From: an uncultured Methanoregulaceae archaeon
Lineage (GTDB): Archaea; Halobacteriota; Methanomicrobia; Methanomicrobiales; Methanospirillaceae
Reading direction: 5' to 3'
DNA length: 64,000 nt
NCBI GenBank assembly: GCA_963705255.1
Contig: OY970061.1
Location: 576,001 to 640,000 of the forward strand
In this document: positions 1-64,000 of the stretch, one piece after another
How positions within the stretch are numbered: the stretch's first letter is position 1
Layout: every line of letters begins with the position of its first letter
Notes under the pieces: generated by a model
Database searches by the model: none
The model's input: only the letters and a program-made list of their open reading frames with translations
What the model was told of the DNA's origin: nothing
Made by a program: the position numbers and the translations under genes

Positions 1-50
1 ACAAAACCCGATATTCAGATCGCGGGAAAAAACAGAGCCGGTGAGGAGAA

Positions 51-1184
51 TTACATGACTTCGATGATCTCCTGGTTGTGGAGCTCTGCCATTTTCCTGT
101 TGACAAGAAACTGGATGGCAACGCCGGCTATCGCAGAGATGATACCTGCGATGGTGGCGTAGAGAATATTTTTTGAGGCTGCATCGGCGGACAACGGGAA
201 GTCCTGAACACCGTAGGATATGATGATATAGACGCTTGCGGCATAGAGGATGAGTCCGATGGCAGTAACAAAGAACGGAAATACGATGACCTTGCCAAGA
301 TTTTCCCGCTCGTTTACATACACATCATAAATAACGCCGACCGACGTGATAAGTCCGGCAACGATGAGCCACTCCACGGAACCGTACACGAATGTCATCA
401 GGTACAGGACAAGCCCGAGGCTTGCGTCCGATGAGTAATAGATCAGGACATTACCGAACCCGAAAGTAAGTCCGATAATGACGAGGATGACGGTAGCGGC
501 ATAGGTTACGAACGAAAAACGGCCGCGCGAGAGCGACAGCCTGAGCGCATCCATGACGCCGTGAAACAGTTCATCAAAGCCGAACCCTTTGTAGAGCAGA
601 TAGCACCCGATCACTCCTACTACGATAATGGTGGCGGCACCCGGGGCACCGAGCAGGTACGCGCTTGCATACAGGAGCATTGCGAGACCGACGGGGATAA
701 AGACCATACGGGAGATCTTGGGGTCATCGAAGAATTTTTTCAGGATGTAGTACGTCCCCTCGAGGTTGGGCATCTGGTTGACGATCACCCTGCGGATACT
801 TGATACCGGAATTTTCGACTGGATGATCGGGATGACGTACTCGTCCTCGGCACCATCGGTTACAAGGACGCAGCTGGTGGCGTGCGTCTCGGCAATCACC
901 TTTTCGAGCGACGTGGCAATCCGCCGGTCCCCTTCTATCATGTGCAGGTGATCCCCGGCAACCACCGCAATGGCCGTCTCTTCACCTTTCGCAGTGAGGT
1001 CGTCATAAATCTTGATAGCAGAAAAGATCGCATTAACGTCAGAGTCCTCGGGATCGGCCAGAGCCAGCGTATTGGCCGCTTTCAGGCATGCCGCGCGGCC
1101 GATGCACGGACTATCGACCTTTGCCTTCCATCCGATATCATCGTCGCGATCGACACTCAGGACCAACGTCCGCCCCTGCGTCAT
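51..1184 (-). CDS. DUF373 family archaeal membrane protein
   Basis: N-terminal 'LVLSVDRDDDIG...DPEDSDVNAIF' motif followed by several TM helices. Confidence 0.85.
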   Translation of the reverse strand: MTQGRTLVLSVDRDDDIGWKAKVDSPCIGRAACLKAANTLALADPEDSDVNAIFSAIKIYDDLTAKGEETAIAVVAGDHLHMIEGDRRIATSLEKVIAETHATSCVLVTDGAEDEYVIPIIQSKIPVSSIRRVIVNQMPNLEGTYYILKKFFDDPKISRMVFIPVGLAMLLYASAYLLGAPGAATIIVVGVIGCYLLYKGFGFDELFHGVMDALRLSLSRGRFSFVTYAATVILVIIGLTFGFGNVLIYYSSDASLGLVLYLMTFVYGSVEWLIVAGLITSVGVIYDVYVNERENLGKVIVFPFFVTAIGLILYAASVYIIISYGVQDFPLSADAASKNILYATIAGIISAIAGVAIQFLVNRKMAELHNQEIIEVM

Positions 1185-1250
1185 TATATCAATAAATCGC
1201 CGTAAATCTATTAAATTATTGCTGACTGCGTAAAAAAGAAAAATATACGA

Positions 1251-2111
1251 TCAGATGAGTTTTGAGCGCTGGAGGAGCAGTATATCGTCGGTGGTAAGTT
1301 TTTCTCCTGCCCGGAAATTCTTGAACAGGCTCTCCGCCTCCTTCCTGACTGCCTTCTGCTCTTTGGTGACTTTGACCTTTTTCGTCTTCTTGCGGAGCCC
1401 GGATATTACCTTGTCATAATCGCGGAGCTCTTTCTGGCAGGAAATGAAGAACTTGTGCTCTGAGTCGGCCGATTCCTGTGCCTCTACGAAACTCTTGTGG
1501 GCTGAATCCGCAGCTTCACGGGACTTGTCAGCCTTGCGGTAGGACTCGACCATGAGATCGTGGTGCTTCTGGGCGAGCTCTGCGACCTCGGTCACTTTTG
1601 CGTGGAGGTCGGACGCCTGCTTGCGTAAGTCACGGGCTTCGGAAACCTTGGTGCGCATCTCCTTGTTCTGTTCGAGCTCTGCTTCCTGTTCCCGCACCTG
1701 ACCTTTCATCTGCTTGATCTTCTCGATCAGCTCGCGTTCTTTGTCAGTAGTGAAGACTTCGGTCTGCTGCCGGTACTCCATATACTCGATCTGCTTCTGG
1801 AGTTCCTTGATCCCGCGGTTTTTCAGGGTCCCGTGTTCTTTCTTGAACGATTCGATCTCTTCAAAAAGGACGTTTGCCCTGTCGTTGAAATTGTTGCGCT
1901 GCCCTTTGATATCAAGGACGTCCTGGTTGTATTTGTCCCGGAGATCCTTGTTCTTCTGCGCCTCTTCCACAAATTCCCGGGTCTGGTTGTTGAGTGTGTT
2001 GCGCTCGCGGGCAGATTTGCTCGCTGCAGCATTCAGTTCGTTGCGGCGGTTTTTGTGTTCTTCAGACTCGGCAAGAATTTTCTTTCTTTTTTCCATAAGG
2101 TCATTCAACAT
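1251..2111 (-). CDS. Conserved archaeal coiled-coil protein (COG1340-like)
   Basis: 286 aa, K/E-rich heptad helical sequence ending 'GEKLTTDDILLLQ'. Confidence 0.8.
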   Translation of the reverse strand: MLNDLMEKRKKILAESEEHKNRRNELNAAASKSARERNTLNNQTREFVEEAQKNKDLRDKYNQDVLDIKGQRNNFNDRANVLFEEIESFKKEHGTLKNRGIKELQKQIEYMEYRQQTEVFTTDKERELIEKIKQMKGQVREQEAELEQNKEMRTKVSEARDLRKQASDLHAKVTEVAELAQKHHDLMVESYRKADKSREAADSAHKSFVEAQESADSEHKFFISCQKELRDYDKVISGLRKKTKKVKVTKEQKAVRKEAESLFKNFRAGEKLTTDDILLLQRSKLI

Positions 2112-2614
2112 GCGTTACCACTCCCCATCACATTCCCCTTTTCTGGAAGGCACGAGCTTTTTTTATGTGAGGCATAGGTGACCAAAAGAGCAAAATGTTC
2201 GGACTCTCCTGATACTCTCATTTGACAACTCTGCATGCAGGATGCAGGGCGAAAAACATCAGAAAAGCTAATCAGCGCAGAATTCAGGCAAGACTCCGGT
2301 ACGAAGTCTTTGTTCAACACTCTGTTCATGATGTTCAACTCCCGATACCGGGTGCAACCGTCCACAGGGTCACACCCCCATCCTCCCAGTGAAGGATTGG
2401 TCGAATGTACTATATTTTAAAGGAGCGGAGGATTATTAAGTGTTTCGCCGGTTATCAGGGGTAAATATTCCCGAATTGAAAATTTTTAGAAAAACGAACA
2501 AGCTGACAAAAAGGATGTTGGTCGTTGGATACACCAACAATTCCTGAATTACTGTGGGGGATGGAATGTTTCCCTTCGATTTTTAGGTTAGTATTTTTGT
2601 GCGTGGCGTGACGA

Positions 2615-3781
2615 TTAACCGACCCATTCGAGGACGCCGCCACCGCTGGGCTGGTCACGGCCGCCTCTCTTGGCTACCGGCATCTCGACTGCCTTGGGGT
2701 TTGAGCGTTTGTTCTCGATGTCTTCGATCATGGTCTTGTAGGACTGGCGGGTACCGAGGATCTGCGCGCTCTTGACACCGGTCATGATGGCAAGCACACG
2801 GATTTTTCCCTCCATGTCGCTGCGGACGCGGGCACCCCAGATGACATCTGCATGGGGGTCGAGTTCGTACGTAAGCGAGGTCGCGACTTCTTCTGCATCC
2901 TGCAGGGTAAGGTCAGTCCCGCCGGTAATATGGATCAGGCTGCCGGTTGCGCCACGGTAGTCGATGTCGAGCATCGGGTTGGAAAGGCATTCGCGGACAA
3001 CGCTCTCGGCTTTGTTCTGCTGCTTGCTCTCACCGACGAGCATGACGGCAACCCCGCCCTTGGACATGATTGCACGGACATCGGCATAGTCGATGTTGAT
3101 AAGCGAAGGCTCGGTGATCGTTTCAGAGATACCCTTGACGGTTTCACCGATGAGCTGGTCCATGACCGAGAACGCCTGGCCCAGCGGGAGGTTCGGGACG
3201 AAGTTCTTCAGCCGGTTGTTATCAAGGACGATGACTGAGTCGGCTGCCGAGGCGAGGGCCTCAAGACCTTCCTCTGCGCGGATCAGGCGTGCTTTCTCGA
3301 CCTGGAACGGGTAGCTGACCATCCCGACAACGATGGCGCCCTGTTCTTTTGCAACCTGGGCAACCACGGGTGCGGAACCGGTACCGGTACCTCCTCCCAT
3401 ACCTGCTGTGATAAAGACAAGATCTGCGGATTCAAGAATTGCCTCAAGCGTGGGGCGTGCCATCTCGGCTGCACGTTTACCGACGTCCGGGTACCCGCCG
3501 GCACCGAGACCTTTGGTCAGGGATTTGCCGATAAGTACACGTTTGTCGGCCTGGATCATGTCCAGGTGCTGCTTGTCCGTGTTGATCGCGATTGTCTCTG
3601 CACCGGAAACGCCCATGTGGTGGATGCGGTTTACCGTGTTGTTTCCCGCACCCCCGCACCCGATGATGACAATTCTCGGTTGTCCGACAAAGTCATCTTC
3701 CATTGCGTTCGTACTGCCGGGCTTGTTCAACTCTTTTTCAAGTTCGGCATTTTTTAAAGCGTCGTTGATAATGCTCTGCAT
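2615..3781 (-). CDS. ftsZ: Cell division protein FtsZ (FtsZ2 type)
   Basis: GCGGAGNN, GGGTGTG tubulin signature and INIDYADV T7 loop; lies directly downstream of an RHH gene. Confidence 0.97.
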
Positions 3782-3791
3782 GTTTACCCTC

Positions 3792-3971
3792 TCAAACCTT
3801 GAATGAAACCTGGTCGCTTTCCTTCAGGACACGGCTGGCGCGTTTTTCAACAAGTTCACGTACCGCTGCTCTCACCGCTTCCGAAACATTGGGATACTCG
3901 CCTGAGTCCACCATCTGCTGGAGCAGGTTGATCTGCTGTTCGGGCAAGCGTAGCGTGATTCTTTGCATCAT
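3792..3971 (-). CDS. cdrS: Ribbon-helix-helix transcription factor CdrS (59 aa, absent from the ORF track)
   Basis: Manual translation [59 protein letters not shown]; RHH pattern; the cdrS-ftsZ2 gene order is known in Euryarchaeota. Confidence 0.9.
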
Positions 3972-3984
3972 CGTATCTCACATT

Positions 3985-4045
3985 TCTGACATATGTCTGG
4001 CTTTTGTCGTTCATATGTCAGACAAAGAGAATCCTTGTGTCTGAC
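3985..4045. promoter_or_regulatory. Palindromic operator-like sites upstream of cdrS
   Basis: Perfect 11-bp inverted repeat TCTGACATATG (3985-3995) / CATATGTCAGA (4012-4022); GTCWGAC palindromes at 4017-4023 and 4039-4045. Confidence 0.55.
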
Positions 4046-4167
4046 TTAACCAGATGAATCAAAGTAGCACATTACTCTATATAAATCTTTTTCTTTGCTT
4101 GCAGATCAGGGTTCACAATGCATTTAAGACTGGTAATCCAAATATTCTGGAAAAAGAGCGATATATC

Positions 4168-5175
4168 ATGGCTGTTGACTTTCCAGTAAAGGCAATACAT
4201 GGGGGGACCGGAAAGCGGCAGCGTGAAAAAACCCGGAAAAACGTGCTGGATTTCAGCGCGAGCACAAATCCGTTCCCGCCAAACGTCAACTGGGAGCCGG
4301 ATCTCCATCTGCTTGAGTATTACCCGGACGATTATTATGCCGAGCTCAAAGAACGGATCGGCACCATTTTTCATCGGGATATAGAGGAAATCTGTGTCGG
4401 CAACGGCTCGATTGAACTGATCCGGGTATTTTGCTCCGTAGTTTTCAGAAACAGGATCGGCAGGAACCGGTTTTACCTTCAGTCTCCGACATTTGGCGAA
4501 TATGAATTATCCGCACGTCTTTCGGGTGCAACTCCCGCTGTCATACCTTCTGATGCCGGAGTGTATTTTTTATGCAATCCCAACAATCCTACCGGATTAT
4601 TGATGAAGAAGGAAAAAACACAGGCCCTGCTGGATGAAGTGAAACGTCACAAAGGCATGCTTTTCTGCGATGAGGCATTTATCGAACTTTCCGATCCCGG
4701 CCAGAGTGTGGCGGACATCTCTGACCCCGCCCTCTTTGTTCTGCGTTCGCTTACCAAGAGTTTCGCAGTACCGGGTATCCGGTTCGGTTACGGTTTTGGG
4801 GAACCGGCACTCATCGAAAAAATCGAAACGGCGCGGTCTCCCTGGAGCGTGAATGCTTTTGCGGAGTCATATGCCCTGGAAGCACTCGGGCACATGGACG
4901 AACTGGAAGGATCACGGTCAGCGATCGAACGGGAACGTCACTGGCTCAGTTCAGCAGTCACAGCACTTGGCCTCCGCAGCCATCCTTCTTCTGCCAATTA
5001 CATCCTTGTTGAATGCGGGCAGGATGCATCATCCCTGTGCAATGAACTTATCCGGAAGGATATCCTTGTCCGGGACTGCACATCGTTCGGGTTGCCAACA
5101 TCCATCCGGATCGCCGTCCGCACCCACGAAGAGAATATCCAACTTATCGAGGCGCTTGCAGCATGCGTGCGCTGA
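4168..5175 (+). CDS. cobD: PLP-dependent threonine-phosphate decarboxylase (CobD / HisC family)
   Basis: HGG, DFSASTNP, CNPNNPTG, DEAF, RSLTKSF...GIRFGY motifs; adjacent to cobY. Confidence 0.8.
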   Translation: MAVDFPVKAIHGGTGKRQREKTRKNVLDFSASTNPFPPNVNWEPDLHLLEYYPDDYYAELKERIGTIFHRDIEEICVGNGSIELIRVFCSVVFRNRIGRNRFYLQSPTFGEYELSARLSGATPAVIPSDAGVYFLCNPNNPTGLLMKKEKTQALLDEVKRHKGMLFCDEAFIELSDPGQSVADISDPALFVLRSLTKSFAVPGIRFGYGFGEPALIEKIETARSPWSVNAFAESYALEALGHMDELEGSRSAIERERHWLSSAVTALGLRSHPSSANYILVECGQDASSLCNELIRKDILVRDCTSFGLPTSIRIAVRTHEENIQLIEALAACVR

Positions 5176-5763
5176 TCATGGCCGGGGGCGGGGAGCCGGC
5201 TCAACCTCGGGGAAAAACCGCTTATTACCCTGTGCGGCCGGCCAATGATTGAATACATCACTGATGCGTTCACGGCTGCCGGTTTTGAACCGGTTGTTGC
5301 TGCATCCATGAAAACACCCATGACCGTGAACTGGTGCAGGGCAAGGGGCATTGCAATTTGTAAAGCTGAAGGCAAAGGATATGTGGAGGATATGGTGGAA
5401 TCTGTGCTTGGCCTGGAGGAACAGGGACCACTTTTTATCTGTGTTTCGGATATCCCCTGTATAACTCCGGATATCATCCGGTTCATCTTCGCGTCCTATC
5501 AGTCAACCGGTAAAGACGCCTTGTCAACCTGGATCCCTGCAAAACTGGTAAAATCCTGCCGTGGGGGGATGCCGTACCGGGAGACTGTCGATGGCATTGA
5601 CGCCTGCCCGGCGGGAGTTAATGTCCTTCGCGGGGACCGGATCGGCGAAGTTCAGGAAGAGTGCTCTCTCCTCATTGACGAACTCCGACTTGCGGTCAAT
5701 GTCAATACTCGGGCAGATCTTGCACAGGCCGAAAAGATTTTAAAAATACATTCTTCGTTCTGA
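5163..5763 (+). CDS. cobY: Adenosylcobinamide-phosphate guanylyltransferase (NTP transferase); frameshift in the G-run at ~5184-5193
   Basis: MRALIMAGG from 5163 continues as GSRLNLGEKPLITLCGRPMI in another frame; C-terminal NVNT..DL. Confidence 0.8.
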
Positions 5764-5889
5764 TGGGGGCACATGGACTGGAAATATGCTGCCAATATCT
5801 TCCAATTCATGGCATTCAGCAAAAAATACGCATAATCCTGCCTTTTTCAGGAAATGCATATTAAGGGGCATCGCCTAAGATCTTGTACT

Positions 5890-7123
5890 ATGGCGGAGTC
5901 GCAGGAGATCGAGCTGCAGGGTCATATCATTGATTCCGGTATCATGACCCAGCTCTTTGACCGGGTCATGGACATGGGAGGAAATTTCGAGATCCTCGTG
6001 TTCGAAGTGGGTAAGAAAAAGACCGACCCGAGTTATGCCCGCCTGCGCATTGCTGCATCGAACAAGGAGAAATTGCGCGCAATCCTTTCCGAGCTCCACC
6101 GGCTCGGTGCCCGTCCGCTCGAAGTGAAAGATGTTCACCTTGTCCCGGCAGAAGCGGATCGCGTTGTGCCAAAAGGGTTTTACACGACCACCAACCACCC
6201 GACCCAGGTGAAGTGCGGCGGTGAATGGGTTGCGGTCGAAGCGATCGAGATGGATTTCCTTATTGTGGTTGATCCCGTAAAAAAGCGTGCAGTGTCCAAA
6301 CCTCTCGGGAAGATCCGGAAGGGTGACCTGGTCGTCGTGGGGGAACAGGGTGTGAGCGTGAGTTACCCCGAACGGCCCCGCGAGCAGAGCGCGTTCGAGT
6401 TCATGCACGGGACTGTTTCGCCGGAACGCCCGAGTGAGACCCTCATCGCAAAGATCGCACGCGAGATCCTCGAAGTGCGGAGAAACGGTGGGAAAATAGC
6501 CCTTGTGGGGGGTCCTGCAATCATCCATACCGGGGCAGACAGGGCCCTTGCCGAGATTATCCGCAAGGGTTACATTGACGTACTCTTTGCCGGCAACGCC
6601 CTTCCGACCCATGACATCGAGTACAACCTTTACGGTACTTCCCTTGGCATGGATATCTCGACGGGCAAACCGGTGATGGGGGGCCATAAGCACCACCTCT
6701 ACGCGATAAGCGAGATCATGCGTGCCGGATCGATCAGGATTGCGGTGGAAAAGGGTGTGATCAAAAGCGGGATCATGTATGAGTGCGTCAGGAACAATGT
6801 ACCGTTTGTCCTCGCCGGCTCCATCCGTGACGATGGGCCGCTGCCGGATGTTATTTCGGATGTGATGATTGCGCAGGACGCCATGCGGGAGCATATCCGG
6901 GGCTGCAGCATGGTACTGATGATCGCGACGCTCCTGCACTCTATAGCCGTAGGTAACTGCCTGCCTTCAAATGTGAAGACCGTCTGTGTGGATATCAACC
7001 CCGCGCACCTGACCAAGCTGATGGACCGGGTACCACCCAGGCGATCGGCATCGTCTCGGATGCGGGCACATTCCTCCCCCTGCTCGCCCGGCAGCTCGAC
7101 TCCAGAGCGGCGGGAAGAAGTGA
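5890..7123 (+). CDS. TIGR00300 / LOR-SDH-domain protein (ornithine cyclodeaminase-like); frameshift near 7030, end approximate
   Basis: EIELQGHIIDS, FEFM, AGSIRDDGPLPDVI, CVDINP; the -1 frame restores MDRGTTQAIGIVSD. Confidence 0.8.
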
Positions 7124-7202
7124 GAAATTTCATTTTTTTATTTTGTTCCGTGTACGTGAACGTACAGGGGTAGTCAAAGAATAAAAAATGAAAACGATGA
7201 AT

Positions 7203-7254
7203 TACGAGTGCTCCCCGCCTCAGGGCCCTCAACGGGCACGGCGGGGCAGGGAGG
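7203..7254 (+). repeat. REP-like GC-rich imperfect palindrome (family A, copy 1)
   Basis: TACGAG..CTCCCCGCCTCAGGGCC-loop-GGCACGGCGGGGCA; near-identical copy at 20776-20827 and a split copy at 46614-46796. Confidence 0.8.
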
Positions 7255-7470
7255 TTTTTCAGTCACAAATCTGTAATGAGGAGCCGGTCGTCGCACCAGT
7301 GAGGGACGATTAATTCCCCGCCGTTCGGGCATCCCCTCATGGCGATATTCTCTCATAAGGTATACGGGACACCATCGGAAAATTCCCTAGCGGGTAATAC
7401 CGAGGAATCGCTCAGCGCAGGGGTGGGTCAAGGGAGGGGACAGGCACTGTCCCCTCCCTGATTGCTTACT

Positions 7471-8457
7471 CTACCGTGTCAGAGGCATGCAGTATGGTCT
7501 CTCTTCTGCCAGCACGTATTCCCACTCTTTCCTGCATCCGCAATCGATGTCCAGTAACGCCCCGATTAAATCGCGGTCCGCATTCAGTGAATAGTCGCGT
7601 ACTCCTTTGACAATATCGTAATCACATCTTCCGCAGTTGTGCGGTCCGCGTTTCTGGCCACCCCCCAGCGGATCGCAGGTGATATGGACCGGTGCATCCT
7701 TGAGGATCTTCAGAACGCTCCAGAGATACGGCGGGCGGTAAGCACCTCTCTTCCAGTAAAATTCCAGTTCGGTGTTACGCTGGACGGTACACGGATTCAT
7801 CGAGATCAGGTCCGCATGGCCGGAAACATCCTGGATCGAGGTTTGCATATCTGCCATCGCCTCACCTTCCGTCAGGAAGAGCGGTTTGAACAGCAGGTAT
7901 GCTTTCACGCCGGCTCCCGCTGCATGGGCACGGTGGGCAGCGTCCGCGAAATCTGCAAAACGGAAACCCTTGTTGATGCTTTTTTCCCGGATGAGGTCAT
8001 TGCTGGTCTCAAGGCCCATGGCACAGTACAGCGGGATTTCCCAGCTCCCGTCATCGATGCCCCCGATGAATTGTTCAAGTGTTTGCCGGGTGACATACTC
8101 CGGGCGTGTCTCCGCGATAACCAGTTTTCCCCGGAATGCAGCGGCAATGTCCGTAAGAAATGCAGGCGGAACTTCATCCGGATCAAAAAAACTTCCCGAG
8201 GTGAAAATTTTTACCATGCGGTAATCTTCGGATTTGTACTGGTCAATAATCCAGGCAAGTTGTCCCCGGAGTCGATCAAGTAGTGTATCGCACGACAGGC
8301 CGCTGTACCTTTCGTGCCGGTAGCTGCACATCCGGCAGGCAGACCATGCACAACCGCCGCTCTTGAATATCACGGTGAGGCAGTCAAGCAGATCGTTTTC
8401 GTATCGCTCCTGTCCCCGCCACGATGCGAGCGGTTTTTCCCCTGTGTAAGAAATCAT
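7471..8457 (-). CDS. Archaeosine biosynthesis radical SAM protein RaSEA (TIGR01210-like)
   Basis: GGCAWSACRMC cluster motif, KIFTSGSFFD, AETRPE, GLET, YRPPYLWS, GPHNCG. Confidence 0.85.
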   Translation of the reverse strand: MISYTGEKPLASWRGQERYENDLLDCLTVIFKSGGCAWSACRMCSYRHERYSGLSCDTLLDRLRGQLAWIIDQYKSEDYRMVKIFTSGSFFDPDEVPPAFLTDIAAAFRGKLVIAETRPEYVTRQTLEQFIGGIDDGSWEIPLYCAMGLETSNDLIREKSINKGFRFADFADAAHRAHAAGAGVKAYLLFKPLFLTEGEAMADMQTSIQDVSGHADLISMNPCTVQRNTELEFYWKRGAYRPPYLWSVLKILKDAPVHITCDPLGGGQKRGPHNCGRCDYDIVKGVRDYSLNADRDLIGALLDIDCGCRKEWEYVLAEERPYCMPLTR

Positions 8458-8485
8458 TAACATCCTATTAGTTGATCTGATATAG

Positions 8486-9286
8486 ATGAAAAAGATCGTC
8501 CTGCTGGTGATGGGACTTCTCTTTCTGTCCGGGTATGCAGCAGCCTACGAAGTGAATATCGATACACCGGTTACGCTTACCCTCGGTGAACCTCTCGTTG
8601 TCACGGGGACAACCACTTTTGGTATAGGAACGCCGTTCGATGTCGTGCTCTATTATCAGCTGAACACCGCGACAGAGGTCAAACGAAAGGCCGTGTATGT
8701 CCAGTCCGACAAGACCTTCACAGCGGTTTTCGATACAACCGACCTTAAGGCAGGAACCTACAAAGTTGAAGTTCCGGCGAACGGACTGGGAGACTCGGTA
8801 ACCATGCGCCAGATCCAGCTGGTTGACCGTTCTGATGATCTTGACCTTGCCTCTCCGGCAACCCAGAACTTTACAGGAAACCTGTATGTAGCGGGAACGA
8901 TCAGGGGCGAAATAAATTCCGGAGTCCAGATCGTGGTCACCGGCCCGGACAACCAGGTACTCTATGGCCCTCAGTATGTGAATACGAATAATAAAGGCGA
9001 TTTTTCCACCGACGTTCCCATACCGGAACCTGGAGAATACGATGTGAGTTTTACGGATTCTAGGGGCTTTATCAGTACCCGTACCCTCTCGGTAATCGCC
9101 CAACAGTCCCAAACCGGAACGTCCGTGGAGACAGCATCACCGAATTCCTTGGGAGCTTCTGTACAGGCCGGGACTGTCAGCCGGACGACTCCTGTTGAAA
9201 CCCAGAAATCATCGGAAGTTGCAGTTTTTAGTGCAATGGGAGCGGGTGCTGCGACGTTCTTATTCTGTGCCCGCCGGAAAAAATAG
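8486..9286 (+). CDS. Secreted cell-surface protein with Ig-like repeats, Thr-rich linker and C-terminal TM anchor
   Basis: Signal peptide MKKIVLLVMGLLFLSGYAAA; C-terminal hydrophobic helix plus RRKK. Confidence 0.75.
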   Translation: MKKIVLLVMGLLFLSGYAAAYEVNIDTPVTLTLGEPLVVTGTTTFGIGTPFDVVLYYQLNTATEVKRKAVYVQSDKTFTAVFDTTDLKAGTYKVEVPANGLGDSVTMRQIQLVDRSDDLDLASPATQNFTGNLYVAGTIRGEINSGVQIVVTGPDNQVLYGPQYVNTNNKGDFSTDVPIPEPGEYDVSFTDSRGFISTRTLSVIAQQSQTGTSVETASPNSLGASVQAGTVSRTTPVETQKSSEVAVFSAMGAGAATFLFCARRKK

Positions 9287-9561
9287 TTCCTGTCCAGACC
9301 TTGAAACTTTCACATTCCCCTGTACCTGCTCTGAACCTTCCCCTCCCTCAACCGGTGCGGGCCTCCTCCTTTTCATACCCGCCGTCTCATGGCCAGCCTT
9401 ATATCGGAAAGAATACATCGGAAGTGCCAGGGAACCCCTTTCTCTCCGGAGGCGTCACCGGAGGAGATGCAAAGTTCACGTACAGGTACAACAATAGTTT
9501 CCCGATCGCCAGGAAATGATTTTATGGGCTCTGTAGAAATCATTGAGAGTAGCTTGACGCT

Positions 9562-9726
9562 CCAGGGGCTTCGCCCCGCCGCTGGGGCGCCCCAGTTGCG
9601 ATAGTGCCGTATTACCTGTTTATAAAAAATGCAAAGAAATTTTGAACAGGTAATACCGAGGCATCACGTGCGCCCCCGCCCCCAACGGGGGCAGGGATGG
9701 CGCAAGGGGGGCGATCCTATCTCACG
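9562..9726. repeat. GC-rich intergenic palindromic (REP-like) elements
   Basis: GGGGCTTCGCCCC, CTGGGGCGCCCCAG and GCCCCCAACGGGGGC hairpins; similar GGGGCGCCCC core at 20858-20869. Confidence 0.5.
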
Positions 9727-9876
9727 AAATAGGTTTTCTACAGAGGAATTTTATGCATTCTTGAAATTGTTCCGCTGGATAAAATGCGATCAGATGGGGT
9801 GCTTAACCTTTATCTATTTTCGAATCGTGTTTATTAAGATAAGATAGGGGTGGTCAGTACATCTTTATCTCAAAGA

Positions 9877-9961
9877 GCCGGGGTAGTCTAGTCCGGGAAG
9901 GCGGTAGCCTTGAAAGCTACTGGTGCCCTGCACCTCAAGAGTTCAAATCTCTTCCCCGGCG
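9877..9961 (+). tRNA. tRNA-Ser (anticodon TGA)
   Basis: GCCGGGG/CCCCGGC acceptor stem, GTAGC-CTTGAAA-GCTAC anticodon arm, long variable arm, GTTCAAATC T-loop. Confidence 0.95.
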
Positions 9962-10121
9962 TCAGAAGCACAACCGGAAATTCTTTTCACGGAACGTACT
10001 AAAAACAGATTTGGCTGCCGTGAATACATTGCCGGGTCTTTGCCGCCGATCCGTTCCCTATCATCGTTTTTATGTGATTGAAACTCACACATTAATGACA
10101 GGCAGAAGAGAGGATCTTTTT

Positions 10122-10346
10122 ATGTGTGTTGCAGTTCCCGCGGAAGTAATCGAAATAAGAGAGGGAAATATCGGCCTTGTGGACTATGGCGATCTCCGGC
10201 AGGAAGTAAGGCTCGAACTCGTTGATGTGAAAGTCGGTGAGTTTGTGCTCGTCCACGTCGGGTTTGCGATCCAGCGGCTCTCCCGCGAAGAGGGACTTGA
10301 GACCCGTGAGCTGTTCAAACAGGTCTACGCCGCAATGGAGAGTTGA
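10122..10346 (+). CDS. hypC: Hydrogenase maturation chaperone HypC
   Basis: MCVAVP N-terminus and VLVHVGFAI. Confidence 0.95.
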   Translation: MCVAVPAEVIEIREGNIGLVDYGDLRQEVRLELVDVKVGEFVLVHVGFAIQRLSREEGLETRELFKQVYAAMES

Positions 10347-10684
10347 TGCACGAGTACTCCATTGCGTATGACCTTTATGCAACTGCACGGTCTGCCGCAT
10401 ACGAGCATCACGCGGTAAAAATAAAAAAAATCAGTGTGGAAGTCGGCAGGATGGCGATGGTGAACCCGGAACAGGTCGTGTACCTTTTTGACATCATCAA
10501 GGAAGATGATCCTCTCTTTCAAAATGCTGTCCTCGAATGCCATGAGACATCCCCGGAGACCAGATGCGCGTGCGGGTATACCGGGGACGAGATTTACCTG
10601 TGCCCGAAATGCGGGGCTCTTCCGGAACTGGTGAAGGGCAGGGAGATCGTAGTCACCAATGTGGAGATTGAGGTGGAAGATTAG
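10346..10684 (+). CDS. hypA: Hydrogenase nickel metallochaperone HypA
   Basis: MHEYSIA; CxC and CPKCG zinc ligands; GRE. Confidence 0.93.
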   Translation: MHEYSIAYDLYATARSAAYEHHAVKIKKISVEVGRMAMVNPEQVVYLFDIIKEDDPLFQNAVLECHETSPETRCACGYTGDEIYLCPKCGALPELVKGREIVVTNVEIEVED

Positions 10685-11680
10685 ATGAAAGTCAACATGA
10701 TGCATGGCGCCGGCGGTGAAGTGATGGGGGAACTGCTCCAGACCCTCACCAGATTCCGGCATAACAACGCCGGCGGTATCGGGCTGGAGGCCATGGATGA
10801 CGGTGCGGTCATCCCCTTCAATGGGGAGAACCTCGTATTTACCACGGATTCCCACATTGTACGGCCGATCTTTTTCCCGGGCGGGGATATCGGCCGGATC
10901 TCGGTCTGTGGCACCGTCAACGATCTCGCAATGATGGGTGGCAGGCCCATTGCCCTGTCATGCGGCATGATCATCGAGGAAGGTTTCGATATCGACGATC
11001 TTGCACGGATCATTGCCTCCATGGATGAAGCTCTCGGCGAGGCGGGTGCAAACCTTGTCACCGGTGATACGAAAGTCATGGAGAGAGGTGCACTCGACGG
11101 GATTGCTATCAATACCTCGGGAATCGGGATAGCCAAAAAGATCGTGCGGGACAACGGGCTCGTGCCCGGGGATGTGGTGATCGTTTCCGGCACCCTTGGG
11201 GATCACGGCCTTGCCATCATGGCACACCGCGAAGGGTTCGACCTTGGTGAACAGATACAATCAGATGTAGCCCCCCTCTGGAAAATGATAGAAAAGGTGC
11301 TCGATGCCGGGACCATTCATGCCATGAAAGACCCGACCCGTGGCGGGTTTGCCAGCGCAATCAATGAGATGGCCCGGAAAAGCGGCGTGTGCGTCCGGGT
11401 GCAGGAAGAGTATATACCTATCCGAAAAAATGTGAAAAGTGCTGCGGGAATGCTGGGCATCGACCCTCTTGAAGTTGCCAACGAAGGCAAAGTAGTGATG
11501 GGTGTCCCGGCGTCCGAAGCAGATGCTATCCTTTCAGCTCTCCGTTCACACCCCTATGGAAAGGACGCGATAATTGTCGGGAACGTCACCAGAGGAGCCC
11601 ATGTTATCATGGAAACAAAAATCGGCGGCGAACGGTTTATTGAGCCTCCGATGGGTGATCCGGTCCCCCGCGTCTGCTGA
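10685..11680 (+). CDS. hypE: Hydrogenase carbamoyl dehydratase HypE
   Basis: HGAGG, TTDSH, GDTKV, DPTRGG, ANEG, terminal PRVC. Confidence 0.95.
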   Translation: MKVNMMHGAGGEVMGELLQTLTRFRHNNAGGIGLEAMDDGAVIPFNGENLVFTTDSHIVRPIFFPGGDIGRISVCGTVNDLAMMGGRPIALSCGMIIEEGFDIDDLARIIASMDEALGEAGANLVTGDTKVMERGALDGIAINTSGIGIAKKIVRDNGLVPGDVVIVSGTLGDHGLAIMAHREGFDLGEQIQSDVAPLWKMIEKVLDAGTIHAMKDPTRGGFASAINEMARKSGVCVRVQEEYIPIRKNVKSAAGMLGIDPLEVANEGKVVMGVPASEADAILSALRSHPYGKDAIIVGNVTRGAHVIMETKIGGERFIEPPMGDPVPRVC

Positions 11681-11793
11681 AAATTTTCAAAAATTTTTTA
11701 TGCAGAATCATCCATCCTCCATATCTGCAGTTTTGCAGATTTGATTGCGCGCGGACTGGATTCCCGCACGCAATTCTTTCGGGTGCCGTGTAC

Positions 11794-13158
11794 TTACGGT
11801 TTTTTTGATCGATCGATAGAGTTCCCTCCTGTCGAGCGGTATGCTTCCCGTGGTACGTGGATAATAAATCGCGCACCTTTCCCCGGCACACCCGTCTCCC
11901 TTACTGTCAGATTGGTTATCGCGAGAATCTCCCGTGACAGGAAGAGGCCAAACCCGGTATGTTTAAAATACTCCCGCCGGAAAATATGTTCCTTCTCTTC
12001 ATGGGGGATCCCGATCCCGTCATCTTCAACGATGAGATCGAGACTGTCGGTGTATTCTTCTGACCTGATTATGATCTCTGTCACATGCTCCCCGTGGCGG
12101 ATTGAATTGTCGATGAGATTGTAAAATACTTTCTCCAGAAGGGGATCGGCATATATCTCAACAGGAGGTATCGTGACATTGACAAGAACCAAATGGATGT
12201 CGATGCTTGCCAGTGCAAGTGATACCGTCTCACCGACATTATGCCACTGGGGTGAATGCACGCCGATATTCTGGTAATCACGGGTGAACAGGATCTGGCT
12301 CCGGATCGCATTCGCTGCCTGTTCCTCCTTGAGCAGATAGTTGATCATGCGGGGATCCGTGGTATCCTGTTTTGAGAGCTCGAGAAACCCGAGGAGTGCA
12401 GTCAGCTGGTTGAGGATATCGTGGCGTGTAACGTTATTGAGCAGGTTGAGTTTCTTATTGGCCTGGGTCAGTGCTTCCTGCGATAATTTATTGTCAGTAA
12501 TATCAACAACCGTGCAGATGACGCCGGGTTCACCGGTTTCTGCGGCGGAGACAAGTGCCCATCGCATACTCCCGTCCCAGGCACGGAACCTTACTTCGAT
12601 ATCACCGACCCTCCGCATGTCGCGGATCTTGGTGATGAAACATTCCCGTTCTTCCCGGTCCGGAATAAGGTCAGGGAGGGACCTCTGCATGAGTTCATCG
12701 CAATCGTACCGGATCATATTGGCAAATTTCCGGTTGGCATCCATGATCCTGAGGGTCTGCCGGTCATAGCTGAATACTCCGGCCTGGGAATTGTAATACG
12801 CCCCGCAGCTCTTCTCCCCTTCTTTCCGGTATACCTGCGAATACGTGGAGATAAGGACCCCAAGCGAGACGAAGATATAGAACCAGACCGTGGCAACCGT
12901 ATACAACTGACTGTCCGGCAACCCGATGATAAAGACCAGCGCGATATACAACCAGCCTACCAGAACCGTCCCGTAGATACTCAGCTTCGGGCGTGAAAAC
13001 GCGATAAGGACAATGGGGATAAGGTAAAAGTACGGGAATACATCGTAAATTCCCTTCTGGATACTGAAATAGGTGATCACTCCTGCAGCAATGATACTCC
13101 CGATGATACAGATATCATACAGGATCTGCCTTTTCCGGGTGATAGGCCGCATCGTCAT
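11794..13158 (-). CDS. Membrane PAS-domain sensor histidine kinase
   Basis: N-terminal TM helices, PAS domain, RHDILNQL H-box, NLIDNS, DDGIGI, TGFGL. Confidence 0.9.
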   Translation of the reverse strand: MTMRPITRKRQILYDICIIGSIIAAGVITYFSIQKGIYDVFPYFYLIPIVLIAFSRPKLSIYGTVLVGWLYIALVFIIGLPDSQLYTVATVWFYIFVSLGVLISTYSQVYRKEGEKSCGAYYNSQAGVFSYDRQTLRIMDANRKFANMIRYDCDELMQRSLPDLIPDREERECFITKIRDMRRVGDIEVRFRAWDGSMRWALVSAAETGEPGVICTVVDITDNKLSQEALTQANKKLNLLNNVTRHDILNQLTALLGFLELSKQDTTDPRMINYLLKEEQAANAIRSQILFTRDYQNIGVHSPQWHNVGETVSLALASIDIHLVLVNVTIPPVEIYADPLLEKVFYNLIDNSIRHGEHVTEIIIRSEEYTDSLDLIVEDDGIGIPHEEKEHIFRREYFKHTGFGLFLSREILAITNLTVRETGVPGKGARFIIHVPREAYRSTGGNSIDRSKKP

Positions 13159-13273
13159 GGTTCACGGAGAAACCTGTTAAGGGGAAAAAACGTTGAGTGC
13201 TTACACTCATATTCTTCGATGATAAATATATTAACTCTGATTTGGATCCGAAAAAAATGTGCGGGCTCTTTTT

Positions 13274-13828
13274 TCAGGCAATATATTTCATCAAAAGTTC
13301 CATGGCTGCGAGTTCCTGTCTTCCGCCGCATTTCCTTACGATCCCCGCGTGATAGTCGATCAGTTTTTTCAGATCCGGATCCCGGTTTTTCCTGTACCGT
13401 GTTGCATATACCGCCATGTCAATAATACTGTTGAACCCCCGGTTCACCGGGCAGGCAAAGACCTCTTCAATAATCTCCTTTTCGAGGGTGAGCCCGACCA
13501 CCAGTGCCTCGTTTGTCTTTCGTTCGACCGATGCAGTGAATGCTGCCCAGGCGTCAGCTCCGGCAAGCCGCTGCATTTTTTTCCCGCCAACGGGCTCTTC
13601 AACGAACGATTCGCGGGAAAGGTCATCGAATGCAGTTTTGACATAGAGTACCGGATCATGGATCAGATTCGCCACGATCCAGCCATCCCTCACAATGTTA
13701 TCGGCAGTGTGGCTCCCGATAAAGAGCACAAGACGTGCTTCCCCTTCGCGGAAGTGGATGCCTATAGGGGCAGCGTTAAACCCGGTAGTCGCAATGACCT
13801 CATTGATACCCTCAGTCAATAGTCCCAT
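13274..13828 (-). CDS. DUF447 family protein
   Basis: EVIATT..NAAPIG, GSHT..N, NRGFN. Confidence 0.8.
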   Translation of the reverse strand: MGLLTEGINEVIATTGFNAAPIGIHFREGEARLVLFIGSHTADNIVRDGWIVANLIHDPVLYVKTAFDDLSRESFVEEPVGGKKMQRLAGADAWAAFTASVERKTNEALVVGLTLEKEIIEEVFACPVNRGFNSIIDMAVYATRYRKNRDPDLKKLIDYHAGIVRKCGGRQELAAMELLMKYIA

Positions 13829-14637
13829 GACCAGCCCTCCCCGAGCGCGATAAAGAGGGATGCGATCAGGATGTCGGCGATGGAACCCGGATTGATATCC
13901 CGTGAAATGCACTCGCCGTCGAGATCCTCTGCCGAACGTTTCCCGTCGAGCACATCGCGCGCACTGTTCATGATCTCCTGCGCCACTCCGGCGCCGTGCT
14001 TCTTGATGATGAAGGTGTCAGGTTCTGTTGCGAGGAGCGTGAGGAACGTCCGGACAATTGCCTGCCTGCCTGGGCCGGTCTCCCTGAGGATGTCCGCACC
14101 CCGCCGGGACAGGCGAAATCCGGTCACCCACTCGCGGGCCACCATATCGCTTGCCGCAGAGTGCTGCATGATGTCAAGGAGTGTCATCCCGCGGTCACGT
14201 ATCAGGGTCAGCGTATGCGGGTCATTGACATCAAGTTCATCCGCTGCGTTCATCCTCACCGATGTCATGGCAAAGGCCTTGTAGAATGCTACGGCATCCG
14301 AGGTATCGGTCTTTTCTATGGCTTTCTGCGCACCGGGAATGTCTTTTCCGTAAATAAGCGGGATGAGAAGGATAAATGCCCCAAAGTGGGTATTTCCCCC
14401 CAGATGGCAGTTGGTATCACGGACTGCATGTTTGATGATCTCCCCGATCCTCCCGGTACCCGGTTCGGCTTCTTCAAAGGCAGAGCGGGCAAAGATGGTG
14501 GATGCCAGGAAATGTTCGAGCCGGGTATCAGGATAGTCGTGGCAACGGTCAACGTTTCCCGGCTTCGGGTAGGCGCAGACCTCAAGCATCATTGCAAGTT
14601 GCGCCCGTTCAGCGGCTGGTATCTGCAGGCACGTCAT
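13816..14637 (-). CDS. citG: Triphosphoribosyl-dephospho-CoA synthase family (CitG-like)
   Basis: EV...PKPGNV, GNTHFG, DTFIIKK, INPGSIAD. Confidence 0.85.
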   Translation of the reverse strand: MTCLQIPAAERAQLAMMLEVCAYPKPGNVDRCHDYPDTRLEHFLASTIFARSAFEEAEPGTGRIGEIIKHAVRDTNCHLGGNTHFGAFILLIPLIYGKDIPGAQKAIEKTDTSDAVAFYKAFAMTSVRMNAADELDVNDPHTLTLIRDRGMTLLDIMQHSAASDMVAREWVTGFRLSRRGADILRETGPGRQAIVRTFLTLLATEPDTFIIKKHGAGVAQEIMNSARDVLDGKRSAEDLDGECISRDINPGSIADILIASLFIALGEGWSWDY

Positions 14638-15748
14638 GGAAAACACGGCTCATTATCGTATCTGAAAGCTCGCGTTTGAGGCGCATATACTCTTTCTTTG
14701 TAAGTCCCGCCTGCCTGAGGGTCATATCCCGGAACATGCACGGCGATGACGTCTTGCAGCACCAGGAAAGGCTGCCAAAACAGGTCTGCTTGCCGTCTTC
14801 GAGAGGGGTCCCCTTTACGGCACCGGTCTTCATCGCTATATAGTCTTCCTTGGGCACGCCGATGCGAGAAAGTGTCGGGATCAGCGGGCACTCTTTCACC
14901 GGCATGCAACAGAACGTGAGGGAACGGATATCTCCCCCGCGACAGAGCTGCTTTGGCGCATTGTACCATCCTTCTTCGTCCGCGTACCGGGTAATAGCAG
15001 CATCGAGCCCGGCAAGAGTCCGCATGTCCGCATGCCGCGCGAGAGAAACGATATCAGCGCCATGGGAGAGCATGTCTTTCATGCGATCGAAGGTGTTGAT
15101 GGAATTGTTGGCGATCAGCATCAGGGGGCAGCTGTTCCTGATCTGCCGGAGCTTTGCCGTGCCGAAGTCCATGAGGTCCACGTGAAGAATATCTGCTCCC
15201 GCCTCCCAGAGTTTCCCGGCCAACAGCCGGTCGTCGTCTGAAACACCGGCCCTGATCTTCACCGATACCGTAACACCGGTCCCTTTGAGAGCACGGACAA
15301 CGGCAAGGAGCTTTTCCACGTTCCTGAGATAATATTCCCCGGACCCGGCGTCAACCATGGCCGGCTGGCGGCAGTGGGCATCGATCTCGTAGACGACCGT
15401 ATCCCCGAGCACCCTCACCAGGTCGCAAAATGAGTCGGGGGTACTCCCACGAAGGTTGATCCCGGTGATCACGCCGGATCCTTCCAGTTTCCGGATCTGG
15501 TTCGTAAGTTCGGTTACCGGATCATCATAGAGGAATTCTTTATGGTCGCCTGCAGAAGCGATGGTCTCTGCGGCATTCATGGTCTGTTCATCAATGGAAT
15601 ATCCGCCGATAAAAGCGAGGCCGATGTGGCTTGCACGTTCGAGCACGTATGCTGCATCGACGATTCCTGCCATCGATGCAACCGCCACGGGAGTCCTGAC
15701 AACCCGGTCATTGATGAGCAGCCCGAAGCGCTCAAACGCATCCATCAT
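14609..15748 (-). CDS. Methanogenesis marker 9 domain protein (Dus-like TIM barrel plus Cys-rich domain)
   Basis: ASMAG, EIDAHCRQ, SVKIR; C-terminal CRGGD.R.LTFCC, CFGSLSWCCK. Confidence 0.85.
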   Translation of the reverse strand: MMDAFERFGLLINDRVVRTPVAVASMAGIVDAAYVLERASHIGLAFIGGYSIDEQTMNAAETIASAGDHKEFLYDDPVTELTNQIRKLEGSGVITGINLRGSTPDSFCDLVRVLGDTVVYEIDAHCRQPAMVDAGSGEYYLRNVEKLLAVVRALKGTGVTVSVKIRAGVSDDDRLLAGKLWEAGADILHVDLMDFGTAKLRQIRNSCPLMLIANNSINTFDRMKDMLSHGADIVSLARHADMRTLAGLDAAITRYADEEGWYNAPKQLCRGGDIRSLTFCCMPVKECPLIPTLSRIGVPKEDYIAMKTGAVKGTPLEDGKQTCFGSLSWCCKTSSPCMFRDMTLRQAGLTKKEYMRLKRELSDTIMSRVFHDVPADTSR

Positions 15749-15801
15749 AAGTTCATATCTATTGAAGGTGATGGGACAAATTACTTTGGGTATGATCCGG
15801 C

Positions 15802-16030
15802 ACATGCACGCGATTCAATCCCGTCGCGAACGAAAGTGAGCACGGGATTGCATTGAGGAGGGGCATATGCCGGATCAGGAGAAGACCGTGAGCGAAGCGC
15901 ACGGTCTTCGACATGCAAGTACCTATTAATCCCCGTTCGCGAACGAAAGTGAGCACGGGATTGCATTGAGGAGGGGCATATGCCGGATCAGGAGAAGACC
16001 GTGAGCGAAGCGCACGGTCTTCGACATGCA
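15802..16030. repeat. Tandem duplication (~113-bp period) of a two-hairpin intergenic element
   Basis: 15817-15917 repeats at 15928-16030; each unit has AATCCCGT..ACGGGATT and GGAGAAG..CTTCGA hairpins. Confidence 0.9.
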
Positions 16031-16087
16031 GGAATCCAATCAAGACAGATCAACTTCGTGGCAAGCCACGTGGTTTTTGAATCACTC

Positions 16088-16540
16088 TCAGAGTTTCTCG
16101 ACACAATATCCATCCCTGGTCCGGCCCAGGACGACCCCCTCCCGCGCATCCTCAACGGTTATCCCTCTGTTGTTCCTGAAGTGTTCTATAACGGTCGCCC
16201 AAGGTATCAGGAACGCCTCATTAGCTTTTCCCGGCCCATGCCGGAATTCGATCGCAAGGTACCCTGTCCGCCCGGTCTTCGAGAGGAAATCCGATATTGT
16301 GTCCACCTGGTGGACATTATTCTTATCGGCATGAAAATGCTGGGAAAAGTAGAGCTTCTTATCCATAATGGATTTACATTCAATAGAAAGGTAATAGGAA
16401 GGATTGAGGGAGTCCACCAGCACGTCCACGTACTGGCTGGTGAACTTATGCTGCTTGAGCCGGTAGGCAAATCCCTGAATATGGTGTGTTTTGAAATACC
16501 GGTTCAGGCAGTGGACGATCTCCCGTTCGAAATCACTCAT
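16088..16540 (-). CDS. Holliday-junction-resolvase-like PD-(D/E)XK nuclease
   Basis: FEREIV ... VDVLVD ... IECKS motif. Confidence 0.7.
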   Translation of the reverse strand: MSDFEREIVHCLNRYFKTHHIQGFAYRLKQHKFTSQYVDVLVDSLNPSYYLSIECKSIMDKKLYFSQHFHADKNNVHQVDTISDFLSKTGRTGYLAIEFRHGPGKANEAFLIPWATVIEHFRNNRGITVEDAREGVVLGRTRDGYCVEKL

Positions 16541-16617
16541 TGATTACTGGTGCGACGTCATCCGAAAAAAACCATTTGGTAAGAATTTTTAATCTGTCCG
16601 GTAATACTATTTGTTAT

Positions 16618-17019
16618 ATGAGTACAAAGGGAATGTTACTCGTAGGGCACGGGAGCACGATGCCCTACAACCAGGAGCTCGTCGAGAAGACTGCATCTTT
16701 CATCAGGGCGCAGAATACGGAGTTTATTGTCAAATGTGGTTTTATGAACATGAATAAACCGTCGATCAAGGAGTCACTCACTGAATTCCGGCTCGAACCG
16801 ATCGATGTGCTCGTGGTAGTACCCCTCTTCCTTGCAAAAGGAGTCCATATAGAAAAAGACATTCCCGGTGAGATCGGATTGCCCGAAGGGACAAAGAAAG
16901 GGAGCTTTGTGTTGAACGGCAGAACGATACCGCTCGTGTACGCAGACCCGATCGGGAGCGATCCCCTGCTTGCCGATCTCATGATCAAGAACGCGACAAA
17001 AGCGCTCGCACTCCTCTGA
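16618..17019 (+). CDS. cfbA: Sirohydrochlorin nickelochelatase
   Basis: VGHGS, PLFLAKGVH, DIP, PIG CbiXs motifs; first gene of the cfb operon. Confidence 0.92.
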   Translation: MSTKGMLLVGHGSTMPYNQELVEKTASFIRAQNTEFIVKCGFMNMNKPSIKESLTEFRLEPIDVLVVVPLFLAKGVHIEKDIPGEIGLPEGTKKGSFVLNGRTIPLVYADPIGSDPLLADLMIKNATKALALL

Positions 17020-17027
17020 CGTATTTT

Positions 17028-18248
17028 ATGCGCATCCTTGTACTGGACACAATCCACGGCGGAAAGCAGATAAGCCGGGCTTTTGCAGCCCGCGGAGACG
17101 CGGTGGACCTTGTGGACGTGTACCGTGGAGAAACGGCAGTGGATGAAAAGACTGCCCTTTCAAGGACCTATGACCTTATCGTTGCTCCAGTCCATCTCGA
17201 CCCCGATCACCCGCTCCTGAAACATGCAACTGTGCCGGTGATCAACCACCATGAGGCGGTCCGCCAGCTGCTGGGTGACGATATCCCCAGGCCCATGATA
17301 GAGATTACCGGTGCCCGGGGAAAGACGACAACCGCCCATGCCCTGGCATCCCTGCTTCCGGGTAAAGGAATCCTGCATACGTCGAACGGGACATTCAGGT
17401 TCCCGGAAAAAACCTGGATCTCCCGGTCCAGTATTACGCCCGGTTCGGTACTCGAAGTCGTCCGGTTGGCCAAGGAGATCCATGGGTGGCTGGTTGTGGA
17501 AGAATCCCTTGGTGTCAGCGGAGCAGGAACCCTTGCCATCATCACATCAGATGAGGATTATTCTTTTGCAAGCGGGAAGAGATCAGCCGTCAAGGCCAAG
17601 CTGGCGTCAACAAAACACTGCCGGCACCTTCTTCTTGCGGAAAATATCCGGGCCGGTTATCAGGATGGTATTGTGCATCTTGAGGACATTGCATCCTGTG
17701 ATGGAATTGAATGCACCCTCACATTCGATGGCAAAACCCGGCGGTTCAGTTCACCGCTTCTCGCGCTGCCGGCATATAATGAACCAATACTGCTTGCCGC
17801 AGCGGCAGCACTGATGCTTGGACAGGACCCGTCCCCGCTCTCATCGTTCGCCTCTCTGGCCGGGCGGATGTCAGTCTCCTACGAGCAGGGCCTGCTGGTG
17901 GTGGATAACGCCAACAGCGGAACAAATGTTGTGACCACCCTTGATGCAGCCCGTTATGCACGGAGCACCTCGGGCAGTGAAGATATGACTCTTGTCATCG
18001 GGCAGCAGGAAGGCGACGGTGCGGTATGCGAAGGTTTTGCCCAGGACCAGATTCTTGCGGCTGTAGAGGCAATCCGCGCTCAAAGGCTTATCTGGGTCGG
18101 AAGGCTCCCGAAGCCGGGCACGGATGAATACAAACGTCTCGCCCCGCTGATAACTGCGCACGCTCAGACGCTTGACGAAGGGTATTCCCTTGCCAGGAAA
18201 AAGACCGTGCGGGGATCCATAGTCCTCTCTGTCAAGATGTGGAGATAA
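17028..18248 (+). CDS. cfbE: Coenzyme F430 synthase (Mur-ligase-like)
   Basis: LDTIHGG, EITGARGKTTT, ESLGVSG, DNANSG, VCEG. Confidence 0.92.
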   Translation: MRILVLDTIHGGKQISRAFAARGDAVDLVDVYRGETAVDEKTALSRTYDLIVAPVHLDPDHPLLKHATVPVINHHEAVRQLLGDDIPRPMIEITGARGKTTTAHALASLLPGKGILHTSNGTFRFPEKTWISRSSITPGSVLEVVRLAKEIHGWLVVEESLGVSGAGTLAIITSDEDYSFASGKRSAVKAKLASTKHCRHLLLAENIRAGYQDGIVHLEDIASCDGIECTLTFDGKTRRFSSPLLALPAYNEPILLAAAAALMLGQDPSPLSSFASLAGRMSVSYEQGLLVVDNANSGTNVVTTLDAARYARSTSGSEDMTLVIGQQEGDGAVCEGFAQDQILAAVEAIRAQRLIWVGRLPKPGTDEYKRLAPLITAHAQTLDEGYSLARKKTVRGSIVLSVKMWR

Positions 18249-18257
18249 GTGATACGG

Positions 18258-19322
18258 ATGAAGTATATGCACCCCCGCCCGAGTTCCATTGTCGCAGCAC
18301 TGTATACTGCCCGCGATCTCAATGTCGACGTTGCGATCCTGCACGGTCCTTCCGGCTGTTCATTCAAACATGCCCGGCTGCTCGAGGAGGACGGGATGCG
18401 GGTTCTGACCACTTCGCTGGCTGACAACGAGTTCATCTTCGGCGGGCAGAAATCCCTCGAGGATGTGCTGCGGTATGCCGAGGATACATTCTCACCCAGC
18501 CGGATGGCGGTGGTAGGCACGTGTGTTGCCATGATTATCGGCGAGGATCTCCAGTCCGCAATTGACGGGGCCGGTATCACGACTCCCACCATAGCAGTTG
18601 ATATTCACGCAGGGTACCTGGAGAATATTGCCGGTGTACTTTCAACGCTTGAAGCAGCCGAACGGGCCGGATGGATATCAGGTGATGAACTTGCCAGGCA
18701 GCGTTTCCTGATGGAGAAGGCCAATGAGGTCGAGCGGGTGCGGGGAGCTGCATCGCAACCCTATATCGAAGCGTCCCGGGGGGATCTCAAACATATCGCT
18801 GCACGGGAGCTCATCAGACTGGCCCGGGGAGGGGCAAAAGGGATTGCCATCCTGAACGCGAAAAAGGAGACGGCATATATGTTTGCCGACGAACTGATCG
18901 CACTCCACGATGTGTGCCCGGATGCCGACATCACGTACCTGGCAAATCTCGAACAACGCGGGCTGCCGAAGACCCGTGGTGACGCAGCGCGGATTGCGGA
19001 GGAGCTGGAACAGCGCGGCGTAAAATCCGAGTATATCGGGGCACTCGATGAGTATGGTGCCAATGGCGACGCCCTGGGAAAGCGGATGCGGGAGATCGAC
19101 CCTGCGTTTGCCCTTATTGCCGGTGTGCCCCATGCAATCCCTCCTGAATACACTGCCGGAATTGAGTGTTTCTCCATCACGAACGGGCCACGGCAGGTCG
19201 CACCTCTCCGGAATATCGGGCACCGCCACGTCATGGTCGAGATCGACCTGCACCCGAAGACTCTCGGAGTGCGGGAGATTATCGGGAGCGAGTTCGGGGC
19301 TGTCCTGCGGAGCATTGGATGA
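18258..19322 (+). CDS. cfbD: Ni-sirohydrochlorin a,c-diamide reductive cyclase, catalytic subunit (NflD)
   Basis: MHPRPSSIVAALYT, LHGPSGC, GTCVAMIIGED. Confidence 0.95.
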   Translation: MKYMHPRPSSIVAALYTARDLNVDVAILHGPSGCSFKHARLLEEDGMRVLTTSLADNEFIFGGQKSLEDVLRYAEDTFSPSRMAVVGTCVAMIIGEDLQSAIDGAGITTPTIAVDIHAGYLENIAGVLSTLEAAERAGWISGDELARQRFLMEKANEVERVRGAASQPYIEASRGDLKHIAARELIRLARGGAKGIAILNAKKETAYMFADELIALHDVCPDADITYLANLEQRGLPKTRGDAARIAEELEQRGVKSEYIGALDEYGANGDALGKRMREIDPAFALIAGVPHAIPPEYTAGIECFSITNGPRQVAPLRNIGHRHVMVEIDLHPKTLGVREIIGSEFGAVLRSIG

Positions 19323-20695
19323 AAGTTCTCCTCATCACCGGGGACCGGTCCGGCAGTGGCAAGACCAGCATCACGCTTGCCCTCGCAGCTCTCCTTTCGA
19401 AAAGCAACACGGTCCAGACCTTCAAGGTAGGGATGGATTATATCGATCCTTCGTATCTTGCGGCAGTATCGCACCGTCCCTGCCGGAACCTTGACAGTTA
19501 CACCCTTGACCGGCACCAGATACAGGATATTTTCCGGTTCGGGTGCCGGGGTGCGGACATCGCACTGGTGGAAGGTGTTCGCGGGCTCTATGAAGGTGCC
19601 GATGCACTGACCGATACCGGCAGTACCGCGGCAATAGCCAAGGAACTTGACCTGCCGGTAGTTCTTGTCGTGTCGGCGCAGAGCATTACCCGGAGTGCTG
19701 CAGCGATCGTCAAAGGGTTCCAGGAGTTCGACCCGGCCATCCGGATCGCGGGGGTCATCCTCAATAATATCAAAGGCGGCTCGCACAGGACAAAAGCGGT
19801 CACAGCCATTGAGCACTATTGCAATGTACCAGTTGTCGGGGCGATACCCCGTATGGAAGAGATGCAGCTTGCGATGCGCCACCTTGGCCTTGTGCCGTAC
19901 CGCGAAGGTTCCAGGCACGGGGATTTCGATGCACGCATAGCCACGATCACTGCCATGATCGGCCAGTATGTCGATCTTGAACGACTCCGGTCGCTGATGA
20001 AAGACGTGGTATTTCCGGAAAAACCGGCAACCCTTTTCGACAGCATCCCGGCACCGGAAGTCAGGATAGGTATCGCGATCGATGAGGCATTCAACTTTTA
20101 CTACGCGGACCTGTTTGATCTTCTCAGGACCTTTGGCGCTGAAACGGTCCCGTTCAGTCCTGTCCACGACAGGTTACCTGAAGCGGACGGCTATATCCTC
20201 GGCGGGGGATATCCGGAACTTTTTACCGGCGAGCTGGAGGCCAACGACAGGATGCGTGAATCAGTCCGGGAAACCTCCCGGAACGGTGTCCCTGTCTATG
20301 CCGAATGCGGCGGGCTGATGTATCTTACCGGGCGCATGACCCTGAAAAAAGGATGGCAGGGACTGGAGAAGGACCTTACTTCAGAGATGTGCGGGGTGTT
20401 CTCCGGCGAGACCCGGATGCCTGCGCGGAGGGTGGTAAGTTATGTCGAAGGGACAAGCGATGCTGATTCCCCGATGGGCAGTGCGCAGTTCCGGGGGCAC
20501 GAGTTCCATTATTCCGAGGTTATTCTCGAAAAAGGAACCCGCTTTTCCTACACCCTGTCAAGAGGGATCGGTATCAGGGATAACTATGACGGTGCTGTCG
20601 TAAACAACACGCTCGGCAGTTATACGCACCTGCACCCGGTTGCAAGTGCCGGGATGTTCCGGCACTTCGTGGATCTCTGCCGGAAAGAGAGATAG
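19319..20695 (+). CDS. cfbB: Ni-sirohydrochlorin a,c-diamide synthase
   Basis: GDRSGSGKT, DYIDP, EGVRGLYEG, GGGYPE, AECGG, GHEFH, YTHLH; in cfb operon. Confidence 0.92.
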   Translation: MKVLLITGDRSGSGKTSITLALAALLSKSNTVQTFKVGMDYIDPSYLAAVSHRPCRNLDSYTLDRHQIQDIFRFGCRGADIALVEGVRGLYEGADALTDTGSTAAIAKELDLPVVLVVSAQSITRSAAAIVKGFQEFDPAIRIAGVILNNIKGGSHRTKAVTAIEHYCNVPVVGAIPRMEEMQLAMRHLGLVPYREGSRHGDFDARIATITAMIGQYVDLERLRSLMKDVVFPEKPATLFDSIPAPEVRIGIAIDEAFNFYYADLFDLLRTFGAETVPFSPVHDRLPEADGYILGGGYPELFTGELEANDRMRESVRETSRNGVPVYAECGGLMYLTGRMTLKKGWQGLEKDLTSEMCGVFSGETRMPARRVVSYVEGTSDADSPMGSAQFRGHEFHYSEVILEKGTRFSYTLSRGIGIRDNYDGAVVNNTLGSYTHLHPVASAGMFRHFVDLCRKER

Positions 20696-20736
20696 TTTTT
20701 TTTTCAACACTCTGTTCCTTTTTTTAATTTTTTTTC
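20696..20736 (+). terminator. Oligo-T tracts, probable archaeal terminator of the cfb operon
   Basis: Three runs of 7-9 T immediately after the cfbB stop. Confidence 0.5.
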
Positions 20737-20775
20737 CAAGACAATCCCATCGAATCAGAAAAAAACCTGAGAAGA

Positions 20776-20827
20776 TACGAGTCCTCCCCGCCTCAGGGCC
20801 CCTCGCGGGGCACGGCGGGGCAAGGAG
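20776..20827 (+). repeat. REP-like palindrome (family A, copy 2), followed by further GC-rich hairpins to ~20922
   Basis: Matches 7203-7254. Confidence 0.8.
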
Positions 20828-21060
20828 TTTCCCGAGATTTTAGTTCCTGATCCGCCGCGGGGGCGCCCCGCCGGGGGCGGCGGCGTCTATCATAATGGGG
20901 GTATGGGGGTCTCAACCCCCATCATCGGATTTCATCCTCATGATCTTTACGATCTGCTTCTCCGATATTTTCTCTTCGAAATCCGAAAAGCAATTTCCTC
21001 CCTGCACCACTCCCGGACAAAAGAAAAAACTACAAAACCCCCTACACCCCATCAACAGCT

Positions 21061-21933
21061 ATGATCATCTACTATGATGGGAAATACCTGCCGGACGACC
21101 AGGCAAAAGTTTCGGTGTTTGATCACGGGTTCCTCTATGGTGATGGCGTTTTCGAAGGGATCCGGGCTTATAACGGAAGGATATTCCGGTTAAAGGAGCA
21201 CATTGACCGGCTCTATGATTCCGCCCAGACCATTGATCTCCACCCGCCCATCTCCAAGGAGGAGCTGACTGAAGCCATCTGCGAGACCCTGCGCAGGAAT
21301 AACCTTAAAGATGCCTATATCCGCCCGATCATAACCCGGGGCGTCGGGGACCTCGGGCTCGACCCGCGGAAGTGCCCGAAAGCGTCGGTCATTGTCATTG
21401 CCGTGACCTGGGGGGCGATGTACGGGGACCTGTACGAGAAGGGCCTCAGGGCCGTCACGGTCTCCATCCGCCGGAATCCCGCAGAATCCATGCCGCCGAA
21501 TGTCAAGAGCCTCAATTATCTCAACAACATCCTCGCGAAGATCGAGGCAAACTACAAAGGAGGGGACGAGGCGATATTCTTCGATACGAACGGGTATATA
21601 TCCGAAGGTTCCGGCGACAACCTGTACATTGTCAAGAACGGGGAGATCGTCACCCCGCCCACGCTCAATAACCTCCGTGGTATTACCCGCATGGTACTGC
21701 TGGAGATCGCAAGGTCCCTGGGAATCACGGTCAAAGAACAGAACATCGGTTACTTTGACCTGTATACCGCGGATGAGATGATCTGTACCGGAACCGCCGC
21801 TGAAGTCGCCCCGATCACCTGGGTCGATGGGCGCACGATCGGCTCCGGTAAGCCCGGCCCGGTGACCCGTCAGCTGATGGCAGCGTTCAAGGCAGTCACG
21901 GAAAAAGAAGGGTATCCCATTAATAAGAAATAA
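21061..21933 (+). CDS. ilvE: Branched-chain amino acid aminotransferase
   Basis: [29 protein letters not shown]. Confidence 0.95.
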
Positions 21934-22176
21934 TTTTTTCCGGAATTCCGTTCAGTTCAGCAGGTAATGTGCTCGTACTTGATCCAGTTATTGAATACGT
22001 AATTCGTAATAATGCCGGTTTTTCTTACACGTTCCTGATGGTCCGCGTTATGTTCGTGCTTTTCACGCATTGAACTTTTTTACCGCTCTCAGGAATTCCT
22101 GGAGGGAGCTTATGTGGTTACTTGTATTTCCATAACCTATTTATGACGTTACGTGAAACTACATAGAGCAACGTGT

Positions 22177-22251
22177 GCTGCTATAGTGTAGACCGGCCAA
22201 TCATGCGGGCCTTTCACGCCCGCGACTGGGGTTCAAATCCCCATAGCAGCA
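22177..22251 (+). tRNA. tRNA-Glu (anticodon TTC)
   Basis: GCTGCTA/TAGCAGC acceptor stem, CGGGC-CTTTCAC-GCCCG anticodon arm, GTTCAAATC. Confidence 0.95.
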
Positions 22252-22312
22252 TCCCGGTTTTAAGGATACATTCCGTCCAACGGCCCGATTGAATCAAAAT
22301 TTAAAAGAATAA

Positions 22313-23041
22313 TCATTCGTACTCGCCACGCACCAGGACAACGGTGATCGTCCCTTCGCTCCCGGCAGAGAGTGCTTTTTGTATCAGCTCTTCGCAGGCT
22401 GCTTCGAGATTATTGCCGTTCTCCATAACGATATCCTGGATGGTATCTCTCTTCACATAATCGTACAAGCCGTCCGAGCTCAGTAACAGGAACGAGTCGC
22501 GTATGTTCAGCTCGGTAAAATCATCGTCCTTCAGGACCCGCGGTTCGCCGAGTGCATGGGAGACCATTTTTGAAAGCTGGGGGTTTTGTCCCGTCTGCTC
22601 CCGCGAATGACTGTCCCGCCCTCTGGTTTCAGGGAAAGCATGGTCCCGTGGGGTTGTAATTCCATCTGAATTGATAATGTAGATACTGCCGTCACCGATA
22701 TCGAGGGCCGTGCAGTCCAGGTTGTCATCAACCAGGCATGCAACGATCTGCGTACCCATGCCTGATCTCTCACGGGACTGTTCGGATTTCTGGCGGATCT
22801 CCCTGTCTGCATCATGGACCGCATTCTCCAGGGTCGTTCTCGGGGATCCATCTATTTTGCGGACTGCACGTATCAGCGACGAAATTGCAATATCACTTGC
22901 AATCCTTCCTGCAGGATGACCGGCAAGACCATCTGCGACTGCAAACACGGAGAAGTTGCCGATTCTCTCAGCGCAAAATGAGTCCTCGTTCGTGTCCTGG
23001 ATCCCTCTTTCCGATAGTGCGATGAAACGGACCGGGGCCAT
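22313..23041 (-). CDS. PP2C/PPM family protein phosphatase (degenerate C-terminal metal motif)
   Basis: NEDS, VADGLAGH, MGT, SSDGL; EGTIT in place of DNIT. Confidence 0.8.
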   Translation of the reverse strand: MAPVRFIALSERGIQDTNEDSFCAERIGNFSVFAVADGLAGHPAGRIASDIAISSLIRAVRKIDGSPRTTLENAVHDADREIRQKSEQSRERSGMGTQIVACLVDDNLDCTALDIGDGSIYIINSDGITTPRDHAFPETRGRDSHSREQTGQNPQLSKMVSHALGEPRVLKDDDFTELNIRDSFLLLSSDGLYDYVKRDTIQDIVMENGNNLEAACEELIQKALSAGSEGTITVVLVRGEYE

Positions 23042-23270
23042 ACCATCCGGGTGTCACGCGGTAAAATAATCCTTTTGTTGTTGCCAAAAACCGGAGGGAA
23101 CCAATACCTTTTGGAATTCGTATATAATTTTTGGGTGATAATCAGGAAAATATTCCACAAGGATAGCGCGGAGTAGCATTATTAAGGATACCGGGTTCGT
23201 CCGGAATATCAGGATCCGGCAGTTGGGTCTGTAAGCGCCTTCGCAATGCCTCAAATGGCAGAAAAAAGAT

Positions 23271-24923
23271 TTAGTGAGTCGCAGTCGTCGTAGCGGTAGT
23301 ATTTACCGTTGTTGTTACCGGGATAGGAATTTTTGTCAGGGTTGGCGTAGGAGTCGGAGTTGGTGACGGTTTGAGATTTGCCTGGATATCGACGGTCCCT
23401 TCCGGCGTATTGGTTGATTTCTGCAGTACCAGGCTGCCATCCTTATAAAGTTCCACCAGAAGGCTGTCGGCCGAACCGTCCGATTTCTGGATGTTGGCAA
23501 TGACCGTTCCCACACTCGTGGATATCTGGTACACCTGGTCGCCGGTGCCGCCGACCTCGGTCAGGCTTCCGGGCGTTCCCACCGATCCCGCGAAATTATG
23601 GGGATACACGACCCGGACCCAGACCCCGGTACTAGGAATTATGACCTGCGGCGTTGATGAAGGGATCGGGGTTACCACAGCAGATACTGTTGTCGGGACC
23701 GGGGATGGTGTGGGTGTTGCAACCGTTGTGGCCACCGTAACGGGCAATGGTGTCGGGGTAACGGCAGGAGTTGGGGTGTTTCCGCCAGCGAGCGGGTGTA
23801 CAAACAGGAAAACGCCGGCAACTACGGCAATAATGATGATGGCAAGGACCCCTGCCACAAGGTATCTTGAACGCTTCCGGCCCGGCGATGGTACCGGGAG
23901 ATGCGGAGGTGGTGAGGTTGGAGCCCCGGGCGCAGTGACCGGAACTTCAGGCGAATCTCCGGTCGAAATGACCGGCCATTTTATGTCAGAGATAGAAGTT
24001 TCCGGCTGCGTGACCTCCGGAATGTGTCCGGCCTGTGGAATCGGATGGTGTTTCGGGATGATGGGTGCAGGTTCCGTACGGGGGACGGAATCTTCGATGA
24101 GGGGTTCGATTGAATGAATTACCTGTTCGATAGGCCTTTCTTTTTTATCGGCAGCTGCGCCGAAAACCGGGGGGAGCGGGACCTGGACCTGCGGAACAAC
24201 CGGCGCCGGAGCCACTTCCTGGGGTATAACCTGGGGAGGGACCGGAACTGGGGCCGTTTCAGCAGCGGGAGTTCCCAGATCTGACTCCTGTACGACGGGT
24301 GTCCCGCAGCGGTTACAGAAAGCGGATTCCGGGGGTACCCGGTTACCGCAACGGTTGCAGAAGGAGCCCGTTGGCAGCGACGTCGTCTCAATGGGTTTTG
24401 GCATGGCAGGTACCGAGTCAACAATCTTTTTCATCGGCCGGGAGATCTCAATCTTCTTTTTTGGTGCCTGGATTGTCGGTGCCCCGCCAACTTCCGATCT
24501 TGGCGGGACGGGCTCTTCATGTTCCGGTACCTGTTGTGGCTCTACGGACGACGGGGTATCCTGCTGTACCGGATGCTGAAATACCGGTGACAGGTGTTGC
24601 TTAAGAATCCCGATCCATTCATCGCACTCCCTCTTTCGTTCCCCGCCGCTGGTTTTTGTGAACGTCAGGATCATCTGGCGGGTCGCGCCACTGCTGGTGA
24701 TGAGCGAGAGTGTGATGGTCGGGTCACGGATAGCATTCTCACCTTCTTCCACATTTCTGAGCGTTGCAAGCAGGATCTCCTGGGGCGGGATCAGGTGTTT
24801 TTTGCTGTCCACAAGAATGAGACGTCTGTTGGTGAGTATGGCCTCAAATGATACGGATTTGACCTTGACGTTCTGCGCATTCAAAAGGATTGATTCGTCA
24901 TGATACAGATCAGGATATGCCAT
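23271..24923 (-). CDS. Single-pass membrane protein: PH-like N-domain, zinc ribbon, Pro-rich linker, TM helix, extracellular domain
   Basis: LTNRRLI motif; FCNRCG..FCNRCG; TM 'YLVAGVLAIIIIAVVAGVFLFV'; PT-rich linkers. Confidence 0.75.
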   Translation of the reverse strand: MAYPDLYHDESILLNAQNVKVKSVSFEAILTNRRLILVDSKKHLIPPQEILLATLRNVEEGENAIRDPTITLSLITSSGATRQMILTFTKTSGGERKRECDEWIGILKQHLSPVFQHPVQQDTPSSVEPQQVPEHEEPVPPRSEVGGAPTIQAPKKKIEISRPMKKIVDSVPAMPKPIETTSLPTGSFCNRCGNRVPPESAFCNRCGTPVVQESDLGTPAAETAPVPVPPQVIPQEVAPAPVVPQVQVPLPPVFGAAADKKERPIEQVIHSIEPLIEDSVPRTEPAPIIPKHHPIPQAGHIPEVTQPETSISDIKWPVISTGDSPEVPVTAPGAPTSPPPHLPVPSPGRKRSRYLVAGVLAIIIIAVVAGVFLFVHPLAGGNTPTPAVTPTPLPVTVATTVATPTPSPVPTTVSAVVTPIPSSTPQVIIPSTGVWVRVVYPHNFAGSVGTPGSLTEVGGTGDQVYQISTSVGTVIANIQKSDGSADSLLVELYKDGSLVLQKSTNTPEGTVDIQANLKPSPTPTPTPTLTKIPIPVTTTVNTTATTTATH

Positions 24924-25004
24924 GCAACCACTCTCTCGAATATAATTACGTCACCCGGATACAATAAGTGTTTGTGAAAGTCCGGGCCATGGCTTGAGTC
25001 CGCT

Positions 25005-26282
25005 TCAGAGAATTTCACGCCCGTTCATAGAGGGCCGGAGGATATCCGGTACCCTGACCGATCCATCATCCTGCTGGTAATTCTCCAGGATTGCACGGAG
25101 TACCCGCGATGTTGCGACAGCAGTCGAATTGAGGGTGTGGACGTGCCGCTTTGATTCAAAATCGCTCTTGTCCCGCACCCTGATATTGAGGCGCACAGCC
25201 TGGTACGTGGTGCAGTTGCTGCAGGAGACCACTTCCCGGTAGGCCCCTTCACGCGGCATCCATACCTCAATGTCATATTTCTTCGCGGCAACCGTACCGA
25301 TGTCGCCGGTACAGATGTTCACGACCCGGTAGGGGAGGCCGAGACTCCGGAATATCTCTTCGGCATTCGCCAGCAGTTCCTCATGGATCTGCCACGAATC
25401 TTCCGGATTGCAGTACACGAACTGTTCGACTTTGGTGAACTGGTGGACCCTGAAAAGTCCTTTCGTGTCAAGACCGTGCGCCCCGATCTCACGCCGGAAA
25501 CACGGGGAGATGCCGGCAAGCTTCAGAGGAAGATCTTTCTCTTCAAAGATCTCGTCCTGGTACATCGCACCGATTGGGTGTTCGCTGGTAGCGATCAGGT
25601 AGGCATCGTCGCCGTCGATCTTGTACATGACCTTCTCGAAATCCCCGAGATCTGTCACACCTTCGTAGGATGTGCGGTTGATCATGTAAGGAGGGATAAC
25701 CGGGGTAAATCCTTTCTGTACAAGCAGGTCGATTGCGTAGCGCTGGAGGGCCATATCGAGAAGGACAAGGCTCCCTTTCAGGAAATAAAACCCTGCCCCG
25801 CTTGTCTTTGCAGCCCGCTCGAAATCGGCCCAGCCCTGTTCGGCAGCCAGCTGGCCATGGTTTTTGATCTCGAAACTGAACGTTCCCGGGGTCCCGTTCC
25901 TCCGGATCTCAACATTTTCGGTATCGTCTTTTCCTACGGGAACACTTTCATGTAACATATTGGGGAGGCGCATCAGGTACGAGCGGATTGCCACCCGGAT
26001 CTCTTCCTGTTCGGTATCATAGTCCCTGATCTTCCGGGGCAGCTCGGCTGCTTCAGCCAGGAGGGCCGTTACCTCCCGGCCGGCTTTTTTGCCGGCGTTG
26101 ATATCCCGTGCGATGGTATTCCTCCGCTGGCGGAGTCTGTCAGCCTCGACCTTGAGTTCACGGGACCGGGCATCCTTTGCAAGCAGGTCATCGACCCATG
26201 CTATCTTTTCGGGATCATTTCGTTTCCTGAGATCTGCTTTTACGCTAGCGGGGCTGGCCCGCACGAACCTGATATCAAGCAT
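25005..26282 (-). CDS. serS: Serine-tRNA ligase (bacterial/canonical type)
   Basis: MLDIRFVR, ATSEHP, CFRREIG, HQFTKVE, SCSNCT, HTLNST. Confidence 0.96.
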   Translation of the reverse strand: MLDIRFVRASPASVKADLRKRNDPEKIAWVDDLLAKDARSRELKVEADRLRQRRNTIARDINAGKKAGREVTALLAEAAELPRKIRDYDTEQEEIRVAIRSYLMRLPNMLHESVPVGKDDTENVEIRRNGTPGTFSFEIKNHGQLAAEQGWADFERAAKTSGAGFYFLKGSLVLLDMALQRYAIDLLVQKGFTPVIPPYMINRTSYEGVTDLGDFEKVMYKIDGDDAYLIATSEHPIGAMYQDEIFEEKDLPLKLAGISPCFRREIGAHGLDTKGLFRVHQFTKVEQFVYCNPEDSWQIHEELLANAEEIFRSLGLPYRVVNICTGDIGTVAAKKYDIEVWMPREGAYREVVSCSNCTTYQAVRLNIRVRDKSDFESKRHVHTLNSTAVATSRVLRAILENYQQDDGSVRVPDILRPSMNGREIL

Positions 26283-26526
26283 GGATAATTCTCCTGTCCT
26301 GCTCTCCTGTTCAATAGTATATGCACTCCATCATAATTAATCGCCTTCTCCGGAATGTCCGGGGCTGGATTTTCTGGTACTATGAGAGGACAGACAACAA
26401 GGAAAAAGAGATGGCGATGGGTCCGTTGACACGACATGCAGCGCTGATGGAACTGCTTTTCAATACCATCCTGCGTTTGCACTTCCGACCCAGGTATGAA
26501 ATAAACGTTCCTTGCCGTGGGGAAGA

Positions 26527-27051
26527 TCACCACTCGACAGCGGTAATTCTGCGGATGATCTCTGCTGCAAATTCCTTTGAGGCTGCCGGGCCGTTCGCCG
26601 TGATGATCCTGCCGTCAGTAACCACGGACTTGTTCACGAGGACGGCACCACCGATCTTCATCTCCCGGAATGATAACGGGTTTTCATAATACGTGGCTTT
26701 TTTCCCTTTCAGGATCCCGGCCCGTGCAAGTACTACCGGGGCGAGGCAGATCGCAGCCACCACCTTTCCTTTCGGAGGGAAATATTTTGTAATCTCCCTC
26801 AGGAGATCATCTTCCCACAGGTGAACCTGGGAGCCGGATCCGCCAACGATAAGGAGAGCTTCGTATTGTTTCGGATCAACCTCTTCAAAAGATAACGTAG
26901 CCGTTGCCCGTGCACCAAGCATGCCAACACAGGATCCCCGACGGGTCGAAGCGATCTCGTATTCTATCCCGGCCTGCGTGAGTGCAGCCACAGGCTCGGC
27001 CAGCTCCTCATCCCTGAATTTCTCGGGAGCGATGGCGATCAGGATCTTCAT
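26527..27051 (-). CDS. DJ-1/PfpI family protein
   Basis: FRDEE, VGGSG, AAICLAP, ITANGP. Confidence 0.9.
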   Translation of the reverse strand: MKILIAIAPEKFRDEELAEPVAALTQAGIEYEIASTRRGSCVGMLGARATATLSFEEVDPKQYEALLIVGGSGSQVHLWEDDLLREITKYFPPKGKVVAAICLAPVVLARAGILKGKKATYYENPLSFREMKIGGAVLVNKSVVTDGRIITANGPAASKEFAAEIIRRITAVEW

Positions 27052-27333
27052 GATCAACGGGAGATCTTTTGTTCATATAACTGTATTGGCTTTTCGCTTT
27101 GGTGTGAAAAATCATGGAATGTTTTTGCGGAACCGTTCATTGTCCCCCGGGAAACCGTTTTTATTGCGGTCGCACAAACCGGAGGGCCTGCTGATGGTGA
27201 AACGCCGGAAGAAAGAGAAGAATGCGACAAGAATTTTTTTGGGTTTTTACTCATTTTATGACAAAATTTAACCCGGAAATCCAAACAAGGCGCGGTGGTA
27301 CGAAATTATTATAAACGTCCGATGTCTATCCCT

Positions 27334-27420
27334 ATGCAGGACGTCATCATTGGTGACTTTCTTCAACTGCCATTCAGATCGAGTGGATCGAATGGGGGGA
27401 TGACCGGCACAATGAACTGA
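27334..27420 (+). promoter_or_regulatory. Candidate leader ORF / structured 5' leader of the Mg2+ transporter operon
   Basis: TATA-like TTATTATAAA at 27306-27314; 28-codon ORF MQDVIIGDFLQLPFRSSGSNGGMTGTMN; several alternative pairings. Confidence 0.45.
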
Positions 27421-27446
27421 AAAAACACTATAAGAAAGGGCATACC

Positions 27447-28715
27447 ATGGATTTTTTATCGAAGTTTTATTTTAATTACAGCAAGCTCATCAAGACCATC
27501 AAGATCTACCTGCTGCTTGCCGGACCAGGCCTCATTGTCATGATCGCCGACAACGATGCCGGTGGGATCACCACGTACGCCGCAACCGGCGCAAAGTACG
27601 GGTACGGCCTCATCTGGTTCCTCGTCCTGCTCGGGCCGGTTGCATATTTTGTACAGGAAATGACGGTACGGCTGGGGGCCGTCACCAAGCATGGGCACGC
27701 AGAGGCGATCTTCAGCGCGTTCGGCTCGTTCTGGGGATGGTTCTCGCTCCTTGACCTCACCGTTGTCAACTGGCTCACGATGGTCACCGAGTTCATCGGC
27801 ATGACTGCGGCGCTCAGCATCTTCGGTGTTCCACCCGCCATCACGGTAGGCATAGTCATCCTCGTGATGTTTGGCATCGTTTTGTCTGGGAGGTACTGGA
27901 CGTGGGAGAAGATCACCATGGCCTTCTGTCTTGTCAATCTCATCTACATACCGGCGGCGATACTCGTCCACCCTTCGGTCCCCGATATCCTCCGGAACGG
28001 GATCGTCCCCAACTTCCCGGGAGGGTTCAATGGCGAACTCTTCTTCCTGCTGATGGCAAACATCGGGACTACGATCGCGCCCTGGATGATCTTCTTCCAG
28101 CAGAGCGCGGTCGTTGACAAGCAGATGAAGGAGAAGGACATTCCGTGGGGGAAATTCGACACGGTTGTCGGTGCAATCTTTACCGTTCTCGTCGCGGTAT
28201 TCATTATCATCGTGACCGGGACCCTGCTCTACGGTATGAACATCGAGAGTGCCGCCCAGGCCGCCCAGGTCATGATGGGAATGCACCCGTGGGTGGGGAC
28301 GCTCATCGCCATCGGTCTCTTCGATGCCGGGTTTCTGGGAGCAATCTGCATTGCGCTCACCAACTCGTGGGCATTCGGGGAAGTCTTCGGATGGGCGCAC
28401 TCGCTGAACTACAAAGTCAGAGAGGCGCTCTGGTTCTACGTCTTCTACTTCATCGGCCTTGTCACCGCAGGGGCGGTCGTGCTCATTCCGGGAGCACCGC
28501 TGGTGCTGATCACGCTCTTCGTTCAGGTGATCGCAGTGACCCTCCTGCCGGCTGCGCTGGTATTTTTGATCATCCTCCTGAACAACGAGGAGATCATGGG
28601 GAAATACAAAAATACCCGCTTCGACAATATAGCGAACATAACAATCGTCGTGTGCATCATCGTCGTGTCTTCACTGTACGGTATCAGCACGCTGTTCCCG
28701 AATTTGTTCGGGTAA
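27447..28715 (+). CDS. Nramp-related divalent cation (probably Mg2+) transporter
   Basis: GPGLIVMIADNDAGGITTY and GTTIAPWMIFFQ (NRMT-type variants of the DPGN/MPH motifs); ~11 TM helices. Confidence 0.85.
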   Translation: MDFLSKFYFNYSKLIKTIKIYLLLAGPGLIVMIADNDAGGITTYAATGAKYGYGLIWFLVLLGPVAYFVQEMTVRLGAVTKHGHAEAIFSAFGSFWGWFSLLDLTVVNWLTMVTEFIGMTAALSIFGVPPAITVGIVILVMFGIVLSGRYWTWEKITMAFCLVNLIYIPAAILVHPSVPDILRNGIVPNFPGGFNGELFFLLMANIGTTIAPWMIFFQQSAVVDKQMKEKDIPWGKFDTVVGAIFTVLVAVFIIIVTGTLLYGMNIESAAQAAQVMMGMHPWVGTLIAIGLFDAGFLGAICIALTNSWAFGEVFGWAHSLNYKVREALWFYVFYFIGLVTAGAVVLIPGAPLVLITLFVQVIAVTLLPAALVFLIILLNNEEIMGKYKNTRFDNIANITIVVCIIVVSSLYGISTLFPNLFG

Positions 28716-28730
28716 GGAGGGATTTAGAGA

Positions 28731-28946
28731 ATGGAATCAATCGAAAGAGTATTCGGGGAACGGATCGGAAGTATCATCAGTGAATCGACGGGGAAGATCC
28801 GCAGCATTAACCAGAAATATGCAACGCCGAAGATCAAACTGACGGGAGGGGCAAAATTTGCGCTCCTCTTCCTCAGGTTCTACCTTATCTTCCTGGTTGT
28901 CCTGCTCGCGTACAAGTTCTGGACGATCGTTCACGGGAGTGCATGA
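28731..28946 (+). CDS. Small single-TM protein in the Mg2+ transporter operon
   Basis: AAGGAGG ribosome-binding site; 71 aa with hydrophobic C-half; stop overlaps next start (ATGA). Confidence 0.7.
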   Translation: MESIERVFGERIGSIISESTGKIRSINQKYATPKIKLTGGAKFALLFLRFYLIFLVVLLAYKFWTIVHGSA

Positions 28947-30232
28947 TGGCGCAGCAGGATAGCGCGAACAGCTCCGCGATGGCAGGAGACCTCGTGATCC
29001 TCCTCTCCGATATCCTGAATGTCCCTGTCCTGCGTTCCGGGAAAAAAATCGGTTTGCTCACCGATCTGGTGATCGCAGAGACCGCGAAGATCCCTGAAGT
29101 GCGGTCCCTGTACGTCTCCCGGTCGTTCGGCAACCCGAGCCTTCTCATCCCGTGGGAGAATGTCCACACCCTCACCGGGAGAGGGATCGAGGTCATCATC
29201 AGCGACCTCAAGCCCTATGAGGCGGAACCAGCCGAGGATGTCATCCTCCTCCGCGACTACGTACTCGACAAGAAGGTCATCGATCTCGAGGAGAACGAGG
29301 TGGAGGTGGTGTACGACATCCGGCTCGTCCTCCGGAACAAGAAACTCTATGTCACCGATGTCGATACCGGGAAGGCAGCCCGTCTCCGCAGGCTCGGGTT
29401 CGGGTTCCTCGCGAAAGTTCTCTATTCCTCTGTTGATCCCGAGGCAGAGCAGATGATCCCCTGGACATGCATCCAGCCGCTCCCGACCAACATCGGCCGG
29501 TTCAAGGGCAACGTCAAGCTGAATGTCCTAAAAGAGAATCTTTCGGAGATCCATCCCGTCGATCTCGCAGACATCCTCGAAGAGGTGGACCACGACCAGC
29601 GGGTCATGCTCTTCTCAACCCTCGATCACGAGCACGCGAGCGATACTCTCGAGGAGATCGAGCCGAAGGTGCAGCGCGAGATCATCTCCTCGCTGTCAAC
29701 GGAGAAGGTCGTCCAGCTCATCAACGATATGACCCCCGGTCAGGCGGCTGACATCCTCTCCGGCCTGCCGTCGGCGGAGGCCCATGTCATCCTTGACGCC
29801 ATGAACGCTGAGAGCGCACGGAAGGTCCAGGCTATCATCAACCGGCAGGAAGAGAAGGTCATCCACTATACCACCCAGAAGATCCTGAAATTCCCTCCGG
29901 ACACGACCGTCGAGTATGTCCAGAATGACTACCCTCGCCATGCCCGGGACAAAGATGTTATCATGTACATCTACGTTGTCGACGAGAACGATCGCCTGAT
30001 CGGCGTCATCGATTTAAAGGAGCTCCTGCAGGCCGATGACAAGGCATTCCTCCGGGACGTCATGGTCGAGAACGTGATCAGCCTCCCGACCGGGAGCACT
30101 CTCAAGGAAGGTGCACAGGAATTTGCGCGGTACGGGTTCCGTGCCCTGCCGGTTGTCGACGAGGAGAACCGTCTCGTTGGTGTAATCCCGTACCGGGACG
30201 TCATGAACCTGACCCATCACTTTGTCGAGTGA
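28943..30232 (+). CDS. Soluble MgtE-like regulatory protein (PRC barrels, MgtE-N, CBS pair; no TM domain)
   Basis: IHPVDLADILEE, DM.PGQAADIL, YIYVVD..RLIG, LPVVD..RLVG. Confidence 0.85.
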   Translation: MMAQQDSANSSAMAGDLVILLSDILNVPVLRSGKKIGLLTDLVIAETAKIPEVRSLYVSRSFGNPSLLIPWENVHTLTGRGIEVIISDLKPYEAEPAEDVILLRDYVLDKKVIDLEENEVEVVYDIRLVLRNKKLYVTDVDTGKAARLRRLGFGFLAKVLYSSVDPEAEQMIPWTCIQPLPTNIGRFKGNVKLNVLKENLSEIHPVDLADILEEVDHDQRVMLFSTLDHEHASDTLEEIEPKVQREIISSLSTEKVVQLINDMTPGQAADILSGLPSAEAHVILDAMNAESARKVQAIINRQEEKVIHYTTQKILKFPPDTTVEYVQNDYPRHARDKDVIMYIYVVDENDRLIGVIDLKELLQADDKAFLRDVMVENVISLPTGSTLKEGAQEFARYGFRALPVVDEENRLVGVIPYRDVMNLTHHFVE

Positions 30233-30536
30233 GAGGTCATCAGACCTCGAAGTGGAGAAGATTTCCGAAGGAAATCTTCGACCAGCGAGAGGTCATCACA
30301 AGTCGAAGGTCGGCTGACGCCTCCCTTCTCCTCGTCGAGGTCTGACGACCTCTCCGAACTCGAAGAACGCTGATGCGTTCCATCGAAGAACCCTTCGGTT
30401 TCTTCTCCTGTCTCAAGTCTGATGACTTTCGACATTCTCCAGCCAGCCCTGCCCTTCGGGAACGGCATACTACGGCAAGTCGAAGAATGCTAATGCATTC
30501 TTCTCCATCCAGCCCTGCCCTGCGGGCACGGCAGGC
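30231..30536. repeat. Cluster of GGAGAAG..CTTCGA-footed hairpins (family B)
   Basis: Units at 30231-30250, 30254-30281, 30303-30331, 30335-30355, 30383-30408, 30480-30506. Confidence 0.8.
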
Positions 30537-30596
30537 TCCCCAAAGCAATAGTCTATCTGCCCGAAAATCTTACAGCTGGGACAGGAGATACAGGAC

Positions 30597-31379
30597 ATGA
30601 AAATTGCAACCGGCGGAAAGGGGGGTGTTGGCAAGACGTTCATAGCAGGCAGTCTTGCGGCATACTTTGCCGGTTCCAGGCGCCGGGTCATCGCAATTGA
30701 TGCCGATGCGTCTCCCAGACCTCGCGCTTACCCTTGGCCTGTCCGCTGATGAGGCCTCCCGTATTCTGCCGATAGCGGAGAACAAGGACCTGATCCAGCT
30801 GAAGACCGGCACCGGTTACTCCGGTGTATTCCGGCTCACATTCACGGTCGATGATATCATCGGCAGGTATGCAGTCCCGACACCGGCCGGAGTGAATCTT
30901 CTTGTCATGGGCACCGTAAAATCCATGGGAGGGGGGTGCACCTGCCCGGCCCATTCTGTAGTAAAGGCACTGATGCGCCATCTTGTGGTCGAGCGTGACG
31001 AGATTGTCATACTTGATATGGAAGCCGGGATCGAACACCTCGGCCGGGGTACTGCAGAGCATGTCGATATCCTCCTTGTTGTCAGCGACGCAAATAAAAG
31101 ATCACTGGATGTTGCAGCAACGATCTGCCGGCTTGCGAAGGAATCGGATATTCCCCGCATAGGCCTCGTGGGAAACAGAGTCTCCGATCCCCGCCATGAG
31201 ACCGCGATCCGGGATTTTGCCGGAAAGTACAGACCTCCCTGTTATTGCACTCATCCCTTTTGACCAGGTAATCGCAGAGCGCCGGTATCTCCGGTGAACC
31301 AATTGAACCATCGTCTTCTGTAGCACTTCAGGCAATCGGGGATCTCGCGCGAAATCTGGAGGGAAATTTCAATGAATGA
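30597..31379 (+). CDS. cooC: CooC/AcsF-type nickel-insertion ATPase; frameshifts near 30718 and 31230-31280
   Basis: MKIATGGKGGVGKT, IDAD, GGGCTC, DMEAGIEHLGRGT spread over different frames. Confidence 0.85.
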
Positions 31380-31415
31380 CCTATCCCGATATCCGGCTTT
31401 GCAGGGAGGAGACTG

Positions 31416-32183
31416 ATGCAGACGATCGTCACCATGGGCCGCGGGGGGACCGGAAAGACCACGTTCGTGGCCCTGATGGCGAAGTACCTGACGGAGCAGG
31501 GATCGGTCCCGCTGCTCCTTGTCGATGCCGATCCCGACCAGAACCTTGCGGAGATGGTAGGGGTAGATCTTGAAACTTCCGGAAAAAAGACCATAGCTGA
31601 ACTGCTGACCGAGACATTCATCGCACGGGGTGGCACGACAATCGGCATTCCCCCGTCACGAAGGATCGAAAACCAGATCTGGGAGCAGGGACTCTATGAA
31701 GGAAAAAACTTTGATCTCATCTCGGTCGGCACCAAGTGGGTCGAGGGATGCTATTGCCTGCCGGATGCTGCACTCAAGAATGCCCTTGCCGCGATCACAC
31801 GCCAGTACCGCTACATCCTCATCGATTCCCCCGGGGGGCTCGAGCACCTCAACCGCAAGATTGCACGCGATGTTGATATCATATTTGACGTGATGGGGCC
31901 GTCCAGTAAGTCCTTTGCCCATGTACGGCGGGCTCACCGGGTCATCCAGGAAGTAGGGATAACCTTCAGGAGGTTCTACGTCGTCGGGGGGTACGGGTTC
32001 CCGGCGGAACTCGCCTCACGGGCTTCGGAAGAGACGGGGCTGCCTTTTATCGGGAAGATTGCCGAGGACCCTGGCCTTGCCCGGCAGGTGCTGCTCGGGA
32101 AATCGCTGATGGATATGCCGGAGGATTCTCCTGCGTACCGCTCGGTGGCGGGGATTATGGAAAAAGTGCTCGCGGGAGGATAG
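31416..32183 (+). CDS. cooC: Second CooC-like ATPase (CODH/ACS maturation)
   Basis: GRGGTGKT, VDADP, EGCYC, DSPGGLEHL. Confidence 0.85.
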   Translation: MQTIVTMGRGGTGKTTFVALMAKYLTEQGSVPLLLVDADPDQNLAEMVGVDLETSGKKTIAELLTETFIARGGTTIGIPPSRRIENQIWEQGLYEGKNFDLISVGTKWVEGCYCLPDAALKNALAAITRQYRYILIDSPGGLEHLNRKIARDVDIIFDVMGPSSKSFAHVRRAHRVIQEVGITFRRFYVVGGYGFPAELASRASEETGLPFIGKIAEDPGLARQVLLGKSLMDMPEDSPAYRSVAGIMEKVLAGG

Positions 32184-32389
32184 GATTTTTCAGGAAAACA
32201 CGGAAAGGCTGTCGGGAGAATTGTGGGCCTCTTTTACTTTAGGGGATTTGGTCCTCTCCCACTATCGATCTTTGTCAGGGGCTTGAACACTGCTATGAAA
32301 ATTTTGCAAAAATCTTTTCCGGAAATTTTTTCAACATTTTCTGAACATTTTCTCCCAAAAATTGTGTGATACTCCCCTGCTTCGCAGAA

Positions 32390-32600
32390 CCGACCATCGC
32401 ATCAGCGAGGTCGATTGGAGAAGTCATCAGGCTTCGACTTGGAATCGTCGCGACGCCTCATCGGATCGCGTTAAGGCAAGATCCTTAGCGAGATCTTATC
32501 AAGGTAAGTGCGTAGCGCAAAACACGAGAGGGATCGGTCGTCGCACAAGCGAGGACCGATTTGAGAAGCCATCAGGGCTTCGAACGTTTTGCGCGTAAGG
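32390..32600. repeat. Branched hairpin cluster containing family B units
   Basis: Units 32417-32437 and 32562-32583; enclosing stem GCGCAAAAC..GTTTTGCGC. Confidence 0.65.
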
Positions 32601-33342
32601 CATCGCTCATCCAATCGCACGTTCAACCTCCGGAAAATGCTCACCGCAATAACGGTGCTTCTTCACGTTCACTAGGCCTTCGTCCCAGACCACGGGGCAG
32701 CCACCGTTTCTCAAAGGAAACTAGCTCTAAACAGGCCGGTTTTTCTCCAAGGAAAATTGCCTGTTGAACGATCGGGCTCTGAACAAAGGTTATTCCGGAG
32801 ACTCACTTCAAAAACTGCCGAAACAGGCCGGTCGAACCGGTTCCGGAAGTGGCGGTCCGGGCCTGCTACGGGCCCGGATGGGTCAAGACGAGGGTGCAGG
32901 TCTCTCATACTGGTCATGCATCACATTCCATCGCCAGCAGACCGGGGCAGCGATCAGACCTGGGTTACGCCTATCCAGGGATAGGTCGCCCCGGAAAACA
33001 AACTGCCCGCAAAATGCCCCGTTTTGCAAATGGAACCCGATTTGAAAAACCGATTTTTCGATAGTCGCATTTTTTGGCGAATTACAGCACACCGGTTTTG
33101 CAATATGCCCGTAGGGCCGTCATTTCGCCCGGTTGAGGGTCATTTCAGCCTCTGAAAAACGTCTAATTGTTGCCTTTTGGATGAGCGAGTGCTGCCCGAT
33201 GGGTAGCAGGAGCTTGAAAAGAAGGCTGGAGGTCTTCTTCGAACGATGATTGAAACGATGATTTTCCCTGCTGGAGGCCACCCGGGGAAATGGCAGGGGG
33301 GGATCCGGGGCCCGAAATCTGCAAGGCTACGCTGGGAATTCT

Positions 33343-33509
33343 TCGATATCATGAGTCCCCGTAGGGGCTGAATGAGGAGAAGACGAATCTTCGAGACTGC
33401 TGAATGAAGAGAAGGAACTACAGGCTCGCCGATGGGATCTTCGATATCGTGAAGCCCGAAGGGCTGAACGAGGAGAAGGAGACGCGGGTTTTTCCCGTGT
33501 CTCCTTCGA
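33343..33509 (+). repeat. Tandem mini-array of family B units with repeated linker
   Basis: CTTCGATATCRTGA-(GCCC-GNA-GGGC)-TGAAYGAGGAGAAG at 33343-33382 and 33439-33478. Confidence 0.75.
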
Positions 33510-33552
33510 TAACCTTATCTGACTCATCCCTCAATGTATAAATGAATCTGCC

Positions 33553-35913
33553 GTGGTGAATCATTTGAGCAGGAAAGGAGTCAACGTCCAGATAAAGGAA
33601 TTACATTCCGATCTTGCACACTTCCGGGATCTCAGTATCACCATCGGGGCCATTTCCCGCGAGAAATGGGATGAACCGATGGGCCCGACCCCGTTTCCCT
33701 CTCTCACCACCCTCCGCCCCTGGGACCAGATCCTGCTCCGGAAGTACAAACCTTTCTATCTCCCGTTCTGCGACCTCTGCTGTCTCTGCACGTATGGCAA
33801 GTGCGATCTCACCGGCACAAAACGCGGGGCATGCGGTATCTCCATGCCGTCCCAGCAGTCCCGGATGGTCCTGATCGCTGCCTGTATCGGGGCCGCAACC
33901 CACGTAAGCCATTCACGCGACATCCTCTCCCATGTCATCGAATACTACGGCCGGGACTGTCCGATCAACGTCGGCGACACCGGTGTGGAAGTCGAAGCGC
34001 CGGTCGTCCGGCTCGTCTGCGGGATCAAGCCCGAGACACTGGGAGACCTTGAACCGGTGCTGGACTATTGTGAGAACCAGGTCACCCAGCTCCTGGCCGT
34101 CACCCACACCGGGCAGGAAGGAAACAACCTTGACTTTGAATCCAAAGTCCTCCATGCCGGCATGATCGACCAGCTCGGCATGGAAGTAGCCGACATTGCC
34201 CAGATCTCGGCACTCGGTTTCCCGAAGGCTGATCCGGAGGCCGGTCTTGCAGAACTCGGCATGGGGACCGTTGACATCAGAAAACCGGTGATCCTCGTCA
34301 TCGGGCACAATGTTACGCCGGCGACCGGGATCATCGATTACCTGAAAACCAACGACCTCACATCGGACGTGGAAGTGACTGGCATCTGCTGCACTGCGAT
34401 CGACGTAACGCGGTACTCCCCGAAGGCAAAGATCATCGGGCCGATTTCATGGCAGCTGAGATATATCCGGAGCGGAGTTCCTGATGTCATCGTAATTGAC
34501 GAACAGTGTGTCCGAACGGACACGCTGACTGAATCCGCACATATCCGGGCCGCCCTGATAGCAACCAGTGAGAAGAACTGTCTCGGGCTTCCCGACCGCA
34601 CAAACGATCCCCTTGATGACATTGTTGCCGGATTCGTGAGCGGTGAAGTACCGGGCGCTCTCATCCTCGATCCGGAAAAAGTCGGCGAGATTGCCGTGAA
34701 GACTGCCCGCGCAATCGCACCGCGGCGCAAAAAACAGAAGTCCCTTCCCTCACGGGAGACCCTCGTGGAAATGGCAAAGAAATGCACCCTGTGCATGCTC
34801 TGCCGGAGGGCCTGTCCCAACGACCTGCCGGTTGCGCAGGCCGTGAAGGCAGCGGCCGGGGGCAATCTGTCCCTCCTGGACGAGCTGTACGATGACTGTC
34901 TCGGGTGCGGAAGGTGCGAGCCTGCCTGCACGCAGAAGATACCGGTACACAGCCTGATTGTGGCCGCTGCAGAACAGAAGACCCTGAAAGAGACCTACTG
35001 CATCCGGACCGGGAGGGGCGCAATCCGGGATGTCGAGATCCGCAAGGTCGGCGGTCCTATCGTTCTTGGCGAAATTCCCGGCGTGGTTGCATTTGTCGGG
35101 TGCGCCAACTACCCGAAAGGTTCCCGGGAAGTTGCGGAGATGTGCATGGAATTTGCAAAACGCCGGTACATTGTCTGCACATCCGGTTGTTCCGCAATGT
35201 CGGCGGGAATGTACCGGGACGAGGAAGGAAAGACTGCGTACGAGCGGTATTCCGGATCGTTCGAGGCCGGAGGGATCGTAAACGTAGGTTCGTGCGTTGC
35301 AAACGCCCATATTGCCGGTGCGGCTATCAAGATCGCGAGCATCTTTGCAAAACGCCCGCTGCGGGGGAATTACGAAGAGATCGCCGATTACGTCCACAAC
35401 CGTGTCGGGGCTGTCGGGGTTGCCTGGGGTGCCATGTCGCAGAAAGCAGCGGCGATCGCTGCAGGGTTCTGGCGGCTGGGAATTCCCGTGGTCGTCGGGC
35501 CCCATGGTACGAAGTACCGCCGCATGCTCCTTGGGCGTGCAGACAAGGAATCCGACTGGTACGTGTACGATGCCCGCAGCGGGAAGAAGGTGTATGGCGG
35601 CCCGGTACCCGAACACCTCTTCTTTGCCGCCGAGACCAAGGAAGAGGCGATGGTGATGATCGCAAAACTGACCATGCGCCCGAATGACACCAGCAGGGGG
35701 CGGGCCAACAAGCTGGCCAACTACGTCGACCTCCACAAGCGTCTTGTCGGCGGCATCCCGCCTGACATCTCCCTGTATGTCCGGACACCGGCCGATATCC
35801 CCCTTACCATGAAAGATGAGGTACTGAACCACCTCCACCGGCACGGATGGAAGGAGCACACGATCCCCGACCCGACGCTCCTTCCCCGTATGATCCATAC
35901 AAGGAAGGAGTGA
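33553..35913 (+). CDS. cdhA: CO dehydrogenase/acetyl-CoA synthase complex alpha subunit
   Basis: CDLCCLCTYGKC, GHN, GICCT, two extra 4Fe-4S motifs, VGC, SGC, VGSC, WGAMSQKA. Confidence 0.97.
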   Translation: MVNHLSRKGVNVQIKELHSDLAHFRDLSITIGAISREKWDEPMGPTPFPSLTTLRPWDQILLRKYKPFYLPFCDLCCLCTYGKCDLTGTKRGACGISMPSQQSRMVLIAACIGAATHVSHSRDILSHVIEYYGRDCPINVGDTGVEVEAPVVRLVCGIKPETLGDLEPVLDYCENQVTQLLAVTHTGQEGNNLDFESKVLHAGMIDQLGMEVADIAQISALGFPKADPEAGLAELGMGTVDIRKPVILVIGHNVTPATGIIDYLKTNDLTSDVEVTGICCTAIDVTRYSPKAKIIGPISWQLRYIRSGVPDVIVIDEQCVRTDTLTESAHIRAALIATSEKNCLGLPDRTNDPLDDIVAGFVSGEVPGALILDPEKVGEIAVKTARAIAPRRKKQKSLPSRETLVEMAKKCTLCMLCRRACPNDLPVAQAVKAAAGGNLSLLDELYDDCLGCGRCEPACTQKIPVHSLIVAAAEQKTLKETYCIRTGRGAIRDVEIRKVGGPIVLGEIPGVVAFVGCANYPKGSREVAEMCMEFAKRRYIVCTSGCSAMSAGMYRDEEGKTAYERYSGSFEAGGIVNVGSCVANAHIAGAAIKIASIFAKRPLRGNYEEIADYVHNRVGAVGVAWGAMSQKAAAIAAGFWRLGIPVVVGPHGTKYRRMLLGRADKESDWYVYDARSGKKVYGGPVPEHLFFAAETKEEAMVMIAKLTMRPNDTSRGRANKLANYVDLHKRLVGGIPPDISLYVRTPADIPLTMKDEVLNHLHRHGWKEHTIPDPTLLPRMIHTRKE

Positions 35914-35918
35914 TAACG

Positions 35919-36459
35919 ATGCCGATGAACGAATCCTGGCAGACCGCAGAGATCCCCGGACCGAAAAAGGCATCTCTTATCATCAAGCCCGATATCGCAG
36001 ACGCAATAATCCGGCGGGCAAAACGCCCAATCATGATTGTGGGTCACGGGATCATCGAATATGAAGTCGAAGGAAAAAAACTGATCGACTGCCTCATCCA
36101 GCTTGCACGAAAAGCGAAGATGCCCGTTGTCGTCACTGCCAGTACGAGCAGGGAGTTCACTGCACGCGGGTTTGAACCTGCGGCCCTCATGCCTGCTGTG
36201 GATATCGCCAACCGTCTCACGGACCCGGAATGGAAAGGGTTTGACGGGAGAGAGACCTATGACCTTGCAATTTTTGTCGGGCTTCCCTATTCCATGGAAT
36301 GGACGATCCTCTCCGGCCTGAAACACTTTGCTCCCGGTGTAAAGACCATGACCCTTGACTGCGTTTACCAGCCGAATGCGAGCTGGTCATTCCCGAACAG
36401 TACCGATAAAAGACTGGGCCGCAAACCTCAAAGGGATCGTGGCAAACCTCGGTGACTGA
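35919..36459 (+). CDS. cdhB: ACDS epsilon subunit; frameshift near 36405
   Basis: WQTAEIPGP, AKRP, WKGFDG..YDL, NASWSFPN. Confidence 0.9.
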
Positions 36460-36473
36460 CCGGAGAACAGATC

Positions 36474-37877
36474 ATGTTTGAAACGATCCCTGTTGAAGTG
36501 GGCCTGATCCATGAAGGTGAGCGTGTCAGGAAAAATGATCTGCAGGTCGAGCTGGGCGGCCCGTCGGAGAAAGAGAAGTTCGAGATAGTCCGGGTACGCC
36601 AGCCGGAAGAGATCGAGGATGGCGCAATCCGTATCATCGGCCCCGATATCAGCGGGATGGAAGAAGGTAAGCACTACCCGATCGGTATCCTCGTCGAGAT
36701 TGCCGGAAAAAAGGTCGAGCCCGACCTGGAAGGCGTGGTTGAACGCAGGATCCACGAATACGCTAACTATATCGAAGGGTTCATGCACCTCAACCAGCGG
36801 TACGATATCTGGATCCGGCTCTCGAAAAAATCCTTTAAGAAAGGACTTGACTCGTTCCGGTTTATCGGGCAGGTCATGCACGAGCTCTTCAGGAACGAGC
36901 TTCCCATCATCGAAAAAATCCAGATCAGCTTCATCACGGACCCGGAGAAGATCAAACCACTCTACGAGGAAGCACTCAGGACCTACGAAGCCCGGGACGC
37001 CCGTGCACGGGGACTCTCGGATCAGGACGTGGACACTTTTTATGGGTGTGCACTCTGCCAGTCGTTTGCCCCGACTCATGTCTGTGTCATCACCCCCCAG
37101 CGGTACGCGAACTGCGGGGCAATCAGCTGGTTCGACGGGAGGGCTGCTGCCGGCATTGACCCGAAAGGGCCGATCTATGCCATCGAGAAAGGAGAATGCC
37201 TGGACCCGGACAAAGGCGAATATACCGGTGTCAATGAGAGTGCCCGGAAGCGGTCGATGGGAGAAGTGAGCCGGGTCTATCTCTACTCGGCGTTCGGGTA
37301 CCCGCATACATCCTGCGGGTGTTTTGAAGGGATCGCTTTTTACATCCCGGAGGTCGACGGTTTTGGCATCGTCCTCCGCGGTTTTGGCGCGCTGACGGTA
37401 AACGGGCTTGCGTTCTCAACGATGGCGGACTCCACGGCCGGGGGGCGGCAGGTCGAGGGTTTCCACGGTATTTCGATAGAGTATATGCGATCAAAAAAGT
37501 TCATGCACGCAGACGGCGGTTACGACCGCGTGGTCTGGATGCCGCACGAGACCCGCGAACGGCTCAAAGAGTTCATTCCCGAAGAGGTGTATGAGGCCAT
37601 TGCCACGGAGAAAGATGTGGCAACCGTCGCAGAACTGAAGATATTCCTGCAGGAACACTACCACCCGGTCGTACAACGATGGGTTGCCGTCCCGGAACCT
37701 GAGAGCGGCCCTGTCCGCCAGATGACGGTCATTTCCGGAGCGGACATTCCCCTTGCTTTTGGGGGTTTCAGGATCATCCTCAAGAATGCCAGGATCACCG
37801 CAGAGAGCGTAATCATCCAGCCGATCAGGCCGCCACATCCATCTGGAGGCGAGCACAGTGCCGAAAAAAAATACTAG
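36474..37877 (+). CDS. cdhC: ACDS beta subunit (acetyl-CoA synthase)
   Basis: EGERVRK, FYGCALCQSFAPTHVC, HTSCGCFE. Confidence 0.96.
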   Translation: MFETIPVEVGLIHEGERVRKNDLQVELGGPSEKEKFEIVRVRQPEEIEDGAIRIIGPDISGMEEGKHYPIGILVEIAGKKVEPDLEGVVERRIHEYANYIEGFMHLNQRYDIWIRLSKKSFKKGLDSFRFIGQVMHELFRNELPIIEKIQISFITDPEKIKPLYEEALRTYEARDARARGLSDQDVDTFYGCALCQSFAPTHVCVITPQRYANCGAISWFDGRAAAGIDPKGPIYAIEKGECLDPDKGEYTGVNESARKRSMGEVSRVYLYSAFGYPHTSCGCFEGIAFYIPEVDGFGIVLRGFGALTVNGLAFSTMADSTAGGRQVEGFHGISIEYMRSKKFMHADGGYDRVVWMPHETRERLKEFIPEEVYEAIATEKDVATVAELKIFLQEHYHPVVQRWVAVPEPESGPVRQMTVISGADIPLAFGGFRIILKNARITAESVIIQPIRPPHPSGGEHSAEKKY

Positions 37878-39100
37878 ACCTGCCCTTGATGCAGAGCAGC
37901 TCCTCTCACTTGCCCCTCAGCTCCGGGACCTGCTGAAAGGCGTGCACCAGGTGGAACTGAAAAATTTTTCCATGGAGATCGGGAATCTTGAACTCTTCAT
38001 CCCCACCTCAGGTTCTGCATCCCCGGCCAACCCTGTCCATTCCGCCGGCCTGTACATACCGGAAAAACCCTCCGAACTGATCCGGGAGTCCTATGCTCCG
38101 GCCAGTTTTGAATTTCCCGGCAGGATCCGTGAAGTGACCCTCGGCGCGACACGGTCCGGGGGAGGGACCCGGGGGAGGTCAATTACCATCGGGGGCGCAC
38201 AGGCACCTGCCTATTCTGATCGTATCCACCTCCCGGTCCACCCGCCGGCGATCTCACTTGATGTCTTTGACATGAACGTCTCCCTGCCAAAGGTCCTGCG
38301 CGAGAATATCTCGGAGGTCATGGAAGACCCCGCTGAATGGGCACGTATGAACGTCAAAAAGTACGGCGCCGACGTGGTGACTATTCACCTCATGAGTACG
38401 GATCCCCTGTTCCGCGATGCGTCCCCCCGTTCGGCAGCAAAGACCGTAGAGGAAGTGCTCCAGGCCGTTGACGTGCCTGTCATCGTCGGGGGTTGCGGTG
38501 ACCCGAAAAAAGATGCCGAGGTCTTTCTGGAGGTAGCCGAGATGGCTGCTGGCGAGCGCCTCCTCCTCAACTCGGTGACGCTCGACATGGTGGAATCAAA
38601 GACACTGGACCGGGTCGCCACTGCAGCACGGGACCACGGGCATCTCCTCCTTGCATTCACGGGCCTTGACCTGAACAATGCCAAGGAACTCAACCGCCGC
38701 CTGTACGAGTATATTCCTCCCGAACAGATTGTCATGGACCTGACGACCGTGGCGCTGGGCTACGGCCTCGAGTACTCGTTCACTATTCATGAACGTGCGC
38801 GGTATGCCGCACTTATGGGAGATCCGGAACTGGCACACCCGGTGATATCGGCCGCGACCAATGCATGGGCGGCACGGGAAGCCTGGATGAAGATGCCGCC
38901 GGTGTACGGGCCACGGGAACTGAGGGGGCCGGTCTGGGAAACGATCAATGCCCTGACCCTGCTGCTGGCGGGGACCGACCTGTTCATGATGATGCACCCC
39001 GCAGCAGTACCTGACGCTCAGGGATGTTATTCACCGTCTGGGCACTCCGGGGACCGGGCATGCCGAACAGATAGCCGGCTGGGCCGGGGTGCGGCTATGA
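37858..39100 (+). CDS. cdhD: ACDS delta subunit (corrinoid Fe-S small subunit); frameshift near 39010
   Basis: DVFD, IHLMSTDP, GGCGDP, LGYGLEY, AWAAREAW, MMHP; shifted frame ends ..GWAGVRL-TGA overlapping the cdhE ATG. Confidence 0.9.
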
Positions 39101-40545
39101 ACGTGACGGATCCTGCCCCGGAAAAGAAGCAGAGAAAGGGGATCAAGGAGATCAGCCCGATCGACGTCTACAAGCTCCTCCCGAAGACAAACTGCGGGGA
39201 ATGCGGGGAAGCCAACTGCATGGCTTTTGCCACCCGGCTTGTCAATGGCGAACTGGTCCTTTCCGACTGCCCGCCCCTCCATTCTGTTGAGTATCACGGA
39301 GCTTTCGGGGAACTTTCCCGTCTCCTGGCACCCCCGGTCCGTACGGTCACCCTGGGTACCGGTGACCATAGCATCAGCATCGGCGGGAAATATGTGCTCC
39401 AGCGCCATGATTTCACGTACCATAACCCTGCACCGATCGCCATCGATGTCAACGATCTCATGCCCGAGGCGGAACTTCTCGAGCGGGTCAGGCAGATCGA
39501 AGCCTTCTCCTACAATTACATAGGCAGGACACTGGTACTGAACGCGATTGCCATCCGTTCGGTCTCCGGGGATCCCGTGATTTTCGGGGCTGCAGTAAAA
39601 AAAGTGGCTGCAGCCAGTCACCTGCCGTTCATACTCTGCTCGCTCGATCCAGCAGTGATGGAGGCCGGCCTCCGGGAGGCTGGGAACCGCCGCCCGCTCA
39701 TCTACGCTGCCACTGACAAGAACTGGAAACTGATGGCTGATCTGGCCCTTGCTCACCATGCTCCCCTTGCGGTCTTTGCGCCGGGCGATCTCGGTCTCCT
39801 CCGGACGCTCGCCAGAACCCTCATGGCCTGTGGTGTCCATGACCTGGTCCTTGACCCCGGAACATTTACCGAAGACGGGCTGTCCGACACCATCGCGAAT
39901 TTTACTACAATCAGGGCAGCTGCCACAAAAAATTTTGATGAGCTGTTCGGCTTTCCGATCCTTGGCGTCCCGCTCACGGTCTGGACCGGTGAAGAGCTCT
40001 CAGAGGACGTGCTCAAATGGCGTGAGGCGACCACCGCGTCCATGCTCCTCTCCCGGTATGCGGACCTGCTCATCATGCACAGCCTTGACGGATGGGTCCT
40101 CCTCCCCCAGCTGATCTGGCGTTTCAGCCTTTACACGGATCCGCGGAAGCCGGTCTCGGTCGAAGCGGGTGTGAAGACGTTCGGCAGGCCCGACCATACC
40201 TCGCCGGTCCTGATCACGACGAATTATGCGCTTACGTATTTCACCGTCGAATCCGATATCAAGGCCGCCAACCTGGACTGTTATCTCATTGTCGCGGATA
40301 CCGGGGGGCTCAGTGTCGAGAGTGCCGTTGCAGGGAGGTATTTTACTGCAGATTCAGTTGCGAATGCCCTGAAGACCAACAATATAGCGGCTCTCGTCAG
40401 CCACAATACTCTCATCATACCCGGTCTTGCAGCCCGGCTGAGCGGGGAGACGGAAGAATCGACCGGCTGGAGGATCCTTGTCGGCCCCAAGGACTCGTCG
40501 GGGATCTCCCAGTTCCTCAGGGACCACTGGCCTCCTGCAGAGTAG
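39097..40545 (+). CDS. cdhE: ACDS gamma subunit (corrinoid Fe-S large subunit)
   Basis: LLPKTNCGECGEANCMAFA, YTDPRKP, TTNYALTY, IIPGLAA, VGP. Confidence 0.95.
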   Translation: MNVTDPAPEKKQRKGIKEISPIDVYKLLPKTNCGECGEANCMAFATRLVNGELVLSDCPPLHSVEYHGAFGELSRLLAPPVRTVTLGTGDHSISIGGKYVLQRHDFTYHNPAPIAIDVNDLMPEAELLERVRQIEAFSYNYIGRTLVLNAIAIRSVSGDPVIFGAAVKKVAAASHLPFILCSLDPAVMEAGLREAGNRRPLIYAATDKNWKLMADLALAHHAPLAVFAPGDLGLLRTLARTLMACGVHDLVLDPGTFTEDGLSDTIANFTTIRAAATKNFDELFGFPILGVPLTVWTGEELSEDVLKWREATTASMLLSRYADLLIMHSLDGWVLLPQLIWRFSLYTDPRKPVSVEAGVKTFGRPDHTSPVLITTNYALTYFTVESDIKAANLDCYLIVADTGGLSVESAVAGRYFTADSVANALKTNNIAALVSHNTLIIPGLAARLSGETEESTGWRILVGPKDSSGISQFLRDHWPPAE

Positions 40546-40638
40546 CATGAATTTTCGCGGCAAAAAAGATGTCTGCATCCGGTTCTGCATCCGGGACCTG
40601 CCAGTACGGCTGACGACAATTCAAGGTAGGGCAATCCA

Positions 40639-42471
40639 ATGGCTGAAATGTACAGCGTCGTTTTCCACCCCATGAGCAGGATCGTATCTGTACCTTCTGG
40701 TTCGACGGTCCTCGAAGCCATCCGGAACGCTGAGATCCAGTTCGAGAGTATCTGCGGCGGAAAAGGAGAATGCAACAAGTGCAAAGTCATTCTCCTGCAG
40801 GGCTCGTGTGATGCCGGCTCGCCGGAGAGTACCCGGGGCCTGACTGCTGATGAGATAGCCCGGAACTACTGTCGGGCCTGCCGGACTCATATCACCGGAA
40901 ACTGCGAGTTTATCATCCCGGTGGAGAGCCGGATCGATGCCCCAAAAATACTCCAGAACCATGCTGAAATCACTACCTGGCTGTATCCCCTGGTAACAAA
41001 ACACCGGCTTGCAGCGCCCGGGAATCATCACCATCCGCACGGGTCCCGTTCCCTGAGACTCGAAGGGTATTCCGGCACCCGCCCTCACATGACCCGCGAA
41101 CAGATGGGCCGGCTGACAGCTGCGGAGGGCGGGCAGGTCACGGTTGCTGTCACCCGGTCGAACGGGTACCCGGAAGTTCTGGGAATCGAGGCGGGAGACA
41201 CCACGGCGGAGAACTACGGTATCGCCCTTGACCTCGGGACTACAACCGTTGTCGGGGTGCTTGTTGATTGTGCGACCGGCCGGACCTGCAGCCAGTCCTC
41301 TTCCCTGAACCGGCAGATAACCTATGGCGAGGAGTTGCTCACCCGGATCGCTTTTGCAAAAAAACCCGGCGGGAAAGAAAAACTCCGGGCTGCGGCCGTT
41401 GAGAGTATCAATGCGGTCATCGGACAGCTCCTCTCGTCTGCCGGGGTGAGCGGGGATTCTGTCTATGACCTCTGCATAGGCAGCAATACGGTTATGAACT
41501 ACCTCCTCTTTGGCCGCGATACAGCAATCCTTGAGATTGCGAATGCTGATATCTCCCGGAGCCCTTTCCTTGCCCGGGCACTGGACCTCGGGCTTCTGGC
41601 AAATCCACAGGCGTACGTGTACTGTCTTCCCAACGTCAGCCGGTTTGTTGGTGGGGATGCCGTGGGAGATGTCATTGCATCGGGGATGCACCTGTCTCCC
41701 GACCTCTCCCTGATGATAGACCTTGGTACAAACGGCGAAGTTGTTCTCGGCAACAGGGACTGGCTGGCTTCTGTCTCATGTGCATCCGGGCCTGCTTTCG
41801 AAGGTGCCGGGATCACCTCGGGTATGCGGGCGATGCGGGGAGCGATCGATCATATCGGTATCGACCCCGCCACGTTCAGGGTTTCATGGACAACGATCGG
41901 AAATGAGCTTCCCCGGGGGATCTGCGGATCGGGAATCATCGATGCAGCGGCTGCGATGGTGACCTCGGGTATCGTGGATTTCACCGGCAGGCTTGTGGAG
42001 GAGAAGCCCGGCGTGCGCCGTGGTAAGGAAGGTCTCGAATATGTCCTCGTTCCCTGCAAGGAGACAGCAACCGGCCGGGATATCGTGATCACGAAGCAGG
42101 ACCTTGCCTACCTTATGGACTCAAAAGCCGCAGCATGCGGGGCGATCGGGGTCCTCTTAAAAAAATACCGTATCCCGGTGAGGAGTGTCCGCAATGTGTA
42201 CTTTGCCGGGGCATTCGGTGCCTATGCAGATCGGAACAAAATTGTGACCTTCGGGATAACCCCCGATTTTCCCGATGCAGAATTCCATGCTATCGGGAAT
42301 GGTTCCCTCACGGGTGCACGTGCCGCCCTGCTGTCCGGGAAAAAACGGCAGGAAGCGCTGGATGTTGCGAAGAAGATGGTGTATATCGACCTGCTGGTAG
42401 ATGCGGATTTTATTGAGGAGTACGCGTCGGCGATCTACATTCCCGGCAAACCTGAATATTTCCCCCGCTGA
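40639..42471 (+). CDS. ASKHA-family reductive activator of corrinoid protein (RACo/AcsV, DUF4445) with N-terminal 2Fe-2S domain
   Basis: CGGKGECNKC, DLGTTT, FVGGD, DLGTNGE, GPAFEG, GICGSG, AGAFG. Confidence 0.9.
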   Translation: MAEMYSVVFHPMSRIVSVPSGSTVLEAIRNAEIQFESICGGKGECNKCKVILLQGSCDAGSPESTRGLTADEIARNYCRACRTHITGNCEFIIPVESRIDAPKILQNHAEITTWLYPLVTKHRLAAPGNHHHPHGSRSLRLEGYSGTRPHMTREQMGRLTAAEGGQVTVAVTRSNGYPEVLGIEAGDTTAENYGIALDLGTTTVVGVLVDCATGRTCSQSSSLNRQITYGEELLTRIAFAKKPGGKEKLRAAAVESINAVIGQLLSSAGVSGDSVYDLCIGSNTVMNYLLFGRDTAILEIANADISRSPFLARALDLGLLANPQAYVYCLPNVSRFVGGDAVGDVIASGMHLSPDLSLMIDLGTNGEVVLGNRDWLASVSCASGPAFEGAGITSGMRAMRGAIDHIGIDPATFRVSWTTIGNELPRGICGSGIIDAAAAMVTSGIVDFTGRLVEEKPGVRRGKEGLEYVLVPCKETATGRDIVITKQDLAYLMDSKAAACGAIGVLLKKYRIPVRSVRNVYFAGAFGAYADRNKIVTFGITPDFPDAEFHAIGNGSLTGARAALLSGKKRQEALDVAKKMVYIDLLVDADFIEEYASAIYIPGKPEYFPR

Positions 42472-42474
42472 CGG

Positions 42475-43269
42475 TCATTCGAAGAGCCAGCCGAGGTCCT
42501 GGAGCTCTTCAATCTGCGCCAGCTGGACGTTGATATCGGTTTTTTTTGGGATCTCCAGTTTTGCGACGATCTTGTTCGAACCGCCGAACGTATCCAGCGT
42601 CGCGCCAAGTGCGACGAGGTCCCGGAGGATCTCGTCCTGCATCTTCTTGCGGTCCCCTTCACCCAGTTCCGCTATGAGCTGGAACTCCGGGTGCTTCAGT
42701 ATTGCCGTCTTGTTGATGGTGACACCGCTCTGGCTTTCGAGAACGGCATCGAATGCCTCGCGCCGCATCCGCTGGTTCTCCATGTGGGAATAGATGCGGT
42801 ACCCGCTCTTGATGGAAGAGGCGATCCCGTCGATCTTGGCAACCACCTGCTCCACGATGGTCTCGAGCTGGTCCTGCGCATGGGTGATGGCAAAGAGGTG
42901 GAAGTCATCAGAATAGATCCACTGGATCTCGGTCGTGTTCGCCTTTTTGTAGATCTGTTCGGTGATGACCCAGTCCCCCCGCCGGAGCGTGAATCCCAGG
43001 ATCCGGAAGTCCGGTCTCTTTTTTGCGATCACCGGGTAGACCTGGAGATCATCGATAAGGGATACGTCCTTGTCCCGGTATTCGGTGATGACGAGTTCGA
43101 AATAGCGGGTCTTCGGGTGAGGGGGTTTGAGGATAACACTGTCGTAGACCTTCCATTTGTATTCCATGACCTGCTGGATCTCGATCTCATCCCCGATATC
43201 GATAAGGTACGAATGGCCGATGTGGTGCCTGTCAACCTTCTGGTATTCATGATACACCACATCGGTCAT
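42475..43269 (-). CDS. Hypothetical protein (264 aa)
   Basis: Long ORF with host-like codon usage; no motif recognised. Confidence 0.7.
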   Translation of the reverse strand: MTDVVYHEYQKVDRHHIGHSYLIDIGDEIEIQQVMEYKWKVYDSVILKPPHPKTRYFELVITEYRDKDVSLIDDLQVYPVIAKKRPDFRILGFTLRRGDWVITEQIYKKANTTEIQWIYSDDFHLFAITHAQDQLETIVEQVVAKIDGIASSIKSGYRIYSHMENQRMRREAFDAVLESQSGVTINKTAILKHPEFQLIAELGEGDRKKMQDEILRDLVALGATLDTFGGSNKIVAKLEIPKKTDINVQLAQIEELQDLGWLFE

Positions 43270-43488
43270 GGTTTGTCTCGTTAATGCCGTTGTTTCGTAA
43301 AAGAACCCTTACGATGATAAATTTCCGGGAAAATTTTCCTTTTCGGGGCTGCTTAATATCTATTTTCCTATGCATTTATTTGAGTTCTTTGGTCTGGGTT
43401 TCCTCCGTTGGCCGGTATACATGAACCGGAGTGGCTGGCAGGTCCTGCCACACCTGTCAACAAGCTGTATCTTGTCGAACGTGTAAAC

Positions 43489-44130
43489 ATGACCGGCAGG
43501 ACTGATACACCGGTGCGGGTAAATCCTGATGCATGGGATGAAGAATATTCCCGGAAGGGCAGGCTCTTCGGTGGTTCCGTGTTCACCTTACCGGGTCTCC
43601 TCCCGGGCCCGGACGTGCTCGAACTCGGGTGTGGCGATGGCAAGACCCTGTCGGCAATGGTACACCGGGACTGGAAGGTGACCACCCTGGATTTCTCCTC
43701 CCGGGCAGTTATCCTTGCCCGGGATGCAGCCGGATTATCGGCGAATCTTGTCATCGGGGACGCCCGGGCTATACCGTTCAGGCAGGAAACTTTCGACGCA
43801 GTCTTTGCTCACCACATCTTCGGGCATATGACACAGGGTGACCGTGAAGAGATCTCCCGTGAGATATTCCGGGTCATCAGGCCGGGCGGGAATCTCTATT
43901 TCAACGATTTCTCTACCCGTGATTTCAGGTTCGGGAAAGGGTCTGAAACGGAACCAGGAACGTTCAGGCGGGGAAACGGGATCTGCACGCATTATTTTAC
44001 CCCCGGTGAAGTGGCCGATCTTTTTTCCCGCCTTGCCGTGGTTTCCGTGGACTACCGGGACTGGAATATGCGTATACGCGGAAGGGACCTGCCGCGATCC
44101 GAGGTGACCGCAGTGTTCAGGAAATGTTGA
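43489..44130 (+). CDS. Class I SAM-dependent methyltransferase
   Basis: VLELGCGDGK, LDFS, GDA..IPF, RPGG. Confidence 0.85.
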   Translation: MTGRTDTPVRVNPDAWDEEYSRKGRLFGGSVFTLPGLLPGPDVLELGCGDGKTLSAMVHRDWKVTTLDFSSRAVILARDAAGLSANLVIGDARAIPFRQETFDAVFAHHIFGHMTQGDREEISREIFRVIRPGGNLYFNDFSTRDFRFGKGSETEPGTFRRGNGICTHYFTPGEVADLFSRLAVVSVDYRDWNMRIRGRDLPRSEVTAVFRKC

Positions 44131-44426
44131 ATCCCGAAGTGGTGAGGCAGGAGAAGAACCCGAAGAATTCAAATAAATTCTTCGGCTCTTCGAGGTTCTG
44201 ATGAACCTCTCAGAACCCGGAGGGTTCTTCGATTTGCCGAATCCCGCTGGACCCTATGAATGATTCGGAGGAAGTATCGGAGGGGGTTCTTCGATTTGCC
44301 GGATATGACATGCCGAACCCCGGAGGGGTGAGGCAGGAGAAGAACTCGAAGAATTCAAATAAATTCTTCGGCTCTTCGAGGTTCTGATGAACCTCTCAGA
44401 ACCCGGAGGGTTCTTCGACTTGCCGA
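44129..44426. repeat. Tandem duplication (186-bp period) of a multi-hairpin element between convergent genes
   Basis: 44141-44240 is nearly identical to 44327-44426; family B units at 44150-44193 and 44336-44379. Confidence 0.9.
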
Positions 44427-44429
44427 GGT

Positions 44430-45283
44430 TCAGCGCCGGGATACCCACAGGACTGCGTAACAGGCAAGTGCGATCAGCGCAGGCGCCCCGTCAAAACCGG
44501 GGAGGGGCTTGTCCCGGTTGCCGTGGTCCCGGGAATATACCCGAGAATGGCCGATACCTGAACAGTGCTTCCCGTTGTGACATTGACGGTCTTTGTGACC
44601 GGTTCGAAATTATCTTTCTCGAACCGGAATGTATGTATGCCGGCCGGGATCTCGTCCAGTGTTACAGGTGCATCACCGGCATAGGAGCCATCGATATACA
44701 CCTGAACTCCAGAGGGTGACGATATCACCCTGGCTGCACCGGTAGCTGGCTGTGTGGATGCAGAAGCTGACTTTGTGGGATCAATTACCGTGTGTGAAAA
44801 AGCAGGAAGTACATCAACGTTGGTGAATTGCCGGGAGTATGCGTCCGGGAAGGTCACGGTTATCGTTGCCGGAGAAAAGTCGGCGGTGATGACACTGCTG
44901 AGTGCGGAATTCTTCAGGGCGATCTCTGCCTTTTTGAAGTTCATAGAAGCGGTTCGGTATTCAGTGCCTTCAGGAACATCGCCGGTATCCGCAAATTTGC
45001 TCATGAGGAGAGTTGCAGCTGACTTGTTCATGGAAATGATCTCCGGGGGATCGGAACTGCTGGCAAGTCCTTTTTTGAGCTCGTCCTCCAGAATGGATTG
45101 CGGGATGGCATTCTCAAGGATCCCTTCCAGTGTGAAGCGGAAGATTGCCGTGGCATCCCCGTTTTTGCTGATGGTGATATCAAGCGAGTTGGCAGTGAAT
45201 GCCTGGACCGGCACAGCAACAAGAAATGCAGTACAGAATACGAGCAGCATGGAACAAAGGAAACGTGATGATTCCAGCGACAA
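44430..45283 (-). CDS. Secreted PEGA-domain protein with PGF-CTERM anchor hidden by a frameshift near 44500; start approximate
   Basis: Signal peptide; SSPSGVQVYIDG PEGA motif; alternative frame SPGFDGAPALIALACYAVLWVSRR-stop. Confidence 0.8.
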
Positions 45284-45466
45284 GATTATTTCCCCTCCAG
45301 GGAACCGGGAATTGTGATGTGCTGTATCCGGATCTGTTGTTATTGCCGATAAGCGTATCATCGCCAGCCCGGAACCCCGTATTTGATCATCTGACCCGGT
45401 TTTACCGGCACGATTTTTTCGCTCAAATTAATTAATATAGCGTTGAGGCGCATATTTCAGGCAGCT

Positions 45467-46135
45467 ATGATAGACTCGGTCATAACAGTCCTTCTTCATC
45501 TTGACCAGAACATGACAGCAGTTGTCCATCAATATGGCATGTGGACGTATCTTATCCTGTTCTGTATCATCTTCTTCGAAACCGGGTTTGTCATCATGCC
45601 ATTTCTTCCCGGGGACTCGATCCTGTTCGTCGCGGGGGCTGCAGCGGCGAGTGGTATTCTCGATCTCCAGTGGCTGCTTATTGCAATTGTCCTTGGTGCG
45701 GTCCTCGGCGACACCGTGAACTACTGGATCGGAAATTACATCGGGCTCCACGTATTTCTCGAACGGTTTCCGAACCTTGTCAAAAAGGAATACGTTGACC
45801 GGACCTATGGGTTTTACGAAAAATATGGCGGTACTACCATCTTTGTGGCACGGTTCTTTCCCATTATCCGGACGTTTGCACCCTTTCTTGCCGGGGTCGG
45901 GTCCATGCAGTACCGGCGGTTCCTGTTCTATAATGTCCTGGGAGGAACCGCATGGACCTTCTTTGTCGTCCTTGCCGGTTATTACCTTGGTGCATTTTCC
46001 ATCGTGAAAGAAAACATGAGCCTCCTGATTATCGCCGTTCTTGTCGTGACGGCTGCTACGGTTATTGTTATTGCAGCCGGTATCCTGTCTGCCTACCTCC
46101 GGAAGGAACCTGCAGTTCAGGAAAAAAACCAATAA
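45467..46135 (+). CDS. DedA family membrane protein
   Basis: FFETG..PFLPGDS, GDTVNY, ARF.P.IRTFAPF.AG. Confidence 0.93.
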   Translation: MIDSVITVLLHLDQNMTAVVHQYGMWTYLILFCIIFFETGFVIMPFLPGDSILFVAGAAAASGILDLQWLLIAIVLGAVLGDTVNYWIGNYIGLHVFLERFPNLVKKEYVDRTYGFYEKYGGTTIFVARFFPIIRTFAPFLAGVGSMQYRRFLFYNVLGGTAWTFFVVLAGYYLGAFSIVKENMSLLIIAVLVVTAATVIVIAAGILSAYLRKEPAVQEKNQ

Positions 46136-46426
46136 CCTTTCGGGCGTTGCTGAAAAAATAATTACGTTTGTTTTTCCACTCTCTGCCGGCTACTATTTTT
46201 GAAATGTTTCCAGGACGGTTTCCGATCGCGGCTGCAAGGCTGATGGAACGTAACGAAAGGAATTTTCCAGGCATTATTCTTTGTCCGCCCGGTAAATGAA
46301 AGAAATACCGGCTCTGGAGAACCGGACATGAACCTATAACGTTCACCCCGGAACCATGAAAATCGTAGTATTCAGATATCACGGAAGGTGGTTCCTCTTT
46401 TACGATTGCGATGAACGCCGCCGCAC

Positions 46427-46987
46427 TCGAAGAACTCTGACGAGTTCTTCTCATCCTAGAGGTCCTGATGAACCTCTTCGGTGTCGAAGATTGATCTCTT
46501 CTCCACAGTTATCGGCATCCCCAACGGGGAGCCAGCCGTGACCTGATGAACAGGGCCGGCTGGAGAAAATTCTCCGCAAGAGAATTTTCAACTCGCCCCG
46601 CAGTGGGATCAACCTCCTTGCCCCGCCGTGCCTCATCTTTCACAAGATTCGGCAAGAGGAAGTTTTTCAGACTTCCTCTGCTTCATCCGTACAGGATGAA
46701 GCAAGTCGAAGAATCCTTGCGGATTCTTCTCCAGTCGATCCTCGCTGACGCGACGATTGACTCCCCGGAGAGGCCCTGAGGCGGGGAGTTCTCGTACCTG
46801 AACGATTTTTAGGGGAATTCCCAGTATATCCTGTGATTCGCTTACATTTTTCAACGATTATGAGGGTGATCCCCTCACTCATGTCGAAGAACTCTGATGA
46901 GTTCTTCTCCAGCCTGCTCTTCCCTTCGGGAATCTGAAAGGTTCATCAGAACCTTGAAGGAGAGAAGAATTCGAAAGAATTCTTCGA
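46427..46987. repeat. Large cluster of family B hairpins plus a split family A repeat
   Basis: Units 46427-46453, 46484-46504, 46562-46591, 46706-46732, 46884-46910, 46961-46987; family A arms at 46614-46632 and 46772-46796. Confidence 0.8.
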
Positions 46988-47050
46988 ACAGCAGTCTTCC
47001 CCAAGAGCGTCTGGAATGAAAGCCATGATTTCTGCAGAGCCAAAAAAAGA

Positions 47051-48130
47051 TTACTTTTTCTGCCGGACAACAAGTCCCCTGTTATCAATTTTTGTGGCTA
47101 TCGCGATCTTCAGTCCCAGAGGGCGGATGAGTTTTTCAACTGCCTTTTTGTCCAGTTCTGTCACGACAGCGATGGAAGGGCCGACAGAGCTCATGCCGAT
47201 AAATTCCAGTCTCTTTTCCCGGAGCATGCTCATGTAATGATAGATCTCAAAACTGTGGTGCTCCACTTCCGCACGTTTTGACCCACGGAACTCAATCTCC
47301 CAGATCACGTCCCCCGCCTTCCTGACGTCCCCCTTCTCGAGTGCAGGGATGAGGTCCATCAGGAAAAGGTACGCCTTGAGTTCCCGGTCACGGTAATCGA
47401 GGGTTCTGGCCTTGTTCATCAGGAGGTCGAATTCCTGGGTGCCGGCAGAGGAGATGTCCGTGGGCGGGATGATGATATAGACATTCATGCCTTCAGCAAA
47501 GGGGTGGTGGTACACAAGCGAGAGCTCGTCTCCCATCACGGCCATTCCGCCATACGTGCTCACCGCGGGGCCGACCCCGGTCTCAAATCCGAATGCGATG
47601 TTACCATCGGCAGTCTCCTCGACATAGTTGTGCCCGATAAGGTGCCGCAACTGGGTGTTTGCCAGGGGCGAGCCGACCGCCTGGTTCAGGGCAGTTGCGA
47701 CCGCAATCATGACCGTGCTGGTGGAGCCAAGGCCCACATGCTTGTGCTCGTGGTCCGTGACTTTGATCCGGAACCCGCCCTTGTACCCCGTGACGTTCCG
47801 GAAGACCTCGACAAAGTTCCGGACGATGGGTGCCCGGTTGTAATCGATGACCACCTCCTTTTTCGTGCAGCTGACTTCGGCGGAACAGTAGCACTGTATC
47901 GCAAACCCGATTCCTCCCCCTCCCGGGTGGTCCGGAGCAAACCGGTTCATGTCCAGCACGGTCAGGTGGATTCGCGCCGGGGCCTGCACAAAAACCGTTC
48001 CTTTCACGGGTTTCAGTAAGTATCTTTTTTTCTCGAGGCCAAGCGTCTTGAGGTTTTTCCCCGGTAGGAACCCCTTGAACTCGTATTCCACGAGGTCGAG
48101 GTCGCCGCCGCGTATCTTCATGATCGCCAT
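47051..48130 (-). CDS. GHMP-kinase superfamily, beta-RFAP synthase-like protein
   Basis: APARIHL...D, GGGGIG, HVGLGS, GMSSVGP, DNRG. Confidence 0.75.
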   Translation of the reverse strand: MAIMKIRGGDLDLVEYEFKGFLPGKNLKTLGLEKKRYLLKPVKGTVFVQAPARIHLTVLDMNRFAPDHPGGGGIGFAIQCYCSAEVSCTKKEVVIDYNRAPIVRNFVEVFRNVTGYKGGFRIKVTDHEHKHVGLGSTSTVMIAVATALNQAVGSPLANTQLRHLIGHNYVEETADGNIAFGFETGVGPAVSTYGGMAVMGDELSLVYHHPFAEGMNVYIIIPPTDISSAGTQEFDLLMNKARTLDYRDRELKAYLFLMDLIPALEKGDVRKAGDVIWEIEFRGSKRAEVEHHSFEIYHYMSMLREKRLEFIGMSSVGPSIAVVTELDKKAVEKLIRPLGLKIAIATKIDNRGLVVRQKK

Positions 48131-48503
48131 AGAGAACAAATCCTGTTAGGTGCGGTCACGGGAAAATGGTTCCGTTTAATCCGTGCGCAGCGTTCCGGAA
48201 CCAGATGCACCTCCGCGGTCTCCATGACCAGAATACTTCCGCGAACCTCATTCTCATTTTTTATCTTCCTTTAGATGTGAATCAGGCAGGATTCAATTCT
48301 TTACGGATCTGAAAATCGGCAAAAAATAAAAATGCCCGTAGTCTTATTTCTGCCTGTCATGAACAAAGAAAATGTCTGGCTTCATTTGTAAAATGACCTG
48401 GTAAAATTGACTATCGATGCACGCGGGCATTGAAATATCGCAATCCTCCGAAAAGCCAGCCAAACCATGCCTTGTAAATTTTATATATCTTGACGGGAGA
48501 TGG

Positions 48504-49562
48504 ATGACTATGACATTCAGACTGGCGAATATGTATGCAATTCTGCTGTTTTTCCTGCTGGTATCAGTCAGTTATGCAAGTGCGGCGCCGTCAATTCCTA
48601 CGATCTCCCAGGGAAATACGATCTTCATCGGGGAGCAGGGACTGGATATTACGAGGGCATTAGGAGGTTCAACACAGATCGGGTGGTGGGCATCCGCCGC
48701 TGACATCGCCACCAGTTCTCCGAACCAGGTCGTCCCGATCAGCAGTCCGACCAGTTTTTATGTGGATCCCACATCATTCGGATCGTATACCGGTGGCTGG
48801 TACCGTCTGGATAGTACCTCGAAGGCAGCAGGACCTGCATTCACGGTTGCGGATCCCAACCTTGCCGTAAAGGTGAGGGATACCACGGCTTCGATCGATG
48901 CAACCAACAGCTGGGTACCACGGGGAGATCTGGTCCAGTTTGAGATAGACACCAACCTGATCGCAATTTCCCAGCGGTCCGTCTCGCCAACCATGCAGCT
49001 GTATGTTCAGGCTCCCAATGGTGCCCAGTATAGTGCTCTGGTTAATGGAGGTACTACGACTCCGATAGACAATATTCAGGTCACAACGAGTCCTTTCTTG
49101 ACGGGTTCGATATGGGATACCGGTAATTCTCTCTATCCTTCCGGTACATATACGGTCTGGGTAGAATGCGATGTCAACGGCATGAAGGACAACTACGGCG
49201 TGGCTGGAAAGACCATCAGCAGCCAGGTCACCGTTCTGGATCAGGATCAGAACCCCCGGATTGCAAACAGCGCATATATAACAAATCCCACCACTCAGAT
49301 CACGATTTTGCCCGCTCAGATAACCACAACAATTCCACCTGCAACCGAACCGATCACCCAGCCTTCAGTTTCCCGGACTGCTATCCCGCAACCGACTACT
49401 CTTCCGGCTACCGTAAGCACGCTCACTCCGCAGACTTCCGTAATACCCTCAATAACGGAACAACCAACCCTGCCTCAGCCGACACGGAGTCCGGGGTTCG
49501 GCTTCGTTGTCGCCGTCGGTGCGGCGATCATCTGTTTTGCGGTATATTCACGGAAAAAATAA
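48504..49562 (+). CDS. DUF3821-like cell-surface protein with PGF-CTERM
   Basis: Signal peptide, G.TIFIGEQGLDI, Thr/Pro-rich linker, SPGFG plus TM helix plus RKK. Confidence 0.85.
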   Translation: MTMTFRLANMYAILLFFLLVSVSYASAAPSIPTISQGNTIFIGEQGLDITRALGGSTQIGWWASAADIATSSPNQVVPISSPTSFYVDPTSFGSYTGGWYRLDSTSKAAGPAFTVADPNLAVKVRDTTASIDATNSWVPRGDLVQFEIDTNLIAISQRSVSPTMQLYVQAPNGAQYSALVNGGTTTPIDNIQVTTSPFLTGSIWDTGNSLYPSGTYTVWVECDVNGMKDNYGVAGKTISSQVTVLDQDQNPRIANSAYITNPTTQITILPAQITTTIPPATEPITQPSVSRTAIPQPTTLPATVSTLTPQTSVIPSITEQPTLPQPTRSPGFGFVVAVGAAIICFAVYSRKK

Positions 49563-49634
49563 TTTTTCCGGAGAAACAGGCATAAACCAATCGGGATTAC
49601 TCCGCTACCATAACCCAAAAAATCTTAATGATCA

Positions 49635-50196
49635 TTATTTGGCAATATCACGGTCAAAGAAGATGTTTTTTCCTGTAGCCGAGAGGGGAACAGCATACGC
49701 GACCGTGCATTCCTTATCGAAGAGGCCGAGGTCGAGCGCTGCGGCACCGCCGGAATACATGATCCGGTTATCAACATTATGGATCTGGGCGGTTTTTACC
49801 GCAGAACCGATCGCTATCCCAAGATCGGCCATCCTTACTGCACAGTTCGGGCCCGAGAAGAATGTGCCCTGCTCTTTTAGCGTGGCGTACGCTTCTGCCA
49901 TATCGGCGCATGTCAGGAAACCGCACGCCCCGCAGTTGATGCCGGCGGTCAGGTTTCCTTTTCCTCCGATGAGGACACACCCGTCGCATGCGGCAAAATT
50001 TTTTGAGTCGCGCAGGAAGAAACCGATGTTTTTTGCCTCGCCCAGTTCAGCGAGACGTTTTGCAACAGCCTTGATCTCCTTTCCGGTCAGCACTCTGCAC
50101 AGGATGGTGTCCACCCCTCTGCCTTTCGGGGCGGTCCTGGCGGCAAGCACCATCAGCTCTGCGACAGTGGCAACGGCATTCTTTTCAGTACCTCAT
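49635..50196 (-). CDS. DUF2148 ferredoxin-like domain protein; probable 1-nt indel just after the start
   Basis: AARTAPKG.G.D, NCGACGFLTC, DLGIAIGSA, VDNRIMYS, KNIFFDR. Confidence 0.85.
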
Positions 50197-50283
50197 AAAG
50201 GAGTATGTGCGATGACGACAGGATAAAAGGTGCGTAACTGCACCCGGTCGCGGGAAACGATGTTCCGGAATTATTAAAAAAGC

Positions 50284-50565
50284 TCAGGACTGGTCGGCAC
50301 CGGCGACCTCTTCCTCAGTCGGGGGTGTCGTCCAGACCTTCCAGCAGAAATAGATGATCGAGGCTACAATCAGCACGATGAGGAGTACCGCACTCCAGAT
50401 ATCTTCTGCAAAGAGCAGGTTTACCGGGATATTCATCCCCATGCGGTCATTCACAAAACCGATGCCCAGCGCAATGATAAAAAAGAGGATGAACCCGACG
50501 ACACACCCGAGGAGAATTGCCGCCGCAACGCGCAACGGGCTGGGTTTTATGGCATTTTCTGTCAT
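50284..50565 (-). CDS. Small two-TM membrane protein
   Basis: Two hydrophobic helices and an acidic tail. Confidence 0.65.
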   Translation of the reverse strand: MTENAIKPSPLRVAAAILLGCVVGFILFFIIALGIGFVNDRMGMNIPVNLLFAEDIWSAVLLIVLIVASIIYFCWKVWTTPPTEEEVAGADQS

Positions 50566-50643
50566 GTAATGACAGTTTTCCATCCCGAAATAAAAACCAA
50601 TCGGTTGGGTGATACGTCCCTGCGGGAAAGAGAAAAGGGCGCA

Positions 50644-51069
50644 TCATTCTGTGCCGGGAGAGACCCGGAAGGCGACACCGTCGAACTGTGCGATGGTCCG
50701 CTCACCTTCGTAGACCATGACCCGGAATGTTGAGCACCGCCCGTTATCAGCGACCCGTTGTGCAATGGCGACAAGGTCGCCGGTCGCCGGAGCGATGTAC
50801 TGGATGTGCACCGAGACGGCTACACGGCCGGTCCCTGCGCAGTTTGCGGCGATCCCGAATGCCTGGTCAGCCAGGGCAAAGATTGCACCGCCGTGGGCAA
50901 CCCCATGGGGATTTTTCTTTTGCCTGCAGTTCATAATGACGCGTGCGTACCCGTCATCCGCCTCCGTAATTTCCATCCCCAGGAGCTGCGCGAACTCGCT
51001 CTCGTTAAATGCGGTTATCCGGTCAGCGATGGCAGCGGGATCGTGAGCGGGATGGGGATTCGGTATCAT
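50644..51069 (-). CDS. PaaI family thioesterase (hotdog fold)
   Basis: NPHGVAHGGAIFALAD.AF. Confidence 0.9.
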   Translation of the reverse strand: MIPNPHPAHDPAAIADRITAFNESEFAQLLGMEITEADDGYARVIMNCRQKKNPHGVAHGGAIFALADQAFGIAANCAGTGRVAVSVHIQYIAPATGDLVAIAQRVADNGRCSTFRVMVYEGERTIAQFDGVAFRVSPGTE

Positions 51070-51107
51070 GGTGCGCACCGGAGAAATTCTTTCATGATCC
51101 GGGAAGC

Positions 51108-51806
51108 TCATTTGTATTTTTTCTGCGAGTACGAATATTTCTGGGTCTCTCCGCCATCGGCAACGATATACATCCACTCGTACAAGGATTTCACGGTCCC
51201 GAATTTTTTGTAGCGCCGCATGGAGAACCCGACTTTGAGCCTGCCATCAAAACGGATAGACCCCTGGTCTTTCATCCGCATGGCGATCTCGAGGTCATCA
51301 CCGGCATCGATGCAGCGGTACCTGCCGGCTTTTTCGAATGCCTCCTTGCGGAACGCGGTATTGCACCCGAGCGTATAATAAAACGTCCTGCTGTAATAGC
51401 CGATCCGGGAGAACGTGTTCGCAAGCAGGAGGGAGAACCGGTTGCCGAAGCTCTCCTCGATGGGGTAGATCGGGCCATAGACCTGGACAACCGAGGGGTT
51501 TGAAAAATTCTCGCCAATCCGTTGTATCCAGTAGGGCGGAAGGATGCAGTCCGCATCGGTGGTGGCAATGATATCCCCTTTTCCAACGCGAGCTCCGTCG
51601 TTGCGGGCGCCGCCCACCTTTCTGCTGGTCTGGATGAAGACCCTGTCAGCGTATTTTTCTGCGATCTCGCACGTCCTGTCCTTTGAACCGCCGTCGACGA
51701 CAATGATCTCGTACCCGTTGCGGGGGACAGTCTGGTGGCAGAGAGAGACAAGACACTGCGCGATATTCTCCTCTTCATTAAAAGTCGGGATGATAACCGA
51801 TATCAT
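51108..51806 (-). CDS. Glycosyltransferase family 2
   Basis: SVIIPTFNEE, VVDGGSKD, ARNDG, TDAD, GDDLE. Confidence 0.92.
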   Translation of the reverse strand: MISVIIPTFNEEENIAQCLVSLCHQTVPRNGYEIIVVDGGSKDRTCEIAEKYADRVFIQTSRKVGGARNDGARVGKGDIIATTDADCILPPYWIQRIGENFSNPSVVQVYGPIYPIEESFGNRFSLLLANTFSRIGYYSRTFYYTLGCNTAFRKEAFEKAGRYRCIDAGDDLEIAMRMKDQGSIRFDGRLKVGFSMRRYKKFGTVKSLYEWMYIVADGGETQKYSYSQKKYK

Positions 51807-51870
51807 TCGGGTAAAAACTCCTGTAGAAATGTGTGTTTTTCTGATGATAAGCGTGATGCAGAAAACCGGT

Positions 51871-53187
51871 TCAGGGCTTTTTATCCTGTTCAACAAAATC
51901 GAAGACAGAGCGGATGACCCCGTCCATGTTCAGGTACTCAAACTGGGCGAAGCGGCCGAGAAGCGGGATGCCGGACCGCGAGCAGAACTCCCGGATAGTG
52001 GCGATGTTCTTCTGGTACGCGAGGTCATAGACAACGTACGCGAACGGCTGGCGTTCCACGGAAGTGAAGACGATCTTCTCCGGGGTGCAGACCTGCATCG
52101 ATGTGAGCATGGCCGTCACTTCCCGGACAAGTTCATCATCCGGAAGACTGGCGATTTCGTCGCCCGGCTGGCAGGTGATCTCGGCGAGAACGGAACTGTA
52201 GCCCTCAGGGGCCGCGTGCCGGCTGAAGTTTGACGGGAACGAGACCCGGTTGGTCTTCCCGAGGTTTTTGTCCGGGATATACATCCAGGAAATCCCCGGG
52301 ATTGTGCCTCTGATGCCGATATTGACGCAGATGAGTGCGTTGTATACCAGTGCCCGGCAGGCATCGGCGACCGGTGCCGGGAGATCCTCAAGGCAGGGCA
52401 GCAGGTTCTGGACTGGTATCGTGCAGATGACCCGGTCAGCTTTGACCGTCTCCTTACCATTGCTGATAAGCCAGGCGTTGCCGGCCTTTCTGACTGAGGT
52501 CACCAAGAACCCGGTGCGGACAAATTTTTCTACCGGCCGTGCGATTGCCCGGACGAGAGCTTCGATCCCGCCGTCCAGCGGGTACGAGAAGACGGCCTGG
52601 TGCGTGTAGCCCTCGGTATCAATCCCGATTGCGGACCTGATGATGTCTTCAACCGGTGGGCGGGGAATCCGTCCGTCCACCCAGTGGAGTGACATCCTTT
52701 CCGTGGGATATTTCCAGATCTTCTCGTTGTAGGGCACCATGTAGCACTCAGCGATACCCTGGCCGAAGGTGTAATGGATCCATTCCCGGAAATTTTCCGG
52801 CTTCTTTGCCTCCCCTTTCTCAACGGCAATCAGGTTCCGGACAAAGCCGTTGATGCAGGCAAACCGGTCCCCCGGTGGCAGCTCGTGCAGCCCGTTTTCG
52901 AACGGGTACTTGACATGCCGCCCTTTGTAGAAGATCTTCGTGTTCCGGTGGTTCCGCTGCTCGTTCCCTTCGATCATACGGCGCATGAACGCGAGGACTT
53001 CGGCGTCTCTCGAGAAGATGATATGGGATCCGCCAGTATCGAACGTGAACCCGTCCTTCGTTCTCGATCGGCAGAGTCCGCCATATTCCGGCTCCGCTTC
53101 AAGGACGATGATCTCCTCCCCTTTTTCGTGCAGGAGCCGGGCAAGCGTCAGGCCGGAGAGGCCACCCCCGAGAATTGCTGTCGTCAC
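51871..53187 (-). CDS. FAD-dependent oxidoreductase (UDP-galactopyranose mutase / protoporphyrinogen oxidase-like)
   Basis: GGGLSGL, GGLCRS, FDTGGSH, YNEKIW, GRFAQFEYLNMD. Confidence 0.8.
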   Translation of the reverse strand: MTTAILGGGLSGLTLARLLHEKGEEIIVLEAEPEYGGLCRSRTKDGFTFDTGGSHIIFSRDAEVLAFMRRMIEGNEQRNHRNTKIFYKGRHVKYPFENGLHELPPGDRFACINGFVRNLIAVEKGEAKKPENFREWIHYTFGQGIAECYMVPYNEKIWKYPTERMSLHWVDGRIPRPPVEDIIRSAIGIDTEGYTHQAVFSYPLDGGIEALVRAIARPVEKFVRTGFLVTSVRKAGNAWLISNGKETVKADRVICTIPVQNLLPCLEDLPAPVADACRALVYNALICVNIGIRGTIPGISWMYIPDKNLGKTNRVSFPSNFSRHAAPEGYSSVLAEITCQPGDEIASLPDDELVREVTAMLTSMQVCTPEKIVFTSVERQPFAYVVYDLAYQKNIATIREFCSRSGIPLLGRFAQFEYLNMDGVIRSVFDFVEQDKKP

Positions 53188-53419
53188 TGCACATACGTGC
53201 GTCGTTTGGGCATATATGATTGAGCGTACCAGGGTCGGACTGTCTGTGGCATGGGTGCAGATCCGGGCATCGGTATCCGATTCTGGAAAGTTCCGGACCC
53301 GGAGAACGGTCCGGGAACATTACGGTCTTTTTATACAGCAGCCTTCTATACCGGAAATAAAACGATACTGTTATGTCAGAACATGGCAGAGTTTTTTGAT
53401 TCCCGGAGGGTAGATCAAA

Positions 53420-54991
53420 ACGGATCTCGTTGTTCAGTTCATTCTTGCAATCCTGCCCATTCTCCTGATCTTTATCGGACTCGTTTTCCTGAAGCAGTCG
53501 GGAACACTCATGGGCATTCTCGGCTGGCTGCTGACCGTCATCCTGGCGATCCTGTTCTTCCAGACCTCGCCGGACATCGCGCTGTATGCATCCTGGAGCG
53601 GCGTACTCTCATCGTTTGGCATATCGCTGATGGTACTTTTTACTATCCTGCAGGTGACCATGATGGATGTGACCGGCGCGATTGCCCGGATCACCACGTA
53701 CATCAAGTCAATCGCGGCCGAGCGGTATGAACAGATCATGATCCTGAACGTAGGGTTCGGGTCGTTCCTGGTCTCGATCGGTGCAACGCCGGTCACGATG
53801 CTGCCGCCAATCATGCTCGCACTCGGGTTCTCCCCTCTAGCTGCGGTTGCCCTGCCCTGTCTCGGGTACGACCCGCTCACCTCCTTCTCGCTCCTCGCAG
53901 TCCCGATCACGATCCCAGCCTCGGTCTTCAACTTCGACCCCAAGCTCCTCGGCTGCACGATCGCCCTCTTCCTGCCAGTCATCTCGACCGGTATTGCGCT
54001 GGGCATGCTCTGGGTCGCGGACGGGTTCGAAGGCGTAAAGAAAGGATTCTCCACGGCACTGGTTGCGGGCCTGACACTCGGTTTCTCTGCAATCGTCTTT
54101 GTCAATCTCCTCCCGGGGTCTGCCATAGGACTCGTCGGTGTCTTCTCGGGTCTTGTAACGATTGCGGTCCTCTTCCTCCTGAGGGCCATCCGGGGAAAGC
54201 CGATCGATACAGCCACTCCTGCCGACACTTCTGCAACGGATACCGGCATGCCGCTCTGGAGGGCAGCCTTCCCCTGGATATTACTCGTAACGTTTGCAAT
54301 CATCATCAGCATCCCCGTCATCCAGACCGGCCTCTACACCTTCCTCGGGCCGATCCAGAAGATCCCCGTCGTGGCCAATAAATTCGTTGACCTGAAGCTC
54401 CTGAACCAGGCCTACTTCTGGGTGCTCGTCAGCACCATCATCGCCGCACCGCTCCTTGTCCGGGGCGGCAAAGAGGCAAAGCATATCCTCACCCTCTGGG
54501 TAAAGCGTGCCTGGAGCCCGACCCTTGCCGCGATGGTCTTCTTTGCGATCGCCTATGTCATGGACTGGTCCGGCCAGTCGGTGATCAACGGGGCCGTGAC
54601 TTTTGCCCCCGGGGCGAATGCCTTCAACATGAACGTGGTGATCGGGCTGTCGCTTGCCCTCGCCTTCGGCATTGCGTTCCCGCTGTTCAGCCCGACACTG
54701 GGCCTCTTTGGAGCCTTCGTCTCCGGAAGCGAGTCGTCCTCAAACGTCATGTTCTACGGCATCCTCAAGAAGTCAACCGATGTCCTGAACCTTAACTTTA
54801 TCCAGGTCTATGCCGCGCACGCGGTTGCCGGTGGTATTGCTTCGGGAGTGGCCGTGGCGAAGATCATCAACGCGGCAGCGGTCGTAGACAAGCTGGGTAT
54901 TGAAGGGGAAGTGGTCCGCAAGGTTGCACCGGTTGCGATCGTGCTGACGATCCTGACCGGCGTGATGCTCGTTGTGATGCTGGTCCTCTGA
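53420..54991 (+). CDS. L-lactate permease (LctP) family transporter; apparent ACG start
   Basis: Many TM helices; FVSGSESSSNVMF motif; frame stays open upstream of 53510 to ACG at 53420, after GGAGGG. Confidence 0.75.
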   Translation, partial: TDLVVQFILAILPILLIFIGLVFLKQSGTLMGILGWLLTVILAILFFQTSPDIALYASWSGVLSSFGISLMVLFTILQVTMMDVTGAIARITTYIKSIAAERYEQIMILNVGFGSFLVSIGATPVTMLPPIMLALGFSPLAAVALPCLGYDPLTSFSLLAVPITIPASVFNFDPKLLGCTIALFLPVISTGIALGMLWVADGFEGVKKGFSTALVAGLTLGFSAIVFVNLLPGSAIGLVGVFSGLVTIAVLFLLRAIRGKPIDTATPADTSATDTGMPLWRAAFPWILLVTFAIIISIPVIQTGLYTFLGPIQKIPVVANKFVDLKLLNQAYFWVLVSTIIAAPLLVRGGKEAKHILTLWVKRAWSPTLAAMVFFAIAYVMDWSGQSVINGAVTFAPGANAFNMNVVIGLSLALAFGIAFPLFSPTLGLFGAFVSGSESSSNVMFYGILKKSTDVLNLNFIQVYAAHAVAGGIASGVAVAKIINAAAVVDKLGIEGEVVRKVAPVAIVLTILTGVMLVVMLVL

Positions 54992-55229
54992 TCCCTTTTT
55001 CGGTGCATCCTGCAAACACTATCCACCAATTCTGCTTTTTTTAATGGCATTTCAGTACCGTCTTTGGATAGCGTGGTCCGGCCGCCGGAGAGGATCGATC
55101 CGGATCCTGCCGGAAAAATTACCAACACCTCATGGTTTGACAAATGTCAATTTCCGGATGGGCACCCGTGCCCTTTGATGGACGAGTCTTTTTATTATTC
55201 GTGGATCAATCTCCTTTCAAGGTACCGGC

Positions 55230-55743
55230 ATGCCCAGGATCTGCCCGCACTGCGGGAAGGAATCAGACGAGGAGTCTCCGCGGTTCTGCAGCGGATGCGG
55301 TGCCCGGATGGACGGGAGCACCCCGCCGGGTACCGGGATACTTCACCCCATCCCGGGATCAGAAGAACCCGCTGATCGCGGGAGTCTGCTCATCCGTGCT
55401 TCCCGGTCTCGGGCAGGTATACAACGGTGAGACCGCAAAAGGGGTTGTCGTCTTTCTCCTCGCCCTCGCGGGACTGGCCTTCTTCCTGATCCCCGGCCTC
55501 ATCGCGTGGTTCTACGGGATGTACAATGCGTATTCCGTGGCGGGAAAGATGAACACCGGGGAGATCGCGTTCCGCGAGACCAGGACGCTTCACATGGTCT
55601 TGTTCATCGTCTTCGCCCTCGTCGTGATCGCTGTCGCGCTCCTGATACTCATCACGATGGTGATAGCGCCCCTGATGAACCAGTTTGGTTCGCTCGATAC
55701 CGGTGATTACCGTACACTGCTCGATACCAACGGATTGGTATGA
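55230..55743 (+). CDS. Zinc-ribbon plus TM2-like membrane protein; frameshift near 55325
   Basis: CPHCG..FCSGCG in one frame; KNPLIAG..SVLPGLGQVYNG in another. Confidence 0.75.
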
Positions 55744-55985
55744 TCGGATGGACCGGTTGATCGGAAGTTACTGAAAATCAGAGTATACAGGAGAGATGCA
55801 CTGCCCTCATGCCGGATTGATCCGGGAACGTTTATGATATGCGATGCATCGGCAGCTTCCCGAATGTAAAAAACCAGGCCATCGGGGAGGGCGGAGAATT
55901 TAAAATCAGACAGGCAGACCTGTCATGGTCTTCTGAATATCTCGTCTGGATAGAACCGGCACGGTGAAGTTATGCAGTCGTACGG

Positions 55986-56460
55986 TTACTCCACCTCTCC
56001 TTCAATCGTTACGGTCTTCTCTTCGACCGGAATCGTGACCCCGGCCCTTGCAAGCGCCTTATCCACAACGTACCGCACTCCACTGCAGCAGGGTACTTCC
56101 CTATGGAGGGGCGTGATCGACTGGATCGTGCGCTGAACAAAATCTCCGCGAGTTTTTTAATATAACCTTCAATGTCCGAATCGAGTTTTTGACAGAAGAT
56201 GATCAGGTCCTGCTCTGCAGGAACTCCGCGTGAAACCCGGGGTAGGCGAACGGGACGCAGTCCGCGGAGGTGAGGATGTCTGCGTTGTCGAAGTACGGGG
56301 CCGCGGGGTTCAGGAGCGCGAGCTGGACCGGCCACTGCCGGAGTTCGGATGCGGTCGTCCCGCCCATCTCGGTGAGTCCGTCAGCGCTCACCCGGAAGAC
56401 CCTCCAGGTGCCGTACCGGAGCGGAGCCGGATCTCGCGGGAGATGACGGCTTCCTGCGAG
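55986..56460 (-). pseudogene. Degraded, 5'-truncated Fe-S cluster-binding protein gene
   Basis: Fragments SELRQWPVQL, ADCVPFA, IFCQKLD, EVPCCSG in different frames; N-terminal ferredoxin part missing. Confidence 0.7.
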
Positions 56461-56604
56461 ACCGACCGCGGCTGGAGAATTTCACGCCGGAATTCTGTTG
56501 TAATCTTCGGCAGTTGCGCAAGGATCCGTGCCGCAAATTTCACGCGGACGATTTTTTATCACAACTGGTGCAAACACCACACCGACGGTAAATGCTACTT
56601 CTCG

Positions 56605-57579
56605 TTACCGGTGCTGTATCAGGTATACGACCAATACAAGTAATGCTGAAACTACCAGAAAAGCGATAAAGATCAGAATGCTTCGCAGCCATATCTGGCG
56701 GTTGGTGAGCAATCCTCCGGCCGCCGGTTCCAGTTCAAGTCGGAATTGCGATAAATCGAGCTCTGCAAAATGCTGTAAATCGTACCGGAACGCGTTAGCG
56801 GATTGATAGCGCTCGTCTGAATTGCGGCGTATCGACTTGAGCACCACGGCCTCTATGCCCGGTGGAATTGATGGCTGGAACATGCGTGGCGAGGCAGGAA
56901 TTGCCGTGAGGTGCTGGTTCATGACAGAAAGGGCATTATCCCCGTGAAATGGGAGGGTGCCCGTAAACATTTCATAGACAATCATTCCCAGTGCGTACAC
57001 ATCAGTACGGGAATCCCCGCGTTTTCCCTGGATCTGTTCAGGTGCCATATAATCCGGTGTTCCAAAGGTATTTGATGCCCACCGCCACGTTACACGCCTG
57101 GAACCTTCAAGCAATGCGCTCCCAAAGTCGAGGATGTGAATTTTACCATCAGGTCCGACAACAACATTTTCTGGTTTCAGGTCACGATGATAAACCCCGT
57201 GAGCATGAAGATAATCTATTGTATCAGCGAGCTGGTCTGCAAGAGAGAGAACTTCGTTGAGGGGTAAAGGTGCATTTTCGCTTATATAGGTGCGGAGTGA
57301 TGTGCCTTCGATATATTCCAGGACAAGGACGACGCAGTCAGTTCCTTCCTTAAAGGTGATCGCTTTTGGGATTGCGGGATGGTTTAACTTCTGCCCGATA
57401 GAAACCTCCCGACGAAAACGCTCATACGTTGCCAGATCGCCAAGCAGGGATGCCTCAGGAAATTTAAGTATTACCAGCTTACCATCGGGAGCGCTTGCCT
57501 TGTAGATCTGGCTGAATCCTCCTTGGGCGAGTAATCCTATTATTTTATAATCGCAGACCACGTCGCCAGTTTTATACAT
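56605..57579 (-). CDS. Hanks-type Ser/Thr protein kinase with C-terminal TM anchor
   Basis: AQGGFSQIY, VILK, RRE, HRDLKPEN, DFG, GTPDYMAPE, DVYALG; terminal hydrophobic helix. Confidence 0.95.
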   Translation of the reverse strand: MYKTGDVVCDYKIIGLLAQGGFSQIYKASAPDGKLVILKFPEASLLGDLATYERFRREVSIGQKLNHPAIPKAITFKEGTDCVVLVLEYIEGTSLRTYISENAPLPLNEVLSLADQLADTIDYLHAHGVYHRDLKPENVVVGPDGKIHILDFGSALLEGSRRVTWRWASNTFGTPDYMAPEQIQGKRGDSRTDVYALGMIVYEMFTGTLPFHGDNALSVMNQHLTAIPASPRMFQPSIPPGIEAVVLKSIRRNSDERYQSANAFRYDLQHFAELDLSQFRLELEPAAGGLLTNRQIWLRSILIFIAFLVVSALLVLVVYLIQHR

Positions 57580-57713
57580 TACGGTACCTCACTTCCCCGT
57601 TGCAGAGATTAATCCATGGAGTCTGGGGAAACCAAAGCAGATAATTCTATCAGAAATTATTTTTATTCCTTTATTATCTTAGGTAACGATGCTGGTACAT
57701 GATATAGTATGAG

Positions 57714-58574
57714 TTACTGTCTTCCCAGGATTCTCTTCCAGGAAAACCGCGGTGCAGCTTGGGGGCCTATCGTTTCTATCCGAAACATAATGGCGGTTAT
57801 ATTATCCGGTGCTCCACCCCTTAACGCAAACCGGACCAGTTTTTCACACGCTGAACTGATATCATTTTCCTGTATTGTGACCAGAATTTCCTCCTCGGTG
57901 AGTTCTGACCACAATCCGTCACTGCAGAGGAGATAGATGTCACCGGGTAGCGGTCGTTCGCGTATTATATCTGCATTCATGAATGGCTCGCCGCCAACAG
58001 AACGGGTAAGCTGGTGGCGCCCCGGATGCTGAGACGCCTGTTCTGTGGAGATCAAGTGCAGGGTAAGCAGATCATTTGCCATCGTATGATCCCGGGTCAA
58101 TAACCCGATGCGGCCATCTCTCACCCGGTAAAGCCGGCAGTCCCCTACATGGCCAATGGTTAACGAATCCTGATCTAATGCGACAACCGTTAATGTTGTC
58201 TGCATTTTATGGAATAATTCAGGATCCAGTTGAGCCTTGCTGAATACGTTCTGGTTTGCCTGCTGCAAAGCACGGCCAACCAGACGGTCCGCCTCCCCAC
58301 CCTGCCATGTATGAAATTCATCTTTAACAGATTTCAGGGCCATTCTGCTGGCAATGGCTCCGCCGCGGTGCCCGCCGAGCCCATCGGCAACTGCGAAGAG
58401 ATACCGCGAGGTCGACTCAGTCTCTGTTTTTACTTCGACCGAATGGGCGACCCAATGGGCATCCTCGTTCTGCGATCGCATCAAACCCTGGTGGGTGATC
58501 GCCCGCCACTTCACAATCACTCCGACCAGGTTTGGCGTCTTCTCTTTCAGTTGCGTCATGGAATTTTCTTTCAT
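57714..58574 (-). CDS. PP2C/PPM family Ser/Thr phosphatase; start uncertain
   Basis: RSQNED, VADGLGGH, HVGDCR, DHT, LTRSVG, CSDGL, DNIT. Confidence 0.93.
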   Translation of the reverse strand: MKENSMTQLKEKTPNLVGVIVKWRAITHQGLMRSQNEDAHWVAHSVEVKTETESTSRYLFAVADGLGGHRGGAIASRMALKSVKDEFHTWQGGEADRLVGRALQQANQNVFSKAQLDPELFHKMQTTLTVVALDQDSLTIGHVGDCRLYRVRDGRIGLLTRDHTMANDLLTLHLISTEQASQHPGRHQLTRSVGGEPFMNADIIRERPLPGDIYLLCSDGLWSELTEEEILVTIQENDISSACEKLVRFALRGGAPDNITAIMFRIETIGPQAAPRFSWKRILGRQ

Positions 58575-58703
58575 TAATGACCACACGTTCCTGTCAACAA
58601 TTAAAAGTGAGAGGGCCCGGATCCGGGCGCTTTTTCATCACTTGCTCACCTCTGGCATTTTTGTTTCATGTTTATCTCTATCAAGGGGGTCAATCTTCTG
58701 CCA

Positions 58704-60284
58704 TTACTCTTTATCCAATCCATTTGCCTGGGGCACATTCGTGGTCAGTACCGGGAGACCCTCTTTCTTCGAGTTATGAATGAACCAGGTCTGACCCGGC
58801 CACCAGCCAGACGGCAACCATTGCGAGCGCAATAATTGCATCGTTTGCTGTGTTTCCCCCGGCACTGATACCGAGCCAGATAACTGCCCCGAACATAACA
58901 AAATTCGCCAGGAAACCCAGTAAGGGGACCAGCTTGTGTTTCAGGATACTGGAATCAGGACGGTGGAAGAACGCCCACAGGGCAATCAGATTGGTCAAGC
59001 CATAGAGAAGGAAGGTGCCTGTGTTGGATGCCAGCGTGATCTGGGTCAGGTTATCCACATTCAGTACCCTGTACGCGCCGAGTGCGGCAGATACCGCCAC
59101 GAGAATCCAAATGCCATAGTGCGGTGTGTCGTACTTTCCATGCAGAACGCCCAGCAGGGTGGGTACCTCTTTTTCCTTGCCCATAGCATAGGTGATGCGG
59201 ACGCCGGTGTTCAGGCAGGCAAGGGTAGTACCAATCAGTGCCAGCACTACCGTCGCAGCAAATATAATCACAAGAATGAACCCGGTACCACCGAGCATCT
59301 GGTCACCGATAACCCGCATCATATCCCCGATGGGAGCCCCGGATGCCGCAACTGCCCCCCAGCCCGAAACTGCAGCTCCTGTTGAATCGGTGCCAGTCAA
59401 TTGAGGGCCGACAAAATAAATGGCAGCGAAGTATTCGAATAAATAGGCAAACGCGCCCTGGATGATAAGAGAGAGAAGGATTGCTCGTTTGATATCCTTC
59501 TTTGGCTGGAGCGCTTCGGAACCTAAGGAGGTCACCGACTCGAAGCCCACCAGTAACAGAATTGCGATGGTCGATTGGAAGAGCAGGTTGGTGAAGTTGT
59601 GCGGAATAAGAATGGAAGAAGCGGTTTGTACATACGCCAGTTCCGGATGTGCGTGCCGGTACAGGATGGCCAGGATCGAAAAGGCAATGAGTGCCGCCAG
59701 CTGGATTGCATTAATAACTATCGCGGTCATGGTCGAACCGGTTATCCCGCGATACGCGATATAGCCGTTCAGGACCGCAAACAGGATGGCTACGAGAATC
59801 TGCTGCCACACTGCTAGGGTGATGCCAAACAAGCCGAAGATGTAGACGATCAGAATGGCCGAGAAGGCCACCATGATCCCCGGATAAATCCAATAATAGA
59901 GATGCGATATCCAGCCCACCAAAAATTTGGCAATACGCGCCCATTTACGGTGCCCGGCCTTTTCTTTTTCAAGAAATGAGGCTTCGGCATAATAATAGGT
60001 AGAGCCGGAACCGGCTTTGGGATATATATTCGCCAGCTCGGCATAGGAAATTGCTGTTAGGAATGCCAGGATGAGCGCGGCCAACAGGCCGGTCCACATC
60101 TCGCCTGCAGTTGTTACACCACCGTTCGTCTGCGCTGCCTGTATCTGGAAGGTGGTCCAGAGAAAGGCTCCCGGAGCAATAAGCGCCATGGCATTCACCA
60201 GAAGCGAGGTCAGGTTCAGCGTGCGTTTCATTGTTCCTGTGGTCTGGCCCCGGTCGTCTGGTTATTACTTTGTGCTTGATCCAT
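58704..60284 (-). CDS. APC-superfamily (amino acid/polyamine/amine) permease; probable indels near 60248 and 58795
   Basis: ~12 TM helices; NAMALIAPGAF, SYAELA..YPKAGS, VGFES, RITYAMG; AAGGAGG before the ATG at 60284. Confidence 0.88.
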
Positions 60285-60323
60285 CAATCAAATCCTCCTT
60301 AACCAAATCATGAACGTGTACAT

Positions 60324-60350
60324 GGAAGGATATTTCCTTCTATATATTAT
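60324..60350 (-). promoter_or_regulatory. TATA box plus palindromic operator, overlapping NrpR-type GGAA-N6-TTCC
   Basis: GGAA GGATAT TTCC at 60324-60337; GAAGGA-N4-TCCTTC at 60325-60340 abutting TATATA. Confidence 0.65.
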
Positions 60351-60545
60351 AAATATTCCTATTTAATCAAAATAAAAACACAAAGCATACCGAATTAATG
60401 ATACTGCTAGTAAAAATCAGCTTGATAATTGTGTGAACATTTCAAATTTCCTGATAAAAACTTAAGAACATACTAGGGAGAAGAAAATTCTGGAGTACTG
60501 AAAAAGGAAGGATAGTCCTTTGTTGAAGATTCCTTCATCCAAATT

Positions 60546-60875
60546 TCATCTCCAAGTTTCATCAGTACGCACTTTGGCCATCATCTCAACCGGCAGGATA
60601 AATATTTTTCCATCACCGAACTTTCCTGTCCTGCCGGTGGCACGGATGATCGAGATGATTGTATCGACATCCTGGTCATTTACGACCATCATAAGCATGA
60701 TCTTGGGCAAGGTATCAACTTCAACCATTTCTCCCCGGTATTCAAGTGTAATACCTTTTTGTTCTCCTCTGCCAGTTATCTCAAGAATGCTCATGGCAAC
60801 AAAACCCTTCTCCTCAAGGGCTTTTTTTATCGTATCGAGTTTGTCAGGCCGTATAATTGCATGAACCATTTTCAT
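60546..60875 (-). CDS. glnK: P-II nitrogen regulatory protein (GlnK-like)
   Basis: AIIRP, GRGEQKG, YRG, LPK, RTGKFGDGKIF, VRT. Confidence 0.92.
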   Translation of the reverse strand: MKMVHAIIRPDKLDTIKKALEEKGFVAMSILEITGRGEQKGITLEYRGEMVEVDTLPKIMLMMVVNDQDVDTIISIIRATGRTGKFGDGKIFILPVEMMAKVRTDETWR

Positions 60876-61021
60876 AAACTTTTCACCTCTCTCTTTGTCA
60901 AGATTGTTTGCTATTTGCATTTGATGCATTTTTGTTATCGGAATGAATAGCATAAGAACCATTCTTAAACTATACCAATAATATCTGTATATTCTGATAT
61001 TGTAATTAGAAATATTTATAT

Positions 61022-61043
61022 TATATAGAAGGAAACATCCTTC
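61022..61043 (+). promoter_or_regulatory. Second copy of the TATA plus GAAGGA-N4-TCCTTC operator, before the GNAT gene and divergent from glnK
   Basis: TATATA GAAGGA AACA TCCTTC; matches the reverse complement of 60325-60346 at all but one base. Confidence 0.65.
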
Positions 61044-61045
61044 TA

Positions 61046-61600
61046 ATGCAACAAGAAATCCGATTATATATCGAAAAACTTAGCAAAGAAAATTTTGATA
61101 ATTTAATTTATCTTCGTACAAAATTTATTGGATCAGAGACTTGGCATCTTGACATTACAGTAATAAATAGACTGAAAGAGGATGCATTTTCAAAAAATCC
61201 TAAATACGAAGCGTATTTAGGGAAAATTGGAGTGGATTGGGTGGCTTATGTAATAATTACAATGTCTTATTCGACTTTTATGGCATTGCCCAGCATTTTT
61301 GTAAATGAAATATTTGTTTTAGATAAGTTTAGGGGTCTTGGAATTGGGCGGGCAATGTTTGAATTTTGCCTAAGAAAAGCAAAAAAAAGAGGTTGCGGAA
61401 AAATTGAGATACCAGTTCGTAACCGAAATAAAAAAGCAAAAAGTTTTTTTGAATTTAACGGAGCTGTTCCGAATGATATGACCTATTATCAGATGGATCC
61501 CTTTGACAAAATAATAGGAAAACCTTCGGGAAAGATGACGTATGCGGATTTCATCAGAAAGAAAAGAACAAATAAACTTTTCCGAGTATATTTCAGTTAG
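61046..61600 (+). CDS. GNAT family N-acetyltransferase (AT-rich gene)
   Basis: YSTF...IFVNEIFV..KFRGLGIG, N.KA..FF...G (SSAT-like). Confidence 0.8.
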   Translation: MQQEIRLYIEKLSKENFDNLIYLRTKFIGSETWHLDITVINRLKEDAFSKNPKYEAYLGKIGVDWVAYVIITMSYSTFMALPSIFVNEIFVLDKFRGLGIGRAMFEFCLRKAKKRGCGKIEIPVRNRNKKAKSFFEFNGAVPNDMTYYQMDPFDKIIGKPSGKMTYADFIRKKRTNKLFRVYFS

Positions 61601-62255
61601 ATGACAATCGTTCAGCATTTTACATAACTCAAAAAAATTCGGTTTCAAAATTTGCAAATCGCACAAAATGAAGTTGTCATATATATTGCGGATTCAAGTC
61701 TGTTGTAAAATATATGAATGAATCATTTGTGTAGCAAGAACATAATGGTGAATTTACCTGCAATCTCCGAGAAATGCAAACACAACAAAACTCAGCCATA
61801 TGCTGTGTATATAATCCTACAAAATTTACTTTCTGTAAGGTGGGGATGATTCATAAAACATGTGCAAAATTGTACCGATTAACGCATATGCATCTTCTTT
61901 TCATCAGCCAGATCCGTGTGAGGTACCCATCCATTGATGTCACAAGTACGCCCCCGTACGGTTTCGGCCCTGGTCTCGACATGAAACCCGTATTCATACC
62001 CGATCGGTCGCCCATTAGCGTCCCACCTCCGGCCACCTGTGATCCGCGGGGATCGGACCGAATTTGTCCCCCGTTTTGGCGAATTTGTCCTCCAGATACC
62101 CACGGAGAGGTCAAACGGAGCCCTGCAAGGCCTTGTTTTCGGTCTGATATATATTGTTCTGTGATGTATCCTTGCGGTTATATGATATATTTTCAAAATG
62201 TCAGCATTCAGGTTCGCATGCGCCGGCCCGCCGCTGCATAGCCAAAATAAAAAAA

Positions 62256-62759
62256 TTACTTCCCGCTTGTCACCGTCTTTGACCCGCGGAGGATCCCGAT
62301 CGTCCCGGTCCGGACGAACTCCTTGATCCCGTACTGGCGCAGCAGTTTCTCTAGTGCATCGATCTTATCCTTGTCCCCTATCACTTGGAGGATCAAGGTC
62401 TTTGTCCCGACATCGACAATGGATGCCCGGAAGATGGAGGCGATCTGCATGATCTCGGCCCGGGATGTCCCGAGTTCTGCCGTTACCTTGATGAGCGCCA
62501 GCTCCCGCTCCACCCGCTCGCTGTCCGTCAGGTCGGAGACCTTGATCACGTCGATGAGCTTGTTGAGCTGCTTCATCACCTGCTCGATCTTTTCGTCGTC
62601 ACCGATGACCACGATGGTGATCCGGCTCATGTCCGGTTCCTCGCACGGCCCGACCGCAAGGCTCTCGATATTGAACCCGCGCCGGGAGAAGAGCCCGGTG
62701 ACCCGGGAGAGCACACCGGCCCGGTTCTCGACAAGGATGGATAAGGTATGCGGTTTCAT
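62256..62759 (-). CDS. ilvN: Acetolactate synthase small subunit
   Basis: LSILVEN..GVLSRV.GLFSRRGFNIESL, ERELALIKV, RTG. Confidence 0.96.
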   Translation of the reverse strand: MKPHTLSILVENRAGVLSRVTGLFSRRGFNIESLAVGPCEEPDMSRITIVVIGDDEKIEQVMKQLNKLIDVIKVSDLTDSERVERELALIKVTAELGTSRAEIMQIASIFRASIVDVGTKTLILQVIGDKDKIDALEKLLRQYGIKEFVRTGTIGILRGSKTVTSGK

Positions 62760-64000
62760 GATCGGGGGTGCCCTCCTATCATCTCGTTGATCGCAGCACC
62801 GGCCGGGACCATCGGGAAGACATTCTCTTCGCGCTCGATCCTGAAGTCCATCACAAACGGCCCGTCACAGTCAAGGGAGACCTGCAGTGCCGGGAGTACC
62901 TCGTCCGGAGATTCGACCCTTGTCCCTTCGATACCGTAGGCGTTGGCGATCTTCACGAAGTCGACCGGCGGGAGCTCGGTGAACGAATACCGGTGGTCAT
63001 AGAAGAGCTCCTGCCACTGCCGGACCATGCCAAGGTACATGTTGTTCAGGATGAGGACCTTCACTGGGATCCTGTTGGATGCAATGGTACCAAACTCTTG
63101 GATATTCATCTGGATACTGCCATCGCCGGCAATATCAAAGACCGGTACATCCGGGCGGGCAAAATGCGCCCCCATCGCGGCAGGGAGCCCGTAGCCCATG
63201 GTGCCAAGACCTCCCGAGGTTATCCAGGTGCGGGGGTTGTGGAAACAGAAGTGCTGTGCAGTCCACATCTGGTTCTGCCCGACTTCAGAGACGATCACGG
63301 CCTTGTCCCGGACAAGGTCGCTCAGTGTCCTGATAATATACTGCGGGTGCAGTGCCCCGTTCTCCGGGCATTTGAGCGGGTGGTGCTGTTTCCAGTGCTT
63401 AATCTTTTTCAACCAGATCTCGTGGGCATCACGCTTCTTTATAAGCGACAGCAGGTCTTTTAATACCGCTTTGACATCGCCGACAATAGGTACATCGATG
63501 CGCTTGTTCTTGCCGATCTCGGCCGGGTCGATATCGATATGGATGATCTTCGCATGGGGAGCGAAGGTCTCGATCTTCCCGGTCACCCGGTCGTCGAACC
63601 GTGCCCCGATCGCGATCATGAGATCGCATTCCGTCACCGCGAAATTTGCATATTCTGTACCGTGCATCCCCAGCATGCCGAGATTGAGCGGGTGATGGCA
63701 GGGAATGCACCCGATCCCCATCAGCGTTGTCGTGACCGGAATGGATGCAAGCGTAGCAAATTCCACCAGTTCGGGCGAGGCATTGGACGAGATGATGCCC
63801 CCGCCGGCATAGATGAGCGGGCGCTCTGCATGCCCGAGCAGATCAAGAGCTTTTTCTATCTGGCGCTTGTGGCCCTTGTAGGTGGGATTGTAGCCGCGGA
63901 GAGTGACTTTCTCCGGTAACTTCACATCGTCGGACAGACCGGTACTCACGTCCTTTGGGATATCGATCAGGACCGGTCCCTGCCTGCCGGTCCCTGCGAT
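62756..64000 (-). CDS. ilvB: Acetolactate synthase large subunit (5' end outside the window)
   Basis: GPVLIDIPKD, GMLGMHG, GARFDDRVTG, GLGTMGYG, GDGS, LGMVRQWQ. Confidence 0.96.
   Translation of the reverse strand: MAGTGRQGPVLIDIPKDVSTGLSDDVKLPEKVTLRGYNPTYKGHKRQIEKALDLLGHAERPLIYAGGGIISSNASPELVEFATLASIPVTTTLMGIGCIPCHHPLNLGMLGMHGTEYANFAVTECDLMIAIGARFDDRVTGKIETFAPHAKIIHIDIDPAEIGKNKRIDVPIVGDVKAVLKDLLSLIKKRDAHEIWLKKIKHWKQHHPLKCPENGALHPQYIIRTLSDLVRDKAVIVSEVGQNQMWTAQHFCFHNPRTWITSGGLGTMGYGLPAAMGAHFARPDVPVFDIAGDGSIQMNIQEFGTIASNRIPVKVLILNNMYLGMVRQWQELFYDHRYSFTELPPVDFVKIANAYGIEGTRVESPDEVLPALQVSLDCDGPFVMDFRIEREENVFPMVPAGAAINEMIGGHPRS

Follow-up and report, generated by a model that had tools for sequence, protein, structure and literature searches.

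The window analysed here is a stretch of 64,000 nucleotides from the genome of a peat methanogen, and it carries a transferred cassette in which an APC-superfamily permease is accompanied by its own membrane-anchored kinase and a phosphatase. The five genes of the cassette lie together with two promoter elements, next to the remnant of another gene, as follows (L001 is the corresponding locus of the closest relative):

56009..56391, minus strand: remnant (3' part) of a 4Fe-4S protein gene severed at the cassette boundary, from comparison with L001
56586..61616: five-gene cassette, bounds from the blastn alignment to L001
56605..57579, minus strand: tail-anchored Hanks-type Ser/Thr kinase (Pkinase), 324 aa, with a catalytic domain, an LDLSQF linker and one C-terminal TM helix
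57714..58586, minus strand: soluble PP2C (PPM) Ser/Thr phosphatase (PF13672, PF00481)
about 58704..60284, minus strand: APC-superfamily permease of an uncharacterised subfamily, true extent from orthologues and short-read contigs (assembled ORF 58774-60231)
60325..60365: promoter element of the permease operon, an A/T box and then the palindrome GAAGGA-N4-TCCTTC in gene direction; arm 1 of an inverted repeat
60546..60878 (ORF to 60962), minus strand: module-specific, GlnK-like PII protein (P-II), 110 aa
61003..61043: second A/T box and palindrome, in the divergent region between the PII and GNAT genes; arm 2 of the inverted repeat
61046..61600, plus strand: GNAT acetyltransferase (Acetyltransf_1), a lineage-specific accessory gene

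All five genes described in the initial annotation are present, and its remarks on their surroundings are borne out as well. The stretch is richer in AT than its flanks, with a GC content of 0.31-0.39 in the PII and GNAT genes and of 0.45-0.54 in the kinase, PP2C and permease genes, against 0.55-0.61 outside. The truncated pseudogene noticed alongside is the 4Fe-4S remnant, which gave no match in a Pfam search of 56009-56391; the gene is intact in L001 (306 aa, 2516-3436, minus strand) and in the window it is severed at 56364, where homology to L001 stops. By blastn, the left flank (53473-56364) is common to the two loci in the same orientation, while the cassette is inverted, window positions 61616-56586 corresponding to 4612-9640 of L001 at 92%.

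A cassette that adjoins a truncated gene, is inverted with respect to the closest relative, has no nif in its genome and contains a permease frameshifted at both ends as assembled might be a decaying leftover of the transfer, with genes out of use in this organism. This reading is very improbable and is largely refuted already: both frameshifts are absent from short-read contigs and the assembly contains further split genes of the sort that indel errors typically leave; the two promoter elements are exact; the cassette proteins are 96-98% identical to their L001 counterparts; and the catalytic motifs of the two enzymes are all intact, as had been claimed at the outset.

The kinase matches Pfam Pkinase with 160 bits (E 7e-47). 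Its Lys36, HRD, DFG and APE elements are invariant among the 31 relatives of alignment A3, and the activation loop reads RRxTWR. The TM helix, in which an invariant Phe stands amid small residues, stops 2-5 residues short of the stop codon, and this architecture of one C-terminal helix and no extracellular part is kept in 63 of 64 kinase relatives, in line with the sensor-less kinase first described. The phosphatase is recognised by PF13672 (PP2C_2; 50.6 bits, E 2e-13) and PF00481 (49.3 bits) and contains the metal-binding motifs NEDA, DGLGGH, SDGLW and DNIT; an indel at 58574 in short-read contigs leaves its start uncertain. Adjacent genes for a Hanks kinase and a PP2C recall the Stk1/Stp1-type pairs, such as PknB-PstP and StkP-PhpP, and NCBIfam gives as best matches PknB_PASTA_kin, in its catalytic part (246 bits), and Stp1_PP2C_phos (NF033484, Stp1-like; 206 bits). 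However, both scores are under the family cut-offs of 450 and 230, respectively; moreover, the cassette kinase has no PASTA or other extracellular domain and ends in its anchor, and what accompanies the pair is a permease and glutamine synthetase (GS), not genes of the cell wall or of division.

The permease matches AA_permease_2 (E 1e-21). As assembled, it is frameshifted at both ends relative to its orthologues. Short-read contigs differ from the assembly at two places: they have one base less at 58790 (runs X1 and X3) and one C more after 60247 (run X1); the real gene therefore extends over about 58704-60284, and its apparent truncations are assembly indels, two single-base changes that deprive the assembled protein of both cytoplasmic tails. 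An orthologue is annotated by NCBI with 526 aa. Foldseek matches of the AF2 model (pLDDT 75, pTM 0.79) include GkApcT, AdiC and LAT1 (TM 0.6-0.78), and phosphorylated NKCC1 structures are also found among them. In all clades the protein has hydrophilic, Ser/Thr-rich N- and C-terminal tails; at least 90% of 35 sequences have Thr at position 22 (L001 numbering), just before TM1, the exceptions in alignment A1 having Ser, and K20, L23 and T26 are invariant. An ESM-Atlas feature search with the permease listed a 'Dimethylamine permease' cluster at 0.98, which serves as a lead only, and its automatic names at JGI include 'basic amino acid/polyamine antiporter'.

The PII protein (P-II, 91.5 bits, E 5e-26) probably starts at 60878, since that is where its orthologues and the Pfam match start. 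With the two GlnK paralogues of the same genome it shares 58% identity; its orthologues, with 77-97% identity, occur in 12 of 12 other Methanoregula loci, so that this type of PII is present in 13/13. Its T-loop, as read from the sequence, has neither Tyr51 nor Ser49, and the base of the loop is VDTLPK, with a Thr at a position occupied by I, L, M or F in the other PII proteins aligned. The GNAT gene (42.9 bits, E 7e-11) is more restricted, being found in 6 of the 13 Methanoregula loci, window included, and in 5 of 79 permease loci of other genomes, all of them Methanoregula.

Those 79 loci were used to assess gene linkage, and the synteny anticipated in the initial annotation is found in them: PP2C is present in 72, directly downstream of the permease, to which it is the most tightly tied gene, and the kinase in 66. 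The usual order on one strand is APC-PP2C-kinase-GS, the fourth gene in most bacteria being GS in place of PII. Linked loci span Chloroflexota, Dormibacterota, Actinomycetota and two methanogen orders, and a scan starting from the kinase adds Acidobacteriota, Ignavibacteriales, Binataceae and Myxococcota. Among the 28 closest kinases of that scan, APC-PP2C-kinase is found in 17 (3 of them repeating earlier loci) and at least one of APC, Amt, PII, GlnD, GS or nif lies near 25; the permease stands beside none of 52 more distant kinases. The arrangement is looser in Methanosarcina, where the kinase, in one or two copies, lies outside the operon about 6 kb away or elsewhere, and two Bathyarchaeota loci have the permease without kinase or PP2C. 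The linkage is far beyond chance, and permease, PP2C and tail-anchored kinase form a conserved unit, an ancient core. PII and GNAT, which had been counted as members of the same module, fall outside this core, the former being constant only within Methanoregula and the latter not even there.

The three core genes also share their history. Mapped on the trees of kinase (64 rows) and PP2C (68 rows), the three permease clades require no more than the minimum of two label changes. Methanogens form one group in all three gene trees, and their copies lie nested within Dehalococcoidia sequences. In 41 Methanomicrobiales genomes, all three orthologues were found in G000, G002 and G020, with a fragment in G018; since the core genes co-occur in just three to four of these 41 relatives, the cassette was transferred. 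The three genes thus moved together, between domains, and unrelated donors, which would have spoken against a functional unit, are refuted for them, as they share deep clades. In Methanoregula the core acquired a dedicated GlnK-like PII, and GNAT joined it in one sub-lineage.

The neighbours of the permease belong largely to nitrogen metabolism. GS is found in 42 of the 79 loci, PII in 26 and Amt in 18; PucR-type regulators are adjacent in 13, and GlnD and nif are also nearby. Of 48 GS matches, 36 begin between -60 and +150 nt from the end of the kinase gene, on the same strand. The GS next to the kinase is of a divergent kind: where canonical GS reaches 634-655 bits on the GlnA model, it attains 277-466, and its scores on the models for gamma-glutamylputrescine and type-III GS are similar. 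Of 123 columns that never vary in canonical GS it keeps only 87, together with the FDGS[AS] motif and its ammonium-site Asp, and it is closer to the alpha-type GS of the window's genome (40%) than to the other one (34%). In relatives the cassette adjoins nif. Conversely, the window's genome appears to lack nitrogenase, as its best matches are 50% identical to NifH and 29% to NifD, which would fit the cofactor F430 enzymes CfbC and CfbD; the regulatory partner of the relatives is therefore missing here.

The promoters also point to nitrogen regulation. The two elements form a 41-nt inverted repeat, 90% complementary, and arm 2 ends 3 nt ahead of the GNAT ATG; of the 6 loci with a GNAT gene, window counted, 5 have the palindrome abutting its start. 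In its exact form the 16-nt palindrome has two copies in the 2.6-Mb genome, both in the cassette (control 0), and in three related genomes 6 of 6 exact copies lie in the locus of nifH plus cassette (controls 0). Allowing up to two mismatches, it is found upstream of the permease in 13/13 Methanoregula loci and upstream of nifH in the 4/4 loci that include it. The cassette promoters thus carry the palindromic putative operator of nifH, and expression is expected under nitrogen limitation. GAAGGA-N4-TCCTTC contains GGAA-N6-TTCC, the NrpR consensus, and the NrpR regulon of M. maripaludis includes an amino-acid transporter (PMC2723118). The resemblance to methanogen promoters under NrpR control (nif, glnA, amt) lies in this palindrome beside a TATA box, common with the relatives' nifH, and the window's genome has two NrpR-domain genes. 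However, the cassette palindrome is longer, is phased differently and is confined to nifH and the cassette in the genomes searched, with none seen at glnA or amt. GGAAN6TTCC is neither enriched in the window's genome (71 sites against 68 and 70 in controls) nor found upstream of its glnA or amt; for these reasons it is uncertain whether NrpR would be the protein that binds it.

Taken together, we consider it likely, with a probability of about 0.7, that a nitrogen-linked permease is coupled here to its own kinase/phosphatase pair. The cassette would be a horizontally acquired, nitrogen-regulated system for transport and signalling, with the three-gene operon as its core; in bacteria the operon runs on into a divergent type-I GS, with amt-glnK, glnD and PucR-type regulators as companions. 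The kinase may be held by its TM helix at the permease, the sole membrane protein conserved in the module, and would phosphorylate Ser/Thr residues of its N-terminal cytoplasmic segment and tails; the top candidate is the always-Thr/Ser position of K-x-[T/S]-L just before TM1. PP2C would take the phosphate off, and nitrogen status could thereby switch the uptake of a nitrogenous solute, possibly an amino acid, an amine or an ammonium analogue. That the permease itself is the phospho-target is somewhat short of an even chance: the candidate sites are short motifs whose conservation could be structural, and translational coupling of kinase and GS in bacteria, as well as PII genes between PP2C and kinase in 7 Methanoregula loci, fit a downstream GS or PII target at least as well. 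Modelling of the kinase-APC complex, as had been suggested, gave a score of 0.56, against 0.00 for the best of three controls, with runs sharing at least 39% of contacts and a partner pLDDT of at least 73. Among 157 solved complexes 116 reach the mark for such predictions, as do 2 of 215 mismatched pairs; with scores up to 0.60 it is reached by just 18 of those 157 and by both of the passing mismatches. These counts hold only roughly here, as the alignments were author-built. In this class wrong predictions outnumber right ones unless the guess was already likely, and a kinase-permease complex thus receives weak support.

The permease might instead act as a transceptor, as the input of the kinase rather than its target: its occupancy or cycling would switch the kinase which, reset by PP2C, would phosphorylate the adjacent GS in bacteria or PII in Methanoregula. 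This would suit a kinase with no sensing domain of its own, the position of GS at the kinase gene end and of the Methanoregula PII, at the GS position or between PP2C and kinase, and the Thr at the T-loop base. There is also a precedent in LysP, an APC-family permease that serves as co-sensor for CadC, a membrane-anchored signalling protein with no solute sensing of its own (PMC3096576); in the cassette, however, the partners are a Ser/Thr kinase and a phosphatase, not a ToxR-like DNA-binding protein, and contact of the kinase with the permease is only weakly supported by modelling. On the other side, the tightest tie is that of PP2C to the permease, GS is missing from 37 of the 79 loci (some cut by contig ends), and the T-loop of the module PII has neither of the residues noted above. 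PII, PP2C and an expected Ser/Thr kinase meet in cyanobacterial nitrogen signalling (PII-P/PphA), where the kinase had yet to be identified according to a 2015 review, by which archaeal PII is not known to be modified (PMC4285133); here, PII lacks Ser49 and is an addition to the module, not its core. On balance, signalling by the permease is possible, though on the unlikely side.

Two further readings are both improbable. In the initial annotation, PII gates the APC permease as GlnK gates AmtB, with the permease in the place of the ammonium channel. A GlnK-like PII gene beside a nitrogen-related transporter gene does resemble that pair; PII immediately precedes the permease gene in L076, L039 and 6 of the 13 Methanoregula loci, and cyanobacterial PII regulates non-Amt transporters (PMC6603209). 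However, 53 of the 79 loci have no PII, the PII near bacterial and Methanosarcina permeases is paired with amt, amt-glnK often lies alongside the permease, in 18 of the 79 loci, the window's genome has its own amt and glnK, and the fold is that of an APC (LeuT-type) solute carrier, not of a channel. Replacement of Amt is thus not supported, while the conserved permease-kinase-PP2C association and the nitrogen context proposed with it stand. Alternatively, the permease could import an amine or amino-acid analogue (polyamine, methylamine, ethanolamine) for assimilation or detoxification, to be conjugated by the GS-like enzyme in bacteria or by GNAT in Methanoregula, with kinase and phosphatase as generic regulators. 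The divergence of the adjacent GS and its scores on the other GS models, the PucR-type neighbours, the ESM-Atlas lead and the automatic names of the permease would fit; the retained FDGS[AS] motif, the similarity to alpha-type GS, the lack of further amine-pathway genes in the annotated loci and the restriction of GNAT to one Methanoregula sub-lineage argue against it.

For a permease coupled to a kinase/phosphatase pair, there are also eukaryotic parallels. Nutrient carriers of yeast are regulated by phosphorylation, as for Mep2 or Gap1 with Npr1, and Ssy1 acts as a sensor. By analogy with Npr1-Mep2/Gap1 and SPAK/OSR1-NKCC1, in which nitrogen or APC-superfamily carriers are switched through Ser/Thr phosphorylation of cytoplasmic tails, the cassette permease may be controlled in a comparable way; the analogy concerns mechanism alone: the eukaryotic kinases are not related to this one, and their genes do not accompany those of the carriers. 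A literature search found no published description of a permease-kinase-phosphatase system of this kind, and the cassette suggests a phosphorylation switch, new to the literature, by which the uptake or sensing of nitrogen would be controlled.

Five genes make up the cassette, and ORF listing together with profile scans bore out all the assignments made in the initial annotation; a gene remnant adjoins them.

56605-57579, minus strand, Hanks-type kinase
57714-58586, minus strand, PP2C phosphatase
58774-60231, minus strand, APC-superfamily permease, ORF as assembled (true extent about 58704-60284 after indel correction)
60546-60962, minus strand, PII protein (probable real start 60878)
61046-61600, plus strand, divergent GNAT
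56009-56391, 3' remnant of a 4Fe-4S protein gene, adjoining the cassette

The AT-richness that had been noticed by eye is real, with GC contents of 0.31-0.39 in the PII and GNAT genes and 0.45-0.54 in the other three, against 0.55-0.61 in the flanks; likewise, the presumed truncated pseudogene is what remains of a gene for a 306-aa 4Fe-4S protein, which is whole in the closest relative (locus L001). Compared with its orthologues, one of which is annotated at NCBI with 526 aa, the assembled permease ORF has a frameshift close to either end and thereby loses hydrophilic N- and C-terminal tails. These frameshifts are read as assembly indel errors, since contigs from public short-read runs differ here from the window sequence (one base fewer at 58790 in runs X1 and X3, an extra C after 60247 in run X1, which may be the source sample) and since amt and nifH-like genes of the same genome are also split. 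The latter, at 896839-898012 and 1790396-1791200 of the contig respectively, carry 1-base indels; the completeness of 89.5% for a single 2.6-Mb contig fits long-read indel errors.

The kinase clearly passes the PF00069 cut-off (160.4 vs 31.7 bits) and displays the catalytic motifs VILK (36), RFRRE (54), HRDLKPEN (131), DFG (151) and GTPDYMAPE (173); the beta-3 Lys, alpha-C Glu, HRD, DFG and APE residues are invariant in 31 sequences. It ends with a single TM helix followed by 2-5 residues, and its initial description as a sensor-less membrane kinase extends to the subfamily, since 63 of the 64 members examined are tail-anchored and devoid of a sensor. An invariant Phe surrounded by small residues is found in this helix. 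PknB/Stk1 kinases (NF033483) have extracellular PASTA repeats, whereas the window kinase terminates in the TM helix without them; it scores below the cut-off of that family (245.9 vs 450 bits), with a match limited to the catalytic domain (model positions 9-271 of 563). The phosphatase passes the cut-offs of PF13672 (50.6 vs 24 bits) and PF00481 (49.3 vs 20.3 bits) and contains the metal-binding Asp motifs NEDA, DGLGGH, SDGLW and DNIT, but falls below that of the Stp1/IreP equivalog NF033484 (206.4 vs 230 bits). Another PP2C-like gene, which shares 28% identity with it, is located at 22322-23032 on the minus strand. The GNAT passes the Acetyltransf_1 cut-off (42.9 vs 20.7 bits) and exceeded no equivalog cut-off in the profile scan.

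On the basis of the profile match (77.9 vs 27 bits for AA_permease_2/AA_permease) and of the predicted fold, the permease is assigned to the APC superfamily, with a predicted LeuT-type fold of 12 TM helices. Its AF2 model (pLDDT 75, pTM 0.79) matched GkApcT, AdiC, LAT1, BasC, ApcT, KimA and NKCC1 in Foldseek at probability 1.00, with TM values of 0.6-0.78 for the first five. Scores are far below the subfamily cut-offs (TIGR00909, 87 vs 557; BcaP, 45 vs 690; FrlA, 32 vs 800). A phmmer search of PDB sequences matched nothing and profile searches gave distant CAT/LAT matches alone, the best being plant CAT4 at 2e-9, so that no substrate can be inferred. Public sources, in which at least 8000 relatives were scored, name the family only generically; in the ESM Atlas three clusters at 0.98 are APC permeases, one of them auto-named 'Dimethylamine permease', which is a lead only. 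Conservation within the family is high (66-70% mean column identity across phyla). The unwound TM1 motif, A-P-G-A-F, is atypical; an invariant K-x-[T/S]-L-x-x-T segment immediately precedes TM1, and both tails are rich in Ser/Thr.

A permease-first scan of species-representative genomes produced 79 loci, whose neighbours were identified by tblastn with the window proteins and by Pfam annotation. The conserved linkage that the initial annotation had proposed to look for was found: PP2C accompanies the permease at 72 of the 79 loci and the kinase at 66, followed by glutamine synthetase (GS, 42), PII (26), Amt (18), a PucR-type regulator (13), GNAT (5), nifD (5) and nifH (4). Loci without partner genes include some cut at contig ends and two from Bathyarchaeota with the permease alone. 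The commonest bacterial order, on one strand, is APC-PP2C-kinase-GS, and 36 of the 48 GS hits begin between -60 and +150 nt from the end of the kinase gene. Actinomycetota have this arrangement beside a divergent amt-glnK pair, while one Dormibacterota clade shows PucR-PP2C-kinase-GS-APC-Amt-PII. In Methanosarcina, APC-PP2C is divergent from amt-glnK and the gene for the orthologous kinase (65-70% identity) is found at a distance of about 6 kb or in another place. A kinase-first scan with generic kinase patterns, of which 80 of 610 stretches were kept as a sample rather than a census, added Acidobacteriota, Ignavibacteriales, Binataceae, Myxococcota and Bacillota. Among the matches listed, APC-PP2C-kinase occurs in 17 of the 28 closest relatives (3 repeat earlier loci), 25 of these 28 have APC, Amt, PII, GlnD, GS or nif, one or more of them, in the vicinity, and the permease accompanies none of the 52 more distant kinases; the permease association is therefore specific to the subfamily of the window kinase.

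Variations on this order were also observed. In the Dehalococcoidia clade, PP2C and kinase are separated by a further APC permease of greater length (up to 802 aa), whose C-terminal 350 aa or so match no Pfam family; at locus L041 a Usp-domain gene occupies the same position. Proteins of 109-112 aa consisting only of an OmpR-type winged-helix domain, without receiver, adjoin PII and GS genes in Chloroflexota.

L012:8382-10790, second APC permease
L032:8632-10491, second APC permease
L038:5129-6964, second APC permease
L034:11929-13428, second APC permease
L034:7578-7916, lone winged-helix protein
L034:10089-10418, lone winged-helix protein
L076:5006-5335, lone winged-helix protein

A second copy of the Methanosarcina tail-anchored kinase (L104:1-7969) is found about 4.3 kb from nifH-nifI1-nifI2-nifD, with no permease within 7 kb.

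The GS adjacent to the kinase is a divergent type-I enzyme. It retains the FDGS[AS] motif but just 87 of the 123 columns invariant in canonical GS, and may be a ligase for amines, forming gamma-glutamyl-amines.

PII and GNAT are additions seen in Methanoregula. The module-type PII is present in all 13 Methanoregula loci, the window counted, with 77-97% identity to the window protein, while the genome's own GlnK paralogues reach only 58%; 6 of the 13 also have the GNAT. Some loci have the PII gene immediately upstream of the permease, others have it beside the kinase, and in the latter arrangement a NifI1/NifI2-like pair is inserted between PP2C and kinase. The protein passes the P-II cut-off (91.5 vs 25 bits) and has a Thr at the T-loop base (VDTLPK) in place of the I, L, M or F of the other PII proteins in the alignment. 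Tyr51, the site of uridylylation or adenylylation, and Ser49, that of phosphorylation, are both absent, positions 49-51 being E, M and V when counted from the MKMV start. PMC4285133 supports the numbering of these sites. In the initial annotation the permease was proposed to stand in for Amt, with PII gating it. GlnK normally shares an operon with AmtB, whereas the window PII neighbours an APC permease and a GNAT, the amt genes of this genome being located elsewhere; as a general model the proposal is unsupported, since Amt-GlnK is often adjacent to the module and PII is a lineage-specific addition. Elsewhere on the contig, 895499-898012 holds an amt-glnK-PII-PII cluster, in which one of the last two PII-like genes has a long T-loop insert; these two resemble the PP2C-kinase intergenic pair of seven Methanoregula loci and differ from the NifI1/NifI2 of nif operons.

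The PII gene is bracketed by a 41-nt inverted repeat (family I1), each arm of which combines an A/T-rich box with a GAAGGA-N4-TCCTTC palindrome. In the 2.6-Mb genome the exact palindrome occurs at these two sites only (control 0), and 17 sites match with one mismatch, mostly with GC-rich spacers. Among five related genomes, three contain six exact sites, all at a locus combining nifH and the cassette (controls 0), and two contain none. Allowing up to 2 mismatches, the palindrome separates a TATA-like box from the permease gene in 13/13 Methanoregula loci, adjoins the GNAT start in 5 of the 6 loci bearing this gene, and lies upstream of nifH in all 4 loci containing it. It can safely be stated, at the level of sequence, that the cassette and nifH have a private predicted operator in common. 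The palindrome contains GGAAN6TTCC, given as the NrpR consensus in PMC2723118; the copy in front of the permease matches this consensus exactly, the one at the PII/GNAT promoter has one mismatch, and the genome has two genes with an NrpR domain (PF01995). GGAAN6TTCC is not enriched genome-wide (71 sites vs 68 and 70 in two controls of the same composition); none was found near the glnA, amt and nifH-like genes of this genome, and two matches by the second GS gene are in GC-rich sequence, the cassette site being the sole AT-rich one near nitrogen genes.

In the four nifH loci, about 400 nt separate the operator and TATA box from nifH, and blocks of this leader, which opens with a Shine-Dalgarno sequence and ATG of a small ORF, are conserved in all four.

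L001:9930-10365, nifH leader
L006:2450-2880 (reverse), nifH leader
L007:11300-11780, nifH leader
L035:3820-4290 (reverse), nifH leader

An Rfam search of L001 and L007, leader included, found no family; this stretch could encode a leader peptide for the nif operon or act as its regulatory RNA. In the Methanosarcina region divergent between amt-glnK and the permease, two or three copies of a motif containing ATTACCGG are found about 150-260 nt upstream of the permease (L014, L017, L019-L021 and L024), and may represent a different nitrogen operator.

In a FastTree phylogeny of 77 permeases, Methanoregula and Methanosarcina form a single clade with 99% support, nested with Dehalococcoidia and one Bathyarchaeota row within a larger bacterial radiation; since this tree is rooted at the midpoint only, the direction of transfer is inferred. 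The three major permease clades project onto the kinase and PP2C trees with minimum changes, so the three genes travelled together. Among 41 sampled Methanomicrobiales genomes, all three core orthologues are found only in the window's own genome, G002 and G020, while G018 has a fragment. The 5-kb cassette (56586-61616) lies in opposite orientation with respect to L001, sharing the left flank alone; on the other side, L001 has nifH-nifI1-nifI2-nifD, and the window's genome seems to lack a nitrogenase. A plain inversion of the L001 arrangement was rejected: neither the window nor its genome contains anything corresponding to L001 2896-4612 and the nif genes. The left junction (56364-56586) interrupts the 4Fe-4S protein gene, and the right one (61616-62250) comprises about 630 nt without a recognisable gene, followed by ilvN. 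A tRNA scan of 55000-63000 found none, hence no tRNA integration site; no flanking direct repeats were found around the cassette, and repeats other than I1 are short families, probably due to chance. The window at about 18-22 kb is homologous to DNA that, in L002 and L006, lies at a distance of 2-3 kb from the cassette, indicating that the region has been rearranged among relatives.

The linkage, co-inheritance, transfer, nitrogen context and shared operator being established, a mechanism can be proposed in which the kinase would dock through its TM helix onto the permease, the sole membrane protein conserved in the module, and would set, together with PP2C, a phospho-switch on it. In trigger-transporter and co-sensor systems the transporter physically contacts a sensor-less signalling protein; here, contact between permease and kinase receives weak support from complex prediction with the intact L001 proteins and author-made alignments. 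The score was 0.56 against 0.00 for the best of 3 controls, above a mark that 116 of 157 solved complexes attained, as did 2 of 215 mismatched pairs, where scores up to 0.60 comprise only 18 of the 157 solved complexes and both passing mismatches; runs agreed in at least 39% of contacts, with partner pLDDT of at least 73. A close second to the phospho-switch on the permease is that kinase and PP2C switch GS or PII, with the permease as co-sensor. A full transceptor pathway, where the permease would report a nitrogenous solute through the tail-anchored kinase and PP2C, setting the phosphorylation of GS in bacteria and of PII in Methanoregula, is given a probability of roughly one in four.

In bacteria and archaea, the control of nitrogen metabolism is generally ascribed to PII, GlnD/GlnE, NtrBC, GlnR/TnrA and NrpR. 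To our knowledge, the inputs and dedicated targets of prokaryotic Ser/Thr kinase/phosphatase pairs are mostly unknown. The module links such a sensor-less kinase with a phosphatase, a permease and GS (or PII), an association seen across many phyla from soil and peat as well as two methanogen orders. Its known kin are Hanks kinase/PP2C pairs, trigger transporters and PII-linked transport, and its broad distribution had gone unnoticed: no description was found in the full-text literature, most subscription journals being outside the search, and the parts consulted of the archaeal phosphorylation review PMC5007285 make no mention of it. According to parts of Merrick's 2015 review (PMC4285133), the cyanobacterial PII kinase was then unidentified and no PII modification was known in archaea.

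If the phospho-switch exists, it would add a layer of phosphorylation to nitrogen uptake and assimilation, akin to the control of nutrient carriers in eukaryotes, and the module provides a tractable pair for studying signal reception by tail-anchored kinases. The transceptor reading, if true, would give archaea their first system of covalent PII modification, would provide a candidate family in the long search for PII kinases, and would represent an entire pathway crossing the boundary between bacteria and archaea as a cassette in peat. That a regulatory cassette has recently passed between bacteria and methanogens sharing nitrogen-poor peat, and was placed beside nitrogenase genes, bears on how peat methanogens handle nitrogen limitation.
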